NCBI GenBank assembly: GCA_965199715.1
Contig: OZ241322.1
Coordinates: 1,088,001-1,152,000 of the forward strand
Direction: 5' to 3'
Origin: Vicinamibacteria bacterium
GTDB taxonomy: Bacteria > Acidobacteriota > Vicinamibacteria > Marinacidobacterales > Marinacidobacteraceae
DNA: 64,000 nt
This document shows, one piece after another, positions 1 through 64,000 of this stretch. The number at the start of each line of letters is the position of its first letter. Position 1 is the stretch's first letter. A program made the translations under genes and the position numbers. The notes under the pieces were generated by a model, which ran no database searches, was not told where the DNA came from, and saw only the letters and a program-made list of their open reading frames with translations.

Positions 1-1042
1 GGAAGAGGCACGCCTTGAAGAAGGCGTGGGTCATCAGGTGGAAGACCGCCGCGCCGAAGGCCCCGACCCCGGCCCCGAGGAACATGTAGCCGAGCTGCGA
101 GACCGTGGAGTAGGCGAGAACCTTCTTGATGTCGTTCTGGAAGAGCGCGATCGAGGCGGCGAAGATCGCGGTGACCGCGCCCACCGTCGCGACGAGCCCG
201 AGCGCCGCCGGGGCGTGGGCGAACAGCACGCCGGTGCGGGCGACCATGTACACACCCGCAGTCACCATCGTCGCGGCGTGGATGAGCGCCGAGACCGGGG
301 TCGGCCCCTCCATCGCGTCGGGGAGCCAGACGTACAGCGGGATCTGCGCCGACTTGCCCGCCGCGCCCACGAAGAGCAGCACGCCGATCGCGGTGAGGAC
401 GCCGCCCGTGGCTCCGGCCTCGCCGATCCGGCCCATGACCTCGTAGAAGTCGAGGGTTCCGAAGGTGACGAACGTGAGCATCACCGCGAGGATGAAGCCG
501 GCGTCGCCGATCCGGTTGACCACGAAGGCCTTCTTGCCCGCCTTCGCCGCCGCGTCCCGATCGAACCAGAACCCGATGAGCAGGTACGAGCACAGGCCCA
601 CGCCCTCCCAGCCGACGAACATCAGCAGGAAGTTCGCGCCGAGAACCAGGTTCAGCATGAAGAACGTGAACAGGTTCAGGTAGGCGAAGAAGCGGGCGAA
701 GCCGGCGTCGTGGCTCATGTACCCGATCGAGTACACGTGGATCAGGAACCCGATCCCGGTGACGACGAGCGTCATCACCATCGACAGCGAGTCCAGCCGG
801 TAGGCCCAGTCCACCCCCATGCTCGAGATCCACGGGAAGAGCGACTGCTCGATCCGCGCCGACGCGCCGCCCTCGGCGAGGAACGTGGTGAAGAAGATCC
901 CGAGCGCCAGCAGGAACGAGGCGCCGACCGTCGCGCACGCGAGGTATCCGGCGAGCGGCTTCCCGAGCCGCTTTCCGAAGAGGCCGTTAACCAGCGCACC
1001 GATTCCGGGAAGAACCGGAAGGAGCCAGACGAGCGAGGTCAA
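1..1042 (-). CDS. nuoL: NADH-quinone oxidoreductase subunit L (5' part; runs off the window start)
   Basis: Not in the ORF track. Manual minus-strand translation from TTG at 1042 gives LTSLVWLLPVLPG...GWEGVGLCSYLLIGFWF...KAFVVNRIGD...GKSAQIPLYVWLPDAMEGPTPVSALIHAATMVTAGVY...DIKKVLAYSTVSQLGYM...FHLMTHAFFKACLF, which are the NuoL/ND5 signatures. Confidence 0.95.
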   Translation of the reverse strand, partial: MTSLVWLLPVLPGIGALVNGLFGKRLGKPLAGYLACATVGASFLLALGIFFTTFLAEGGASARIEQSLFPWISSMGVDWAYRLDSLSMVMTLVVTGIGFLIHVYSIGYMSHDAGFARFFAYLNLFTFFMLNLVLGANFLLMFVGWEGVGLCSYLLIGFWFDRDAAAKAGKKAFVVNRIGDAGFILAVMLTFVTFGTLDFYEVMGRIGEAGATGGVLTAIGVLLFVGAAGKSAQIPLYVWLPDAMEGPTPVSALIHAATMVTAGVYMVARTGVLFAHAPAALGLVATVGAVTAIFAASIALFQNDIKKVLAYSTVSQLGYMFLGAGVGAFGAAVFHLMTHAFFKACLF

Positions 1043-1190
1043 TCCAAGGAGTTGGTGCGGGTTACGGGCGCCGGAGGATTCCGTTGAAGGATCGCTCGGC
1101 GGAGACGCGCGAAACGCCCCGCGGGGAGCGTGGAAGGTAACGGATCGGGGCCCTCCAAGTCAACGAACGCAGGGCCTCGGGGAGCGCCGG

Positions 1191-1982
1191 TCAGGTCACG
1201 CTGCGGACGTGGCCGCCGTCCACCTGGAGCACCGTCCCGGTGACGTAGCTGGCGCGTTCGGAGGCCAGAAACGCGGCCACCGCGCCGAATTCCTCGGGCT
1301 CGCCGACGCGCCCGAGCGGGATGTCCCGCGCCCACTCCCCATAGACGTCGGCTTCGGGGATTCCGCGCCGCGCCGCGATGTGAGACGCGATCTCGACGAG
1401 CCGGTCGGTGCGGGTGTACCCCGGGCAGAGCACGTTGGCGAGCACCCCGTCGGGGGCCGCCTCGTCCGCCACCGACTTGATGAACCCGGCGACGCCCGAG
1501 CGGGCGGTGTTCGAGAGGATGATGTCGGGGACCGGCTGCTTCACCGAAACCGACGCGATCGCGACGATCCGCCCCCACCCGCGCTCGCGCATGCCGGGCA
1601 CGGCGGCGCGCACGAGGTGCACCGTCGAGAGCAGGATCTGCTCGAGCGCGTCCTTCCAGATCGCGGCGGTGGTCGCCGGCAGGCGCATCGGGGGCGGCCC
1701 GCCGGTGTTCGTGACCAGGATGTCCACCTTGCCGAAGCGCGCCTCGGCGGCGCGGACGAACCCCTCGGCGGCGGCCGGATCGCCGACGTCCACCGGCCAG
1801 GCGAGCGTCTCCACCCCGAACTCGTCCCGGATCGCCTGCGCCGTCTCCTCGAGCGGCCCCCGGGTCCGCGCCCCGAGCGCCAGATGGACCCCCTCGGCCG
1901 CGAGCGCCCGGGCGACCGCGCGGCCGAGCCCCCGGCTCGCGGCCGCCACCACGGCGACCCGGCCGGTCAGACCGAGATCCAA
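1191..1982 (-). CDS. SDR family oxidoreductase (FabG-like)
   Basis: AASRGLG Rossmann motif, DILVTNTGG, NVLCPG, ASYVTG; 263 aa. Confidence 0.9.
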   Translation of the reverse strand: MDLGLTGRVAVVAAASRGLGRAVARALAAEGVHLALGARTRGPLEETAQAIRDEFGVETLAWPVDVGDPAAAEGFVRAAEARFGKVDILVTNTGGPPPMRLPATTAAIWKDALEQILLSTVHLVRAAVPGMRERGWGRIVAIASVSVKQPVPDIILSNTARSGVAGFIKSVADEAAPDGVLANVLCPGYTRTDRLVEIASHIAARRGIPEADVYGEWARDIPLGRVGEPEEFGAVAAFLASERASYVTGTVLQVDGGHVRSVT

Positions 1983-1989
1983 GGACCGG

Positions 1990-2322
1990 TCAGTTGTACT
2001 GGCGTTCCTTGCATGGAACGCAGACGCGGGTCCACGGAACCGCCGCCAGCCGCAGCCGCGGGATCTCCTCGTCGCACTCGGAGCAGATCCCGTATTCGCC
2101 GTTCTTGATGCGGCCGAGCGCCTTCTCGATGGCGCGCAGCAGCTTGGCGTCGTTCTGCTGGAGCTGGATCGCGATCTCGTCGTCGGTCGCGACCAGCGAG
2201 CGGTCGCCGTCGTCGCCGTGGCTGGGCGATCCGGAGAAGGCGCGGGTCGGAACCTGGCTCTCGATCTCGGCCTTCTTGGCGAGGAGGCGCGCCTCGTGCT
2301 GCTGCAGATCCTCGGGGGTCAT
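1990..2322 (-). CDS. TraR/DksA family C4-type zinc-finger protein
   Basis: IEKALGRIKNGEYGICSEC...EIPRLRLAAVPWTRVCVPCKE. Confidence 0.9.
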   Translation of the reverse strand: MTPEDLQQHEARLLAKKAEIESQVPTRAFSGSPSHGDDGDRSLVATDDEIAIQLQQNDAKLLRAIEKALGRIKNGEYGICSECDEEIPRLRLAAVPWTRVCVPCKERQYN

Positions 2323-2346
2323 GGTGCGGAAAGGAGGGCGATTTTA

Positions 2347-2847
2347 TCAGCTTCCCTTCGCGTGACGGGTCTTGCCGGCGAGAAGGTCGAGCGCGTGCGG
2401 GAGCGTCGGGGCGAGCGTCCTGAGGCCGGTCGCCACCGCCCTCGGGCTGCCCGGAAGCGCCACGACGAGCGTCGCGCCGATCGCGCCCGCGAAGCTGCGG
2501 GAGAGCACCGCCATGGGAGTCTCGGAGAGCCCGTCGCTGCGCAGGAGCTCGCCGTAGCCGGGGAGCTCCCGGTCGAGCAGCGGCCGGACCGCTTCCGGGG
2601 TCCGGTCGCGGGGGCCGAGCCCGGTCCCGCCGGACGAGACCACGAGCCGGATCCCGGCGGCCGTCCACTCCCGGACCCGCTCGCGCACCGCCTCGATCTC
2701 GTCGGGGACGATCGCCTGCTCGCGGACCTCGAAGCCGAAGTCGGAGAGCGCGTCCCGGGCGACCGCGCCGGACCGGTCCTCGACGACGCCGGCCGCGCAG
2801 CCGTCGCTCACGGTCAGGACGGCGGCGGAATTGCGAGGGGCGGTCAC
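2347..2847 (-). CDS. MogA/MoaB family molybdenum cofactor biosynthesis protein
   Basis: VLTVSD, DRSG, IVPDE, SSGGTGLGPRDRTPEA, LPGSP motifs. The GTG at 2847 is preferred because the longer ORF overlaps the divergent VWA gene. Confidence 0.9.
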   Translation of the reverse strand: MTAPRNSAAVLTVSDGCAAGVVEDRSGAVARDALSDFGFEVREQAIVPDEIEAVRERVREWTAAGIRLVVSSGGTGLGPRDRTPEAVRPLLDRELPGYGELLRSDGLSETPMAVLSRSFAGAIGATLVVALPGSPRAVATGLRTLAPTLPHALDLLAGKTRHAKGS

Positions 2848-2878
2848 TGGAAAGCCGTTGGGGCAGAATAGACGAACG

Positions 2879-3793
2879 ATGCCGCTTCCCTCGGTCCGCT
2901 GGCGGACGCCGGCGGTCGTGATCGCGCTGATCGTCTCCGGCGGGATCACCGCGCTGGCGCAGACCTACCAGTTCCGGGTCACCGTCGATCTGATCTCGCT
3001 GAACGTGACGGTCACCGACACCCGCGACCGCTTCGTGACCGAGCTGATCCGCGAGGACTTCTCGGTGTACGAGGACGGCGTCTTGCAGGAGGTCGAGGCG
3101 TTCTCCCGGGAGGACCTGCCGATCCGGATGGTGCTGCTGCTCGACACCTCGGCCAGCATGCAGGACAAGATGCAGTTCGCGCAGGAGGCGGCGGTGCGGT
3201 TCACCCGCACGCTGCGGGTCGAGGACCTCGCGCAAGTGATCGAGTTCGGAAGCCACGCGAACATCCTCCAGACGTTCACGAGCGACCGGACCAAGCTGGA
3301 GCGGGCGATCCGGATGACTCAGCCGGGGGGGACCACGAAGCTCCACAACGCGATCTACATCTCGCTCCACGCGCTCGCCCGCCGGCGGACCGAGCCCCGG
3401 CGGCAGGCGATCATCCTGCTTTCCGACGGGCACGACACGAGCTCGCTCGTAACCTTCGAGCAGGTCCTCGACCTGACCAAGGACACCGACGTGGTGATCT
3501 ACACGATCTCGCTCCAGAACACGAGCCGGCGGCGCGGCCGGCGCTTTTCGGAGGCGGAGCACGTCCTCAAGAACCTCGCCGAGGAGACCGGCGGACAGTG
3601 GTTCTTCCCGACCGCGATCCAGGAGCTGGAGTCGGTGTACGACCGGATCGCCGAGGAGCTCAAGAGCCAGTACAACCTTGGGTACATCTCGAACAACCCC
3701 CGCCGCGACGGGGCGTGGCGCCGGATCGTGGTTCAGACCTCGTATCCCGACGCCCGAGTGCGCACGAAGCTCGGTTACTACGCTCCGGGCTAG
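2879..3793 (+). CDS. VWA domain-containing secreted protein (acidobacterial VWFA-related type)
   Basis: Signal-peptide-like N-terminus, FRVTVDLISLNVTVTD, MIDAS DTSASM, LLSDGHD, LAEETGG, C-terminal RTKLGYYAP. Confidence 0.85.
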   Translation: MPLPSVRWRTPAVVIALIVSGGITALAQTYQFRVTVDLISLNVTVTDTRDRFVTELIREDFSVYEDGVLQEVEAFSREDLPIRMVLLLDTSASMQDKMQFAQEAAVRFTRTLRVEDLAQVIEFGSHANILQTFTSDRTKLERAIRMTQPGGTTKLHNAIYISLHALARRRTEPRRQAIILLSDGHDTSSLVTFEQVLDLTKDTDVVIYTISLQNTSRRRGRRFSEAEHVLKNLAEETGGQWFFPTAIQELESVYDRIAEELKSQYNLGYISNNPRRDGAWRRIVVQTSYPDARVRTKLGYYAPG

Positions 3794-3801
3794 CCCGCCC
3801 G

Positions 3802-4932
3802 ATGCAGCATCCGCTGGCCCGGAGCGATCGCGCCTCGGGCGGGCGCCGCCACCCGGAAACGCCGCACGCGTTCCGCACCGAGTACCAGCGCGACCGCGAC
3901 CGCGTCATCCACTCGAGCGCGTTCCGCCGGCTGCAGGGCAAGACCCAAGTCTTCGTCACCGACTACGCCGACCACCCGAGGACCCGGCTCACCCACACGC
4001 TCGAAGTCGCGCAGATCGCCCGGACGCTGGCGCGGGCGCTCGGCTTCAACGAGGACCTGACCGAGGCGACCGCGCTCGCCCACGATCTGGGCCATCCCCC
4101 GTTCGGGCACGCCGGCGAGGAGGAGCTGGACCGGCTCATGCGCGGCCATGGCGGGTTCGAGCACAACATCCAGTCCTTCCGCATCGTGGAGAAGCTGGAG
4201 CGGGCCTATCCCGGTTTCGCCGGCCTCAACCTGACCCGGGAGACCCGGTTGGGCGTGTTCGCGCACTCGCCCCGCACCGGTTGGCGGCCCTCCGACTTCG
4301 AGGGCCTGACGCAGCCGCCGCTGGAGGGCCAGCTCGCCGACATGGCAGACGAAATCGCGTACACGGCGCACGACATGGAGGACGGCTTCGCCTCGGGGCT
4401 GCTCCGGCCGGAGGCGCTCGCTCCCTCGGCGCTCTTCGCCCGCAACTGGGATCCCGGCCAGGCGGTGCGGGACGGCTCGCGGCGGGTCGGGGTCCGCAAT
4501 CTGGTGCGGGGCGTGATCGGGACGCTCGGGGACGCAGTGATCCGGGAGACGCGCGCGCGCGCCGCCGCGTCCGGGCTGCGGGAGCCGGACGAGGTTCTTC
4601 GGCACGACCGCCCGCTGGTCGGGCTGGACGCGGACGCCGCCGCCGAGCTCGCCGCGCTGAAGGGCCTTCTCGCCGACGGGCTCTACCGGCATCCCGACGT
4701 GGTCCGCGCGACGCGCCGGCGGACGCGGGCGCTGCCGACGCTATTCCACCACTATCTCGATCATCCCGAAGGGCTTCCGCCGCACGTGGGGCGACGCATG
4801 GAGCGGACGAAGCCCCAGCGCGTGGTCTGCGACTACCTCGCCGGGATGACCGACCGCTTCACGATGCGCTGCCACCGGGCCCTGAAGGCCGGGCGGCCGC
4901 CGCCGACCCGGGGCTTTCCGGGACGGCTCTAG
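3802..4932 (+). CDS. dgt: Deoxyguanosinetriphosphate triphosphohydrolase (dGTPase-like, HD family)
   Basis: YQRDRDRVIHSSAFRRLQGKTQVF, RTRLTHTLEV, AHDLGHPPFGHAGE, DYLAGMTDRF. Confidence 0.93.
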   Translation: MQHPLARSDRASGGRRHPETPHAFRTEYQRDRDRVIHSSAFRRLQGKTQVFVTDYADHPRTRLTHTLEVAQIARTLARALGFNEDLTEATALAHDLGHPPFGHAGEEELDRLMRGHGGFEHNIQSFRIVEKLERAYPGFAGLNLTRETRLGVFAHSPRTGWRPSDFEGLTQPPLEGQLADMADEIAYTAHDMEDGFASGLLRPEALAPSALFARNWDPGQAVRDGSRRVGVRNLVRGVIGTLGDAVIRETRARAAASGLREPDEVLRHDRPLVGLDADAAAELAALKGLLADGLYRHPDVVRATRRRTRALPTLFHHYLDHPEGLPPHVGRRMERTKPQRVVCDYLAGMTDRFTMRCHRALKAGRPPPTRGFPGRL

Positions 4933-4935
4933 GAG

Positions 4936-5502
4936 CTATGGCTCCGGCTCGCTCTCGCCGCGGGGCCGAACCTCGTAGATCGGCTCCTCCTCGTCCGGCT
5001 CGAGGAACCTCTCGACTCCGGGAGGGCCGAGCCTTCGGTCGGCGACGATGCGGCCCCGGGACGTGTATGCCGAGGAGCCGACCCGCAAGAACACCTCCGC
5101 CTCCACGTCCTCCCACAACGGGTTGTCGAACATCCGCTCGGGAGCGTCCTTCGAGAGGTAGTTCGAGTCCGAGTACAGCGTGACGTCCGCCGTCGAAGCG
5201 CCCGGATCGAGCGGGGCCTCGGAAACCGAATGCAGGTACCCGGTGCCCCACGCCTCGTCCGGAGCCGACAGCCGCCGGAAGGTCACGTGCGACTGGATGT
5301 AGCTGACGGGGTCGGGGCCGTCGTTGCGGATCGTGAAACGCACCGCGGGGCGGATGTAGCTGTAGCCCTCGGGATCGACGCCGAGCACGCCCCAGTAGGA
5401 GACGAGCCCCTCGACCTGGAGCGCCGCTACGGCCTCGGTGGAGGCCTGTCCGACGCATCCCCCGGCCGCCAGCAGGGCGAGGGGAAGGACGATGGAGCGC
5501 AT
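4936..5502 (-). CDS. Hypothetical lipoprotein
   Basis: MRSIVLPLALLAAGGC signal ending in Cys. It is the 3' part of ORF 4936..6453; the upstream part of that ORF is a shadow of the ABC gene. Confidence 0.65.
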   Translation of the reverse strand: MRSIVLPLALLAAGGCVGQASTEAVAALQVEGLVSYWGVLGVDPEGYSYIRPAVRFTIRNDGPDPVSYIQSHVTFRRLSAPDEAWGTGYLHSVSEAPLDPGASTADVTLYSDSNYLSKDAPERMFDNPLWEDVEAEVFLRVGSSAYTSRGRIVADRRLGPPGVERFLEPDEEEPIYEVRPRGESEPEP

Positions 5503-5511
5503 CGGAAGCGC

Positions 5512-5521
5512 CAGTATACTG
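5512..5521. promoter_or_regulatory. Palindromic CAGTATACTG giving a TATACT -10 element on both strands between divergent genes
   Basis: Perfect 10-bp palindrome in a 48-bp gap between starts at 5502 (-) and 5551 (+). Confidence 0.5.
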
Positions 5522-5550
5522 ACGGGTTGGCCCGTCCGGCCTGATCGCAA

Positions 5551-6480
5551 ATGCCCCCGGTAGTCCAGGTGGACCGCGTGTCCAAGCGGTACGGAACCAC
5601 GCTCGCGGTCGATGAGCTCAGCTTCTCGATCGAGTCGGGCGAGGTGCTCGGGTTCCTCGGCCCGAACGGCGCCGGGAAGACGACGACGATGCGGCTCGTC
5701 ACCGGCTTCATGCCGCCGACCGAGGGGCGGGTGCTGATCGGCGGCCAGGACGTCGCCGAGGCGCCGGCGGAGGCCAAGCGGGACGTCGGGTACCTGCCCG
5801 AGCAGCCGCCGCTCTACCCCGAGATGGAGGTGCGCGCCTTCCTCGAGTTCGCCGCCCGCCTCCGTCGGGTCCCGCGGTCCCGGATCACCGGGGCGGTCGA
5901 TCAAGCGATGGAGCGGACCGCGCTCGGCGACGTCCGGGACCGCCCGCTCGGGGCGCTCAGCAAGGGGTTCCGCCAGCGCGTCGGCCTCGCCCAGGCGCTT
6001 GTCCACGACCCGGGCCTGCTCGTGCTGGACGAGCCCACGGCCGGGCTGGATCCGAGGCAGATCCACGAGACCCGCGAGCTCATCCGCGGCCTCGCCGGCG
6101 AGCGGACCGTGATCCTCTCGACGCACATCCTGCCGGAAGTGGCGGCGACCTGCGACCGGGTGGTCATCATCCACCAGGGCCGATTGCTGGCGGAGGACAC
6201 TCCCGAGCGGCTCGGCGCCGGGATCGCCGGCGGCTTCGTCGAGATCGAGACCCAGGGCGATCCCGAGCGGATCGAGGCGACTCTCGCCGCCGTCCCGGGC
6301 GTGCGGCGGGTCGGGGTCGAGTCGGACGGGCGGTATCGCGTCGAGAGCGAGGCCGACGTGCGCAGCGAGGCGGCGCGGGCGCTCCTCGACGCCGGGTTCC
6401 CGCTGCTCGGGCTGCGGCGCGCCGGAGCCACGCTGGAGGAAGCGTTCTTGCACCTCACCACCAGCGAGGCGGAGGAATGA
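5551..6480 (+). CDS. ABC transporter ATP-binding protein (GldA-like)
   Basis: Walker A GPNGAGKTT, LSKGFRQRVG, LVLDEPTAGLDP, STHIL. Confidence 0.93.
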   Translation: MPPVVQVDRVSKRYGTTLAVDELSFSIESGEVLGFLGPNGAGKTTTMRLVTGFMPPTEGRVLIGGQDVAEAPAEAKRDVGYLPEQPPLYPEMEVRAFLEFAARLRRVPRSRITGAVDQAMERTALGDVRDRPLGALSKGFRQRVGLAQALVHDPGLLVLDEPTAGLDPRQIHETRELIRGLAGERTVILSTHILPEVAATCDRVVIIHQGRLLAEDTPERLGAGIAGGFVEIETQGDPERIEATLAAVPGVRRVGVESDGRYRVESEADVRSEAARALLDAGFPLLGLRRAGATLEEAFLHLTTSEAEE

Positions 6481-7247
6481 GGATCGCGCTGGCCATCGCC
6501 CGCCGGGACCTCGGCGGGTGGTTCGCCTCGCCGATCGCGTTCGCGCTGCTCGGGGCGTTCGCGTTCCTCTACGGCTACTTCTTCACCGACTACCTGCGCG
6601 GGTTCGTCGAGGCCGGCATGCGGATGAGCCAGCTCGGCGGCTTCTCCGGCGGGACGCTGAACGTGAACAGCGACCTGATCCGCTGGCTCATGGCGAGCGC
6701 CGCCGTGCTCCTGGTCTTCCTGACGCCCCTCGTGACGATGCGCGGCGTGGCTTCGGAACTGCGCTCGGGAACCGTGGAGCTGCTGCTGACCGCGCCGGTG
6801 ACCGACGGGCAGATCGTGCTGGGGAAGTTCCTCGCGTCGTTCGCGCTCTTCGCGGCGATGATCGGTACCACCGGCTTCCACACGGCGATCCTGTTCTGGC
6901 ACTCGACGCCGGACGTCGCGCCGGTGCTGAGCGCCTATCTCGGCCTGCTGCTGCTCGGGGCCGCGTTCTGCTCGATCGGGCTCTTCTTCTCGACCCTCAC
7001 GAAGAGCCAGATCGTCGCCGGGATCCTCACGCTGCTCGCGCTGCTCGTGCTCTGGCTGCTGGAGTTCACCGGTCCCGAATCCGGCGGGTCCACGCCGCTG
7101 CTCGCGTACCTGTCCGCGACCGGGCACGTGGCCGACTTCACCCGGGGCGTGATCCCGACCCGCAGCGTCATCTTCTACCTGTCGTTCACGGCGTTCTGGC
7201 TGTTTCTCGCCCGCGAGTCGGTGCGCTCCCGGCGGTGGCGCGGATGA
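6477..7247 (+). CDS. ABC-2 type permease (GldF-like)
   Basis: Multiple TM helices, TMRGVASELRSGTVELLLTAPV...IVLGKF; ATGA overlap with the ATPase. Confidence 0.88.
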   Translation: MRIALAIARRDLGGWFASPIAFALLGAFAFLYGYFFTDYLRGFVEAGMRMSQLGGFSGGTLNVNSDLIRWLMASAAVLLVFLTPLVTMRGVASELRSGTVELLLTAPVTDGQIVLGKFLASFALFAAMIGTTGFHTAILFWHSTPDVAPVLSAYLGLLLLGAAFCSIGLFFSTLTKSQIVAGILTLLALLVLWLLEFTGPESGGSTPLLAYLSATGHVADFTRGVIPTRSVIFYLSFTAFWLFLARESVRSRRWRG

Positions 7248-8665
7248 GCCCCCTGCTCGGCCGGCGCAGCGCCCGCGAGGGCGCGAACCTGACGCTGACC
7301 GCCGTGCTGCTGCTCGTCGCCGCGGTCGGCCTCAACGTCGTGGCCGACCGGCGGAACGTCTCGTGGGACGTGACCTCCACCGGGCAGTTCAGCCTCGCCC
7401 CGCAGTCGATCCGGATCGTGGAGGGGCTCGACCGCGAGGCGCTCCTCGTCGTGCTGGACGAGCCGCGGGCGGCCGGGCCCACCATCGAGCTCTTCGAGCG
7501 CTACGCCGACGCGAGCCCCATGGTCGCTTGGGAGCTGATCGACCAGGAGGCCCAGCCGGCGCGGGCGCGGGAGTTTCTCGCCGGCGCCGAGGAGAGCATC
7601 CCGTTCGGGACCGTGGTGGTCACGGTAGGCGATCGGACCGAGCGCGTTTCGGGCGCGAGCGAGTCGGAGATCACGAACGCGATCGCGCGTCTCGTGGCCG
7701 GGAGGGAGCGGCGGCTGCGCTTCCTGACCGGCCACGGCGAGCTCGCGCTCGACGAGATGGGCGGCGGCGGGTTGTCGGCGATCCGGGACCGGCTCCGCGA
7801 GGCCAACTACGACGCGGCCGAAGTCCCGCTTCTGGAGCAGGTGGACGACGGCGAAGTCGTCCTCCCGGACGACGTGGACGCGCTGGTTCTGGCCGGGCCG
7901 GCGCGGGACCTCCTCGCCGCCGAGACCGAGGCGCTCGCCGAGTACGTGCGGGGCGGCGGGAAGCTGCTGGTGATGATCGACCCGCCCGAGCTCGGCGAGG
8001 CGGACGGGCTGGACCCGAGGGAGAACCTGACGAGCCTGCTGGAGGACTTCGGGATCTCGCCCGGCGGCGACGTGGTGCTCGACGGGAGCGGGGTCGGGCA
8101 GCTCTTCGGGTTCGGGATCGAGGTTCCGCTGGCGGCCGCCTACGGCTTCCACCCGATCACCCGCGGATTCGAGACGCAGGCGACCGTGTTTCCGCTGGCG
8201 GAGAGCCTGATCGGCGCGGAGCCCGCGGACGCGCCGGCCGGCGTGACGCTCACGGAGCTCGTCCTCACCTCCGACGTGAGTTGGGGCGAACGCGACGCCG
8301 ACGAGCTGCTCAGCGGCGAGGTGATTCCCGACGAGGACGAGCGCGCCGGGCCGCTCGCGCTCGCGTGGGCGGCCAGCGTCAGCGGCGGCGAGGACGCCGA
8401 GGGGCGCCTCGTCGTGGTCGGGGACTCGGACTTCATCGGCAACAACCTCGTGCTCGCGCCGCTCGGGAACGCGGACCTCTTCCTGAACATGGTCGCGTGG
8501 CTCGCCGAGGACGAGGACCGCATCGCGATCCGGCCGCGCGATCCCGAGGACCGCCGCATCCTCATGACCGCCGCGAGGATGCGGACGGTGATCCTGCTCA
8601 GTCTCGTGTTCCTGCCGGGGTTCTTCGTGATCTGGGGCGTGGCCTCGTGGTGGCGGCGGCGCTGA
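7244..8665 (+). CDS. GldG family ABC-associated periplasmic protein
   Basis: WDVTSTGQFSLAPQS, FLTGHGE, LVLAGP, GRLVVVGDSDF, NADLFLNMVAWL, C-terminal TM followed by WWRRR; ATG at 7244 overlaps the permease stop. Confidence 0.88.
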   Translation: MSPLLGRRSAREGANLTLTAVLLLVAAVGLNVVADRRNVSWDVTSTGQFSLAPQSIRIVEGLDREALLVVLDEPRAAGPTIELFERYADASPMVAWELIDQEAQPARAREFLAGAEESIPFGTVVVTVGDRTERVSGASESEITNAIARLVAGRERRLRFLTGHGELALDEMGGGGLSAIRDRLREANYDAAEVPLLEQVDDGEVVLPDDVDALVLAGPARDLLAAETEALAEYVRGGGKLLVMIDPPELGEADGLDPRENLTSLLEDFGISPGGDVVLDGSGVGQLFGFGIEVPLAAAYGFHPITRGFETQATVFPLAESLIGAEPADAPAGVTLTELVLTSDVSWGERDADELLSGEVIPDEDERAGPLALAWAASVSGGEDAEGRLVVVGDSDFIGNNLVLAPLGNADLFLNMVAWLAEDEDRIAIRPRDPEDRRILMTAARMRTVILLSLVFLPGFFVIWGVASWWRRR

Positions 8666-8666
8666 G

Positions 8667-9938
8667 GTGAAGCGCGGCACGCTGCTGGCGCTCGGCCTCG
8701 CGGCCGCGGTCGGGGGCTGGATCGCGCTGTTCGAGCGCGGCGAGCCCGACGCCGGGAACGACGACGCCGTCTTCGGGGTCGAGGTCGCGGACGTGGATGC
8801 GGTGCTGCTGGTTCGGCCCGGGGAGGCGGACGTCCGGCTGACCCGGGGCGGCGACGGGTTCACGGTCCGCGAGGGCGACGGTGAGCCGGCGCCGGCGGAT
8901 CCGGCGGAGGCGGACGAGCTCCTCCAGAACGTGGCGTCGCTGGCGTCCGGCCGCACGCTCGCCGGCGACGCGGCCGAGTTCGGGCTGGATCCGCCGGCGC
9001 TGTCGATCGCGGTCGTCGTCGGGGACGAGACCCTGACGGCCGCCCTCGGCGACGAGACGCTGACCGGCGGCAACCGCTACCTGCGCTTCGGGGACGCGCT
9101 CATGGTCACGCCCGAACGGGCGTTTCGGAACTTCGACCGGAGCGCGTGGGATCTGCGCGACCGCCGGGTGTTCCGGGGCGACCCGTCGGCGCGGGGGCTG
9201 CGGGTCGAGGCGGACGGCGCGCGAGCGGCGATGACCCGGGACGGCGGCGACTGGACCGTCACCGAGCCGTTCCGGCTGCGCGCCGATCCGTTCTCGGCGG
9301 CGCAACTCGCCGCGAACCTCCTCGACCTGCGGATGACCGCGCTCGCCCAAGGGGACGGCGACTTCGGATTCGCGACGCCCCGGCTCGCCGCGGAGATCAC
9401 GCTGGCCCGGGGCGAGGAGGTCGAGGCCCGGACCGTGGTCTTCGGCGCGGACCGGCCGCCAGGGGTGTTCGCGAGGGTGGAGGGCGATCCGCTCGTGTTC
9501 GTCGTGGCCGAAGAACCGGTGGAAGCGCTCGAGGAGGCGGCGCGCGACGGCCTCGAGTCGGTCCGCTCGCTGCGGCTCTTCGGGTTTTCGGTGTGGGACG
9601 TGGACGAGGCCCGCTTCGGCGAGACCGAGTTCGCGCGCAGCGAGACCGCCGAGGGAACCGAGTGGACGCTGGGCGGCGAGCCGGTGGACGCGAGCGCGGT
9701 GGAGGATCTGCTCTACCGGCTCAACTCGACCGACGCCGACGCGGTCGGCGACGAACCCGGCGACAGCGAGCCCGACTGGGTGCTGCGCGTCGGCGACGAG
9801 GAGGTGACGGTGCGCGTGGGCGAGGACGAGGTCCTGGCGCACCGGGCGGGCGACGAGCGGACGCTCGCGCTGTCGCGGGCGACGTGGGACGGAATCGTGG
9901 GGTTGCTGGAGGCCGCGTCCCGCCCGGCGGAGGAGTAG
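8667..9938 (+). CDS. DUF4340-type periplasmic protein
   Basis: N-terminal TM, repeated FGLDPP/FGFATP units, DLRDRRVF; follows gldG-like gene as is usual for this family. Confidence 0.75.
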   Translation: MKRGTLLALGLAAAVGGWIALFERGEPDAGNDDAVFGVEVADVDAVLLVRPGEADVRLTRGGDGFTVREGDGEPAPADPAEADELLQNVASLASGRTLAGDAAEFGLDPPALSIAVVVGDETLTAALGDETLTGGNRYLRFGDALMVTPERAFRNFDRSAWDLRDRRVFRGDPSARGLRVEADGARAAMTRDGGDWTVTEPFRLRADPFSAAQLAANLLDLRMTALAQGDGDFGFATPRLAAEITLARGEEVEARTVVFGADRPPGVFARVEGDPLVFVVAEEPVEALEEAARDGLESVRSLRLFGFSVWDVDEARFGETEFARSETAEGTEWTLGGEPVDASAVEDLLYRLNSTDADAVGDEPGDSEPDWVLRVGDEEVTVRVGEDEVLAHRAGDERTLALSRATWDGIVGLLEAASRPAEE

Positions 9939-9945
9939 GCGGGGG

Positions 9946-10338
9946 TCAGACCGGCGGGAAGAGGATCCGGCGAAATGTCGCGGTCGCGTAGCGGGTCGCC
10001 TCGTAGCGCTGGATCTGCTGCTGCGCGAGATCGAGACGGTCAGCGAGGTCTTTCCGGCTCAGGCCGGCGGCGATCCGCGCCTTGTCGAGGGCGTCCCCGA
10101 ATTCCGCGAGCGAGCTCGTCGGAATCCGCCCGAGGTTGGCGGAGCCGAGGCCCTCGTGCTCGCCCAGCTCCCTTCGAAGGTCGGCCGGAACGCTCTCCAT
10201 TCCCTCGCCTTCGGCTCGCAGCCACCGCGGATGGACGTCGGCGCGCTCGGGGGCGAAGGCGTGGAACTCCCGGATCGCCCGCTCGATCCGCCGCGCTTGG
10301 GTCCGGGTGATCCAGTACTGGCGCTGGTTCGCGATCAC
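9946..10338 (-). CDS. XRE-type HTH regulator/antitoxin, apparently 3'-truncated
   Basis: IANQRQYWIT N-terminus and ARIAAGLSRKDLADRLDLAQQQIQRYEATRY HTH; GGAGGG RBS before GTG; ends abruptly inside the HTH region. Confidence 0.65.
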   Translation of the reverse strand: MIANQRQYWITRTQARRIERAIREFHAFAPERADVHPRWLRAEGEGMESVPADLRRELGEHEGLGSANLGRIPTSSLAEFGDALDKARIAAGLSRKDLADRLDLAQQQIQRYEATRYATATFRRILFPPV

Positions 10339-10688
10339 GAGACGCCCTCCAGTCGGACGCGCACGACGCCCGACGAATGCAGGTGCGCCGACGACGGCGA
10401 GCGCAGTTTGCTGGCCGGTCAGGCTCGCCCGCAGGTCGTCGGCGCCGATGCGCGGGCGCCCGGGGCGTTCGGCCGGTCGAATCTGGCTCTCGTAATGGGC
10501 GGCCTCGCGACCGCCTTCGAATACCCGGTAGCGAACCTCCGCGTCACCGGTCGCGACGGCGATGATCGCGACGACGACTTCGGGCCTGGCGCGGAGCGTC
10601 GGGCATGGGAATCCGCGGGAGGTTATCCGAGAGATCGGACATTTTCCGTCACGCTTTCCAAGAAACGGCTGGTAACCTCGCGCCCCGC

Positions 10689-13673
10689 ATGGACAGTCCG
10701 GTCAAGGAGCACCACGAGCTACAGCCGATCCTCCACTCCCCCTACGACGAGCCCGACCGGCACTGGAAGCTGGTCGATCACCAGACGACCGGGGACATCG
10801 TCGATCGCCGCCGGCCCGCCGAGGAGCGCGCCCCGACCCGGCGGCGCCGGCAGAAGGCGCTGCTCGGGGACGACCAGGTGGGCGAGACCGGAACGACGCC
10901 CAGCCCCATCGACAACTTGCGCGCGGAGGTTCGAGAGTGGCGCCGCGCGCAGTGGCCGGGGGTCACCGGAAACACCCGCCGGCTGCTCGAGTACTGGGCG
11001 CGTCCGCCGGGCGAAGGGGCGTACCACAGCCCCTTCTTCGCCCAGCGCGAGGCCGTCGAGACGGTCGTGTACCTCACCGAGGCAGCCGACTCGAACCATG
11101 AGTGCGTGCGGCGCCTGAAGAAGCTCGGCGACGACTGGAGCGGGGGCCTCACCCGGCTCGCGATCCGCATGGCCACCGGCACCGGCAAGACCACGGTCAT
11201 GGCGATGCTGATCGCCTGGTACGCGGTCAACCGCCGCGCGGAGCACCGGGCGGGACGCGGACTCGCGCGCAACGTCGGCATCCTCGTCGTCATCGCCCCC
11301 GGCCGGACGATCTCGGGCCAACTTCGCCGCCGGCTCGACCCGCGCCGCGGCGACAGCCTGTACGACTCGGGCCGCCTGCTGCCGCGGGATCTGCGGCCCC
11401 GGCTCAACAACCTCCGGGTGACCGTCCTGAACTTCGAGAAGCTCCGGCCCCGCCCGGCCGTGGGACTGCGCTCCATCGAGATCGAGGGCAAGGAGGCCAT
11501 CGGCTGGGCGCGGGCCGAGGAGACGGCCGAAGTCCCCGAGACCTACGACCAGCTCTGGGACCGGCTGCTCGGCCGCGTGGACCCGCGGCACGGCGACCGG
11601 GTCGTGGTCCTGAACGACGAGGCCCACCACTGCTGGGAGCGCAAGGCGGGCGCGAAGAAGCGGCGCGACGGCAGCGACCAGGGGGTCTGGATGGAGGCCA
11701 TCCACGCGCTGGACGACCACCCGCGGTTCCGCGTCGCGCAGGCCATCGACCTGAGCGCCACGCCGTTCTTCATCGACCCGGCCAACACCCACGTTCCCCC
11801 GGACACGAGGATCCCGCGGCGGGATCCGCTGGTTCCGTGGATCGTGAGCGAGTTCGCGCTCACCGAGTCCATGGAGGCCGGCCTCGTCACGATCCCCACC
11901 CCGCCGCGGAAGACCGACGCCGCGGAGCCGGACGCGCTCCAGAACCTGTACGAGGACAACGGCGGCCGCAGCCTCGACTCCGCCGCGAACCGGAAGAAGG
12001 TGCTGAACGCGGCGCGCCTGCTCTACTCCGACTACGAGGCCACTTTCAGGGCGTGGAAGGAGCAGGGCGACCCCTCGATCGGGCGTCCGGTGCTCATCGT
12101 CATCGTGAACTCGAAGAAGAACGCGCGGGCGATGCTCGACATGCTGGGCGGCGCCCGCCGGGGGACCGAGGACGCCTGGGACATGCCGTCGGGGTTCGAT
12201 CTGCTCTCCAACGTGCCCCACAACGGCGCGACCGAGCAGGAGTGCCTCGCGCGGCCCGCCCGGACCATCCTCGTGTACAGCAAGGGCCAGGGCGCGGTCG
12301 AGAAGAGCGCCGACAGCCGCTTCGACCAGGGCGCGATCGGCGTCGAGGAGGTCAAGGACAGTCGCAAGCTGGAGGAGATCCTGCAGACGGTCGCCGAGCC
12401 GGGCCGCCCCGGCCAGCACGTGCGCTGCGTCGTGAGCATCGGCATGCTGACGGAGGGCTGGGACTGCCAGCGGGTCACCCACATCCTCGGCTACCGCAAG
12501 TTCGGCAGCCAGTTGCTGTGCGAGCAGACCACCGGGCGGGCGCTGCGGCGCCACGACTACGAGAACCGGATCGAGGTTCGCCGAAGCGACGACGGGAACG
12601 TGACCGAGCGGTTCGAGGCGACGTACGCGACGGTGCTGGGCGTGCCGTTCAAGAACTTCGGCCCGCCGCCGGGGCCGACCCCCGGAGTCGTCAAGCCGCG
12701 CCGCACGGTCCGCGCGGTCGAGGAGCGCCGGATCAGCCATCGCATCCGGGTTCCCGACCTGTGCGACTACAAGCTCGTCCACGACACGCCGACGATCAAG
12801 CTGGATCCCGACCGGGTGGGCGCGGCCAAGCTGGCCTCGAGCGGCGACCGGATCGAGATCACCTGGGCGAAGTGCCGCGGGCCGTTCGGCAAGGAGCGCG
12901 TGCTCAAGGCGGCTCCCGCCGGACGGCCGGACGCGGGGGCGTGGAAGCTGGCCGCCGATCTCGCGACCTGGCTCACGAGGCGTCGGAGCGACGACCTGCG
13001 CAGCGGCCGCCTCTTCGCGTCCTGCCTCGTCGCCGTGAGGGCGTGGCTCGCCCACGGGAAGGTCGAATGCGAGCGGCCCGAGGCGCTTCTCCACGACGAC
13101 GTCCGGCAGGAGGCGCTCCACCAGATCCTGCACGCGGTCGTGGACGACCGCGACGCGCCGATCCAGAAGGTCGGAATCGCGACCGACCCCAAGGCGCTGC
13201 GCCGCTCGGCGGGCGACTGGGGGCCGTTCCAGACCACGCTGACCAACGTCGCGGAGGTCGGCAACTCGGAACTCGACCTCGCCGCCTGCCACAACCATTT
13301 CGAGACCAGGATCGTGCGAGCGCTCGACAAGCACCCCAGGGTCGCCGCGGTCGTGCGCAACCACGGCCCCGAGCGGTTCGAGATCCCATACCGCAGCGGC
13401 GGACGGTGGGCGCGGTACGTCCCTGACTTCATCGTCCGCGCCGAGCCGATCGACGGGGTCACGCCGCACCTGATCGTCGAGGGCAAGGGGCCGCGGGACG
13501 GAAAGGCGGCGGACAAGGCGGCGTGGACGAGGGAGTGGTGGGTTCCCGCCGCGAATCACGCCGCCCGCGACGAGGGCGAGCCGGAGGCCCGATGGGGCTA
13601 TCTCGAGATCCGATCGCTCGAACGTCTCGACCAGCAGATCGAGGCGGGCGTCCGGAGGACCGCAGCGTCATGA
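10689..13673 (+). CDS. Type III-like restriction endonuclease subunit (SF2 helicase + PD-(D/E)xK nuclease; BPTD_3080-like)
   Basis: FAQREAVET, MATGTGKT, LNDEAHHC, DLSATP, MLTEGWD, QLLCEQTTGRALRR, C-terminal YVPDFIV...IVEGKG. Alternative start at 10605. Confidence 0.9.
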   Translation: MDSPVKEHHELQPILHSPYDEPDRHWKLVDHQTTGDIVDRRRPAEERAPTRRRRQKALLGDDQVGETGTTPSPIDNLRAEVREWRRAQWPGVTGNTRRLLEYWARPPGEGAYHSPFFAQREAVETVVYLTEAADSNHECVRRLKKLGDDWSGGLTRLAIRMATGTGKTTVMAMLIAWYAVNRRAEHRAGRGLARNVGILVVIAPGRTISGQLRRRLDPRRGDSLYDSGRLLPRDLRPRLNNLRVTVLNFEKLRPRPAVGLRSIEIEGKEAIGWARAEETAEVPETYDQLWDRLLGRVDPRHGDRVVVLNDEAHHCWERKAGAKKRRDGSDQGVWMEAIHALDDHPRFRVAQAIDLSATPFFIDPANTHVPPDTRIPRRDPLVPWIVSEFALTESMEAGLVTIPTPPRKTDAAEPDALQNLYEDNGGRSLDSAANRKKVLNAARLLYSDYEATFRAWKEQGDPSIGRPVLIVIVNSKKNARAMLDMLGGARRGTEDAWDMPSGFDLLSNVPHNGATEQECLARPARTILVYSKGQGAVEKSADSRFDQGAIGVEEVKDSRKLEEILQTVAEPGRPGQHVRCVVSIGMLTEGWDCQRVTHILGYRKFGSQLLCEQTTGRALRRHDYENRIEVRRSDDGNVTERFEATYATVLGVPFKNFGPPPGPTPGVVKPRRTVRAVEERRISHRIRVPDLCDYKLVHDTPTIKLDPDRVGAAKLASSGDRIEITWAKCRGPFGKERVLKAAPAGRPDAGAWKLAADLATWLTRRRSDDLRSGRLFASCLVAVRAWLAHGKVECERPEALLHDDVRQEALHQILHAVVDDRDAPIQKVGIATDPKALRRSAGDWGPFQTTLTNVAEVGNSELDLAACHNHFETRIVRALDKHPRVAAVVRNHGPERFEIPYRSGGRWARYVPDFIVRAEPIDGVTPHLIVEGKGPRDGKAADKAAWTREWWVPAANHAARDEGEPEARWGYLEIRSLERLDQQIEAGVRRTAAS

Positions 13674-16247
13674 GCAAGACCCCGGACGCCTGGGAGCACG
13701 GCGGCAAGCGCCCGAACAACCCCACCCAGGAAATCGTGGAGACCGCGAAGCCGCGGCGGAGCCGCCAGCACGCGAAGGACGTCCGGGCGCGCAGCGACGC
13801 CGAGCCCACGCTGCGCTGGAAGCGCTCCCGCGAGACGAAGACCGCGGCCGCGCCGATGCTCATGCGGGCCGAGCAGATCGACCCCGAGGCGTGGGTCACG
13901 ACCCTGAAGCGGGTGCGCGAGCAGGGCGACCTGTTCGCCCCGTTCAACGCCTTCCGGGAGCCCGGATCGGCGACGCTCGACTGGTACCAGCACGCCGGCA
14001 ACTGGTCGAACCGGCTCATCCACGCCGACGCCCGGCGGGCGATGGCGTCGCTGCTGGAGCACGAGCACGCCGCCGGCTCGGTGCAGATGTGCTTCTTCGA
14101 TCCGCCCTACGGCATGGACTTCGACGCAAGGTTCGGCAACGACACGATCCAGCGGCGGGCGTTCGTGGACACCTACGAGAAGGGCGTCCACTCGTATCTC
14201 GACGGAATCCGCGAGACCGCGATCCTCGCCCGGGAGCTGCTGACCGAATCGGGCAGCCTGTTCATGCAGATCGGCGACGTGAACGTCCACCGCTGCGCGA
14301 TGGTGCTGGACGAGGTGTTCGGGCCGGAGAACCGGGTGACGACGATCACGATGGCGACGACCGGCGGCGGCAGCAGCACCAAGTCGATCGCGAAGGCGGG
14401 CGACTACCTCCTCTGGTACGCGAAGGACCGCGAGGAAATGGCCTTCCAGGCGCTCTACGAGGAGCAGGACGTCGAGGCGTGGTGCGATGGCCAGACTTTT
14501 GCGGGGGGGGGGGGATTTCCCTGATGGAACGCGTCGAGCGCTGAGGCCCGAGGAGCGGCGAGACCCAAAGCGGAATCTCCCGGAAGGCACTGTCCTTTGG
14601 GCGATGCGAACGTTGTTGTCGCAGGGGCCTTCCAGCGGCGAACAGGGCCAACCGTTCACGTGGAACGGAATTCAGTTCGGCCCGCGAGGACTCGAAAAGG
14701 ACCAGTGGCGTGTGGATCGCGCCGGCCTCGAGGCCCTCGCCACTGCAGATCGCTTCTGGACAGCGGTGAAGCCAGGGACCCAGACGGCGCGAGCCGCTCA
14801 ACTCCAGCTACGGATTCTTAGGTCGGAAATGGCGGGCCGACGCCTCAACAACGTCTGGGCCCGGCAGATCGCCGCGACCGACAAGCGTTATCCCGTCCAG
14901 ACGGGGGATCTCGCCATCCAGCGCTGCATGCTGATGACGACCAAGCCGGGCGACCTCGTGCTCGATCCGACCGGTGGCAGCGGCACGACGGCGGTGGTCG
15001 CCGAGGAGTGGGGCCGGCGCTGGATCGCGATCGACAGTTCCCGGGAGAGCCTCGCCGTCGCCCGGGAGCGCGTGCTCGTGCGCGAGTACCCGGCGCATCT
15101 CCTGATCGGAAGCGCCGCCGGGTTCGCCCGGGAGAACGCGCTGCGCCACGCCGCGGGTCAGGAGCCGCTCGCCGGGCGGCCCCACGGCTCCCGCGATCCC
15201 GCCACCGGGATCGTCGTGGGCCGGACGCCCTACGTGAGCGCCGCCACGCTCGCCTACCGGGACCGGCCCGACAAGGCCCGAACGCGCGACGTCACGTGGT
15301 TCGCGGACCGTCCCGACGGCGGCAAGAAGGGCGGCCGGATCGCGAGCCGGTTCACCGTCGAGACCGAGCACCTCGAGCAATACCGCAGCCCCGAGGAGCT
15401 TCTCAGCCCCCGCGAGCGGCGTCGGCAGGCGGACTGGAACGAGCGCGTCCTGCGCATGCTCGGCGACAAGGGCGTCGGCTCGAACGAGGGAACCCGCTGG
15501 ACGCTCGAGGACATCGAGAACGTCGCCGACCGGCAACCCGAGAGCCGCCCCGGCGCGATCAGCCACCGCTGCCGTCTGATCGACCACGCCACCGGCGCGG
15601 CGAAGGACTGCGTCATCGCCATCTGGCCGCAGGACGCCAAGGTCGGCGTGGGCAACATCCAGCGCAACGTCCGCGAGGCGATCAGCCAGCACGTCGGCGG
15701 CGACGACCTCGCGCTGATCGTCGTGGGCGCGGAGATCGACGGCGGCTCGCACCAGTCGCTCGACGGCGGCCGGTGGCAAATCCCCGTCGCCCGCATCGAG
15801 GCGGGGGCCGAGCTGCATCTGAAGGAGACCCGGCGCAAGGCCGGCGACTCCGAGTCGGCGCTGCTTCTGGTCGCGGAGCCGGACGTGGAGGTCGAGGACG
15901 CCGGCGACGGGAAGCGCCGGGTCGCCGTCAAGGGCTGGCACCAGTTCAACCCGGTGACCGGCGAGTCGGACTTCTACGCCGCCGACCACATCCGCATGTG
16001 GCTGCTGGACACCGACTACAACGGGACCGAATTCTGCGCCCGCCGCATCCACCTAAGCGCGAAGCTGCGCGCGAAGGAGAACCGGAAGGTGCTCCAGAGG
16101 GTCCTCGGGCGCAAGGGCGACCCGGACGCGATCCGCGCGGTGTTCGGCTCCCGCAGCGAACCGTTCCCCGCGCCCGAGCAGGGCGAGATCGCCGTGCGCC
16201 TGATCGTCGGGAACGGGAGCGTCCTGAGCTGGCACGGCCCGGCTTAG
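13670..16247 (+). CDS. Site-specific DNA methyltransferase (type III Mod-like, beta class), frameshifted at a G12 tract
   Basis: The 5' part 13670-14524 has WSNRLIHAD and FFDPPYG; the 3' frame has RYPVQT, PGDLVLDPTGGSGTTAVVAEEWGRRWIAID and WLLDTDYNG. Removing one G at 14503-14514 joins both into an 858-aa ORF. ATGA overlap with res. Confidence 0.88.
14503..14514 (+). repeat. Poly-G homopolymer (G12) inside the methyltransferase gene
   Basis: Sequence reads ACTTTTGC-G12-ATTTCCCTGA; it is the longest homopolymer noticed in the window. Confidence 0.95.
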
Positions 16248-16309
16248 GGCCGGGAGCCTCGCCGCCCTTCTTCACGCCTACAGTTTGACAATCCGGGTAA
16301 CCTTCCGGT

Positions 16310-17056
16310 GTGGCTGCGACGACGCGAAGCTTCCAAGGCGGCGCAGTGACGGACCCGGCCCGCCCCGTCGACGACAGCGGCTCTGGATTCGAACTCATTG
16401 AGCTGTCAGTGGTTTTCGCAACCACGTCGAACAACCCGTCAATCATCAATCCGGATTTTCTCGCTCGCGCCGGAATCGTGGGCGAGGACTCGCCACTTAG
16501 CGGTGACCCCATCACTACTCCGGTGTTCTCACTGGTGAAGTACCAAACAGGCCTCGCCGTGCAAGCCGATCCTGAACGGGTCGTGTTGACGGAATCCCCG
16601 AATACTGGGAACCGGGTTGGCGCCCGGTGCGCACGGATGGCGTCGACATACGCGCAGGCGGTCCCGCACGTGGCGTACCGAGGAATCGGCGTCAATCCGA
16701 AGTTCTTTTTCCACCTCGTCCCGACAGTTCAGGCGGAGATGGCCCGACTGCTGCATGAGCGCGGCGGTTGGCTGGAGTTCAAGGATTGCGAACCCACGGT
16801 GCAGCTCAAGGCGGTTTACGCACTCGACGCTCGCCAGATCACTGTCGATGCGAGCGCCGCCACAAGACGCTTGGGGCAAGGGGCCGAGCAGCGCGGTTTG
16901 CTAGTCCAGTGCAACGTGCACCGGGAGCTCACCGGTGACGCCGAGGAGCGGGCAGACGCCATGGCAACGATTCTTGAGCGGTGGGAGCGCGACATGAAGG
17001 ACTGCCGAGAAGTGGCGCGGCGCTTCGCCGGTCGCCTTCAGCAGGAGGCCCAGTGA
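16310..17056 (+). CDS. Hypothetical protein (cassette gene 1; possibly TIGR04255-like)
   Basis: Globular 248-aa ORF with NNPSIINPDFL and PHVAYRGIGVNP motifs; AT-richer codons; stop overlaps the next start (GTGA). The start may be the GTG near 16337. Confidence 0.7.
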   Translation: MAATTRSFQGGAVTDPARPVDDSGSGFELIELSVVFATTSNNPSIINPDFLARAGIVGEDSPLSGDPITTPVFSLVKYQTGLAVQADPERVVLTESPNTGNRVGARCARMASTYAQAVPHVAYRGIGVNPKFFFHLVPTVQAEMARLLHERGGWLEFKDCEPTVQLKAVYALDARQITVDASAATRRLGQGAEQRGLLVQCNVHRELTGDAEERADAMATILERWERDMKDCREVARRFAGRLQQEAQ

Positions 17057-17826
17057 ACGAGACGCCGCTCCAGTCGCCAACGAAACGCCGACTGGTCGCA
17101 ACCACGGCTCTCCTGACGGGAGATTTCGGCGAACGCGCTGACGCGACCAGGCCGCCAAGCTTCCCTGAGGAGGCCTTCTTGGCGGCGGAGGTGCGTGTCC
17201 CCTACGTCGTGCGTGCCGACCGAGTCCTGGTGCGGCGGGGTGGGCAGAATGCGACTTCGAGTATGCATGAGAATTTTTGGGCGGGGCTCGTTTCGTCCGG
17301 CAGTGCCGTCGGCGAGTTCGATAGCCCACTGCGCGAGTTCCACACCAACACCCTGAAGCCGGCGTTGAACGTTCTCACGCTTCTGGCACTCGTCAAGGCA
17401 ACCCAAGCCGAGCACACCCGCGGCATGGCCGGAATGCCGGACGCCACCGCCGCTCCGGACGCGAACGCGGACCTGCGAGCCGCCCTGATCGACCTTGATG
17501 AAGCGTCGGACGAGGCGCGAGAGGAAGGGTTCCCAGCGCTTTCCGAGAGGGCTCTAGGCGACGCCAGACGCCTGCTGAAGGACCTCTACCGTATGCACCC
17601 TTGCCGACTTGAGGTCTATCCGACGCCCGATGCCGAGATCGCTCTCGTGGCGCCCGGCGGGGACGATAGATCCGTGATGGTGTTGTGCGCTTCGGATGGC
17701 GGCGCTCTATGCACAGTCAACATTGACGGGAGACTCCGATACGCACGGTACCCAAGCGCCGCCAGGCTCCCGGACGGCTTTGTCCGTGAAGGCATGCGGG
17801 ACTTGGTCCGAGCGAGATCGCATTGA
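17053..17826 (+). CDS. Hypothetical protein (cassette gene 2)
   Basis: AGGAGG RBS then GTG at 17053; C-terminal domain EEGFPALSERALGDARRLL...EVYPTPDAEIAL. Confidence 0.65.
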   Translation: MNETPLQSPTKRRLVATTALLTGDFGERADATRPPSFPEEAFLAAEVRVPYVVRADRVLVRRGGQNATSSMHENFWAGLVSSGSAVGEFDSPLREFHTNTLKPALNVLTLLALVKATQAEHTRGMAGMPDATAAPDANADLRAALIDLDEASDEAREEGFPALSERALGDARRLLKDLYRMHPCRLEVYPTPDAEIALVAPGGDDRSVMVLCASDGGALCTVNIDGRLRYARYPSAARLPDGFVREGMRDLVRARSH

Positions 17827-18254
17827 CGCAGGCGCCGACGGCGATCCATGCCGCTGAGCAGCTTGGACGCGGGGTTTTCTCCGCCAAGGACGCGAAGCGG
17901 GCTGCCCGTTCCAAGATTCCACATCGGGTGTTCCTTACGAAGCCCGGGGTTGTACGCATTTCAGTAGACAGGCTGAATTTGGCTTCCGCGTCGGAAATCG
18001 TCACACTGGCCATCGACCGGGCCGAGAATCGACCGGGACGATTCCATGGCTGGGCCGTCTTGAGCGTGGACAAGGCGATCCGCAAGGGGCGACGCGTCGA
18101 GTCCACACCGGCAGAGGGAAATCCGCATCACGCCGACATCGTGCTTCCCGATCCCGCACGCGAGGATCGGGACGCTCAGATCGCACACGCGAGGGATATG
18201 GCTGACGCATCGAATTGGAAGCCGCGACCTGAAGCGACTTCAAGAGACTCGTGA
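17823..18254 (+). CDS. Hypothetical protein (cassette gene 3; possible ADP-ribosyltransferase-like fold)
   Basis: 143 aa, TTGA overlap with gene 2; EQLGRGVF...ISVDR...GWAVL...GNPHHADI pattern. Confidence 0.65.
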   Translation: MTQAPTAIHAAEQLGRGVFSAKDAKRAARSKIPHRVFLTKPGVVRISVDRLNLASASEIVTLAIDRAENRPGRFHGWAVLSVDKAIRKGRRVESTPAEGNPHHADIVLPDPAREDRDAQIAHARDMADASNWKPRPEATSRDS

Positions 18255-18355
18255 TTCACGCTCGCGAGTGATAGCGGCCACGGCTGTCCTCAAGCGGGCA
18301 CCGGAAAAGCAGGACCGGGTTCTGCGCCCGTCGCAAGCGACGACCGACCACGGCG

Positions 18356-18595
18356 TCACGGCCCCTCGTCGCGCTTCTCTCGAAAGAACTCCCCGGCGGG
18401 CTGTCCGAGCGAGGGCATCGTGGCCCGGAAGCGCGCCAGATCTTCAACCGCCACGGGTTTCTTGGGGCGAGCTACGGCGGTGAGTCTCGCCACAGTCTTG
18501 CCCCGCCGCGTGATCAGAATGTCCTCACCGGCCTCAACGCGGTTCACGATCTCGCTGAGACGAGCCCTCGCGGCGGAAACGCTGATGGTCGTCAC
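18356..18595 (-). CDS. Phd/YefM family antitoxin (copy A)
   Basis: TTISVSAARARLSEIVNRVEAGEDILITRRGKTVARL. Confidence 0.88.
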   Translation of the reverse strand: MTTISVSAARARLSEIVNRVEAGEDILITRRGKTVARLTAVARPKKPVAVEDLARFRATMPSLGQPAGEFFREKRDEGP

Positions 18596-19051
18596 GAGAA
18601 TGCGTGGCCCTGCCAGCTCATGGCGATCGGGCCCGCCGTCGTCGGGAGTTCGAGCATTTCGCCGGCGATGAGCATCCCCTTGTCCAAGGTGTAGATGGCG
18701 GCGGCATCGTGATTTCGGGCGATCGCAAGGTGAAGCGCGTCACCCGCTCGCAGCCCGGTCTCGAAGTACCCGAGCCAACTCGCTGCTAACCGGAAATCGT
18801 CCTCCGTCGGGGTCAGTCGAACGAAGGAGTCCCGAACCATGCCTCGTAGCGGGCGCTTACGGCATGGGCCGCCGGGCCGTCAAGCTGGCCCATGCAACCT
18901 CGCGCGCAAACGTAGAGGCAACTTCAACCCCGGTCCAGTCGCTGACCGCAAGTCCCCCCACGCACGGAGCCGCGAAGAACTCAGCTATCGCGAAGCTGTG
19001 GGCTTCGTCCAAGAACAGCGGAACCAGGAAACTCGTGTCGAAGTAGCGCAT
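18592..19051 (-). pseudogene. vapC: VapC (PIN domain) toxin, frameshifted
   Basis: N-half YFDTSFLVPLF...EVAS (18857-19051) and C-half LRAGDALHLAIA...YTLDK (18592-18840) are in different frames; a third frame between them reads MGQLDGPAAHAVSARYEA. Confidence 0.82.
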
Positions 19052-19069
19052 TCGACAGCCCGCGGGACC

Positions 19070-19309
19070 TCACCTTCCCTCGTCGCGCATCTCGCGGATG
19101 AGCTCCGCCGACGGTCGGCGCAGGCGTGGCATCGAAGTCCGAAAGCGCTCCAGTTCCTTGAGCGGCAGCGGTTTCTTGGGACGGAGCACGGCGGTGAGCC
19201 GGATTGGCTGCTTGCCCCGGCGAGTGATGACGACATCCTGCGCGTCCGCAAGCTTGTCCAAGACTTCGTCGAGGCGCACCTTCGCCCGATTGAGACTGAT
19301 CGTGAACAT
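19070..19309 (-). CDS. Phd/YefM family antitoxin (copy B, cognate position upstream of vapC)
   Basis: AKVRLDEVLDKLADAQDVVITRRGKQPIRL...LERFRTSMPRLRRPSAELIREMRDEGR. Confidence 0.85.
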   Translation of the reverse strand: MFTISLNRAKVRLDEVLDKLADAQDVVITRRGKQPIRLTAVLRPKKPLPLKELERFRTSMPRLRRPSAELIREMRDEGR

Positions 19310-19355
19310 CGGAACCTACCCCCAAGGGCGAGGAGTCTAGCGAGGACGGGGGCGC

Positions 19356-19589
19356 TCAGCTCTCCTCGTCGGACACTTCCGGCTCGCGCTCCCCCGACGG
19401 CCGGCGTCGCATCGAGGCCCGGAGCTTGGCCAGTTCCTCGAGCGGCGGCGGCTCCTTGGGACCGAGCACCGCCTTCACGTGCACGGACTCCTTGCCGCGG
19501 CGGGTGATGACCACGTCCTCCCCCTCGGCGAGCTTGTCGAGAATCTCCTCAGGGCGCGACTTCGCCTTCGTGTACGTGATCGTGAACAT
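19356..19589 (-). CDS. Phd/YefM family antitoxin (copy C)
   Basis: MFTITYTKAKSRPEEILDKLAEGEDVVITRRGKE; paralogous to copy B, with starts 280 bp apart; GGAGG RBS. Confidence 0.78.
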   Translation of the reverse strand: MFTITYTKAKSRPEEILDKLAEGEDVVITRRGKESVHVKAVLGPKEPPPLEELAKLRASMRRRPSGEREPEVSDEES

Positions 19590-19640
19590 CGAGAACCTCC
19601 CTACCGCAGAAGGATGCTAGCGAGGGCCGAATGCGCCGGT

Positions 19641-19700
19641 TCACCGCCCCTCGCCCCGGATCTCCCGAAAGAACTCCCCGGCCGACTGCCGGGGTGAGGG
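19641..19700 (-). pseudogene. C-terminal remnant of a fourth Phd-type antitoxin
   Basis: Manual translation PSPRQSAGEFFREIRGEGR* matches the ends of copy A (PSLGQPAGEFFREKRDEGP*) and copy B (PSAELIREMRDEGR*). Confidence 0.7.
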
Positions 19701-19796
19701 CGCTCCGGGTAGTTCCCGAGTTGACATTTTTCAGGGGGGATTTCGGAGCAAGGCAGGGGCGAACCACGACGCCGCCCGGCCGACAGGGAGGCCCCG

Positions 19797-20183
19797 ATGC
19801 GAAATCTGGTGATTGCGGTGGCCGGCGTGGTCGCGGTGGGCGCGCTGGCGCTCGGGCTGGCCCGTTGCGACGCTGGCCCCGCCAACCGGCAGGCGGGTGC
19901 GGCGGGCGGCGCCGGCGCGGCCCCTTCCCGGCCTCCCATCCGTGCGGTGACCCCGGAAGACTTCACCATGGAACGCGTGTCGGAGTGGCTGGCCCGGCTC
20001 CATGACGCGGGCATCATTTCGGCTGAATGCTTGCCGCGTTTCACGCGAATCACGCCGGTGTGCGCGACAACGGGCCGAGGCGGACGATTGGAACGGCGAT
20101 GTGGTGGCTCGGCGTGGTTGGGTACTCCGTCCTCTCCGGACTGCTCGGCATGGACGGCGTGCTCCCCTATGGGCTCGCCTTGA
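19797..20183 (+). CDS. Hypothetical exported protein (possibly degenerate)
   Basis: GGGAGG RBS and hydrophobic signal-like N-terminus; the C-terminal half looks unconvincing. Confidence 0.4.
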   Translation: MRNLVIAVAGVVAVGALALGLARCDAGPANRQAGAAGGAGAAPSRPPIRAVTPEDFTMERVSEWLARLHDAGIISAECLPRFTRITPVCATTGRGGRLERRCGGSAWLGTPSSPDCSAWTACSPMGSP

Positions 20184-20293
20184 CGATCGTGGGAATCCTC
20201 GTCGTCATCGACTGGGGCGATCTGATCCGAAACGTGCGGCGTCGGATTTCTCCGCAGACCGAGTTTCCTGCGGTATGGCGGCGCTCGGGGTGA
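20099..20293 (+). CDS. Small hypothetical membrane protein
   Basis: MWWLGVVGYSVLSGLLG...LALTIVGILVVIDW, two hydrophobic stretches; overlaps the previous ORF. Confidence 0.3.
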   Translation: MWWLGVVGYSVLSGLLGMDGVLPYGLALTIVGILVVIDWGDLIRNVRRRISPQTEFPAVWRRSG

Positions 20294-20333
20294 CTCTCGT
20301 GGGCGTGCGGCGACCCGAACGCCGCCCGGGGCA

Positions 20334-21071
20334 CTACGGCGTGACCGTCAGCTCCACGATCCGGTCCTCCCCGAGGAAGCTGTCGTCGTTGTGGAAGTAC
20401 CAGCGCCGGTTCGCCGGGAGGCGCAGGCCACCGTCCTCGGCCTCCTCGCTCAGGTGGATGTACTCGCCGTCGTTCGCCGCCTCGTCGTGGTAGAAGCGGT
20501 AGCCGATCATCCGGGCGGTCTCGGGGTGGAAGTAGAAGTACCAGATGTCCCCGCCCTCGTAGTGGACCCGGACCTTCTGCGCGTCCTGCCCGTCGTAGGC
20601 CTCCGCGACCGGAGCGTCCGCGATGATGGCCCCGGGATCGCGCAGCTTCATGGGAAGCCCGTACAGGTACAGGTAGTAGTTCCGAAGTCGCATCACGGTC
20701 GCCTCGTCGATCCCGGCCTCCGCGAACGCTTCCTCGGTGAGATCGGCGTTCCCATCGACCGAGCGGGCGACCACCTGCTCGCCCTCGACCTCGATGCGGA
20801 CGGTTCCGTTCTCGGTCTCGCGGCTGGCCTCCATGGTCCGCCCGCCGCGCCCGAACCTGAGCGTCGTCACCCGGTCGGTTCCGCCGGGCCGCGACTCCTC
20901 AAGGCGGAGCGTGATCTCGGCGCTCCCCCAGACCCCCTCGGGATCGTGGTGCGCAATCGAACGCTCGATCAGGGCTTCCGCATCCGACATCGCCGGCGGG
21001 GGCGGCGCGGCCGGCTCCTCCGGCGGCGGGGCGCCGCAGGCGAGCGCGGCGAGCAGTGGCAAATAACGCAT
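20334..21071 (-). CDS. Lipoprotein, DUF6503-like
   Basis: MRYLPLLAALAC lipobox; SIAHHDPEGVW, RNYYLYLYGLPMKLRDPGA, DIWYFYF; GGAGG RBS. Confidence 0.75.
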   Translation of the reverse strand: MRYLPLLAALACGAPPPEEPAAPPPPAMSDAEALIERSIAHHDPEGVWGSAEITLRLEESRPGGTDRVTTLRFGRGGRTMEASRETENGTVRIEVEGEQVVARSVDGNADLTEEAFAEAGIDEATVMRLRNYYLYLYGLPMKLRDPGAIIADAPVAEAYDGQDAQKVRVHYEGGDIWYFYFHPETARMIGYRFYHDEAANDGEYIHLSEEAEDGGLRLPANRRWYFHNDDSFLGEDRIVELTVTP

Positions 21072-21082
21072 GGTGGGCCTCC

Positions 21083-22600
21083 TCAGCCGAACTCGATTCC
21101 CTGCGCCAGCGGCAGGTCCTTCGACCAGTTGACGGTGTTGGTCTGGCGGCGCATGTACGCCTTCCAGGCGTCGGAGCCGGACTCGCGGCCGCCGCCGGTG
21201 TCCTTCTCGCCCCCGAACGCGCCGCCGATCTCGGCTCCCGACGTGCCGATGTTCACGTTCGCGATGCCGCAGTCGGAGCCCCGGGCCGAAAGGAAGGTCT
21301 CGGCCTCGCGCAGGCTGTCGGTGAAGATCGCCGACGAAAGGCCCTGCGGCACGTCGTTGTGGAGCCGGATCGCGTCTTCCAGCGAGTCGGTCTCCAGCAC
21401 GTAGAGGATCGGGGCGAAGGTCTCCTCGCGGACGAGATCGGTCTGCGCCGCCATCCGGACGATCGTCGGCTCCACGTGGTGCGGCCCGACGTCGGGACGC
21501 CGCTTCCCGCCGCACACGACGGTTCCGCCGGACGCCACCGCCCGCTCCACCGCCGCTTCCATGCTCCGCACCGCTTCCTCGGAGACGAGCGGCCCCATGA
21601 GCGTGCCCTCCTCAAGCGGATCGCCGAGCGGCACCTGCGCGTAGGCGTCCTGGAGCCGCTCCACCAGCGGGTCCGCGATCCCGCGCTCGGCGAGGATGCG
21701 GCGGGTGGTCGTGCATCGCTGGCCCGTCGTTCCCACCGAGCCGAAGACGATCGCCCGCACGGCGAGGTCCAGATCGGCGTTCTTGCTGACCACGATCGCG
21801 TTGTTGCCGCCGAGCTCGAGCAGGCAGCGCCCGAGCCGCCCGGCGACCTCGGCGGCGACCTTGCGCCCCACCCGGGTGGACCCGGTGAACGAGATCAGCG
21901 GCAGCCGCCGGTCGGAAGCCAGCCGGGCTCCCAGATCGCCGCCGCCGACGGCGAGGTTGAACACGCCGCTGACCCCGTGGTCGGCCATGACCCGGTTCGC
22001 GATCCGCTGGACCGCGACCGAGACCAACGGCGTCAGCTCGGAAGGTTTCCAGATGACCGGATCCCCGCAGACCGCCGCGATCGCCGCGTTCCACGACCAG
22101 ACCGCGGTCGGGAAGTTGAACGCGGTGATGACCCCGATCGGCCCGAGCGGGTGCCACTGCTCGAACATCCGGTGGCCCGGGCGCTCGGAGGCCATCGTGA
22201 GCCCGTACAACTGGCGGGAGAGTCCGACCGCGAAGTCGCAGACGTCGATCATCTCCTGGACCTCGCCGTGGCCCTCGGCGCGGATCTTCCCCATCTCCAG
22301 CGAGATCAGGTCGCCGAGCGGCTCCTTGTCCTCGCGCAGCGCCTCGCCCAGGTCGCGGACCATCTCGCCGCGGCGCGGCGCCGGGATCTCGCGGAAGCTG
22401 ACGAACGCCTCCCGCGCCGCCTCGACGACCGTCTCGAGCGCGGCCGCGTTCGCCGGCTCGACGCTCGCGATGGGCTCGCCGGTGGTCGGATTGCGCGAAA
22501 CGAGCGGCTCCTCGCCGCTCGGGATCCAGGATTCGGGACCATGGCAGGCGCCGGGGACGCCGTCCCCGAGACCGAGCCGATCCATGAGGGCGTCGGACAT
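21083..22600 (-). CDS. Aldehyde dehydrogenase, ALDH7/piperideine-6-carboxylate dehydrogenase type
   Basis: GEVQEMIDVCDFAVGLSRQLYG, ITAFNFP, FTGST, LELGGNNA, GQRCTT, GAEIGGAFGGEKDTGGGRESGSDAWK. Confidence 0.92.
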   Translation of the reverse strand: MSDALMDRLGLGDGVPGACHGPESWIPSGEEPLVSRNPTTGEPIASVEPANAAALETVVEAAREAFVSFREIPAPRRGEMVRDLGEALREDKEPLGDLISLEMGKIRAEGHGEVQEMIDVCDFAVGLSRQLYGLTMASERPGHRMFEQWHPLGPIGVITAFNFPTAVWSWNAAIAAVCGDPVIWKPSELTPLVSVAVQRIANRVMADHGVSGVFNLAVGGGDLGARLASDRRLPLISFTGSTRVGRKVAAEVAGRLGRCLLELGGNNAIVVSKNADLDLAVRAIVFGSVGTTGQRCTTTRRILAERGIADPLVERLQDAYAQVPLGDPLEEGTLMGPLVSEEAVRSMEAAVERAVASGGTVVCGGKRRPDVGPHHVEPTIVRMAAQTDLVREETFAPILYVLETDSLEDAIRLHNDVPQGLSSAIFTDSLREAETFLSARGSDCGIANVNIGTSGAEIGGAFGGEKDTGGGRESGSDAWKAYMRRQTNTVNWSKDLPLAQGIEFG

Positions 22601-22638
22601 GGCCGCGAATGTTAGGGGGGCGCGATAATCCCGGTCCC

Positions 22639-24903
22639 ATGTCCGGGCGCCTCGGCCTCGTCGCCCTCCTCGCCGCCGTCGGATGCGGCGGGGGGAGCGA
22701 CCCCATCCGGCCGCTGAACGTGGTCGTGGTCACGCTGGACACGCTGTCGGCCCGGCACCTGAGTCCCTACGGCGCCGAGCGGATCCGCACGCCGGCGTTC
22801 GAGCGGGTCGCCGCCGAGGGCGCGCTGTTCGAGCAGGCCACCGCGAGCGTGCCGCTCACCCTGCCGTCGCACACCACGATGTTCACCGGCACGCACCCGA
22901 TGTTCCACGGGGTTCGCGACAACGGCGGCTACTCGGTTCCCGACTCCGCCGAGACCCTCGCCGAGACGCTCCGGGACGCCGGCTGGCGCACCGGCGGGTT
23001 CGTGGGCGCCTTCGTCGTGGACTCGCGCTGGGGGCTCGACCAGGGGTTCGAGCGCTACTTCGACGACTTCGACTTCGGCGAGTTCGACTCGATCAGCCTC
23101 GACGCGGTCCAGCGGCCCGGGGACGAGGTGCTGGACGCCGCGGTCGAGTGGATGGAGGGCGCGCGCGACCAGCGGTTCTTCGCCTGGATCCACCTCTACG
23201 ACCCGCACTGGCCCTACGAGCCGCCCGATCCGTGGCCGTCCCGGGTCGGCGACTACCGGGAGGCGCTGTACGACAGCGAGGTGCTGTTCACCGACTCGCT
23301 GGTAGGGCGGGTCCTCGACTGGCTGGACGAACGCTCGCTCGCCGACGACACGCTCGTCGTGCTCATCGCCGACCACGGCGAGAGCCTCGGGCGCCACCGC
23401 GAGACCGGCCACGGGTTCTTCATCTACGACGCGGCGATGCAGGTCCCCTTCCTCGTCCGCGCCCCGTACCGGCAGATCGAGGGCGGGCGGCGGATCGGCG
23501 CGCAGGTGCGCGGGGTCGATCTCATGCCCACGGTGCTCGAACTCGTGGGCGTTCCGGTTCCGGACGCGGTCCAGGGCGAGAGCCTCGTCCCGCTGCTCGA
23601 CGGATCGGCGGACGACCTCGGCCTGTGGGCCTACAGCGAGAGCCTCTATCCGCGCAACCACTACGGCTGGGCGCCGCTCCACGGCCTGCGCGACGGCCTG
23701 CTGCACTTCATCGCGGCCCCGCGCCCCGAACTCTACGAGGTCGGGACGGACCCGGAGCAGCAGCGGAACCTCGCCGGCGAGCGTCCCGGGCAGGTGGAGC
23801 AGCTCCGGCGGCGGCTCGACGGGATGATGGCGGAGTTCTCGACCGGCGCCGCGCCCGAGGCCCGGACCGTCGACGAGGACACGCGCGCCCGGCTCGCCGC
23901 GCTCGGCTACCTCGGCGGGACGGCTCCGGTTCCCGTCCGCGACGAGTCGGACCTCGCCGACCCGAAGGACAAGATCCACCTCTACAACCTGCTCAAGCTC
24001 GCCGGAACCGACTCGACCGAGGGGCGGACCGACCTCGCGATGGAGTCGGTGGAGCGGGTCCTCGCCGAGGATCCGGGGATCCTCGAGGCCCACCTGATCC
24101 GGGGGAACCTCCACCGGAAGGCCGGAGCGTGGGACGCCGCCATCGCGGCGTACCGGGACGCGCTGGCGCTCGACGAGAACTACCGCTCGGCGGTGCTCGG
24201 GCTCGCCGACGCCTACCGCCTCGCCGGCCGTCCGCGCGACGCCGAGGCCGGGTACCGCCGCCTCCTCGAACTGGACCCGAGCGACAACGTCGGCTCGTTC
24301 CACCTCGCCGGCGTCCTCGCCGAGCGCGGCGCCTTCGAGGACGCGCTGGAGGTGCTCGAGGGGCTCGAGGAGCGCGGCGACATCCGGGCGCCGGCCCGCA
24401 ACCTCAAGGGCGAGTGCCTGCTCAGCCTCGGCCGGCTCGAAGCGGCCGAGGCCGAGTTCCGGCTCGCGCTGGAGATGGACGAGGATCTCTCGGAGGCCTG
24501 GTACAACCTCGCGCTGCTCCACGAGGAGCGGGGCGAGGGCGACCGGGCGATCCGCGCCTACGAGGCCCGGCTCGCGCTCGCGCCCGGCGACTTCCGCTCG
24601 CGCTTCAACCTCGCCCGGCTCCACGGCGCGATGGGCGACCAGGCCCTCATGGAAGCCGGGTTCCGCGAGGCGATCGCGAGCAACCCGGAATTCGCGGTCG
24701 GCCACCTCTATCTCGCGAAGGCGCTCCTCGACCGGGGCGAGCTCCAGGAAGCCGAGTCCCTCGCGCGGCGCGGCCTCGCGCTCGGGCCGGAGCCGGACAT
24801 GGCTCCCTTCGGCCACTTCGTCCTCGCCGACGTCTACAACCGCCTCGGCCGGCCCGCCGACGCCCAGCGGGAACTGCGGCGGGGGCAGGCCCTTCGCCGC
24901 TGA
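22639..24903 (+). CDS. Sulfatase-like hydrolase with C-terminal TPR repeats (lipoprotein)
   Basis: LAAVGC lipobox, VVTLDT, PLTLPSHTTMFTG, HLYDPH, ADHGE, LAALGYL, then TPR-like helical repeats. Confidence 0.88.
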   Translation: MSGRLGLVALLAAVGCGGGSDPIRPLNVVVVTLDTLSARHLSPYGAERIRTPAFERVAAEGALFEQATASVPLTLPSHTTMFTGTHPMFHGVRDNGGYSVPDSAETLAETLRDAGWRTGGFVGAFVVDSRWGLDQGFERYFDDFDFGEFDSISLDAVQRPGDEVLDAAVEWMEGARDQRFFAWIHLYDPHWPYEPPDPWPSRVGDYREALYDSEVLFTDSLVGRVLDWLDERSLADDTLVVLIADHGESLGRHRETGHGFFIYDAAMQVPFLVRAPYRQIEGGRRIGAQVRGVDLMPTVLELVGVPVPDAVQGESLVPLLDGSADDLGLWAYSESLYPRNHYGWAPLHGLRDGLLHFIAAPRPELYEVGTDPEQQRNLAGERPGQVEQLRRRLDGMMAEFSTGAAPEARTVDEDTRARLAALGYLGGTAPVPVRDESDLADPKDKIHLYNLLKLAGTDSTEGRTDLAMESVERVLAEDPGILEAHLIRGNLHRKAGAWDAAIAAYRDALALDENYRSAVLGLADAYRLAGRPRDAEAGYRRLLELDPSDNVGSFHLAGVLAERGAFEDALEVLEGLEERGDIRAPARNLKGECLLSLGRLEAAEAEFRLALEMDEDLSEAWYNLALLHEERGEGDRAIRAYEARLALAPGDFRSRFNLARLHGAMGDQALMEAGFREAIASNPEFAVGHLYLAKALLDRGELQEAESLARRGLALGPEPDMAPFGHFVLADVYNRLGRPADAQRELRRGQALRR

Positions 24904-24916
24904 CCGGAGACACCCC

Positions 24917-27022
24917 ATGAAGACCCCGCTTCTCGCCCTTCTCCTCGCCGCCGGGTGCGGCGCCGCCCCCGAACCCATGCCGGAAAACCCCCTTCTCGCC
25001 GAGAGCGCCCTGCCCTATCGGCTCCCCCCCTTCGACCTCATCACGGACGACCACTACCTGCCGGCGTTCGAGGAGGGGATGGCCGAGGAGATCGCGCTCA
25101 TGGAGCGGATCGCGGCCTCGTCCGACGATCCGACGTTCGAGAACACGATCGTCCCGATGGAGACCGGCTCGCCGCTGCTGGCGCGGGTCTCGCGGGTGTT
25201 CTTCGGGCTTTCCGGAGCGCACACCAACGACGCGATGAACGCAATCCGCGAGGAGATCTCGCCGAAGCTGGCCGCCCACGCCGACCGCATCCTCCTGAAC
25301 CCGGATCTCTTCGCGCGGGTCGAGGCGATCCACGCGGCGCGGGAGTCCAGCGGGCTCGACGCGGAGCAGATCCGGCTGGTGGAGCGGTACCGCCGCAACT
25401 TCATCCGCGCCGGCGCGACGCTGTCCGAGGAGCAGAAGGAGCGGATGCGCGAGATCAACGCCCGGCTCGCGTCGCTCGGGTCCACGTTCACGCGCAACGT
25501 GCTGGACGAGGTGAACGCCGCGGCGGTCGTGGTCGAGGACGAGTCCGAGCTCGCCGGGCTGGACGAGGGAGCGGTGGCGGCCGCGCGGGAGGCGGCGGCC
25601 GCCCGCGGCCTCGACGGCCAATTCGTGATCCCGCTGCTGAACACGAGCGGCCAGCCGGCGCTCGCGAGCCTGACCGACCGGGCGCTGCGCGAGCGCATCA
25701 TGCGGGCCTCGCTCGGGCGCGGCGGCAGCGGCGGCGAACACGACAACACCGAGGTCATCACCGAGATCGCCCGGCTGCGGGCCGAGCGCGCCGCGATGCT
25801 CGGCTATCCGCACCATGCGGCGTTCGTGCTCGAGGAGCAGACCGCGGGCGCGGTGGAGGCGGTGCACGAGCGCCTCTCCGCGCTCACCCCGGTGGCGGTC
25901 GAGAACGCCCGGCGCGAGGCCGCCGAACTGGAGCGCGTGGCCCGGGACGGCGGCGAGGACATCCGGGTCGCCGCGTGGGACTGGCAGATCTACACCGAGA
26001 AGCTGCGGGCCGAACTCTTCGACTTCGACGCCTCGGCGCTGCGCCCGTACTTCGAGCTGAACGGCGTGCTGGAGAAGGGAGTCTTCTTCGCCGCGAACCG
26101 GCTCTACGGGATGACGTTCGAGGAGCGCCCCGAACTTCCGGTCTATCAGGAGGACGTGCGCATCTGGGAGGTCTTCGACCACGACGGCTCGGCGCTCGGG
26201 CTGTTCATCGGCGACTTCTACGCCCGCCCGTCGAAGCGCGGCGGCGCGTGGATGAACGCCTACGTGCCGCAGTCGGGCCTGCTCGGGACGAAACCGGTGG
26301 TCGGGAACCACCTGAACGTCCCCGAGCCGCCCGAGGGCGAGCCGACGCTGCTCACGTTCGACGAGGTCATCACCCTGTTCCACGAGTTCGGGCACGCGAT
26401 CCACGGGCTGTTCTCGGACGTGCGCTACCCGACGTTCGCCGGAACTTCGGTCCCCAGGGACTTCGTGGAGTTCCCCTCGCAGGTGAACGAGATGTGGGCG
26501 ACCTGGCCCGAGGTGCTCCAGAACTACGCGGTCCACCACGAGACCGGCGAGCCCATCCCCGCCGACCTGCTGGAGCGGGTGCTGTCCAGCCAGACGTTCA
26601 ACCAGGGGTTCGCGACGACCGAGTATCTGGCGGCGACGCTGCTGGACCTCGCGTGGCACGAACTCCAAGCCGACGAGGTTCCCGAGGCCGGGCGGGCGAT
26701 CGCCTTCGAGGAGGCCGCGCTCGAATCGGCGGGGGTCGCGTTCGCCCCGGTTCCGCCCCGCTACCGGAGCACGTACTTCTCCCACATCTGGGGGAGCGGC
26801 TACTCGGCGGGCTACTACTCGTACATCTGGAGCGAAGTGCTCGACGCCGACACGGTGGAGTGGTTCCGCGAGAACGGCGGCCTGCTGCGCGAGAACGGCG
26901 ACCACTTCCGGGCGACGCTGCTGTCGCGCGGCGGCTCGGTCGAGGCGATGCGGCTCTTCCGCGACTTCCGGGGCCGGGACGCCGAGATCGGCCCGCTGCT
27001 GAAGCGCCGCGGGCTGGACTGA
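24917..27022 (+). CDS. dcp: M3 family metallopeptidase (peptidyl-dipeptidase Dcp-like), lipoprotein
   Basis: KRGGAWM, FHEFGHAIH, DFVEFPSQVNE, YSAGYYSYIWSEVLDAD. Confidence 0.92.
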   Translation: MKTPLLALLLAAGCGAAPEPMPENPLLAESALPYRLPPFDLITDDHYLPAFEEGMAEEIALMERIAASSDDPTFENTIVPMETGSPLLARVSRVFFGLSGAHTNDAMNAIREEISPKLAAHADRILLNPDLFARVEAIHAARESSGLDAEQIRLVERYRRNFIRAGATLSEEQKERMREINARLASLGSTFTRNVLDEVNAAAVVVEDESELAGLDEGAVAAAREAAAARGLDGQFVIPLLNTSGQPALASLTDRALRERIMRASLGRGGSGGEHDNTEVITEIARLRAERAAMLGYPHHAAFVLEEQTAGAVEAVHERLSALTPVAVENARREAAELERVARDGGEDIRVAAWDWQIYTEKLRAELFDFDASALRPYFELNGVLEKGVFFAANRLYGMTFEERPELPVYQEDVRIWEVFDHDGSALGLFIGDFYARPSKRGGAWMNAYVPQSGLLGTKPVVGNHLNVPEPPEGEPTLLTFDEVITLFHEFGHAIHGLFSDVRYPTFAGTSVPRDFVEFPSQVNEMWATWPEVLQNYAVHHETGEPIPADLLERVLSSQTFNQGFATTEYLAATLLDLAWHELQADEVPEAGRAIAFEEAALESAGVAFAPVPPRYRSTYFSHIWGSGYSAGYYSYIWSEVLDADTVEWFRENGGLLRENGDHFRATLLSRGGSVEAMRLFRDFRGRDAEIGPLLKRRGLD

Positions 27023-27033
27023 GGGTTCGGGCC

Positions 27034-28083
27034 ATGGATCGCGCCCATGCGGACCGCATCGGCGCCCTCATGGCCCGTCTTCCCTTCGACCTCGATCCGG
27101 ACATGGAAGCGACCGGCCGTCCGCCGACGATGGCCGGGTCGCAGTTCCTGACGAATCGAGAACAGGGCGACTGGGCGGAGGAGATCCTCCACGACGCGAC
27201 CAACGGCCATTCGCCGGACTACGCGGCGGTCCGGTATGGGCGGGCGGAGTCGCTTCCGGCCGACGATCCCGGTTTCCCCAAGCACTTCGCGGACTACGTC
27301 GCCGAACTGAACGCCGTCGGCAAGAAACCCGACCTGCTCGTCGTTTCCCGGCGAGCCGGCGGCGCGACCGAACCCGCGGAGCGCGCGGTCGCCGGACTCG
27401 AAGTCCGCTCCAGCAGCTTTCTCGCGGACAAGTACGCCCGCTTCATGCGCAGCCGCAACACGGCCGCCGAAGCCGAGTGCCTTCGCCTTCAAGCCATCGT
27501 GCTCGGCGATCCCTACGGACCGCTTCTCCGCGAGAAAGCGCCGGAGACCCACGACCTGCTCTCGCGCGCCACGCGAGGGACGTTTCGGGAGATCACCTTC
27601 CGCGCCCGCAACCGGTCCTCGTCGGCGGCCCTGCGCGAGCTCAGCGAGCACCTCCGGGCGCTGCGGACCGAGATCCGGACCCTACACAAGCGGGACTACC
27701 TGAGCATCACGCCGAAGCTGGAGGATCTCGTCCTGGTGAACCGTTGGATCCAGCGGTTCGGCGTGCCGCACTACTACGTGCAAGCGTTCTTCGACAGGGC
27801 GTTCGTGATCTCGTTCGAAAGCATCCTGCGCATCGTCGCCCGCCCTGAATGGGAGGGCGAGAAGTTCTCCGTCGAGCGCGACGTCAAGAACCAGCAGAAG
27901 ACGACGCTCAAGATCGACGTCGGCGTCGGGCGGGAACTCGTGGGACGCATCGACTTCCCGAGTCACGAGTCGGCGTTGAGAGAGCTCGAGCGCGGACGGC
28001 TCCTCTTCTACGTCAGATTCCGCGGCGGGAGGGGCTATCTCGACGCGGACGCCTTCGAGCAGGAGATCGTCGGTGGGCGTTGA
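27034..28083 (+). CDS. Type II restriction endonuclease, AccI family
   Basis: SQFLTNREQGDWAE, KKPDLL, EVRSSSF, RDYLSITPKLED, ELERGRLLFYVRFRGG match the AccI family as recalled; overlaps a methyltransferase gene. Confidence 0.8.
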   Translation: MDRAHADRIGALMARLPFDLDPDMEATGRPPTMAGSQFLTNREQGDWAEEILHDATNGHSPDYAAVRYGRAESLPADDPGFPKHFADYVAELNAVGKKPDLLVVSRRAGGATEPAERAVAGLEVRSSSFLADKYARFMRSRNTAAEAECLRLQAIVLGDPYGPLLREKAPETHDLLSRATRGTFREITFRARNRSSSAALRELSEHLRALRTEIRTLHKRDYLSITPKLEDLVLVNRWIQRFGVPHYYVQAFFDRAFVISFESILRIVARPEWEGEKFSVERDVKNQQKTTLKIDVGVGRELVGRIDFPSHESALRELERGRLLFYVRFRGGRGYLDADAFEQEIVGGR

Positions 28084-29590
28084 CGCCTCCCGCTACGCGG
28101 CGATCGTCGGGGAGGAGCACCGGCGCAGGTTCGGCCAGTACTTCACTCCGCCCGCCGTCGCCCGGTTCATGGTGGACTGGGCGCTCGGCGGCGGGGCGAA
28201 GTCGATCCACGATCCGGGCTTCGGCCTCGGCGCGTTCCTCGACGCGGCGGACGGGCGGGGGGCGCGCTTTTCGGCGAGCGAGGTGGATCGGCGGGCCGTG
28301 CGCTTCTTCCAGGAGTCCTCGCACCGATGGAACGGCGAGCTTCGGGAGGAGGACTACCTGCTCGTCTGGGGCCGCCGATTCGACGCGATCGTCTGCAATC
28401 CGCCGTACCTGCGATTCCAGCGCTTTCGCGACCGGCACGCCATCCTGGCCGGCTTCCGCAAGAATCTGGGGTTTCGGCTATCCGGATACACGAACTCGGC
28501 CTCGGCGTTCCTCGTCAAGTCGCTGTCGGAACTGACCCCGGGAGGCAGGCTCGCCTACGTGACGCCGCTGGAGTTCCTGAACACCGGCTACGGGATGGGG
28601 GTCAAGGAACGGCTCCTCGCGAGCGGCGCTTCCCTGAGCCTGATCCAGCTCGACTGCGAGAAGGACGTGTTCCCGGACGTCATCACGTCCGTCGGGATCG
28701 TGCTGCTGGACACGGGCGCCGCGGCCGACGCGGTGCGGTTCCATTCGGTGCGATCGCTCGAGGAGCTCGAGGAAACGCTCGGCGGGCCGCCCATCGCTTC
28801 CGTCCCGACCGCTGATCTCCGCCCGGAAGAGCGGTGGATTCCTCACTTCACGGCGCGGTCGATTCGGCCGGACCGCACTCGCGTGGGGTCCATCCTCCAA
28901 TACGGCCGTTTCACCCGAGGCATCGCGACCGGCGCCAACGACTTCTTCGTCATGCGACCTTCCCGCGCCCGCGCGCTGTCGCTCGAAGCGGAGGAGACCG
29001 CCCGGTGCATCACCAAGAGTCGGCAAGTCCGCAGCGCGGTCTTCACGAAGCGCGATCTCGCCGCGCTCGCCGACAAGGACGATCCGGTCCTCTTCTTCCG
29101 GGCGGGGCCGCGCCCGAGTCCGCCGGCGGCGACCTACATCGCCCACGGAGAGGAGCGGGGCCTGCATCGCCGCTACCTCCTGCGGCAGCGCCGTCCGTGG
29201 TTCAAGAGCGAGACCCGGAATCCGGCGCCGCTGCTGCTCGGCGTCTTCTCGCGGGGCGACTACAAGGTGGTTCTCAACCGGAGCGGGGCGCTCAACCTGA
29301 CGTGCTTCCACGGCTTCGTCCCGCGGCTGCTCGGGCGGAACTACGTGGATCGGTTGTTCCTGTACCTCATCTCCGAGACCGGGCGCGACCTCATGGCCGA
29401 CCTCGCCCGGCGTTACGGCGATTCGCTCGTCAAGTACGAGCCGCACGACCTGAACGACGCGCCCGTTCCCGTGCCGGAGGTGCTCGACCAGCTCGGTGCG
29501 GACGAAGTGGCCGACGCCGTGGTGCGCGTCCGCGCCGGAGCGGGCCTGCCCTCGGCCGTCGAGAACCGCTTCCGGGCGCTCGTGGCCTGA
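28073..29590 (+). CDS. N6-adenine DNA methyltransferase (gamma class, M.AccI-like)
   Basis: GQYFTP, DPGFGLGAF (motif I), IVCNPPY (motif IV), RGIATGANDFF. Confidence 0.9.
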   Translation: MGVDASRYAAIVGEEHRRRFGQYFTPPAVARFMVDWALGGGAKSIHDPGFGLGAFLDAADGRGARFSASEVDRRAVRFFQESSHRWNGELREEDYLLVWGRRFDAIVCNPPYLRFQRFRDRHAILAGFRKNLGFRLSGYTNSASAFLVKSLSELTPGGRLAYVTPLEFLNTGYGMGVKERLLASGASLSLIQLDCEKDVFPDVITSVGIVLLDTGAAADAVRFHSVRSLEELEETLGGPPIASVPTADLRPEERWIPHFTARSIRPDRTRVGSILQYGRFTRGIATGANDFFVMRPSRARALSLEAEETARCITKSRQVRSAVFTKRDLAALADKDDPVLFFRAGPRPSPPAATYIAHGEERGLHRRYLLRQRRPWFKSETRNPAPLLLGVFSRGDYKVVLNRSGALNLTCFHGFVPRLLGRNYVDRLFLYLISETGRDLMADLARRYGDSLVKYEPHDLNDAPVPVPEVLDQLGADEVADAVVRVRAGAGLPSAVENRFRALVA

Positions 29591-29600
29591 GGCCCGCCCG

Positions 29601-30662
29601 TCAGAGGGTCAGCGCGTCGGCCGACGGAGGCCCCACGAGGCGGGCGAGGGCCGCGTTGAACGGCCCGGCCTCGAGGAAGTAGTTGGGGTACGCCTCCCGC
29701 AGGTCGTTCGCGGACGTCGTCGAGACGAGGCAGACCTGAAAGCCGGCGCGGCCCTCGTGCTCCGCTTCCAGCTCGAGGTACCGGGCCTGCGCCTCCTCCA
29801 ACTGGTGGTTGTGCCATGGGGTCACGTCGATCTTCCGGGCGCCCGCGTCGAGCATCATGAGGTACCAGTCGGCGTCCGTCTCGAAGGCGGCGTGGTGGAG
29901 CCTTCCCCCCAGCCCGATCAGGATGTCCCAGACGTTGAGCCGGCGCACCAGGTCCTGAACCTCCTCCCGCAACTCCGGCAGCGCGGCCGGGGTCATGGGC
30001 ACTGGCGGACGTTCCTCCTCGAGCGCGAGCACGCTGCCCATGAGGCTGAAGAAGCGGTCCCAGTCCCCGTTGGCGAGCCCGCTGGTCTTGATCGACGTGC
30101 CGGCGAGGGCGTCCACCGTCTCGACCGCCGTGGCCCATGAATGCTGGTGCTTCGAGCGCGCCTGAATCTCGACGCGCAGGCCGTTCCAGTCCACGTCGTC
30201 GGGGTCGGCGTTCCGGTAGCGGAACACGAGATGGACGCTGCGGTATCCAGTGGGCTTGGGTTCGGCGATGTAGTCGTACACGCGGGCCAGGCCGTGCCGG
30301 TCCCCGACCTCGCGCAACCGGGCGACGAGGCTCTCGGCGGCGGCGGACGAACCGAGGATCGCGCGGCAGCCGCCGAGGTCGTGCATGCGCGACAACTTCA
30401 TCCGCGGGAACCGCCGCAGCTTCGACTCGACGGAAGCGATGCGCTTGAGCCGCTCGGCGATCAGGACTTCCGGGTCGGTATCCCGCGCGCAGTCCTCGAG
30501 AAGCCCGCGGATCACGCGGAGCGGATGCCCGTGCACGCCCCGCCACTCCTCCACGACCTGCCGCGCCCGCTCCCGATCCGCGTCGCCGGGCGCGGTGACC
30601 GCCAGAAGGCGTCCGGCCGCGTCCACTTCGCGGCGGCTTCGCGTCGGGCGGCGGTACTCCAT
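29601..30662 (-). CDS. CapRel-like fused toxic small alarmone synthetase/antitoxin (RelA/SpoT domain)
   Basis: ERLKRIASVESKL, MHDLGGCRA, DYIAEPKPTGYRSVHL, EIQARSKHQHSWATAVE, WDRFF, and C-terminal CLVS...LREAYPNYF (YxxY motif). Confidence 0.85.
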   Translation of the reverse strand: MEYRRPTRSRREVDAAGRLLAVTAPGDADRERARQVVEEWRGVHGHPLRVIRGLLEDCARDTDPEVLIAERLKRIASVESKLRRFPRMKLSRMHDLGGCRAILGSSAAAESLVARLREVGDRHGLARVYDYIAEPKPTGYRSVHLVFRYRNADPDDVDWNGLRVEIQARSKHQHSWATAVETVDALAGTSIKTSGLANGDWDRFFSLMGSVLALEEERPPVPMTPAALPELREEVQDLVRRLNVWDILIGLGGRLHHAAFETDADWYLMMLDAGARKIDVTPWHNHQLEEAQARYLELEAEHEGRAGFQVCLVSTTSANDLREAYPNYFLEAGPFNAALARLVGPPSADALTL

Positions 30663-30673
30663 GACGACTGCGA

Positions 30674-32200
30674 TTATCGCCGCTGCAGCTCCCGGCGCAG
30701 TTCCACGCACAGCCCGAACCCGATGACCGCTGATCCGACGGCGATCGGCAGGCCGGTCGTCACCGCCGCCGCCTGAAGCGATTCGAGGCTGCCGCCGAGC
30801 AGCAGGACGACCGCGATCGCCCCTTCCGTCAGGCACCAGAAGACGCGCTGCGCGGTCGGGGCGTCCAGCTTGCCGCCGGCGGTGATCGAGTCGATCACGA
30901 GCGAACCCGAGTCGGACGAGGTCACGAAGAAGATGACCGTCAACAGGATCGCGACGATCGACAGCGCCACCGAGAACGGCAGCGCCTCGAAGAGCCGGAA
31001 GAGCGCGAGCTCGGGCCGGGCCTCCCGCACCGCGTCCGCCGCGCCCGCGTATCCCCCGTCCACGTACTGGTGGAGCGCCGCGCCGCCGAAGACGCTCATC
31101 CAGACCACGGCCAGCAACGTCGGCGCGGCGAGCAGGAACGCGAGCATCTCCCGAACGGTGCGTCCCCGTGAGATGCGGGCGATGAAGATCGCGACCACCG
31201 GCGTCCACGCGAACCACCAGGCGAAATAGAAGGCGCTCCACTCCTGCAAGAAGGCCGTGTCCGAGCGCCCGACCCAGTTGCTCAGCGGAACCAGGTACGC
31301 GGCGTAGGCGACGAGGCTGCGGACGAACGCGCCGGCGATCGCGGCGGCCGGGCCGAGCGCGACGACGAGAAGCATCAGCCCGACCGCGAGCGTGATGTTC
31401 CACTCGCTCAGGCGGCGGACGCCCGCGTCGAGGCCCGAGAGGACCGAGACGAGCGCGATGAGAGTGACGACCGAGACGATGGCCACGCCGACGACGTCCG
31501 TGGCCGGGACTCCGAAGAGGTACTCGAGCCCGCCCGAGATCTGCCGCGCGCCCAGCCCGAGCGAGGTCGCCAGACCGAAGATCGTCGCGAAGACGGTCAC
31601 GAAGTCGACGCAGTGGCCCCAAAAGCCCCAGACCGCGTCGCCCAGCACCGGATGGAACGCGGACCGCAGCGCCAGCGGATACCCACGGTTCCACGCGAAG
31701 TACGCGAGGGCGAGCGCCGAAATCCCGTAGATCGCCCAGCCGTGAACGCCCCAGTGGAAGAGGGTGGCGGCGATCGCGAGTCCCTCCTCGGGCGGGGCGC
31801 CGAGCGGCGGGAACAGGAAGTGCTGCATCGGCTCGGCCACGCCGAAGAACATGAGTCCGATGCCGATGCCGGCGGCGAAGAGCATCGCGCCCCACGTCAG
31901 CCGCGAGTACTTCGGTCGTGCGTCCGGCCCGCCGATCCGGATCCGCCCGAGCGGCGCGACGATCAGGAACAAACAGAACAGCAGCGCGAGGTTGGCGCTG
32001 CCGAGGTACAGCCAGTCGAAGCGCGAGACGAGGAAGGCGTGGACGCTCGCAAACGCGGCCGCCGCCTCGTCCCGGAACACGAGGGCGGCGACGACGAAGA
32101 CGAGGATCGCCGCCGCCGAGCTGATGAAGACCGGCGGGTTGAAGTCCAGCCCGAAGCGGCGGACGTTGCCGCGCCCGGGCGCGTGCCGCGCTTCGGTCAG
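30674..32200 (-). CDS. BCCT family (betaine/carnitine/choline) transporter
   Basis: WGAMLFAAGIGIGLMFFGVAEP, FHWGVHGWAIY, GLATSLGLGA, ARISRGRTVRE, FFVTSSDSGSLV. Start uncertain; an in-frame CTG overlaps the upstream stop. Confidence 0.9.
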   Translation of the reverse strand: MTEARHAPGRGNVRRFGLDFNPPVFISSAAAILVFVVAALVFRDEAAAAFASVHAFLVSRFDWLYLGSANLALLFCLFLIVAPLGRIRIGGPDARPKYSRLTWGAMLFAAGIGIGLMFFGVAEPMQHFLFPPLGAPPEEGLAIAATLFHWGVHGWAIYGISALALAYFAWNRGYPLALRSAFHPVLGDAVWGFWGHCVDFVTVFATIFGLATSLGLGARQISGGLEYLFGVPATDVVGVAIVSVVTLIALVSVLSGLDAGVRRLSEWNITLAVGLMLLVVALGPAAAIAGAFVRSLVAYAAYLVPLSNWVGRSDTAFLQEWSAFYFAWWFAWTPVVAIFIARISRGRTVREMLAFLLAAPTLLAVVWMSVFGGAALHQYVDGGYAGAADAVREARPELALFRLFEALPFSVALSIVAILLTVIFFVTSSDSGSLVIDSITAGGKLDAPTAQRVFWCLTEGAIAVVLLLGGSLESLQAAAVTTGLPIAVGSAVIGFGLCVELRRELQRR

Positions 32201-33813
32201 GACCGGGCCGTCCGCTGGTGCTGCCCCACGAACCCGACCACGACGCGACCGCCCTCCTCGCGCTCGAACGCGATGCGGATCGTGTGCCGGGGATTCTTCG
32301 CCACGCCCTTGCCGATGTGCTTCCGCAGCTTCACGGCCTTTCCGTTCACCCGGGTTTCGTACCACGCCGGAGCGCTCCCCATCGTCACTTCCGACTGGTG
32401 CGCCGTGTAGGACCAGCCGGGGCACGCCTCGCCGATGTCCTGCGCCCCCTCCTGGAATGAGGTCGCGAGCCACGCCAGCGCCTCGAAGACTTCCTGCGGC
32501 TTCTCGTACTGCGTGTCCGCGTTGGACTTGTTGTTCAACGCGATCACGAGCTGGTCGGGGAACCGGTCGCGGGCGGCCTCGATGGCCTCGCGGACGTTCG
32601 TGATCGCGATGGGAAGGTCGTCGGCTTGCTCGGGCCGCCGGCGTTTCTCCCGCTCGTAGGCGTCCCGCCAGACCGCCTCCTTCCGCCGGGCCTCGGCGAC
32701 CTCCTCGGTCAGGCGCTTGATCTCCGCGTCGTTCGCCGACTCGCTGCGGGCGATTTGCTGGCGCAAGGACTCGATCTCCGCCTCGAGGTCGCGATCCGGC
32801 TCGGGGGCCTCCTCGACGGCGGGCGCGGGTTCGGCCTTCTTCGGCTCCTCCCTCGGGGCGGCGGGCGGCGGCGACGCCGCGAGCTCGGTCCATCGGGCGG
32901 ACATCTTCAGGATGCGCTCCTCGAGGGCGGTTCGCTGCGCCGCGCGTTCGACCTCTCCCGCGCGGGAGGGGGCCTGGGGCCGGATCCGCCCGTACTCCTC
33001 CATGCGCTCCCGCAGTTCCGCCAGGAACTCCAGCATGCCCCCGCACTCCGAGGGACGGGTCTCGACCACGCGCGGCCACGGATCGGGATCCACGCCGAGA
33101 TAGCGAAGGTCCGCGTCGAACTCGCTGCGCAGTCCGGCGCACAGCGCCGCGGCGCGCTCCTTGCCGCGGGCGAGCGCCTCGCGCCGCTTCCGGCCGCGGA
33201 TGTCCAGCAGCCAGCTCGCGAAGACGTCCACGTCGTTCCAGTCGGGAGCGTCCGGATCCAGCCCGTCCAGCGCGTCCTTCCACTCCTCGAACAGATTCGA
33301 GGTCAGCGGGGGCGACATCGGGAAGCGCCCGGCGACCAGGCACAGCATGAGTCCGGCGGCGTCGACCTCGACGGAGTCTTCGGTCCCGGCGAACTCCGCC
33401 TGGTGGCGCAGGAAGATTTCGCGCGGCCAGAACGAGTCGAACTCGCGAAACGACTCCCTGACGGCGACGCCGTTGGCGCGCAGATACGCCGCCGAACGCT
33501 CGCGCAGATCCTCCTCCGACTCCGCCCAGACCGCGAGCACCGCGTTCGCGAGCGTGAACCCGCGGCGATCGATCCGCTCCATCACCGGGCGTAAGAGCGT
33601 CTCGGGCTTGCGCACCCGGCTGGCGTCCCGGTGCCCCTTGACCGGGACGTTGCGCAGCGCCTGCTTCAGCCGCGGATCCGCCTTCTTTCCGTGACGCGCG
33701 AGGGCCCGCTTCACGACGGCGCGGCGCACCTCCTCGCCGACCAGCGGGAAGATGGCCGCGAGCGGGGTAAGGTCGCTTTCCGGGAAGAGCAGCTTCTCCT
33801 CGGCGGCGGGCAC
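32197..33813 (-). CDS. Hypothetical coiled-coil protein with RelE-like C-terminal domain
   Basis: 538 aa with host-like codon usage, central coiled coils, and tail KHIGKG...PRHTIRIAF...VVVGFVGQH. Confidence 0.7.
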   Translation of the reverse strand: MPAAEEKLLFPESDLTPLAAIFPLVGEEVRRAVVKRALARHGKKADPRLKQALRNVPVKGHRDASRVRKPETLLRPVMERIDRRGFTLANAVLAVWAESEEDLRERSAAYLRANGVAVRESFREFDSFWPREIFLRHQAEFAGTEDSVEVDAAGLMLCLVAGRFPMSPPLTSNLFEEWKDALDGLDPDAPDWNDVDVFASWLLDIRGRKRREALARGKERAAALCAGLRSEFDADLRYLGVDPDPWPRVVETRPSECGGMLEFLAELRERMEEYGRIRPQAPSRAGEVERAAQRTALEERILKMSARWTELAASPPPAAPREEPKKAEPAPAVEEAPEPDRDLEAEIESLRQQIARSESANDAEIKRLTEEVAEARRKEAVWRDAYEREKRRRPEQADDLPIAITNVREAIEAARDRFPDQLVIALNNKSNADTQYEKPQEVFEALAWLATSFQEGAQDIGEACPGWSYTAHQSEVTMGSAPAWYETRVNGKAVKLRKHIGKGVAKNPRHTIRIAFEREEGGRVVVGFVGQHQRTARS

Positions 33814-33823
33814 GGCGGCGGAC

Positions 33824-35023
33824 CTACTGCTCGCGAAGCGCTCCCACGACGCCGCGCCGGGCCGCGCCGATTGCGGGGGCGAGGCCGCCGAAGAATCCGA
33901 TGACGAGCGCGAGCGTGACGCCCTGGACCAGCAGCGCCGGGGTGACCCGGAACGCGAACGCGACCTGGCTGAAGGAGGCGAAGTTGATGGTCGCCGCCCG
34001 GAAGCCGTCGAAGAGCGCCCACGAGGCGGCGCCGCCGAGGAGCGCCCCGACCAGCGAGAACGCGAGCGACTCGGTCATCACCGACAGCACCACCGGAATT
34101 CGCGCGAACCCGAGCGCGCGCAACGTCGCGATCTCGCGCGAGCGGCTGGAGACCGCCGCGTACATGGTGTTCAGCGCCGCGAAGATCGCGCCCACGGCCA
34201 TCATGCTCACGATGAACCAGCCGAGGACGGTGATGAGCACCTCCATCGGCCGCGACTGCTCGGCGAGGTACTCGGTCTCCGGCTGGACGGCGACGTTGAC
34301 GCGGGGGTCGTCCTCGAGGAACGTGCGGAAGCCCTCGTAGGCCTCGGGGTCCGTCAGCCGCACGAGCACCGAATTCGAGGAGTTGCCGCGCTGGTACACG
34401 TCGGCGAGGATGCGGTTGTCGGTCCATATCTCCGACTCGGAGACGCCGCCCCCGCCGGCGAAATGGCCGACGACCTCCCAGTCCGCCGTTCCCACGTCGA
34501 TGCGGTCGCCGATGCGCAGGCCCTCGAACGACTCCACCGCCCCCACGCCGACGATGACCTCGTTGCGCCCCGCCTCGAACATGCGCCCGGCGACCACCTC
34601 GACCGAGTCGCGGACTTCCAGCACGCCCTCGCCCACGCCCCGCAGCGGGACGTTGGCCTGGGTCCCGGTCCCGATCTTCCGCCGGTCGATGACCACGAAG
34701 AGCTCGGCGGACGCCGCCGGGCCGGACGCGCCGCGCGCCACGCCGGGAGCCTCCTCGACCGCCTGGACCTCCTGCCGGCTGAGGATGCTCATGGACTCGG
34801 CGGTCGAGCCGCTGCGAAGCACGATCGCGAGGTCGTCGCGCGCCTGCGACTCCGCGACCTGGCGGAACCCGGCCGCCATCGAGAGCACGGCGACGAGCAC
34901 GCCGACGACGCCGGCGACTCCGAAGACCGCGACCGCCGAGGAGGAGCGCCGCTGCCAGATGGTCTGCAGGTTGTAGACGGAGACCGCCCAGCACTGCTTG
35001 ACGAACGAGGCGATCCGGCGCAT
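33824..35023 (-). CDS. ABC transporter permease (FtsX/MacB family)
   Basis: MRRIASF start; GRMFEAGRNEVIVG, LNTMYAAVSSRSREIATLRALGF. Confidence 0.9.
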   Translation of the reverse strand: MRRIASFVKQCWAVSVYNLQTIWQRRSSSAVAVFGVAGVVGVLVAVLSMAAGFRQVAESQARDDLAIVLRSGSTAESMSILSRQEVQAVEEAPGVARGASGPAASAELFVVIDRRKIGTGTQANVPLRGVGEGVLEVRDSVEVVAGRMFEAGRNEVIVGVGAVESFEGLRIGDRIDVGTADWEVVGHFAGGGGVSESEIWTDNRILADVYQRGNSSNSVLVRLTDPEAYEGFRTFLEDDPRVNVAVQPETEYLAEQSRPMEVLITVLGWFIVSMMAVGAIFAALNTMYAAVSSRSREIATLRALGFARIPVVLSVMTESLAFSLVGALLGGAASWALFDGFRAATINFASFSQVAFAFRVTPALLVQGVTLALVIGFFGGLAPAIGAARRGVVGALREQ

Positions 35024-36183
35024 CACAACCGCCTCAGCGCCATCGCGGTCTGGAGTCGCATCGCCTTGCGCGCCGGGAAGACCCCGACGACGACGCCGGT
35101 GAGGACCGCGAGGATCACGCCGACGACGGCGTCCTGCGGACGCAGGTAGAACGCGGGGAAGAACTGCGCGACCGCGGACGCGAGCGCCTCGCCGGCGCCG
35201 ATCGCGAGCAGCAGGCCGACCACGCCGGCGGTCGTCACGAGCACGACCGACTCGAGCAGGACGAGCCGCATCACTTGGTGGCCGCTGAACCCGAGCGCCT
35301 TCAGGAGGCCGATCTCGCCGACGCGCTCGCGGACCGACTGCGCCATGGTGTTGCCGGCGACCAGCAGGATCGTGAAGAAGACCGCTCCGAGGATCGAGGT
35401 CACGATGAGGCCGATGTTCCCGATCTGGTTCGCGAACCCGGCGGCGAACGCGCCTTCGGGCTCCGACTTGGTCTCCGCGGGCGAGTTCTGGAAGAGAGCG
35501 TCGATCTCGCCCGCGATCTCGGGCGCCCGGTCGGGGTCGGCCACCCGGACCATGTACCAGCCGATCTCGCCCCGTCCGAACGAGCGCGCCTCGTCGAACA
35601 TGTCGTAGCGAAAGATGAACTGGCTTCGGTCGAAGCCCTCCACCTCGGTGTCGTACACGCCGACGATCTCGAACTCCCACGCCTGGTCCTGCCTGTTCCG
35701 CTGCCGCCAGATCGTGGGCTGGATCGGAATGCGGTCCCCCACTTCCCAGCCGAAGCGCTCGACGAGCCCGCGCCCGACGACGACGCCGTCGCGGGTCTCG
35801 GTCCAGCGCTGGCGGGCCGCCTGCGAGAGATCGATCTCCGGGTACATGTCGAGGTACTCGAGCGGCTTCGCCGGCGACTGCATGAAGAAGTTGGAGGGGT
35901 CCTGATAGACGCCGCCGAACCACGTCATGTGCATGGCGTCCACGACCCCCGGGATTTTCTCGATCTCGGCCTCGTAGGTCTCGGGGAGCATCTGGAACAA
36001 CGAGACCCGGTGGCGCACCACGAGCCGCTGCTCGTTCGCGATATCGACCCCGGCGGCGAACGCGGTGCGCAGCATCGAGAGCATCCCGAACATGAAGAAC
36101 GCCACCAGCACCGACATGAAGGTGAGCATCGTGCGGGTCTTGCGGCGGCGGAGCGCCGCGCCGATCAGGGGGAGATCTCGCAT
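35023..36183 (-). CDS. ABC transporter permease (FtsX/MacB family)
   Basis: LRRRKTRTMLT, NTMAQSVRERVGEIGLLKALGF. Confidence 0.9.
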   Translation of the reverse strand: MRDLPLIGAALRRRKTRTMLTFMSVLVAFFMFGMLSMLRTAFAAGVDIANEQRLVVRHRVSLFQMLPETYEAEIEKIPGVVDAMHMTWFGGVYQDPSNFFMQSPAKPLEYLDMYPEIDLSQAARQRWTETRDGVVVGRGLVERFGWEVGDRIPIQPTIWRQRNRQDQAWEFEIVGVYDTEVEGFDRSQFIFRYDMFDEARSFGRGEIGWYMVRVADPDRAPEIAGEIDALFQNSPAETKSEPEGAFAAGFANQIGNIGLIVTSILGAVFFTILLVAGNTMAQSVRERVGEIGLLKALGFSGHQVMRLVLLESVVLVTTAGVVGLLLAIGAGEALASAVAQFFPAFYLRPQDAVVGVILAVLTGVVVGVFPARKAMRLQTAMALRRL

Positions 36184-36893
36184 GGCTCATGCTCCTCCGA
36201 GCGCAGCCGCCCGTCCTCGAGGTGCAGCGTCCGCGAGGCCCGCTCGGCGGCCAGCGGATCGTGGGTGACCATCAGGATGGTCTTGCCCTGGTCGCGGTTC
36301 AGGATCGCGAGCAGGTCGAGGATCTCGCCGGTGTTGCGCCGGTCGAGGTCGCCGGTGGGCTCGTCGCAGACCAGGAGGTTGGGGTCGTTCACCAGCGCCC
36401 GGGCGATCCCGACTCGCTGCTGCTCGCCGCCCGACAGTTCGCGGGGATAGTGCTTGCCCCGGTCCGAAAGGCCCACCACGTCGAGCGCGAGGTCCACCCG
36501 GCGGCGCCGCTCGCGGGAGGAGAGCGAGGTCAGCAGCAGGGGCACGGAGACGTTGCCGCGGGCGCTGAGCGCGCCGAGCAGGTTCGCGAACTGGAACACG
36601 AACCCGATGTTGCGCGCCCGGAACGCCGCGAGCCGGCGTTCCGGGAGCGAGTGGATCGGCTGGTCGGCCACGACCACCTCGCCGCTGGTCGGGCGGTCCA
36701 GCCCCGCGATGAGGTTGAGGAGGGTGGACTTGCCGGATCCCGACGGCCCCATCAGCGCGAGGAACTCGCCTTGCGGCATCGCGAGCGTGAGTTCGCGCAG
36801 CACCGGCACCTTGCGCTTGCCCTGGCGGAACGTGCGCGTGACCGATTGGACCCGGACCATCGGCCGGGCTCCATTCTCGGGGTTGTCGGTCAT
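36165..36893 (-). CDS. ABC transporter ATP-binding protein (LolD/MacB type)
   Basis: GPSGSGKST, LSGGEQQRV, CDEPTGDLD, MVTHD. Confidence 0.93.
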   Translation of the reverse strand: MTDNPENGARPMVRVQSVTRTFRQGKRKVPVLRELTLAMPQGEFLALMGPSGSGKSTLLNLIAGLDRPTSGEVVVADQPIHSLPERRLAAFRARNIGFVFQFANLLGALSARGNVSVPLLLTSLSSRERRRRVDLALDVVGLSDRGKHYPRELSGGEQQRVGIARALVNDPNLLVCDEPTGDLDRRNTGEILDLLAILNRDQGKTILMVTHDPLAAERASRTLHLEDGRLRSEEHEPCEISP

Positions 36894-36905
36894 GTCGTTC
36901 CTTTC

Positions 36906-38144
36906 TCAGGAGGAGGTCCGCTCCATGACCTCGTCGCCGTCGGCGAGCCCCTCGGGGCCCTCGACGACCACGCGGTCGCCCTCGGCGAGGCCGGAGAGCA
37001 CGAACACGCTCTCGCCCTGCGCGTCGCCGATCCGGATGGCGCGCCGCTGGACCCGGCCGTCCCGGACCAGCAGCACGAGATCGCGCCCGGTGTCCGCGAA
37101 GACGGCCGCCCGGGGCAGCAACAGCCCCTCGGGGGCCTCGGATGGGGCCGCCTCGGCCGAGCGGAAGCTCACCTTGACGCCCATGTCGGGGAGGATGCGG
37201 TCGTCGAGCTCCTCGAAGCCGATGCGGACCCGGACGGTGGCGCGATCCCGGTCCGCCGTCGGGATGATCGCGATGACCCGCGCGGGGATCGTCCAGTCGG
37301 CGTAGGAGTCGAGGACCGCGTCCACCGGCTGCCCGGGAGCGACTCGGTTGATGAACGCCTCGTTGACGTCCACTTCGATCTCCCGCGAGCCCATGTCCAC
37401 GATGGTGCCGACGCCGGTGCGGGTGAAGCCGCCGCCGCCCGCGATCGGCGACATCATCTCGCCCGGCTGGGCGTTCTTCGCGGTGATGACCCCGGCGAAC
37501 GGGGCGCGCACCACGGTGTCGTCGATCTGTTGGCGAATCACGTCGATCTGGCGCTCGGCGACTTCGATGTCCTCTTGCTGGCGCGCGACCCGCGCCTCCA
37601 GCGTGGCGACCTCGCCGTCCACGCCGTCGAGGTCGGCCTGCCCGGAGACGCGTTCGGCGACGAGCCGGCGCGTCCGATTCTGACGCAATCGCGCCTCGAC
37701 GAGCTGCGCCTCGACCTCGGCGACCATCTTTCGGGCCGAGGCCGCCCGAGCCCGGGCCAACTGCATGCTGCGGTCGAGGTTGGAGGAATCCAGCCGCGCG
37801 AGCGTCTGGCCTTCCTCGACCTCCATGCCCTCCTCGATGAGGATCTCGACGATCTGGCCCGCGGCCTTCGAGGACACGGTCGCCCGCCGCCGCGCGGTCA
37901 CGTAGCCGCTCGCGTTCAGGACGGTCGTGCCCGCGGACACCGAGGCGGCGCGGACGCGGGCGGTGCGGACCTCCTTGACGTCGGCGTCCGAGGCGAGCAG
38001 CGAGAAGGCGGCGACGCCCCCGCCGAACACCAGCGCGACTCCGACGATGGCCACCCAGATGGCGGCCGCTCGGCTCCCACCGCGTTCCTCCTCGTCGATG
38101 CGCAGTTCTCCCAGCCGATCCGCGGGTCTGGAATCCTTGCTCAC
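36906..38144 (-). CDS. Efflux periplasmic adaptor (membrane fusion protein)
   Basis: N-terminal TM, LNASGYV, lipoyl halves VEEGQTLARLD and VRAPFAGVI, PDMGVKV. Confidence 0.9.
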   Translation of the reverse strand: MSKDSRPADRLGELRIDEEERGGSRAAAIWVAIVGVALVFGGGVAAFSLLASDADVKEVRTARVRAASVSAGTTVLNASGYVTARRRATVSSKAAGQIVEILIEEGMEVEEGQTLARLDSSNLDRSMQLARARAASARKMVAEVEAQLVEARLRQNRTRRLVAERVSGQADLDGVDGEVATLEARVARQQEDIEVAERQIDVIRQQIDDTVVRAPFAGVITAKNAQPGEMMSPIAGGGGFTRTGVGTIVDMGSREIEVDVNEAFINRVAPGQPVDAVLDSYADWTIPARVIAIIPTADRDRATVRVRIGFEELDDRILPDMGVKVSFRSAEAAPSEAPEGLLLPRAAVFADTGRDLVLLVRDGRVQRRAIRIGDAQGESVFVLSGLAEGDRVVVEGPEGLADGDEVMERTSS

Positions 38145-38229
38145 GTTGAATTCACGGTACGCCGGAGGACGGGCGAGGTTCCGTTGGCGGGCGGGTCAGT
38201 CTATCGCCGGGGGTCGCCCAGCCGTCCGC

Positions 38230-38460
38230 TCAAGCTGCGAGCCCTCGGGCCTCCGTCGACGCCATTCGCGCGAAATGCGCGAGGTCATTGCGCAGTCGGT
38301 GGATCTCCTTGACGTCCTCTCGGTCCCGTCCGGTCCATTTCAAGGACACCATGGTGGTGTGAAGGTCCGTCACGTCGAGCTCCTCGATCTCCTTTCCTTC
38401 GTTCCTGGCGCAGTTCGCGCGGTCGGCGATGAAGCGTTCGGTCCCGTCGTTGACGACCGG
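38230..38460 (-). pseudogene. C-terminal fragment with RNDLAH (RxxxxH, HEPN-like) motif
   Basis: Tail of ORF 38230..38820 reads ...EDVKEIHRLRNDLAHF...; no credible start, and the upstream part overlaps the methyltransferase. Confidence 0.35.
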
Positions 38461-39362
38461 GGCTCCAGCCGGACGGTCTCCCCGAGACCGTTCTCGAAAC
38501 GGTCGCCCCCGAGCGGGCGCAGCTCCATGACGGCGGAGCAGTCGTGTATCACGCCGGACCGCCACTTGAGCGGCGACGTTCCGAAAGGTTTGGCCGAGCG
38601 CTCGGCGGCGGGGAGGTCGGCCGCCATACGGCCGCGCCAGAGGCCGATCGTGGAGGCCGGCGCAGTCGCCTCGAGGCTCTCGAACACGGCGCATTCCCGC
38701 GACGCGCCCTCCGGTTCGAGCCTCATCAGGAGCAGGCAGGCGTCCACTTCGACCCGGAAGCGCTCCCGGGCGTCGATGAGGTGGTTCGCCGCGTCGCGCA
38801 CGGCGAACCGCCGCCGCCACGACTCAAGGAGGACCTTCCGCGCCACCGCCGTCTTGCAGAGGATGGCCAGCCAGCCGTTGCGGCCGTCCGCGCTCTCCAG
38901 CAGGCGCACGAGCATCCACCCCGAGACGTCGAAGTTGCTCTTTCCGGTCATGGCGTCGAGGCCGTGGAGACGGCCCGCGTTGCTCCTCGGCGGGGAGTTC
39001 GTTCCGTCGAGAGCGCCGAGCGCCGCCGTCGTCACCCATGGGGGGTCGCCGAGGATGACGGTTGGCTCCGGGAGGCGCGCCAGCACGTCGCGCCGGTCGG
39101 TCTCGAAGAAGTCCGCTTGGTGGACGGCGGCCGTCGGCGCGTCGCGCGCGGCGGTCACGTGCCGGGGGTCCCGGTCGTAGCCGAGTCGCGTCGGGCAGCG
39201 GGGGAACGCCGCGGACGCGGCCCGGAGGAACGAGCCCGCGCCGCAGGTGGGCTCGAGGACCGCTTCGGGCGCGACGCCGACGCGCTTGAGCAACGCGCAG
39301 ACGCGGCGAGCGAGGGGCGGCGGCGTCTGGAAGTCGCGGAGCTCGATCCGGCGACGGGTCAC
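38370..39362 (-). pseudogene. Truncated SAM-dependent DNA methyltransferase
   Basis: DFQTP, LEPTCGAGSFL, ILGDPPWV, DAMTGKSNFDV, WRSGVIHDCSAVMEL; family-like sequence stops after NGLGETVRLE; GTGA overlap with the upstream gene. Confidence 0.7.
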
Positions 39363-40051
39363 CGCGGGCGGCGGACCAGGAACGGGGCCGCCACCAGCGC
39401 GAACGCCACGAGCCCGACCACCTCCAGCACCGGCAAGTACCAGGGCCACGGCAGGAAGAAGAATGGGTTCACCGTGCCGGTCGGCGGGGCGCACAGGTAC
39501 ATGTAGTTCGCGTCGAGCGCCAGGTTGGCGAGCGCCACCGGGACGGCCATCACATGGAGCCAGGCGAACGCCTTCACGAGCGCCCTTCCGGTGGGGCGCA
39601 TGCCGAGCCCGAAGGTCGCGACGAGCATGCCGGTGACGATGCCGCCGTGGGCGACGAAGTACTGGAAGAAGCGGTACTGGGGGAAGCCGGCGTCCATGTT
39701 GCCGGGGGTGATGAGCGCGATCCCGGCGCCCGCGACGCCCCAGAACCAGGCGATCTCGTAGGCGCCGCGGCTCCCGCGCACGAGAGTGATCGCGGTCAGG
39801 AACACCGCCACGCCGCACAGATGAAACGGCAGGTGGTTGCGCAGGAATCCGTCGAGGCCGAGTTGGACGACGCGCACGCTCCACCAGGCGAACTCGTTCA
39901 GCAGCAGCGTTCCGGCGAGTCCGTAGCGGACCGCGTCCCGGACCGGGGCGGGGCCCCGCCGGACCAGCGCGATCAGCGCGACGGCGACGAGGGCGATGAC
40001 CCCGAGCGCCGCGAGGTGCGGGACTCCGAAGGTCTGGAACCCGCCGCTCAC
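39359..40051 (-). CDS. YwaF/TIGR02206-type integral membrane protein
   Basis: FGVPHL, LPFHLC, ALITP, QYFVAHG, ANYMYL, PWPWYL. Confidence 0.8.
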   Translation of the reverse strand: MSGGFQTFGVPHLAALGVIALVAVALIALVRRGPAPVRDAVRYGLAGTLLLNEFAWWSVRVVQLGLDGFLRNHLPFHLCGVAVFLTAITLVRGSRGAYEIAWFWGVAGAGIALITPGNMDAGFPQYRFFQYFVAHGGIVTGMLVATFGLGMRPTGRALVKAFAWLHVMAVPVALANLALDANYMYLCAPPTGTVNPFFFLPWPWYLPVLEVVGLVAFALVAAPFLVRRPR

Positions 40052-40686
40052 CGCTCGGGCACGTCCGCGCTTCCGGGGAGTTCGAGCAGCGCGCCGTAGC
40101 CGGCGCAGACCGGATCGTCCACGTAGTCCGGGATCAGCCCCTTCGGCCGGAATCCGATGCGAAGTTGGACCGTGATCGTCGGATCGGCGCGTTCGCCGGC
40201 GACCAGCTCTTCGTAGTACCGCTTCGCATCGATGCGCCCGGCGAGCGCGCCGTATCCGGCGAGCAGGCCCACCGTGACCTGCCCCTTGAGGCCGAGCCGC
40301 CGGACGAGCCGCTGGCGCGCCGCGTAGAGCGCCCGCCCGACGCCGCGGCGCCGCCACGCCGGCAGGACTCCGAGATCCGCGCCGTAGAGCCACGCGCCGT
40401 CCGAGTCGTGGACCGTCAGCCGGCCGTCTCCGAAGATCTGCGGGAACGAGTGCCGCCCGCGAGCCAAACTCTCGCCGACGCGCAGCGTCGTGGTCGCGCC
40501 GATGACTTCGTCGCCGGCGACGGCGACGAGCTGCCCCTCGGGGAACATCCCGATGTGGCTGCGGTAGTGCTCGGCGCAATAGCGCTGGTCGGCGGCGAGC
40601 GTCGGAAAGACGACTTCCTGGAGCGCCGCCAGCGCGTCGGCCTGCTCCGGAGCGGCGCGGACGACCCGGAAGGGCCGGGCGCTCAC
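40048..40686 (-). CDS. GNAT family N-acetyltransferase
   Basis: FPEGQLVA, WLYGADLGVLPAWRRRGVGRALY, DPTITVQLRIGF. Confidence 0.85.
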   Translation of the reverse strand: MSARPFRVVRAAPEQADALAALQEVVFPTLAADQRYCAEHYRSHIGMFPEGQLVAVAGDEVIGATTTLRVGESLARGRHSFPQIFGDGRLTVHDSDGAWLYGADLGVLPAWRRRGVGRALYAARQRLVRRLGLKGQVTVGLLAGYGALAGRIDAKRYYEELVAGERADPTITVQLRIGFRPKGLIPDYVDDPVCAGYGALLELPGSADVPER

Positions 40687-42161
40687 GCGGGGGGGATGGG
40701 CGAGAGCACACCGAGCCGGCCGCGGGGCGCGACCGGCTTCCCGTCGATGTCCACGATCGGGCGCGGCGGATGGGAGCGCGCGGTGACGAGCGACACGACG
40801 ACCGTCACGAGGATGGAGACCCCGGTCGCGACGAGGGCGCCGGGGAAGTTTCCGCCGCTCATCCACGTGATGAGGACGGTCGTCAGCCAGACGCCGACGC
40901 CGGCGACGACGCCCGCCACCGCCCCGGGGCCGTTCGTCCGCTTCCAGTACATCCCGAGCGTGAGCGGGCCGAAGAGCCCGACCATGATGATCGTCCACGA
41001 CTCGACCATGAGCGCGTACACGCTCTGGAACACGAGCGCGACGCCGAGCGCCATCCCGCAGAAGAACACGACTCCCATCCGGGCCGCGATGAGGATTTCC
41101 CTGGAGTCGAGGTCGGGGGCGAGGTTCTTCACCACGTTCCGGCCGAAGACGCTCGCCGGGCCGAGGAGGCCGCTGTCGGCGGAGCTCATCAGCGCCGCGA
41201 ACAGCGCGCCGAGGAAGAGCGCGAACCCGAGCGGCGGCAGGTACTGCTGCGCGAGGATCGGGACGATGTGCTCGGGGTTGTCGAGGATCGGGAAGAGGTG
41301 CCGTCCGAGGAGGCCGAGGCACACCGGGATGATCCCGACCCCGACGTACAGCGCGCCGGCGGCGTAGGCGCTCCACTGCGCGACCCATTCGCTCCTCGAG
41401 CTCAGCGCCCGCTGCATCAGGTCCTGCGCGGGAAGGTTGCCGAGGCCGATCACGAGCCAAGCCTGCACGAACAGGCACCACTCGAGGATCCCGCCGGTCG
41501 GCGTGAAGCGCGTCTGCATGAACGTCAGCCGCTCGAGGCTCGGCCCCGCGCCGCCGAGCGCTCCGAACACCTGCGGCAGCAGGATCAGGAGCGCGAGGAT
41601 GAGCACCGCGCTCTGGAAGACGTCGGTGATCGTGACGCTCCACATGCCGCCGAGCACCGTGTAGAGCAGCACCGCGCCCGCCGCGACGAGGATCGCCGTC
41701 ATGGCGTCGAGGTCGGTGAGCGCGGTGAGGATCGTGCCCACGGCGACGAGCTGGGAGCCCACCCAGCCGATGTAGGCGGGAAAGATGACGAGCGCCGAGA
41801 GGATCTCCGCGGCGACGCCGAAGCGGCTGCGGAAGAAGTCGGAGACCGTGGTCAGCTTCAGCCGGCGCAGGAGGCGCACGTAGAAGGCGCCGGCGAGGAA
41901 CAGGCAGAGCCCGGCGCCGAAGGGATCCGCCACGACCGCCGAGAGTCCGCCCGAGTAGGCGGCGCCCGCCGCGCCGATGAGGGTGCCCCCGCCGAACCAC
42001 GTGGCGAACAGCGTGAAGGTGCACAGCACGAACCCGAGCCGCCGCCCGGCCACGACGAAGTCGCTCGCGTCGTTGACGCGGCGCGACGCCCACGCGCCGA
42101 TGCCGAGCAGGATCGCCAGGTAGAGGCCGACGATCCCGAGGATCAGCGCGTTTCCGGTCAA
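40683..42161 (-). CDS. Sodium:solute symporter family protein
   Basis: DFVVAGRRL, ATWFGGG, YTVLGGMWSVTITDVFQ, QDLMQRALSS, AALMSSADS. Confidence 0.92.
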   Translation of the reverse strand: MTGNALILGIVGLYLAILLGIGAWASRRVNDASDFVVAGRRLGFVLCTFTLFATWFGGGTLIGAAGAAYSGGLSAVVADPFGAGLCLFLAGAFYVRLLRRLKLTTVSDFFRSRFGVAAEILSALVIFPAYIGWVGSQLVAVGTILTALTDLDAMTAILVAAGAVLLYTVLGGMWSVTITDVFQSAVLILALLILLPQVFGALGGAGPSLERLTFMQTRFTPTGGILEWCLFVQAWLVIGLGNLPAQDLMQRALSSRSEWVAQWSAYAAGALYVGVGIIPVCLGLLGRHLFPILDNPEHIVPILAQQYLPPLGFALFLGALFAALMSSADSGLLGPASVFGRNVVKNLAPDLDSREILIAARMGVVFFCGMALGVALVFQSVYALMVESWTIIMVGLFGPLTLGMYWKRTNGPGAVAGVVAGVGVWLTTVLITWMSGGNFPGALVATGVSILVTVVVSLVTARSHPPRPIVDIDGKPVAPRGRLGVLSPIPPA

Positions 42162-42165
42162 TCCG

Positions 42166-43185
42166 TCAGCCGCCGGTGCGGCTCCGGTACGCCTCGGTCC
42201 CGTACACCTCGGGGTTGACGCAGTTCGGGGCGGGCCGCCGGTTCAGGTGGGCGATCGCGTTCTCGGCGCACATGGTCGCCATGCGGTCGCGGGTGGCCAC
42301 GCTTCCGCTCGCGATGTGCGGCAGGATCACCACCTTGTCCAGCTCGGCGAGGCCGGCCGCCATCGCTGGCTCATGCTCGAACACGTCCAGACCGGCACCG
42401 CCGATCTCCCCCTGCTGGATCGCCGCGACGAGCGCCGCCTCTTCCACCACCGGGCCGCGCGCCGTGTTCACGAGGATCGCCGTGGGCTTCATGAGGGAGA
42501 AGGCGCGGGCGTCGAACAGGTGGTGCGTCGAAGGGTTGAGGTCCGTGTGGATACTGACGAAGTCGCTGCGCCGGAGCAACTCGTCGAACTCGGCGTACTC
42601 CACGTCGTCCCGCGCCTCGATGATCTCCTTCATCGGCGGGTCGAAGGCGACGACGTCCATGTCGAAGCCCTGGGCGCGGCGGTGCATCGCCTGCCCGATC
42701 CGCCCGAAGCCGACCACGCCGAGGGTCTTCCGCCGGCCGTCGCCGCCCGGACTCACGTCGGCGCCGAGCATGAGCGCCGGCCCCCAGATGCGGTACTGGC
42801 CGGTGCGCATGTAGCGGTCGGCCTCGACGACGCGGCGCGCCGTCGCCATGACGAGCGCCCACGCGAGGTCGGCAGTGGAGTCGGTCAGGACGCCCGGGGT
42901 GTTGCTGATCGGCACCCCGAGCTCGGTCGCGGCGGCCACGTCCACGTTGTTGAACCCCACCGCGTAGTTCGCGACGCCAAGCAGCGACGGGATGGAGAGC
43001 AGCTCCCGGTCCACCGCCTCGGTGAGGAGCGAGACGTGGACGTCGGCGGAACGGGCGCCGGCCAGCACCCGGTCCCGGGGCACGGCCTGATCGTCGCCCA
43101 TCTCGGCGATCTCGACCGCGCCGGCGGCCTCGAGCATGGAGACTCCGGCGTCGGGGATCTTCCGGGTCACGAAAAAGCGGTTCAT
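42166..43185 (-). CDS. D-glycerate dehydrogenase/glyoxylate reductase (D-2-hydroxyacid dehydrogenase)
   Basis: AVGFNNVD, NTPGVLTDSTADL, GFGRIG, NTARGPVV, GLDVFEHEP, LPHIAS. Confidence 0.92.
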   Translation of the reverse strand: MNRFFVTRKIPDAGVSMLEAAGAVEIAEMGDDQAVPRDRVLAGARSADVHVSLLTEAVDRELLSIPSLLGVANYAVGFNNVDVAAATELGVPISNTPGVLTDSTADLAWALVMATARRVVEADRYMRTGQYRIWGPALMLGADVSPGGDGRRKTLGVVGFGRIGQAMHRRAQGFDMDVVAFDPPMKEIIEARDDVEYAEFDELLRRSDFVSIHTDLNPSTHHLFDARAFSLMKPTAILVNTARGPVVEEAALVAAIQQGEIGGAGLDVFEHEPAMAAGLAELDKVVILPHIASGSVATRDRMATMCAENAIAHLNRRPAPNCVNPEVYGTEAYRSRTGG

Positions 43186-44489
43186 GCGGCGACTCCAAGG
43201 GCGATCGGATCGTTGAGGAAGCGCTGGAAGCCTTCCGCGTCGGCGGCGCCGGCGGCGATCCGGGAAATCCCTTCCTTCAGCGAGTCCATGTCCGCGGCGT
43301 AGGAAAGGCGCAGGAAGTCCTGTCCCTCGCTCCCGATCACACCGAAGCTGCGTCGGTCCACGAGCGCGACGCCGTGGAAGTAGAGGAGGAAGCGGGACAG
43401 CAGGGTGGAGGGGCTCGTGCGTTTCCGGACCGACTCGGGCTGGGCGTGGAACCACGCGGTCGCGCCGAGCGCCTCGCAGGCCCCCGAGATGTTCGGGAAG
43501 ACGTAGAAGGCGCCGAGCGGGTTCGCGCAGCGGATCCCGGGGATGGCGTTCAGCGCCGGCACGACGTGGTCGCGGCGGCGGCGGAACTCCTCCACCATGC
43601 CGCGCACGACCCCGGCAGTGAGGGGGCTCTCGAGCGCCTCGCGCGCCGCCTCCTGGATGAACGGCGGGGTGCAGCTCACCGTGTTGATGTTGATCTGCTT
43701 GAAGCGCACCGCCTCCTCGGCGGTCGGCAGCACCGTCCAGCCGAGCCGCCAGCCGGTCATCGCGAATCCCTTCGAGTGGCCGCTCGCGATGATCGTGCGC
43801 TCGCGCATGCCCGGCATCGACGCCATCGACGCGTGCTCGAAGCCGTCGAAGGTGATGTGCTCGTAGATCTCGTCCGAGTAGATGCGGATGTCGGGCCGCG
43901 CCCGGCGGCGCACGAGGTCCGCGACCTCCTCCAGCAGCTCCCGGGGGAGCACGCCGCCGGTGGGGTTCGACGGCGAGCAGAGCATGAGCACCTTGGTGCG
44001 CTCGGTGAGCAGCGCGTCGAGATCCGCGGCGGTGAACGCGAAGCCGCGCTCCTCCTGGAGCACCAGCGGCTTCGGCGTCCCGCCGAGGTAGGTCACCCAC
44101 GACTCGTAGATCGGGAAGCCCGGGCTCGGGTAGATGACCTCGTCGCCGGGGTCCACGTAGGCCATCATCGTGTAGCCGATCGCGGGCTTGGCCCCGGAGA
44201 GGACGATGACCTGGTCGGGATCCACCGGGATGCCGCGGGTCTCCGAGACGTGCTTCGCGAGCGCGTTCCGCAGCGGCGCGATCCCCGCCGGATCCGTGTA
44301 GTGGGTGTCGCCCCGGCGGATCGCGGCGATCCCGGCCTCGTTGATGTGGGGGGCGCTGTCGAAATCGGGCTCGCCGATCGTGAACGGGATGACGTCGCGG
44401 CCCCGGGCGCGGGCGCGGCCCATGTCCTCCGCGATCTTGAACGCGTTCTCCGTGCCCATGCAGTCGAAGCGCCTGGCGAACAGTGGCAT
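43182..44489 (-). CDS. PLP-dependent aminotransferase class I/II (aspartate aminotransferase-like)
   Basis: IGEPDF, SPSNPTG, SDEIYEH, SKGFAMTGWRLG, GAFYVFP. Confidence 0.92.
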   Translation of the reverse strand: MPLFARRFDCMGTENAFKIAEDMGRARARGRDVIPFTIGEPDFDSAPHINEAGIAAIRRGDTHYTDPAGIAPLRNALAKHVSETRGIPVDPDQVIVLSGAKPAIGYTMMAYVDPGDEVIYPSPGFPIYESWVTYLGGTPKPLVLQEERGFAFTAADLDALLTERTKVLMLCSPSNPTGGVLPRELLEEVADLVRRRARPDIRIYSDEIYEHITFDGFEHASMASMPGMRERTIIASGHSKGFAMTGWRLGWTVLPTAEEAVRFKQININTVSCTPPFIQEAAREALESPLTAGVVRGMVEEFRRRRDHVVPALNAIPGIRCANPLGAFYVFPNISGACEALGATAWFHAQPESVRKRTSPSTLLSRFLLYFHGVALVDRRSFGVIGSEGQDFLRLSYAADMDSLKEGISRIAAGAADAEGFQRFLNDPIALGVAA

Positions 44490-44579
44490 GCCGGAATCCT
44501 TGTCGATCGGGGGAGGAAGGGCGGCGGCGGGCGCCGGACGGGACGGATGATAAATTGGCCCGCTCATTCGGGTACGGGC

Positions 44580-45944
44580 ATGATGGGATCGCGAGCGCTG
44601 CTTCCCGGGGCGCTGCTGCTCGTCGCGGCGGCGGGCGCGGCGCAGCAGGAGCCGGCCGGCGAATTCCCGTTCGAGGTCTTCGACGACCTGTATCGGGGCA
44701 CCGAGCCGCAAAGCGCCGACGTGGAGGGCCAGCTCGGCGTCGCCGACGAGGACTACGTCCCCGAGGTCTTCCAGTACCGGCGCCGCGACGCGCAGCCGCG
44801 CCAGGGGGCGATCAGCGGCGAGCACCGGTCGGTCGCGATGACCGAGTTCCAGGTGCTGGACCCCATGGTCGCCCCCGGCGAGGTCGTGCGGGCGATCGTC
44901 CGGGTGGAGCCCGCGTTCGAGAAGGGGCGGCGGTTCGTCGCCGAGTTCTGGAGCCAGGAGTACGGGCGGGCGTCGGTGGTGTACGTCAACTTCAAGCCCC
45001 ATCCCGAGCATCGGACGCTCTACCTCGGGCGGGGAAGGGTGGACCGCCATCACCCCGGCGGCCGGTACAACGCCGGCTCCACGATGATCACCGACGAGCG
45101 CGGGCGCAAGAAGGCGTACTCCGCCGAGTTCAACCCGGTCATGCGCGACCCGGACGGCGGCCCGGCGCACTTCGTGGTCGAGGACAACCCGGACATGGAC
45201 GTCCGGCCGCCGGTCCTCCGCTCGCTCGAGATCCTCACCCCCCGGGCGCGGACCGGCGAGACGATCCGGATCGCAGCCGAGGTCGAGGACGATCTCGCCG
45301 GCCCGTCGCAGGCGCGGGCGGTGCTCGTCAGCCCGTCGGGGGGCCGGCTGATCCGGGCGGACCTCATCGGAGACGTCCGTTCGCCCGGCCGGTTCGTGGG
45401 CGCGTTCCCCTTCCCCGAGTGGTACGAGGGCGGGGTCTGGACCGTCCAGAAGGTCGAGCTCTTCGACGCGGCGCGCAACAGCGCGCTGCTGTTCGCCGCC
45501 ACGGAGCCGATGCTGCGGGCGGCGGAGGTCGAGGTCGAAGCGGACCCGGAGCGGGTGGACGACGAGCCGCCGACGCTGCTGGCGTTGGAGGTGCCGCTGC
45601 GGGAGGCCCCGTTCGGCGAGGACGCGCCGGTGGCGGCGCTCGTCGAGGACGACTTGAGCGGCGTGGACCGGGTGTTCGTGCTGTTCCAAAGTCCGAGCGG
45701 GGCCGATCTCGTGCGCGTCGAGCTCGAGAGCCGGAATCCGCCGCTGAACCGGCCCTCGCTGCTCCCGCAGCCGAACGTGTTCCGGGGGACGCTGAAGCTG
45801 GAGGATTTCCGGGAGGGCGGCGCCTACCGGGTCACTCGGGTCCACCTCGCCGACCGGGCGCGCAACTACCGGGAGCTGAGCGTCTGGGACGGCGAGATCC
45901 CCGATGTGCAGGTCGAGTTTCTCGACGAGGGAGAGAGACCATGA
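44580..45944 (+). CDS. Secreted hypothetical protein with repeated beta-sandwich-like units
   Basis: Signal peptide; repeats DVRPPVLRSLEI...AEVEDDLAG...SPSG and DDEPPTLLALEV...ALVEDDLSG...SPSG. Confidence 0.7.
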   Translation: MMGSRALLPGALLLVAAAGAAQQEPAGEFPFEVFDDLYRGTEPQSADVEGQLGVADEDYVPEVFQYRRRDAQPRQGAISGEHRSVAMTEFQVLDPMVAPGEVVRAIVRVEPAFEKGRRFVAEFWSQEYGRASVVYVNFKPHPEHRTLYLGRGRVDRHHPGGRYNAGSTMITDERGRKKAYSAEFNPVMRDPDGGPAHFVVEDNPDMDVRPPVLRSLEILTPRARTGETIRIAAEVEDDLAGPSQARAVLVSPSGGRLIRADLIGDVRSPGRFVGAFPFPEWYEGGVWTVQKVELFDAARNSALLFAATEPMLRAAEVEVEADPERVDDEPPTLLALEVPLREAPFGEDAPVAALVEDDLSGVDRVFVLFQSPSGADLVRVELESRNPPLNRPSLLPQPNVFRGTLKLEDFREGGAYRVTRVHLADRARNYRELSVWDGEIPDVQVEFLDEGERP

Positions 45945-47131
45945 TCGGGCGACGCGCGTTTCTGGGAACGGCGGCGATGATGGGGGCGAGCCGGCTGGCC
46001 GCCGCGCCCCGGGTCGAGACGGTTCCCGACCGGAGCCTGAGGACGAAGCATCTCGTCGTGATCCTCTACGGGAACGGCTGCCGGAAGAAGGACGTCGTCG
46101 AGGATCCGGCGCACGCCCCGCACATGGCCCGCATGGCGCGGGAGGGCGCGGTCTGCACCGAGGACTTCGGCGAGACCGCGAACCTCCACGGCTACATGTA
46201 CACGGAGATGCTCACCGGGCGGGAGACGGTCTCCGAGCATCCGCTCTATCCCACGTGGACCGAGATCGCGCGGAAGGAGCTCGGCGGCTCGCCGAACGAC
46301 TACTGGATGCTCCAGGGCGTGAGCTACTACCGCTCGTGGGTCTGGGACCGGAAGCACTGGAGCGCGCATCCCGAGGGCGGGCTGCGGTTCGGAGCCAACT
46401 CGCTCACGATGAACAAGGTGTTCCACCCGGACGAGACCCGATCGCCGGCGGAGCTGGTCCGCGCCAGCCTCGAGCCGGGGCTCGGCCACACCCGGCGCAG
46501 CCTCGCCGACGCCGAGGAGTGGATCGGCGACGCGGCGCGACGGCGGATCGCCACCCCGGCGTCCACCCGGACTTCGGTCGTCGAGCGCGAGGTGCCCGTG
46601 GGGGACGCCCAGTGCTTCGAGATCGCGAAGCACCTGCTGCGGGACTTCCGCCCGAAGCTCATCACGATCCAGATGCTGGCGCTCGACGACGCGCACGCCG
46701 ACGCCGGGTTCTGGGACTACGACACGGACTTCGGGCAGTACCGGCGGCACATCGCCTTGACCGACGAGCTGATCGGGAACCTGTGGGACTTCATCCAAGC
46801 CGATCCGGCGCTGCGCGACACGACCTCGATCCTGCTGCGGCCCGAGTGCGGGCGGGACGACGAGGTGAACGCGTACGGCCAGTTGCACCACTCGCAGGGG
46901 AACTACTACGCCCACAACGTCTGGACGCTCGCGGTCGGCCCCGACTTCCAGCCCGGCGCCGTCTTCCCCGAGAAGGTGATGCGCCGCGACTTCTGCCCGA
47001 CCGTGGTCTATTCGCTCACCGGGCGGGATCTCGCTCGGCACGCGACCGGCTCGGTGCGCACCCAACTGTTCCGGGAGGAATACGGCTTGCCGCCGTACGT
47101 CCTGCGCGACCGGTTCGGAGAGGCGGTCTGA
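45941..47131 (+). CDS. Tat-exported alkaline-phosphatase/sulfatase-superfamily-like protein
   Basis: MIGRRAFLG twin-arginine signal; LALDDAH, TDELIGNLWDFIQ, RPECGRD, QLHH. Confidence 0.65.
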   Translation: MIGRRAFLGTAAMMGASRLAAAPRVETVPDRSLRTKHLVVILYGNGCRKKDVVEDPAHAPHMARMAREGAVCTEDFGETANLHGYMYTEMLTGRETVSEHPLYPTWTEIARKELGGSPNDYWMLQGVSYYRSWVWDRKHWSAHPEGGLRFGANSLTMNKVFHPDETRSPAELVRASLEPGLGHTRRSLADAEEWIGDAARRRIATPASTRTSVVEREVPVGDAQCFEIAKHLLRDFRPKLITIQMLALDDAHADAGFWDYDTDFGQYRRHIALTDELIGNLWDFIQADPALRDTTSILLRPECGRDDEVNAYGQLHHSQGNYYAHNVWTLAVGPDFQPGAVFPEKVMRRDFCPTVVYSLTGRDLARHATGSVRTQLFREEYGLPPYVLRDRFGEAV

Positions 47132-47132
47132 G

Positions 47133-47516
47133 GTGCTGTTGCTGCTGCTCGCGCTGGCGGCGCCGCAGTCGCCGTTGCTGGAGGCGGCGCTGAAGAAGCG
47201 GGCCGAGGTGGAGCGGATCCGGGCCGCCGAAGGCCCCGCCCCCCGGTTCGCCGGCTACGGGAACGCGAGCGACCCCGCGCCCGTTCCGGAGCCTCCCGAG
47301 GTCGAGGAGCCCGAAGCGGCTCCCGTCAGGGCCTCTCCCGACCGCGAGGAGGAGCTTCGGGAGCGGCTGCTCGACCTGGAGGCGGCGCTCGTCTCGATCG
47401 GGGCGAGCGGGCTGCCGCTGCCTCCCCGGAACCCGAACCGCTTCCACGGCGCGCTGGACGCGGCCCGCATCCGCGCCGAGATCGAGGACGTGCGCGAGGA
47501 GTTGCGCCGCTACTGA
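47133..47516 (+). CDS. Small secreted hypothetical protein
   Basis: GAGGTG start context, hydrophobic N-terminus, Pro/Glu linker, coiled-coil C-terminus. Confidence 0.55.
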   Translation: MLLLLLALAAPQSPLLEAALKKRAEVERIRAAEGPAPRFAGYGNASDPAPVPEPPEVEEPEAAPVRASPDREEELRERLLDLEAALVSIGASGLPLPPRNPNRFHGALDAARIRAEIEDVREELRRY

Positions 47517-48340
47517 AGGGTCAGCCGCAGCGGCGGGCGGCCGGCGCGGACGAGGGTCGCCCCCGCCGGCGGCTCCAGTTCGAGGACGGCGTACTCGCCG
47601 ACGGGATCGCCGGCGCCGGCCATGATCGCCTCGCCCCCGAACGCGAACATCGCCCGCACCGCCCCGTCGGTTTCGACGAAGCCCCGCAGCACCGGGGCGA
47701 CGTCCGTACGCCGAATCTCGGGCGGATGGGCCGCGACGGCGACGGGCTGGACCCGCGGGGCGGGCGCAACCGGGGCCGGCGGCGGTTCGTCGAGCCAGGC
47801 CAGCAGCGCGTCCAGCCGCGGGTCGGCGGCGAGCCCGTCGGGATCGGGAGGAGTCCCGGGGTCCGGCCAGAGCACCGAGGCGAAAGCGGTGAGGGTCGCG
47901 GGTCCGACGGCGCGCATGGAGAGGTCGGCGCGGTCGAGGCGGACCGGAAGCCGGCTCGATTCGAGCCGCTCGAGGAACCGGACCAGACTCGCGGCCGGCC
48001 CGGCGGCGGTCAGCCGGACGTCCGAGCCGAGGGCGCCGGTCGGCGGCCGCTGGAGCGGCTCGAAGCGCGTCTCCGGGACCTCCACTCCGGCGGAGCGGGC
48101 GAGCGCCAGCAGCGTCTCGCGGGCGCCCGCGGCGTCCCCGGGGGCCGGAGAGAGCCGGTCCAGCACCTCGGCGAGGCGCTCGCGGCGCGCCTCGGTCTCG
48201 CGACTCTCGGCCGCGCCGCGCGCTTGGGCGGCGGCCCGCTGGCCGATCTCGGCGAGCTCGGCGCGAACGTCCCGCTCGCGGGTTCCGAGCAGCGCGGCGG
48301 CCGCCGCGACCAGCGCCAGCAGCAGGAACCGGAGGCTCAC
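47510..48340 (-). CDS. PilO/GspM-like membrane-anchored protein
   Basis: N-terminal TM, coiled coil, LVRFLERLESSRLPVRLD; third gene of a coupled trio. Confidence 0.5.
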   Translation of the reverse strand: MSLRFLLLALVAAAAALLGTRERDVRAELAEIGQRAAAQARGAAESRETEARRERLAEVLDRLSPAPGDAAGARETLLALARSAGVEVPETRFEPLQRPPTGALGSDVRLTAAGPAASLVRFLERLESSRLPVRLDRADLSMRAVGPATLTAFASVLWPDPGTPPDPDGLAADPRLDALLAWLDEPPPAPVAPAPRVQPVAVAAHPPEIRRTDVAPVLRGFVETDGAVRAMFAFGGEAIMAGAGDPVGEYAVLELEPPAGATLVRAGRPPLRLTLQ

Positions 48341-48834
48341 GGCGCGAGGCGGAAGTCGATGCGGGCCCTGACGCCGCCGTCGGGACGCAGCGTTTCGCTG
48401 ATGACCGAGGTCTCGCCGCTCTCGCCGAGGCGGGCGAGGAGTTCGGCCACCGCGCCCGGCCCGTCCGCATCGGCCGCGATCGCGACGCCCATTCCCCGGA
48501 CCGGGTCGGGGGCCAGCTCGATCTCGGTGACCCGCGCGCCGGCGGCGGAGGCGTCGAGCACGAGGCGGACCGCGCCGGAGAGCGAGGGCGCGTCGAGCGC
48601 GCCGGCGGCGAGCAGCGCGGCGGCGGCGCCCATGCGCTCGTCGGGTTCGGCCGGCGCCGGCGCCGCCGGAGCCGGAACCGCGCCGGCGGCTTCGAGTTCG
48701 CGCGTCGCTTCCCGCAGCCCCCATCCGAAGAACGCCGCCGCGAGGACGCCGGCGACGATCAGGAGGTCCAGCGCCCGGGCCGTCCCGCGGCGAGGCCGGC
48801 GGCCGAGCTGGACGCCCTTCGGGACGCGGGGCAC
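48337..48834 (-). CDS. PilN-like membrane-anchored protein
   Basis: Single TM then a short ferredoxin-like pattern (ARVTEIEL...VAELLARL); lies between PilM-like and PilO-like genes. Confidence 0.45.
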   Translation of the reverse strand: MPRVPKGVQLGRRPRRGTARALDLLIVAGVLAAAFFGWGLREATRELEAAGAVPAPAAPAPAEPDERMGAAAALLAAGALDAPSLSGAVRLVLDASAAGARVTEIELAPDPVRGMGVAIAADADGPGAVAELLARLGESGETSVISETLRPDGGVRARIDFRLAP

Positions 48835-49632
48835 TCAGGTGGCCTTCCGGCGGAGTAGGGCCGAGAGCGCCAGCTCGGGGATCGGGTCGGCGGAGGCCGT
48901 GGCGTCGAGCGCCGCGGCGACGGACTCGGCCCCCTCCCCTCTCACGAGGATCGAGGCGTCAGGCGGGATCGACTGGCGGACCGCGGTCGCCGCCGGGGCC
49001 GGGTCGCCGGCGGACCGCAGCTTGAAGCGGAACGACTCGACGCAGGCGTCGCGGGCGCCCACGAGGACGAAGTGGCGCCGGTCGAGGAGGACCAGGGCGC
49101 GGACGCCGGAACCGGCGGCGAGCCACTCGGGCACGAGCGCGAGGCTGCATGCGTCCACCCAGCGCACCGCGACTCCGCACGCCTCGACCGCCCCCTCGTA
49201 CTGACGGGCGACCGAGGACCGGATCGCGGCGCCGAGGAGCGCGCGGCGGCCGGGGCCGCGGGTCGCGATCCAGTCGCAGCGGTAGCGCCCGTCGGCGCCC
49301 GGGGCCAGATCGTCGAGCAGCCGGGCGCGCAGCCGGGCCTGGCGAAGCGACCGGGGCCCCTCGACGAGGCGCATGTGCGTCGAGCGGTCCGGGAGCGCGA
49401 GCACCGCGCGCTTGAACGACCGGGGCGCGAGCGCGTGGAGCGCCGACTGGACGAAATGGGCGGCGTCGGCGGTGGAGGCGAGATTCGGGGACTCGGGCGA
49501 GGGAGTCAGGAATTTCTCCGGCAGCGGAACCCGCGCCGAGGCCCCGTCACCGGACAGCGCGACCAGTTCGTCGGGCGCGAAGGCGAGGCCGACGACGCGT
49601 TCCGCCGCTCGCTCGCTCAGGGGAAACCGCAC
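48835..49632 (-). CDS. PilM/GspL-like actin-fold protein (short, divergent)
   Basis: LPEKFLTPSPESPNL, AVLALPD, VARQYEGAVEACG, WVDACSLAL. Confidence 0.55.
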   Translation of the reverse strand: MRFPLSERAAERVVGLAFAPDELVALSGDGASARVPLPEKFLTPSPESPNLASTADAAHFVQSALHALAPRSFKRAVLALPDRSTHMRLVEGPRSLRQARLRARLLDDLAPGADGRYRCDWIATRGPGRRALLGAAIRSSVARQYEGAVEACGVAVRWVDACSLALVPEWLAAGSGVRALVLLDRRHFVLVGARDACVESFRFKLRSAGDPAPAATAVRQSIPPDASILVRGEGAESVAAALDATASADPIPELALSALLRRKAT

Positions 49633-49754
49633 CGGGACACTCGTCGGGGACGCCGCAAGGGTAACCGCCGGCGCGGTGGTAGCATGGCGCGTTTTCCGAT
49701 CGGGGCCATGGCGGAATCCGCCGCCCCGCCTTCGTGTCCGCGGACGGGAGAAGC

Positions 49755-51821
49755 ATGGGCGCCTACGAGACGAATGACATCCGCAACGTGATCGTCGCCG
49801 GCCACGGGACGGCCGGGAAGACCACGCTGGTTTCCGCGCTGCTCCATGCCGCGGGCGCGGCGAACCGCCTCGCCCGGGTCGAGGACGGGAACACGACGAC
49901 GGACTACGACGAGGAGGAGATCGAGCGCGGAATCAGTCTCAGCGCCGCCCTCGCCCACTGCGAGTGGAGCGGCGCCAAGCTGAACCTGATCGACACGCCG
50001 GGCTACAGCAACTTCATCACCGAGGCGCGGCTCGCGGCCCCGGTGGCCGACGCGATGCTGATCGCGGTCTGCGCGAGCGACGGGGTCTCGGTGAACACGG
50101 AGCGCGTGTGGCGGTTCGCCGAGGAGGGTCGGCTCGGGGCCGTGCTCGCAGTGACCCGCATGGACCGGGAGCGGGCGTCGTTCTCCGGCGCCGTGGCGCA
50201 GATCCAGAACGCGTTCGGGCGCTCCGCCGTGCCCATCCAGATCCCGATCGGCGAGGGCGAGGACTTCCGCGGCGTCGTGGACCTGATCCGCGGCCGGGCG
50301 ATTCTCGGGCCGGGACCGGACGGCGGCGCGCCCGAGGTCGTGGAGATTCCCGCGGATCTGGCGGACGCCGCCGAGGAGGCGCGCGCCGAGCTCATGGAGC
50401 TGATCGCCGAGTCCGACGAGACGCTGCTGGACCTGTTCTTCGACGAGGGAGAGCTGAGCGAGGAGCAGATGGTCGGGGGGCTGAGGACCGCGGTCGCCGC
50501 CCGGCAGGTCTTTCCGATCGCGGCCGCCTGCGGCGGGCGCAACCTCGGAACCACCGCGCTGCTGGACCTGCTCGTCCATTCGTGTCCGGATCCGACCGGA
50601 CGGGGAGCCCTTCCCGGCGTGGACGAGAACGGCGAGCCGGCGGAGCGGGCCGTCGATGGCGACGCGCCGACCAGCATCTACGTGTTCAAGACGATCGCCG
50701 ATCCGTTCGCGGGCCGGTTGAACCTGTTCCGGGTGATGAGCGGGCGGCTCAGGGCGGACGCGACGCTCGCGAACCTCGCGAGCGGCGAATCGGAGCGGCT
50801 CGGCGGCCTGAACACGATGAACGGGAAGACGATGGAGCCCGTGACGGAGCTCGCCGCCGGCGATCTCGGCTGCGTCGCCAAGCTGAAGGGCACCGGCACT
50901 GGCGACACGCTCGCCGACGGCGGCGGAACCCGCTTCGTGCGTCCCGAGATCCCGCGTCCGGTCATCAGCTTCGCGGTGATTCCGAAGTCGCGCGGCGACG
51001 AGGACCGGATCTCGGGGGCGCTCCAGCGCCTCGCCGAGGAGGATCTGACGCTCAAGTACGCCCGCGACATGGAGCTTCTCCTGTCGGGATCGGGACAGCT
51101 TCACATCGAGGTCATCGTCTCCCGGATGAAGCGCCGGTTCGGCGTGGAGGTGGAGCTTCGCCGGCCCCGGGTGCCGTACCGGGAGACGATCACGAGGACC
51201 GCGGACGCGCACGGACGCCACAAGAAACAGAGCGGCGGCCACGGCCAGTTCGCCGATTGCCACGTCCGGGTGGAGCCGCTCGAGCGCGGCGGCGACTTCG
51301 AGTTCGCGAGCGAGATCGTCGGCGGATCGATTCCGCGCCAGTACATCCCGGCGATCGAGAAGGGGTTTCAGGAGGCCCGGCGGAAGGGCGTCCTCGCCGG
51401 GCACCCGGTGGTGGACTTCAAGGCGACCGTGTTCGACGGCAAGTTCCACGCGGTGGACTCCTCGGAGATCGCGTTCAAGATCGCGGCCTCGCTCGCCTTC
51501 AAGGACGCCATGACCAAATGCGGCCCGGTGCTTCTGGAGCCGATCATGTCGGTCGAGATCCAGATTCCCGAGGACTCCACCGGCGACGTGCTGGGCGACC
51601 TGAACTCGAGGCGCGGGCGGACGCAGGGGATGGAACAGAAGAACGGCCAGACCCACATCACCGCGCAGGCCCCGATGGCGGAGATGCTGACCTACGAGCC
51701 GACGCTGACCTCGCTCACCGGCGGACGCGGCGGGTTCCACATGGATTTCTCGCACTACGACCCGGTTCCGGGGAACCTGAGCAAGGCCATCATCGAGGCG
51801 GCGCAGGCGAAGGACCGATGA
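49755..51821 (+). CDS. fusA: Elongation factor G paralogue (EF-G2)
   Basis: GHGTAGKTTL, DYDEEEIERGIS, IDTPGY, GQLHIEV, VPYRETI, KKQSGGHGQF, DGKFHAVDSSE, GDLNSRRG. Confidence 0.93.
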   Translation: MGAYETNDIRNVIVAGHGTAGKTTLVSALLHAAGAANRLARVEDGNTTTDYDEEEIERGISLSAALAHCEWSGAKLNLIDTPGYSNFITEARLAAPVADAMLIAVCASDGVSVNTERVWRFAEEGRLGAVLAVTRMDRERASFSGAVAQIQNAFGRSAVPIQIPIGEGEDFRGVVDLIRGRAILGPGPDGGAPEVVEIPADLADAAEEARAELMELIAESDETLLDLFFDEGELSEEQMVGGLRTAVAARQVFPIAAACGGRNLGTTALLDLLVHSCPDPTGRGALPGVDENGEPAERAVDGDAPTSIYVFKTIADPFAGRLNLFRVMSGRLRADATLANLASGESERLGGLNTMNGKTMEPVTELAAGDLGCVAKLKGTGTGDTLADGGGTRFVRPEIPRPVISFAVIPKSRGDEDRISGALQRLAEEDLTLKYARDMELLLSGSGQLHIEVIVSRMKRRFGVEVELRRPRVPYRETITRTADAHGRHKKQSGGHGQFADCHVRVEPLERGGDFEFASEIVGGSIPRQYIPAIEKGFQEARRKGVLAGHPVVDFKATVFDGKFHAVDSSEIAFKIAASLAFKDAMTKCGPVLLEPIMSVEIQIPEDSTGDVLGDLNSRRGRTQGMEQKNGQTHITAQAPMAEMLTYEPTLTSLTGGRGGFHMDFSHYDPVPGNLSKAIIEAAQAKDR

Positions 51822-52591
51822 CCGGACGCCTCGCGCTGACGCTCGGCCTCGCGCTCGCCGCCGCCGCGTGCGGCTCCGACCCGACCGCTCCGGCCCCGCC
51901 GCTCCTGGTGGTCCCGGCGCCGCTGCCGGAACCGGCGCCCGCTCCCGAGCCCGGCCCCGAGCCGGAACCGGAGCCCGATCCGTCGTGCGCGGCGCCGGCC
52001 CGCTACGAAGCCGTGCTCGAGGCGATATGGGATGCGACCACGCACGGGAACGAGCCGCCCTTCCCGCTGAGCGCGCACTTCTCGCGAGTGGTCGGGGCGA
52101 CCCATCTCGAGGACGTCTCGTTCTGGGCCCGGGGCGACGTCGCCTCGCCGGGCGTCGAGGTCATGGCCGAGACCGGGGGCGTCGGAACGCTCTGCCAGGA
52201 GATCCGCGGCGTGTCCGACCAGGGCCGGAGCAGCACGTGCATCAGCGGCGGCGAGGCCTCGTTCCCGTCGCCCGGCCGGCAGCGGTTCGACTTCAACGTG
52301 GATCCGGCGCAGCCGTTCGTGACGTTCGTCTCGATGATCGCTCCCAGCCCCGACTGGTTCGTGGGGGTGAGCGGATACGACCTGATGGACGAGGACGGCT
52401 GCTGGAGGGACCGGGTCCGCATCAACCTGATCGGCTACGACGCCGGGACCGACCGCGGCTCGAGCTTCCTCGCCCGCAACGCCGACGCGACGCCGCACGA
52501 GCCCATCGGGCTGATCGAGGAACTGCCGTCCGACGTGCGGACGGAGCCGTTCGCGCGGCTGATCCTGACTCCGCTGGATCCGCCGCAGTAG
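51818..52591 (+). CDS. Spondin_N domain lipoprotein
   Basis: LAAAC lipobox, Pro/Glu linker, AHFSRVVGATH, ASPGVEVMAETG, SMIAPSPDWFVG, YDAGTD. Confidence 0.88.
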   Translation: MTGRLALTLGLALAAAACGSDPTAPAPPLLVVPAPLPEPAPAPEPGPEPEPEPDPSCAAPARYEAVLEAIWDATTHGNEPPFPLSAHFSRVVGATHLEDVSFWARGDVASPGVEVMAETGGVGTLCQEIRGVSDQGRSSTCISGGEASFPSPGRQRFDFNVDPAQPFVTFVSMIAPSPDWFVGVSGYDLMDEDGCWRDRVRINLIGYDAGTDRGSSFLARNADATPHEPIGLIEELPSDVRTEPFARLILTPLDPPQ

Positions 52592-52598
52592 TCCCGCG

Positions 52599-52970
52599 CT
52601 ACTCGGCCCCCGTCTCTCCCTCGACCCACTCGATCCGGGCCATCGGCGCTCCGTCGCCCTTGCGCGGGCCGAGCTTCAGGATGCGGGTGTAGCCGCCGGG
52701 GCGGGACTCGAAGCGCGGGGCGACCTCGCTGAAGAGGCGCGCGACCACGTGCCGGTGAGGAAGGATCTGGAGCGCCCGCCGGCGCGCCGCGAGATGGCCG
52801 CGGCGGCCCAGCGTGACCAGCTTCTCGACGAAGGGGCGCAGTTCCTTGGCCTTCGCCAGCGTGGTGGAGAGGTGGCCGTGGGTGATGAGGCTGATCGACA
52901 GGTTCCGCAGCAGCGCGATCCGGTGGGCGGCGTCGCGGCCGAGTTTCCGGTGGCCCATGCGGTGCCGCAT
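52599..52970 (-). CDS. rplQ: 50S ribosomal protein L17
   Basis: MRHRMGHRKLGR...TTLAKAKELR...RPGGYTRILK. Confidence 0.97.
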   Translation of the reverse strand: MRHRMGHRKLGRDAAHRIALLRNLSISLITHGHLSTTLAKAKELRPFVEKLVTLGRRGHLAARRRALQILPHRHVVARLFSEVAPRFESRPGGYTRILKLGPRKGDGAPMARIEWVEGETGAE

Positions 52971-53923
52971 CAGTGGTTCACTCCCATGCCGAGGCGCAGG
53001 TCCATGTTCGCGAGAACCCGCGAGATCTCGTCGATGCTCTTCCGGCCGATGTTCCGCTCCTTGAGGAGGTCCTTGTCGGACTTCAGGACCAGCTCGCCGA
53101 CCGTGGCGATGTGGGCGTTCTTGAGGCCGTTGAAGGCCCGGATCGAGAGCTGCTCGGAGAGATCCTCGATGCTCGTGTAGCGGTGCCGCTCGAAGGCGAC
53201 CTGATCCGGGTTCACCGGCGCGACGAGCTCGTCGGCGCCGACGTCCTCGCCGACGAAGATGCCGAGCATCTCCCGCAGCAGCCGGGACGCGACGCCGAGC
53301 GCGTCGAGCGGGGTCACCGAGCCGTCGGTGTGGAGCTCGAGCAGCAGCTTGTCGAAGTCGGTGTTCTGGCCGATCCGGGCCGGCTCGACCTTGTAGTTCA
53401 CCTTGCACACGGGCGAATGGGTCGAGTCCACCGGGATGAACCCGACCTCGGCGACGTCCTGGCGGTTCTGCTCGGCGGGGACGTGCCCGCGGGCGTTGCG
53501 GACGAGCATCTCCACGTTCAGCTCGCCCTCGTCGGTGAGCGTCGCGATGGGAACGTCGGGGTCGAGCACTTCCACGTTGTGGTCGGTCTGGATGTCCCCG
53601 GACGTGACCGGTCCCGGTTTCCTGGTCTTGATTCGCACGGTGCGGACCTGCGGCCCGTGCACGCGCAGCGGAACCCGCTTCAGGTTCAGGATGATGTCGA
53701 GCGTGTCTTCCTTGACGCCCTGGATGGTCGAGAGCTCGTGGGGCACGCCCTCGAACTTGACCGCGGTCACCGCGGCGCCCTCGATGGACGAGATCAGGAC
53801 CCGACGGAGGGCGTTGCCGACGGTGACGCCGTAGCCCCGCTCGAACGGGTGGGCCGAGAAGCGGCCGAAACTGGCGTTGCTCTCCTCGACGGTGAGGCCT
53901 CGCGGCCGCTGCAATTCGGGCAT
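52970..53923 (-). CDS. rpoA: DNA-directed RNA polymerase subunit alpha
   Basis: PFERGYGVTVGNALRRVLISSIEGAAVT, DFDKL, alpha-CTD NIGRKS. Confidence 0.97.
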   Translation of the reverse strand: MPELQRPRGLTVEESNASFGRFSAHPFERGYGVTVGNALRRVLISSIEGAAVTAVKFEGVPHELSTIQGVKEDTLDIILNLKRVPLRVHGPQVRTVRIKTRKPGPVTSGDIQTDHNVEVLDPDVPIATLTDEGELNVEMLVRNARGHVPAEQNRQDVAEVGFIPVDSTHSPVCKVNYKVEPARIGQNTDFDKLLLELHTDGSVTPLDALGVASRLLREMLGIFVGEDVGADELVAPVNPDQVAFERHRYTSIEDLSEQLSIRAFNGLKNAHIATVGELVLKSDKDLLKERNIGRKSIDEISRVLANMDLRLGMGVNH

Positions 53924-53944
53924 GGTGCCGTTCCTCGCTGTTCC

Positions 53945-54577
53945 CTAGCGCGAGTACAGCTCGACGATGAGCTGCTCGCGGATCTTGAGCTGGGGGTCCT
54001 CGCCGGTGGGCAAGGCGGTCACGACGCCGGTCGCGGCGTCCTCGACGTTGCGCTGAAGCCAGTCGGGCGCCGGACGGGACTCGAGGGCCTCCATGATCGC
54101 CTTGAAGAAGTCCTTCTTCCGCGTTCGTTCGCGGATGCCGACCACGTCGCCCCGGTCCACGACGTAGGACGGGACGTCCACCCGCTTCCCGTTGACCTGG
54201 ACGTGTCCGTGGCGGACGAAGAGCCGCGCCGCCGGACGCGAGGAAGCGTAGCCCAACCGGTACACGACGTTGTCGAGCCGCCGCTCCAGCAACTGGAGCA
54301 GCGCGGCGCCGGTGACGGCGCGTTCGCGCTCCGCCCGCTCGAAGCAGAGGCGGAACTGGCTCTCGAGAAGCCCGTAGGCGCGCTTGGCCTTCTGCTTCTC
54401 GCGCAACTGCAGGCCGTACCCCTGCACCCGCCCGCGCCGCGACTTGCCGTGCTGGCCGGGGGCGAAGTTGCGCTTCTCGATGGCGCACTTCGGGCTCTGG
54501 CAGCGATCGCCCTTCAGAAAAAGCTTGGCGCCCTCCCGCCGGCAAAGCCGGCAGACGGGACCTCGATATCTGGCCAA
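53945..54577 (-). CDS. rpsD: 30S ribosomal protein S4
   Basis: ARYRGPVCRLCRREG, QLREKQK, LERRLDNVVYRLG, IVELYSR. Confidence 0.97.
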   Translation of the reverse strand: MARYRGPVCRLCRREGAKLFLKGDRCQSPKCAIEKRNFAPGQHGKSRRGRVQGYGLQLREKQKAKRAYGLLESQFRLCFERAERERAVTGAALLQLLERRLDNVVYRLGYASSRPAARLFVRHGHVQVNGKRVDVPSYVVDRGDVVGIRERTRKKDFFKAIMEALESRPAPDWLQRNVEDAATGVVTALPTGEDPQLKIREQLIVELYSR

Positions 54578-54587
54578 ACTCGACCTC

Positions 54588-54986
54588 CTAGTTCCGGCGC
54601 CGCTTCGGCGGCCGGCACCCGTTGTGCGGAATCGGGGTCACGTCCTTGATGGACCGGATCGCGATCCCGGCGGCGTCCACGGCGCGGATGGCGGCCTCGC
54701 GCCCCGCCCCCGGTCCGCGGACGCGGACGTCCACGTGCGAGCAGCCGAGCGAGCGGGCCTCGCGGGCCGCGGCCCCCGCCGCCTGCTGGGCGGCGAACGG
54801 CGTCTGCTTCCGCGAGCCGCGGAAGCCCTGCGCTCCGGCGCTGGACCAGCAGACGACGTTCCCCGCGGGATCGGCGAACGTGATGATGGTGTTGTGGTAC
54901 GTCGCGTGGATGGACACGACGCCGGCGGTCAGCGTCCGCCGCTCGCGGCGCTTGGCGGCGCGGCGCTTCGCTTTCTTCTTGGCCAT
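54588..54986 (-). CDS. rpsK: 30S ribosomal protein S11
   Basis: [30 protein letters not shown]. Confidence 0.97.
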
Positions 54987-54992
54987 GATGCC

Positions 54993-55343
54993 CTAGCGGC
55001 GGCGCGGTCCGCGGCGGGTCCGCGCGTTGGTCTTGGTGCGCTGGCCTCGGGCGGGGAGTCCCCGCCGGTGGCGCAGGCCCCGGTAACAGCCGATGTCCAT
55101 GAGCCGCTTCAGGTCCATGGACAGACGCTTCCTGAGATCTCCCTCGACCGCGCCCTCCTCGTCGAGGATGCGGCTGATCTGGCTGACCTCGTCCTGGCTC
55201 AGCTCGCTGATCCGACGCGATCCGTCGATCCCGGCGCGCTCGAGGATGACCTCCGAGCGATGCCGCCCGATCCCGAAGATGCGGGTCAGTCCGATGTCCA
55301 CCCGCTTGGCGGGCGGCAGATCAACGCCGGCGATGCGAGCCAT
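54993..55343 (-). CDS. rpsM: 30S ribosomal protein S13
   Basis: [34 protein letters not shown]. Confidence 0.97.
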
Positions 55344-55370
55344 GGCGGCCTCCCGTTCGGGTCATGAGCG

Positions 55371-55484
55371 TCATCCCTGGCGCTGCTTGTGGCGCGGGTT
55401 CTCGCAGATCACCCGCACCACCCGGCGGCGGCGGACGATCTTGCACTTCGCGCAGATGCGACGGACCGATGCACGTACCTTCAC
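55371..55484 (-). CDS. rpmJ: 50S ribosomal protein L36
   Basis: Not in the ORF track; manual translation (GTG)[36 protein letters not shown]. Confidence 0.95.
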
Positions 55485-55493
55485 TGTCGCCTC

Positions 55494-55715
55494 CTACTTG
55501 CACCGATAGACGATGCGCCCGCGGGTCAGGTCGTAGGGCGAGAGCTCCACGAGCACCCGGTCCCCGGGCAGGACCTTGATGAAGCTCTTGCGCATCTTGC
55601 CTGACACGTGGGCGAGGACCTGATGGTCCCCGGTGTCGAGCTTCACTCGAAACATGGCGTTCGGCAGCGGCTCCATGACCACCGCCTCAACCGAGATGGC
55701 GTCTTCCTTCGACAA
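55494..55715 (-). CDS. infA: Translation initiation factor IF-1
   Basis: [36 protein letters not shown]. Confidence 0.97.
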
Positions 55716-56493
55716 TGGGTTCCCCTTGTTGGACGGCCCGGGCGCCGCGGGGCTCGCAGAGCACCCACGGGCCGGACTCGGTGATGGCGATGGACCGTTC
55801 GAAATGGGCCGACAGGCTGCCGTCGGAAGTGACGACCGTCCAGCCGTCGCGCTTCGCGGCGACCTCGGGACCGCCGCAGTTCACCATCGGCTCGATCGCC
55901 ATGACGTCGCCGGCGGCCAGCCTGGCTCCCTGTCCCGGCGCGCCGAAATTGGGGACCCACGGCTCCATGTGGAGACTGGTCCCCACGCCGTGGCCGCCAT
56001 ATTCGCGCACGACCGAGTAGCCGTGCCGCTCGGCCCACGTCTGGACGGCGTGGCCGATGTCGGAAACCCGCCCGCCGGGACGGGCCATCTCGATGCCGGC
56101 GTACAGCGACTCCTCGGTGACCTTGAGCAGCCGGGCGGCCTCGTCGGAGATCGCGCCCACGGGGACGGTCATGGCGTTGTCGCCGTAGTAGCCGTCCACG
56201 ATGCAGCCGAAGTCGAGGCTGACGACGTCGCCTTCCTTGAGCCGCCGCCAGCGGGACGGAATCCCGTGGACGACCTCGTCGTTGACCGAAACGCACAGGC
56301 ACGCGGGGAAGCCCCGATACCCCTTGAAGGCGGGCGGCACCCGGTGCCGCTTCAGGTTCCCGGCGGCGATGCGGTCGAGCTGCGCGGTGGTCATGCCAGG
56401 CTCGATCCGCTCCCGGATCAGCTTGAGCGTCTCCACGGTGATCGCGTTCGCCTGGTGCAGCTTGTCCAGCTCGGCGTCGGTGCGGGGGATCAC
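55687..56493 (-). CDS. map: Methionine aminopeptidase type I
   Basis: [34 protein letters not shown]. Confidence 0.95.
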
Positions 56494-57062
56494 GCCGGAA
56501 CCTCCGTTTCCTGGAGGGCGGAGCGCAGCCGCCGGGCGATCTCCTCGGGGGCCCCCACGCCGTCGATCTCGGCGAGGTCGTCCCGGTAGTGGTCGAGGAG
56601 GGGACGGGTCTGCGCCTCGTACACGTCGAGCCGCGCCTCGAAGGCGCTTTCGGAGTCGTCCTGCCGGCCTTCCTCGAGGCGGCGGCCGCGGATGCGGGCG
56701 ACGAGCTCCTCCCGGGGCACCGCGAGGTTCAGGACGGCGCTCCGGGCGCCGAGCCGGTCGAGCGCGCCGCCGAGCGCCTCGGCCTGCGCCCCGGTGCGGG
56801 GGAACCCGTCGAGCACGGCCCCGCGCTCGCAGTCGCTGCGGGAGAGGCGCTCCTCCATGATCCCGATCATCGTGGGATCGTCCACGAGCTTCCCGGCGGC
56901 CATGACCTCGCGCGCCCGGCGCCCGAGCTCGGAGTCGCCCGCCGCCGCCTCGCGCAGGATGACGCCGGTGGAGACGTGCGGGATCCCGAGATCGCGCGCC
57001 AGGCCGGCGGCCTGGGTGCCCTTGCCCGCGCCCGGGGGGCCGAGCAGGATGATCGCGAGCAC
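56490..57062 (-). CDS. adk: Adenylate kinase (short, no LID)
   Basis: GPPGAGKGTQ, LDGFPRT, GRQDD. Confidence 0.95.
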   Translation of the reverse strand: MLAIILLGPPGAGKGTQAAGLARDLGIPHVSTGVILREAAAGDSELGRRAREVMAAGKLVDDPTMIGIMEERLSRSDCERGAVLDGFPRTGAQAEALGGALDRLGARSAVLNLAVPREELVARIRGRRLEEGRQDDSESAFEARLDVYEAQTRPLLDHYRDDLAEIDGVGAPEEIARRLRSALQETEVPA

Positions 57063-57063
57063 G

Positions 57064-58446
57064 TCAGCGCCGCCCCCGGACCCGTCCGCGCTTCAGGAAC
57101 CCGTCGTAGTTCCGCATGATGAGCTGGCTTTCGACCTGTTGCGCGGTGTCCATCGCGACGCCCACCACGATGAGGAGCGAGGTCCCCCCGAAGTAGAACT
57201 GGATCCCGAAGCCCTGGGTCACGAACGCGGGCAGCATCGACTCGAGCCACGGGCCGATGACCGGCAGCGGCCCGACGTTGAAGCCGCCAATGAGGAAGTC
57301 GGGCAGCACCGAGACGGCGGACAGGTAGAGCGCGCCGACGAAGGTGAGCCGGGTCAGGACCGAGTCGAGGTAGCGGGCGGTCTTGCGGCCCGGGCGGATG
57401 CCGGGGATGTAGCCGCCGCTCTTTCGCATGTTGTCGGCCACGTCCTCGGGCTTGAAGACGATCGCGGTATAGAAGTAGCAGAAGAAGATGATCGCGGTGA
57501 CGTACAGCAGCGTGTACAGCGGCATGCCGAAGCTGAGCTGCTGCACGATGGCCGACATCCAGCGGCTTCCCTGGAAGACCGAGGCGAAGGTCTGCGGGAG
57601 CGCGATGATGGACGCGGCGAAGATCACCGGGATCACGCCGCCGGTGTTGATCTTGAGCGGGATGTGGGTCGCCTGCCCCTGGTACATCCGCCGGCCCACG
57701 AACCGCTTGGCGTACTGGACCGGAATCCGCCGCTGGCCGCGCTCGACGAGGACGATGAACGCGAGCACCCCGACCATGAAGGCGAGGAGCGCCAGCACCG
57801 CGAGGATCGAGCGCTGCCCGAGGCTGATCTCGCTGAAGGTGGTCAGGATCGCGGACGGGAAGGCCACGACGATGCCCGCGAAGATGAGCAGCGACATGCC
57901 GTTGCCGATGCCGCGCTCGGTGATCTGCTCGCCGAGCCACATCACGAACACGGTGCCGGCGGTCATCGTGATCACCGTCATCAGGGTGAACGCGACGCCG
58001 GGATCGGGGACGAGCTGCATGCCCTCGCCGAGCGTCTGGCTCTGGAGGAAGATCGCGATGCCCGCCGACTGGATCACCGCGAGGATGACCGTGCCGTAGC
58101 GGGTGTACTGGGTGATCTTCTTCCGGCCGAGGTCGCCTTCCTTGCTGAGCCGCTCGAGGTAGGGCCACACGAGCGTCAGCAACTGCAGGATGATGGACGC
58201 GGTGATGTACGGCATGATGCCGAGCGCGAACACCGTCACCTGCGAGAGGTTGCCGCCGGAGAACATGTCGGCGAACCCGAACCACGTGCCCCGGTTCTGC
58301 TCGAAGAACTCCACGAGCGCCCGCGGATCGACTCCGGGGGTCGGGACGTGGCTGCCGAGGCGGTACACCGCGAGAATCCCGAGGGTGAACAGGATCCGAT
58401 TCCGGAGGTCCGGAATCCGGGCGATCCGCCGCAGGCTGTCGATCAT
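57064..58446 (-). CDS. secY: Preprotein translocase subunit SecY
   Basis: FALGIMPYITASII, WLGEQITERGIGNG, GVIPVIFA, IPGIRPG, GGTSLLIVVGV. Confidence 0.97.
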   Translation of the reverse strand: MIDSLRRIARIPDLRNRILFTLGILAVYRLGSHVPTPGVDPRALVEFFEQNRGTWFGFADMFSGGNLSQVTVFALGIMPYITASIILQLLTLVWPYLERLSKEGDLGRKKITQYTRYGTVILAVIQSAGIAIFLQSQTLGEGMQLVPDPGVAFTLMTVITMTAGTVFVMWLGEQITERGIGNGMSLLIFAGIVVAFPSAILTTFSEISLGQRSILAVLALLAFMVGVLAFIVLVERGQRRIPVQYAKRFVGRRMYQGQATHIPLKINTGGVIPVIFAASIIALPQTFASVFQGSRWMSAIVQQLSFGMPLYTLLYVTAIIFFCYFYTAIVFKPEDVADNMRKSGGYIPGIRPGRKTARYLDSVLTRLTFVGALYLSAVSVLPDFLIGGFNVGPLPVIGPWLESMLPAFVTQGFGIQFYFGGTSLLIVVGVAMDTAQQVESQLIMRNYDGFLKRGRVRGRR

Positions 58447-58448
58447 CG

Positions 58449-58931
58449 TCAGACGGCCTCGAGCACGACCGCGGTTCCGCCCGCGGCCTCGATCTTCCGG
58501 CGGGCGCTGGCGCTGAAGGCGTGGGCCTCGACCGTGAGGCCGCGGTCGATCTCGCCGTCGCCGAGCACCTTGTAGCGGAACGGGCGCGACGAGGCGATCG
58601 CGTCGTCCCGGACGTGGGCGTTGCGCAGCACCCGGGCCTTGACGAGGTCGATTCCGGTGACGGTGGCGCCGGCCTCGAACCGGGCGAGATCGGCGACGTG
58701 GACCACCGCGTACTCGCGGCGGAACTTGTTGTGGAAGCCGCGCTTCGGAACGCGCCGGATGAGCGGCATCTGGCCGCCCTCGAAGCCGCGCCGGAGCGAG
58801 TAGCCGGAGCGCGACTTCGCGCCCTTGTGGCCCCGCCCGCTGGTCTTGCCCGCGCCCGACCCCGGGCCGCGCCCGACGCGCTTGCGGGGACGGACCGCGC
58901 CTTCGGCCGGACTGAGTTCGTGAAGGCTCAT
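58449..58931 (-). CDS. rplO: 50S ribosomal protein L15
   Basis: [28 protein letters not shown]. Confidence 0.97.
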
Positions 58932-59140
58932 GCCGATCCTTCCCCCTCGACCACGCGCACCAGATGGGGCACCTTGCGGATCATTCCGCGGGTCATCGCG
59001 TTGTCCGGACGCACCGCCGAGCTGCCGACGCGCCGCAGCCCGAGGCCGCGCACGACCTCCCGCTGGTACTTCGTCGAGCCGGCGAGGCCGCGCACGAGGC
59101 GCACGGTCACGGTGGGGCGGTCTTCCGCTTGCGCGCTCAC
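58928..59140 (-). CDS. rpmD: 50S ribosomal protein L30
   Basis: GLGLRR...[11 protein letters not shown]; lies between rpsE and rplO. Confidence 0.93.
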
Positions 59141-59691
59141 GCCCGGATCTCCGCCTCGATCTCGCTCGCGTCCTTGCCCCGCAGCTCGGCGACGGCGGCG
59201 GCGGAGCGGAGCGAGAGCAATCCCCGCATGGTCGCCTCGACCACGTTCTTCGGGTTCGTGGTTCCGAGCGACTTGGTCAGGATGTCCTTGATCCCCGCGA
59301 GCTCGATGACCGCGCGGACCGCGCCGCCGGCGATCACGCCGGTTCCTTCGGACGCGGGCTTGAGCAGCACCCGTCCGGCGCCGAAGACCCCGACCACCTG
59401 ATGGGCGATCGTCGTGCCGACGCGGGGGATGGGCTTCAGGTTCTTCTTGGCGATCTCGATCCCCTTCTTGATCGCCGACGGCACCTCGCGGGCCTTGCCG
59501 AGGCCGAAGCCAACCTTGCCGTTCTCGTTGCCGACGACCACGAGCACCGAGAAGGACAGGTTCTTGCCGCCCTTGACCACCTTGGTGACCCGGTTGATGA
59601 AGACGACCTTGTCCTTGAGCTCCGGATCTCCGGTCCGCTCAAGCTGGGTGTTGCGAGGGCCCCTCGGGGACCGCCGTCCGCCCGAATCCAT
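59137..59691 (-). CDS. rpsE: 30S ribosomal protein S5
   Basis: [30 protein letters not shown]; start taken at the ATG just after the rplR stop. Confidence 0.95.
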
Positions 59692-59693
59692 GC

Positions 59694-60059
59694 TCAGCAC
59701 CGGACTCCTCCTTCGCGCACCGCGTCCGCGAGCGCCTTGACCCGGCCGTGGTAGAGACATCCTCCGCGGTCGAAAACCACCTGCTGGAGTCCGGCGGAGC
59801 GCAGCCGGCCGGCGATGGCCGATCCGACCCGGGCCGCGCCGGCGACGTTCCCGCCCTTCGCGCCGTCTTGGGGCAGCTCGGTCTCGAGGCTGGAGGCCGC
59901 GGCCAGCGTCCTCCCGTTCACGTCATCCACGACCTGGGCGTAGATGTGCTTGAGCGACCGGTACACCGAGAGCCGCGGACGCTCCGGCGTGCCGGACACC
60001 TTCCTGCGGACGCGCGCGTGGATGCGCCGGCGCACCTGCCGACGAGTCATGTTGGCCAT
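59694..60059 (-). CDS. rplR: 50S ribosomal protein L18
   Basis: [33 protein letters not shown]. Confidence 0.97.
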
Positions 60060-60081
60060 TTCGAATCCTTCGGCTCCCCGG

Positions 60082-60615
60082 TCATCCGGTCTTCTTGCCG
60101 GCCTTCTTGACGAGGCGCTCGCCGGTGTAGCGGACGCCCTTTTGCTTGTAGGGATCGGGTTTGCGCAGCGCGCGCATCCGCGCCGCCACCGCTCCCACGA
60201 GCTGCTTGTCGAAGCCGCGCACCACGACGTGGGTGTTCTTCTCGATCTCGACCTCGATTCCGTCCGGCAGCGGCACCCGGATCGGATGGGAGTAGCCGAG
60301 CGCGAACTCGACCTCGCGGCCGACGTTCTTGGCCCGGTAGCCGACCCCGACGATGTCCAGCTCCTTCTTGAAGCCCTCGGACACGCCGGTCACCGCGTTC
60401 GCGAGCAGCGCCCGGGCGAGGCCCCAGAACGCGCGGTTGCGGCCCTCGCCGTCCATCGCGGCGACGACGCTCCCCCCGTCCTGCGAGAAGCGGATCCCCG
60501 GCGGAATCGGGGTCGTGAGCGAGCCCTTCGGCCCCTTCACCGCGACTTCGCGGTCGCCGATGGACACGGTCACGCCGGCCGGCACCGGAATCGGCTTCGC
60601 GCCTATGCGGGACAT
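60082..60615 (-). CDS. rplF: 50S ribosomal protein L6
   Basis: [28 protein letters not shown]. Confidence 0.97.
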
Positions 60616-60619
60616 GGAG

Positions 60620-61015
60620 TCACCAGACCTTGAGCAGCACTTCGCCGCCCACGCCGCGCTCGCGCGCCTCGCGCCCGGTCATCACGCCCCGCGACGTGGA
60701 GAGCACGGTGACGCCGAGCCCGCCCTGCGACTTGGGGATGTTCGCCTTGGCGACGTACACCCGGACGCCCGGGCGCGACACCCGCTGGAGGTCGGTGAGC
60801 GCGGCGCGGTTCCCCGGAAGCCGGCGCAGCCGGATGCGGATCGCGTCCTGCGGCTCCTGCGACACGACTTCCCAGCCGGAGATGTAGCCCTCCTGGGCGA
60901 GGATGCGGGCGATCTCCTGCTTGATTCCGGAGGACGGCACCTCCACCACGTCGTGCCGCGCCTGGTTGGCGTTGCGCAGCCGGGTGAGCATGTCGGCGAT
61001 CGGGTCGGACCACAT
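60620..61015 (-). CDS. rpsH: 30S ribosomal protein S8
   Basis: DPIADMLTRLRNA, RVSRPGVRVY, STSRGVMT, GGEV. Confidence 0.97.
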   Translation of the reverse strand: MWSDPIADMLTRLRNANQARHDVVEVPSSGIKQEIARILAQEGYISGWEVVSQEPQDAIRIRLRRLPGNRAALTDLQRVSRPGVRVYVAKANIPKSQGGLGVTVLSTSRGVMTGREARERGVGGEVLLKVW

Positions 61016-61025
61016 GTGAGACTCC

Positions 61026-61220
61026 CTACCAGCTCGCCTTGATGACGCCGGGGATTTCTCCGGCGAGGGCCAGCTTCCGGAAGCAGAGTCGGCAGAGGCC
61101 GAACTTCCGGTAATACGCCCGGGGGCGGCCGCACTGGCGGCAACGGTTGTGCCGCCTCGAGGAATACCGCTTCCAGGTCCTCGGGTTCTTGGACCTCGCG
61201 ATCAGGGACTTCTTGGCCAA
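61026..61220 (-). CDS. rpsN: 30S ribosomal protein S14 (zinc-binding type Z)
   Basis: RCRQCGRPR...GLCRLCFR...IPGVIKASW. Confidence 0.96.
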
Positions 61221-61230
61221 ACCGTGTTCC

Positions 61231-61779
61231 TCAGGCGTCCGGACGCACGAAGGGCATGCCGAACTTCCGCAGAAGCTCCCTCGCGTCCCCGTCGCGCGTC
61301 GCCGTGGTGCAGAAAGTGATGTTCATCCCGCGGGTCTTCTCGATCTTGGAGTAGTCGATCTCGGGAAACACCGACTGGTCGGTGAGCCCGAGCGTGTAGT
61401 TGCCGCGACCGTCGAAGGAGCGGTCGGGCACGCCGCGGAAGTCATGGACCCGGGGCAACGCGATGTTGACCAGCCGGTCCAGGAACTCGTACATGCGCAC
61501 GCCCCGCAGGGTGACCCGGACCCCGACCGGCACGCCCTCGCGGATCTTGAAGTTCGCGATGGACCTGCGGGCGCGGGTCACGACCGGCTTCTGCCCGGAG
61601 ATGAGCGTCAGGTCGGCGACCGCGGCCTCGATGAACTTGTGCTCGCGCGAGCCTTCCCCGACCCCGATGTTGATGACGATCCGGGTCAGTCGGGGCACGT
61701 CGTGGACGCTCGCGATGGCGAGCGTCTCGCGCAGTTCGCCGGCGATGGTCTCGCGGTAGAGGGTCCGGAGCCGGCTCAC
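61231..61779 (-). CDS. rplE: 50S ribosomal protein L5
   Basis: [35 protein letters not shown]. Confidence 0.97.
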
Positions 61780-62135
61780 TTGTCGATCACTCCCTCGGAG
61801 CGGACGCTCACGCGCACCTTGCGGCCGTCGGTGAGGCGGCTGCGGCGGATGCGGGTGGGCTGGTTGGACTCCGGATCCACGAGCATCACGTTGCTGACGT
61901 GGATCGCGCCCTCGCGCTCCACCACGCCGCCCTTGATGTTCTGCCGCGGGTTCGGGCGGGTGTGCCGCTTGATCATGTGGATCCCCTCGACGATCACGCG
62001 AAACGTTTCGGGGAACGTCCGGAGAACCTTGCCGCGCTTGCCGACGTCCTTGCCGGCCATGACCTGCACGAGGTCGTCCTTCTTGACGTGAAGGCGCCTC
62101 GGGGCGGCCCGGGAATCGCGGGTCTTCTTCGCCAT
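61776..62135 (-). CDS. rplX: 50S ribosomal protein L24
   Basis: VKKDDLVQVMAGKDVGKRGKV, EGAIHVSNV. Confidence 0.96.
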   Translation of the reverse strand: MAKKTRDSRAAPRRLHVKKDDLVQVMAGKDVGKRGKVLRTFPETFRVIVEGIHMIKRHTRPNPRQNIKGGVVEREGAIHVSNVMLVDPESNQPTRIRRSRLTDGRKVRVSVRSEGVIDK

Positions 62136-62137
62136 GG

Positions 62138-62506
62138 TCACAAGACCTCCGGCGCGAGCGAAACGATCCGCATGAACTGCCGCTCGCGCAGTTCCCGGGC
62201 GACCGGCCCGAAGACGCGGGTGCCGGTGGGTTCGCGCTGCTCGTTGATGAGCACGACGGCGTTGTCGCCGAAGCGGATGTAGGAACCGTCGGGGCGGCGG
62301 TGCTCCTTGCGGGTGCGGACGATGACCGCGCGCACGACCGCGCCCTTCTTCACCGCGCCGCCGGGCGCGGCCTCGCGGACCGAGGCGGTGATGACGTCGC
62401 CCAAGCGGGCGATCTTCCCCACTCCGCCGCCGAGCGGCAGGATGCAGGTCACCCGGCGGGCGCCCGAGTTGTCGGCCACCTGGAGGACCGACTGCATCTG
62501 GATCAT
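62138..62506 (-). CDS. rplN: 50S ribosomal protein L14
   Basis: [36 protein letters not shown]. Confidence 0.97.
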
Positions 62507-62748
62507 GAGGCCCGCTCCATGACCCGCAGCAGCCGCCACCGCTTGGTGCGCGACATCGGCCGGCACTCCTCGATCTGCACCCGGTCGCCGACCTGCCCCT
62601 CGTTGCGCTCGTCGTGCACCGAGAAACGGGCCGACTGCTTGTAGCGGCGCTTGTAGAGGGGGTGCTCCACGAGACGATCCACCCGGACGGTGATCGACTT
62701 GTCGGCACGGTCGGAGACTACGGTCCCGATCCGAATCAGCTTAGGCAT
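62503..62748 (-). CDS. rpsQ: 30S ribosomal protein S17
   Basis: [26 protein letters not shown]. Confidence 0.96.
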
Positions 62749-62763
62749 GGCTGGCGTTCATCC

Positions 62764-62985
62764 TCACGAGTCCGATCCGCTCCCGGCGTCACGGATTCCG
62801 AGCTCGCGCTCCCGGGCGATCGTGCGCATCCGCGCCACCGCGCGCCGGAGCGTCCGCACCCGGTGGTTCTGGCCCGACTGGCCGGTCGCCGCCTCGACCC
62901 GGGCGTCGAAGAGCTCGCGGATCGTCTCGTCGCGCTTCCTCAGCAGCTCCTCGTAGGGGAGCTCGCGGATCTCGCTGGCCTTCAC
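62764..62985 (-). CDS. rpmC: 50S ribosomal protein L29
   Basis: KASEIRE...ATGQ...RRAVARMRT; lies between rplP and rpsQ. Confidence 0.93.
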
Positions 62986-63404
62986 GACGGCTCCTCCTCG
63001 AACCGGCCGAGGAACATGGTCCTGACCGGCAGCTTGTGGCTGGCGAGGCGCATGGCCTCGGCGGCGTGCTCCCGGCTGACTCCCTCAAGCTCGAAGAGCA
63101 CCCGTCCGGGCCGCACCACGGCGACCCAGCCCTCGGGTCCGCCCTTGCCCTTGCCCATCCGCGTCTCCTGCGGCTTCCGGGTGAACGGCTTGTCCGGGAA
63201 GATCCGGATCCAGACGCGCCCGCTGCGCTTCACCGAACGGGTGATCGCGACCCGGGCCGCCTCGATCTGCCGGCTGGTGATCCAGCCCGGCTCCAGCGTC
63301 TTGAGCCCGTAGTCGCCGAACGCGACCGTCTGGCCGGTCCACGACTTGCCCCGCATGCGGCCCCGCTGCTGCTTGCGGTAGCGGGTCTTCTTCGGAGAGA
63401 GCAT
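62982..63404 (-). CDS. rplP: 50S ribosomal protein L16
   Basis: [36 protein letters not shown]. Confidence 0.97.
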
Positions 63405-63416
63405 GATCGTTCAGCC

Positions 63417-64000
63417 TCAGTCGGACGCTCGGGAAGGCGCGGCGCGGCGCGGGGGAGGAGGCGGCGGCATCGACGGCTCGCCGACCTCGCCCGGCCCCCG
63501 ATAGACCCAGCACTTCACGCCGATCTGCCCGTAGGTGGTCCGGGCCTCGGCGAGGCCGTAGTCGATGTTGGCCTTGAGCGTGTGGAGCGGGAGCTGGCCC
63601 TCGAGGTACCACTCGGCGCGGGCGATGTCGGCCCCGTTCAGCCGCCCGGCGCAGCGGATCCGCACGCCCTTCGCGCCGTTGCGCATGGTGTTCTCGACCG
63701 CCTTGCGCATGGCCCGGCGGAACGCGATCCGCTTTTCGAGCTGGAGCGCGATGGATTCGGCGACGAGCTGCGGATCCAGCTCCGGCTTGATGACCTCGAG
63801 CGGCCGGATGTGGACTTCCTTCCCGGTCCGCCGCCGGAGCTCCCTCGTGAGCTTCTCGACCTCGGTGCCCTTGCGCCCGATGATGATGCCGGGCCGGGAG
63901 GTGTGGATGTAGATGTTCAGGTTGTTGCCGGGACGCTCGATCTCCACCCGCGAGATCCCGGCGTGGTAGAGCCGCTGCTTCAACAGGCGCCGCAGGTCCA
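63417..64000 (-). CDS. rpsC: 30S ribosomal protein S3 (5' end outside the window)
   Basis: [47 protein letters not shown]. Confidence 0.97.

Follow-up and report, generated by a model that had tools for sequence, protein, structure and literature searches.

A G12 tract as a candidate slippage switch in mod of a Type III-like RM system

Introduction

Stochastic switching of restriction-modification (RM) genes is textbook material for a few host-adapted pathogens, and there is, to our knowledge, little record of it in uncultured symbionts. The window analysed here, a 64,000-nucleotide stretch of DNA from a sponge-associated, probably acidobacterial genome, contains a methyltransferase gene (mod) whose reading frame is broken at a run of twelve G's, directly behind an intact gene for a restriction subunit (res). 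The question that this locus raises is whether mod is decaying, has been miscounted by one base in the assembly, or was caught in the OFF phase of a reversible switch.

Results and Discussion

The res and mod genes

The two genes lie side by side on one strand in the order res then mod, and the mod ATG overlaps the res stop as ATGA (Table 1); in classical Type III systems mod comes first. The same order was found in 13 of 14 close loci, the remaining one (L021) having no res match. A promoter and terminator scan of positions 9900-16700 returned nothing exceeding shuffles.

Table 1. Coordinates of the res-mod locus and of the tract within the window
Feature	Position	Strand	Basis or remark
res, Type III-like restriction subunit, 1022 aa, uninterrupted	10605..13673	+	motifs, Pfam, NF046055
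mod, predicted beta-class N6-adenine DNA methyltransferase gene, 858 codons at G11	13670..16247	+	Pfam, PADLOC, homologue alignment
N-terminal reading frame with G12, 284 aa, motif IV (DPPY), ending ...QTFAGGGGFP*	13670..14524	+	
G12 homopolymer, proposed slippage switch	14503..14514	+	base count on window
Premature TGA in the G12 frame	14522..14524	+	8 nt past tract
C-terminal reading frame, shifted by +1 against the N-terminal one, motif I (DPTGGSGTT) and C-terminal part	14514..16247	+	

The predicted Res protein has the motifs of an SF2 helicase-type ATPase (GTGKT at residue 192, DEAH at 338, TEGWD at 616 and QTTGR at 641) and, near its C-terminus, those of a PD-(D/E)xK nuclease (PDF at 940 and EGK at 959), a combination that would place it among Type III restriction subunits. 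Pfam ResIII (PF04851) matched it at 2.3e-8, the PADLOC REase_III match was weak (3.7e-4), and a PDB sequence search with Res returned no match. The alignment to NF046055, which represents the BPTD_3080-family restriction endonucleases, covered positions 3-967 of 970 (E 2.5e-171) and scored 571.9 bits, below the curated cut-off of 800 bits, so that Res is a relative of that family and not an equivalog. With an uninterrupted frame and this nearly full-length alignment, res is intact, as the sequence-only reading of the window had claimed.

Several lines of evidence mark Mod as a Type III-like N6-adenine methyltransferase of the beta class, in which motif IV lies ahead of motif I and a central region separates the two. 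DPPY at residue 144 is followed by DPTGGSGTT at 432, the PADLOC MTase_III model (PDLC03632) matched at 6.4e-93, and Pfam PF01555 (N6_N4_Mtase) was recovered in two parts, one from each half of the broken gene (positions 1-123 and 132-219 of 221; 49.3 and 54.9 bits, against a required gathering score of 26.7). A structure model of P0005, a 77%-identical orthologue (mean pLDDT 74.4), gave its best fold matches to the Type III Mod structures 6K0W and 4ZCF (Foldseek E ~5e-16), with 7DSU, also a Type III Mod, among the matches; at the sequence level the similarity of Mod to the EcoP15I structure 4ZCF is remote (E 9.4e-6). The C-terminal part of about 380 residues, from approximately 480 to 858, matched no Pfam family. 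An 858-aa read-through proxy, P0004, identical to the G11 product except for R in place of A278, aligned end to end with homologues of 855-875 aa at identities of up to 77%.

The G12 tract and its effect on the reading frame

Read from the mod ATG, the frame runs ...TTT GCG GGG GGG GGG GGA TTT CCC TGA, and it closes shortly past the tract. The frame of the C-terminal half is open from 14340 and has its first ATG at 14487, from which it extends for 586 aa. With one G removed, mod measures 2577 nt, that is 858 codons and a stop, which bears out the earlier proposal that G11 restores a single ORF joining the DPPY half to the DPTGGSGTT half; the product size given there for G14, also 858 aa, is in error and should be 859 aa. 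The run was also correctly taken to be the sole lesion in mod, as the remaining residues align from 1 to 858 with full-length homologues and res is whole. The frame is kept at G11, G14, G17 and G20 and lost at G12 and G13. As a mononucleotide run of at least nine bases within an ORF, the tract falls within the definition of a simple sequence repeat (SSR) in the portion of PMC5909438 available to us.

The tract encodes the glycine run of a conserved motif, QTFA-GGG(G)-DFPDG. Homologues have three to six glycines at this site, and in the P0005 model the run forms a coil that links a helix to a strand, from which it follows that in-frame changes of length are tolerated. Glycine is, as had been pointed out, mostly encoded by GGC elsewhere in mod (GGC 53, GGG 13, GGA 7 and GGT 2 outside the tract), and since GGG makes up 21% of the glycine codons in these genes, three in a row would be expected at about 1% of loci.

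Long G/C runs across the genome

The 2.66-Mb genome contains 741 G/C runs of length 6, 73 of length 7 and 8 of length 8, a decay of about ten-fold per base. Extrapolation of this decay predicts about 0.1 runs of at least 10, against the five observed (lengths 10-15), which argues that the G12 run did not arise by chance. Two of these five runs lie inside RM genes, where each disrupts the reading frame. Besides the G12 tract, there is a C10 run in an MmeI-family gene, in which the N, helicase-spacer, MTase and TRD domains share one frame and MmeI_C (3.1e-28) is found in another. A C15 run at G000:C1:1697352 is located in DNA without coding periodicity beside an IS integrase gene and was not assignable to a gene. 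The genome has uninterrupted mutS and mutL genes, so that no repair defect adds to slippage.

Frame changes were more frequent genome-wide at 6-7-nt runs (15.6% and 20%) than at random positions (9.7%). Pfam follow-up of 13 frame-change candidates at such runs identified one truly split gene, LigD Prim-Pol, at a 6-nt run; in nine of the remaining 12 pairs the Pfam families differed or were present on one side only, which is what a gene boundary would give, and three pairs (L101, L103 and L108) were unjudgeable. With one of 13 candidates truly split, the assembly is not full of homopolymer errors.

Tract length in other samples

A 278-nt contig from a sponge metagenome of another study (X1, depth 97) is identical to the window across the tract except that it has G11. 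The sequence-only reading had proposed counting the run in accurate reads. Two of the six spanning reads in the raw Illumina run X11 are one G short of the window's G12, the other four being not listed with an indel in a comparison that leaves variants in fewer than three reads unlisted. One read spanned the tract in X10, and the contigs of X8 break inside it at a depth of 2.5-3, which makes them uninformative on length. The length of the tract thus varies between in-frame and out-of-frame values, as observed at low read depth.

These data bear on the possibility that the true run is G11 and the gene ON, with a long-read consensus that was miscounted and a run that reflects codon choice in a poly-Gly linker. 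The G12 of the window may be a miscounted G11, which is the length in the X1 contig, the sole independent sequence of high depth; many of the related records are, judged by their titles, long-read MAG assemblies. The C10 tract is likewise one base out of frame, and two out-of-frame RM tracts fit a miscall or a switch alike; the LigD Prim-Pol gene shows that a split at a short run does exist in this assembly. However, it is the only real case among the 13 checked, the four remaining X11 reads were not listed as one G short, and the frame is lost at this very point in locus L019 and in six database proteins, all of which come from other assemblies. Even if G12 was miscalled, a G11 run that is kept at lengths of 11-20 across lineages would stay slippage-prone. 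We consider an artefact of this kind unlikely, and it is the best surviving of the alternatives to a switch.

The tract site in relatives

Among the 18 close-subfamily loci with a readable tract site, six, the window locus included, carry a tract of G11-G20 at the same codons. Four of these are in frame (L014 and L016 with G12, L018 with G20, and L109 with G11) and two are out of frame (the window and L019, both with G12). Tract alleles turn up in each of the three clades of the subfamily tree, and genomes that share this tract in mod include Acidobacteriota-like, alphaproteobacterial and Poriferihabitaceae ones. The other 12 loci have no long run at this site, so the switch would not be essential to the family. 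The genomes behind L014, L016, L018 and L019 are rich in G/C runs of at least 10, with counts in the dozens to hundreds; the tract is therefore less special there and could partly reflect mutational bias.

Among the best 34 database proteins of N-half length, six unrelated ones (P0125, P0127, P0128, P0134, P0135 and P0147) derail just past ...F[AS]GGG, and two further ones stop exactly at GGG. Eight of 12 short matches examined are C-halves that start at the first Met past the tract site; one of these, P0087, was verified as OFF allele L019.

The closest orthologues of mod belong to other phyla. A metagenome scan contributed three close-subfamily loci (L109-L111), and a conspecific copy of the locus was found neither in that scan nor among 40 relatives. 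Across 93 loci, with gene extents taken from tblastn, G/C runs of at least 9 occurred at 36 per Mb in res, 47 in mod and 33 elsewhere; eight of the runs elsewhere sit close to the matched start of a gene, at most 3 nt inside it or 235 nt upstream. The contrast with the flanks was not clear in these 93 loci, and gene-specific enrichment in res and mod was not retained.

Some orthologues have decayed. In L017 and L052, mod is interrupted by insertions of about 2 kb; L020 breaks off within the tract, and L021, which has no long run, is an incomplete copy with a frameshift. Such cases would suit a plain pseudogene, that is, a frameshift at a mutational hot spot in a decaying system with no useful reversible switching. 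Against this, neither the 858 codons of mod nor the 1022 of res contain a second lesion, GC3 is at least 0.92 over most of mod, and an in-frame G11 allele occurs in near-identical DNA from another sample. Simple decay is, on this evidence, less probable still than a miscount.

A probable slipped-strand ON/OFF switch

The reading that we consider probable is that slipped-strand changes in the tract turn methylation, and restriction along with it, ON and OFF, and that the present assembly was caught OFF. In this reading the G12 run would be a hypermutable contingency locus inside mod of a two-gene Type III-like RM system. Slipped-strand mispairing at replication would alter the run one base at a time; at G11, G14 or G17 the glycine loop would accommodate its three to six residues and a full-length methyltransferase would be made, and at G12 or G13 translation would end at the stop beyond the tract. 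The Res of classical Type III enzymes needs Mod to find DNA. If this dependence carries over by analogy to the present Res, which is remote in sequence, switching of mod would toggle methylation and restriction together, and a population would hold both defended and undefended, DNA-permissive, cells. The tract, its effect on the frame, its conservation at one site in both phases across lineages and the G11 allele of other samples are observed; the rate of switching, the reliance of restriction on Mod and any advantage to the cell are inferred.

The earlier proposal of a phasevarion or switchable defence system stands as far as an ON/OFF switch goes, given orthologue tracts in both phases, G11 elsewhere and a second RM gene split at a tract. 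A phasevarion, in which methylation would control a regulon, finds no support in these data; because res is intact, switchable defence is the simpler reading. Transcription in bacteria can slip on long homopolymers, and RNA-polymerase slippage or ribosomal frameshifting might give some full-length Mod despite G12, with DNA length tuning its level, but the length differences are seen directly at the DNA level and we regard this explanation as very improbable. A search of RNA runs for this stretch found none that contains it.

Relation to known switches

The Pgl system of Streptomyces coelicolor has a G tract in pglX, for which PMC4365076 cites Sumby and Smith (2003). The available part of PMC4365076 describes such a tract as switching pglX in high-GC Streptomyces at a rate of 1e-2 to 1e-4, and as turning the phage defence of S. 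coelicolor on and off at high frequency. In the available part of PMC5909438, SSRs are reported in 17.4% of the Type III mod genes in REBASE (662 SSR-bearing mod genes), environmental bacteria included, and G[n] tracts of at least 9 are known in these genes. With these precedents, the view that no case had been described for such a lineage or RM subfamily was overstated. It stands for BPTD_3080-type systems and for sponge symbionts, in that our limited literature search found no paper on the BPTD_3080 family by name, and no relevant paper on phase variation or homopolymeric contingency loci in sponge symbionts. Most likely, then, the slippage switch itself is of a familiar kind, and the gene family and the habitat are unfamiliar.

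The switched mod genes covered in that part of PMC5909438 resemble the present one in that a G run of at least 9 in the mod ORF sets the frame, a beta-class N6-adenine methyltransferase is predicted alongside a Res helicase-nuclease, and alleles occur both ON and OFF. The locus described here differs in its remote sequence, its res-then-mod order, the 858-aa Mod with an extra C-terminal part, the position of the tract mid-gene in a conserved glycine loop, and its hosts, which are uncultured sponge-associated bacteria of several phyla. The likeness to pglX lies, as far as the available text of PMC4365076 goes, in a poly-G tract in a defence methyltransferase gene of a high-GC non-pathogen. Pgl is, however, another defence system (BREX-type), without a nuclease and with another methyltransferase family, and its switching was shown experimentally, whereas ours is read from sequence. 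EcoP15I (4ZCF) is alike in its two-gene Mod and Res composition, in the fold match of Mod, and in the GTGKT, DEAH and C-terminal PD...ExK motifs of Res; it differs in having no SSR, in its order of mod then res, and in that the present Res had no PDB sequence match.

Sponges filter large volumes of seawater. Their symbionts are rich in defence systems, according to the available part of PMC11410982. If these defences are phase-variable, populations would always hold some cells open to foreign DNA and some protected, which would bear on horizontal transfer among sponge symbionts, where the closest mod orthologues belong to other phyla. The locus also bears on the annotation of MAGs, in which split genes of this kind are counted as pseudogenes. 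As a single locus, it is a solid but ordinary example.

A broader proposal, which we put forward tentatively and think somewhat doubtful, is that homopolymeric G/C tracts are a contingency strategy shared by RM genes across the sponge microbiome, and that the tract described here may have arrived with the lower-GC3 central segment of mod by recombination between phyla. Were such a strategy shared, sponge symbionts would run a population-level, stochastically switched defence like that of host-adapted pathogens. A donor of the central segment was sought by sliding DNA identity over 10 orthologous loci, and none was closer there than elsewhere. Tracts at other positions in res and mod occur in Acidimicrobiia, in Arenicellales and in one Cenarchaeum MAG.

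Reading frames of mod across its G tract

The interpretation of the G tract in the methyltransferase gene mod as a real slippage switch of a known kind, caught in the window at an out-of-frame (OFF) length, is well supported. The frame that opens at the ATG at 13670 passes through twelve consecutive G's and ends at the TGA at 14522-14524, giving an N-terminal product of 284 aa that terminates in ...QTFAGGGGFP. The +1 frame is open from upstream of the tract as far as 16247, and the 221-position Pfam domain PF01555 is divided between the two pieces (positions 1-123 in one and 132-219 in the other). An 858-aa read-through proxy of Mod aligned over its whole length with numerous complete proteins (855-875 aa; identity no more than 77%), and therefore G12 is the sole lesion in the gene, as the sequence-only reading had proposed. 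That reading had also stated that G11 or G14 restores an 858-aa frame, which is correct for G11, but G14 gives 859 codons. Glycine was, as it had noted, mostly encoded by GGC outside the tract (GGC 53 and GGG 13 of 75 Gly codons). GC3 was 0.67-0.80 in a central segment at ~14390-14840, within which the tract lies, and at least 0.92 elsewhere in the gene; this segment may have been imported from a lower-GC allele by recombination, and no donor was found among the ten orthologous loci compared.

The tract site in relatives

At the protein level the tract is the Gly run in QTFA-GGG(G)-DFPDG, a conserved motif in which homologues have three to six glycines. The DNA of this site was readable in 18 close-subfamily loci (the window and the relatives' res-mod loci L009-L021, L052 and L109-L111), six of which had G11-G20 at exactly the mod-tract codons, in frame or out of frame (Table). 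The alphaproteobacterial orthologue L020 breaks off inside the run, reading TTTGCG, G6 and then unrelated DNA, and is without the C-terminal half of mod, and the remaining 11 loci had mixed Gly codons or no run. GGG makes up ~21% of the Gly codons in these mod genes, and three GGG codons in a row would be expected in ~1% of loci, assuming codon independence. In a tree of C-terminal parts, the tract alleles were scattered over all three clades, which indicates that the tract was either retained and repeatedly lost, or gained more than once. A distant subfamily (31-45% identity, mostly Acidimicrobiia) had no Gly run at the site.

Out-of-frame forms were also apparent among database proteins. Among the 34 best N-half-length matches to the 284-aa product, six leave the frame directly past ...F[AS]GGG (P0125, P0127, P0128, P0134, P0135 and P0147), two more terminate exactly at GGG and one was ambiguous. 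Eight of 12 fetched short matches to whole Mod were C-halves starting at the first Met past the site; P0087, the L019 allele, was the only one of these checked at the DNA level, and the others are suggestive of OFF alleles.

The genomes of L014, L016, L018 and L019 (G046, G047, G044 and G048, respectively) are sponge-type MAGs with very many G/C runs of at least 10, having 110, 333, 828 and 104 overlapping ten-mer matches, respectively, compared with five runs in the window's genome; G047 had at least 45 distinct tracts among its first 100 plus-strand matches. Related res-mod loci also carry G/C runs at positions other than the mod-tract site (Table).

Coordinates of G/C tracts and associated genes in the window, its genome (G000, contig C1) and related loci
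Feature	Location	Remark
mod	window 13670-16247 (+)	
G12 tract of mod	window 14503-14514	out of frame
res	window 10605-13673 (+)	
HTH_3 ORF	window 9946-10338 (-)	divergent from res, directly upstream
mod paralogue	G000:C1:1545317-1547653	
6-nt run, LigD Prim-Pol	L097 (G000:C1:15431-15436)	
MmeI-family Type IIG gene	L004:3477-6262 (G000:C1:2253476-2256261)	C10 tract at L004:5961-5970
C14	L001:4070-4083	pairs with nearby G7 as hairpin, between convergent genes
C12	L003:3989-4000	directly past stop of homocitrate-synthase-like gene, upstream of aconitase gene
C15	L002:4053-4067	beside IS integrase gene
G12, G12, G20, G11	L014, L016, L018, L109	mod-tract site, in frame
G12	L019	mod-tract site, out of frame
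Break in run	L020:5830-5850	
C9	L011:2905-2913	where res changes frame
G11	L055:6557-6567	where mod changes frame
C9, C12, C11	L034:4952-4960, L036:4955-4966, L056:4974-4984	just before matched mod start, Aldehydirespirator-type loci
C11	L055:2050-2060, L070:2048-2058	after ATG at res start, two Arenicellales loci
G26	L067:6702-6727	within mod
G14	L049:1571-1584	159 nt upstream of res, Cenarchaeum-labelled MAG

Sequencing reads over the tract

Nine runs in three studies, labelled as sponge metagenome or with two coded organism labels, contain the stretch, and four of these (X1, X8, X10 and X11), from samples other than the assembly's source sample, were mapped over 13600-16300. A 278-nt contig from X1, a different study, spanned 14306-14584 at depth 97 and was identical except for one G fewer, such that its tract was G11, the in-frame length. 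In the raw Illumina reads of X11, two of six spanning reads had one G fewer and the remaining four were not listed with an indel (variants present in fewer than three reads were not listed). The contigs of X8 (depth 2.5-3) break within the tract and were uninformative on length, and X10, with a spanning depth of 1, showed no deletion. These data show that G11 occurs in near-identical DNA elsewhere, and hint at mixed lengths within one sample, but coverage is too shallow to claim variation within a population with confidence. Illumina depth in X11 fell from ~9 just before the tract to ~1-4 after it (14510-15050) and recovered near 15150, possibly because most strains of that sample differ in the central segment, or because sequencing was poor beyond the G run.

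Long G/C runs and assembly quality

In the window's genome (2.66 Mb, 71.5% GC, two contigs) G/C runs drop ~ten-fold per extra base, from 741 of length 6 to 73 of length 7 and 8 of length 8, and despite this decay there are five runs of 10-15. Two are in restriction-modification genes, mod and an MmeI-family Type IIG gene, two (C14 and C12) are intergenic and one (C15) is in non-coding-looking DNA. A split at the run is seen in the MmeI gene too: the N-terminal, helicase-spacer, MTase and TRD domains share one frame and the MmeI_C domain (3.1e-28) lies in a different frame right after the C10; C11 or C8 would place the gene in frame. This C10 looks like a second candidate switch, likewise out of frame. 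Both mutS and mutL were present and uninterrupted.

Frame changes across 6-7-nt G/C runs were found at 15.6% and 20%, compared with 9.7% at random positions. Of 13 such candidates checked with Pfam, only one was truly split, a LigD Prim-Pol domain in two frames (Pfam positions 1-73 and 70-254 of 254), which reflects either a true frameshift or an error in the consensus; nine had different or one-sided families, as expected where one gene ends and another begins, and three were not judgeable. Homopolymer errors at short runs are therefore not widespread in this assembly, although the check has little bearing on runs of 10-12.

Class of the restriction-modification system

The stop of res overlaps the mod start as ATGA. 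Its product aligned to positions 3-967 of 970 of NCBIfam NF046055 (BPTD_3080 family restriction endonuclease) with 571.9 bits, under the 800-bit equivalog cut-off, and has the motifs GTGKT, DEAH, TEGWD, QTTGR and a C-terminal PDF...EGK; a sequence search of the PDB gave no match for it. In Mod, DPPY precedes DPTGGSGTT, the beta-class motif order, and the best PADLOC model was Type III methyltransferase (6.4e-93). The AlphaFold model of a 77%-identical orthologue, P0005 (mean pLDDT 74.4), best matched the Type III Mod subunits 6K0W and 4ZCF (E ~5e-16), and also 7DSU, and placed the Gly run in a coil that links a helix to a strand; by sequence, the match to EcoP15I Mod was remote (9.4e-6). In 13 of the 14 close loci compared, res likewise precedes mod; the remaining one, L021, had no res match. 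From these motif and fold features we label the system Type III-like, with the biochemical hallmarks of that class putative. The divergent HTH_3 ORF (3.9e-7) upstream could be a controller-type regulator of res-mod, or unrelated.

Proposed mechanism and known parallels

In classical Type III enzymes Res depends on Mod, and we infer the same dependence here. Replication slippage would alter the G run by one base, with run lengths of 3n+2 yielding full-length Mod and all other lengths truncated Mod. Because Type III Res needs Mod, methylation and restriction would switch together and OFF cells would be unharmed. A regulatory phasevarion role is a speculative possibility.

According to PMC5909438, 662 of 3805 Type III mod genes contain SSRs; among them are cases in environmental bacteria, and G[n] tracts in modH, modJ and modL of H. 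pylori and modU of C. upsaliensis. That study counts mononucleotide tracts from 9 bases upwards, and the mod G12 is longer than this. Streptomyces Pgl, according to PMC4365076, switches at 1e-2 to 1e-4 through a pglX G tract. The sequence-only reading knew of no described case in this lineage and subfamily, which held for the BPTD_3080 family, on which the limited literature collection searched yielded no publication, but has to be tempered by those environmental examples. The same collection, including PMC11410982, yielded none on phase variation or homopolymeric contingency loci in sponge symbionts. The switch lies in a Type III-like family with no description in that collection, and in an unusual habitat.

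Host and distribution

The C-terminal part of RpoB had 65-66% identity, over its full length, to two Vicinamibacterales MAGs and 57-59%, in fragmentary alignments, to three genomes from other phyla. No close mod orthologue was found in 40 relatives (including the unpublished G033, on which no conclusion depends), the best match having 41% identity. The closest orthologues were in MAGs labelled Pseudomonadales, Vicinamibacterales, Alphaproteobacteria, Verrucomicrobiae and Poriferihabitaceae, a spread that fits horizontal transfer. The region 3' of mod (16250-20500) has lower GC (0.58-0.68), and none of its ORFs matched Pfam, NCBIfam or PADLOC. This region and res-mod may be parts of one accessory island, which the three same-genus genomes searched lack. 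The same genome also carries an intact mod paralogue, an 849-aa open frame without a long homopolymer, with 42% and 31% identity to mod in two stretches.
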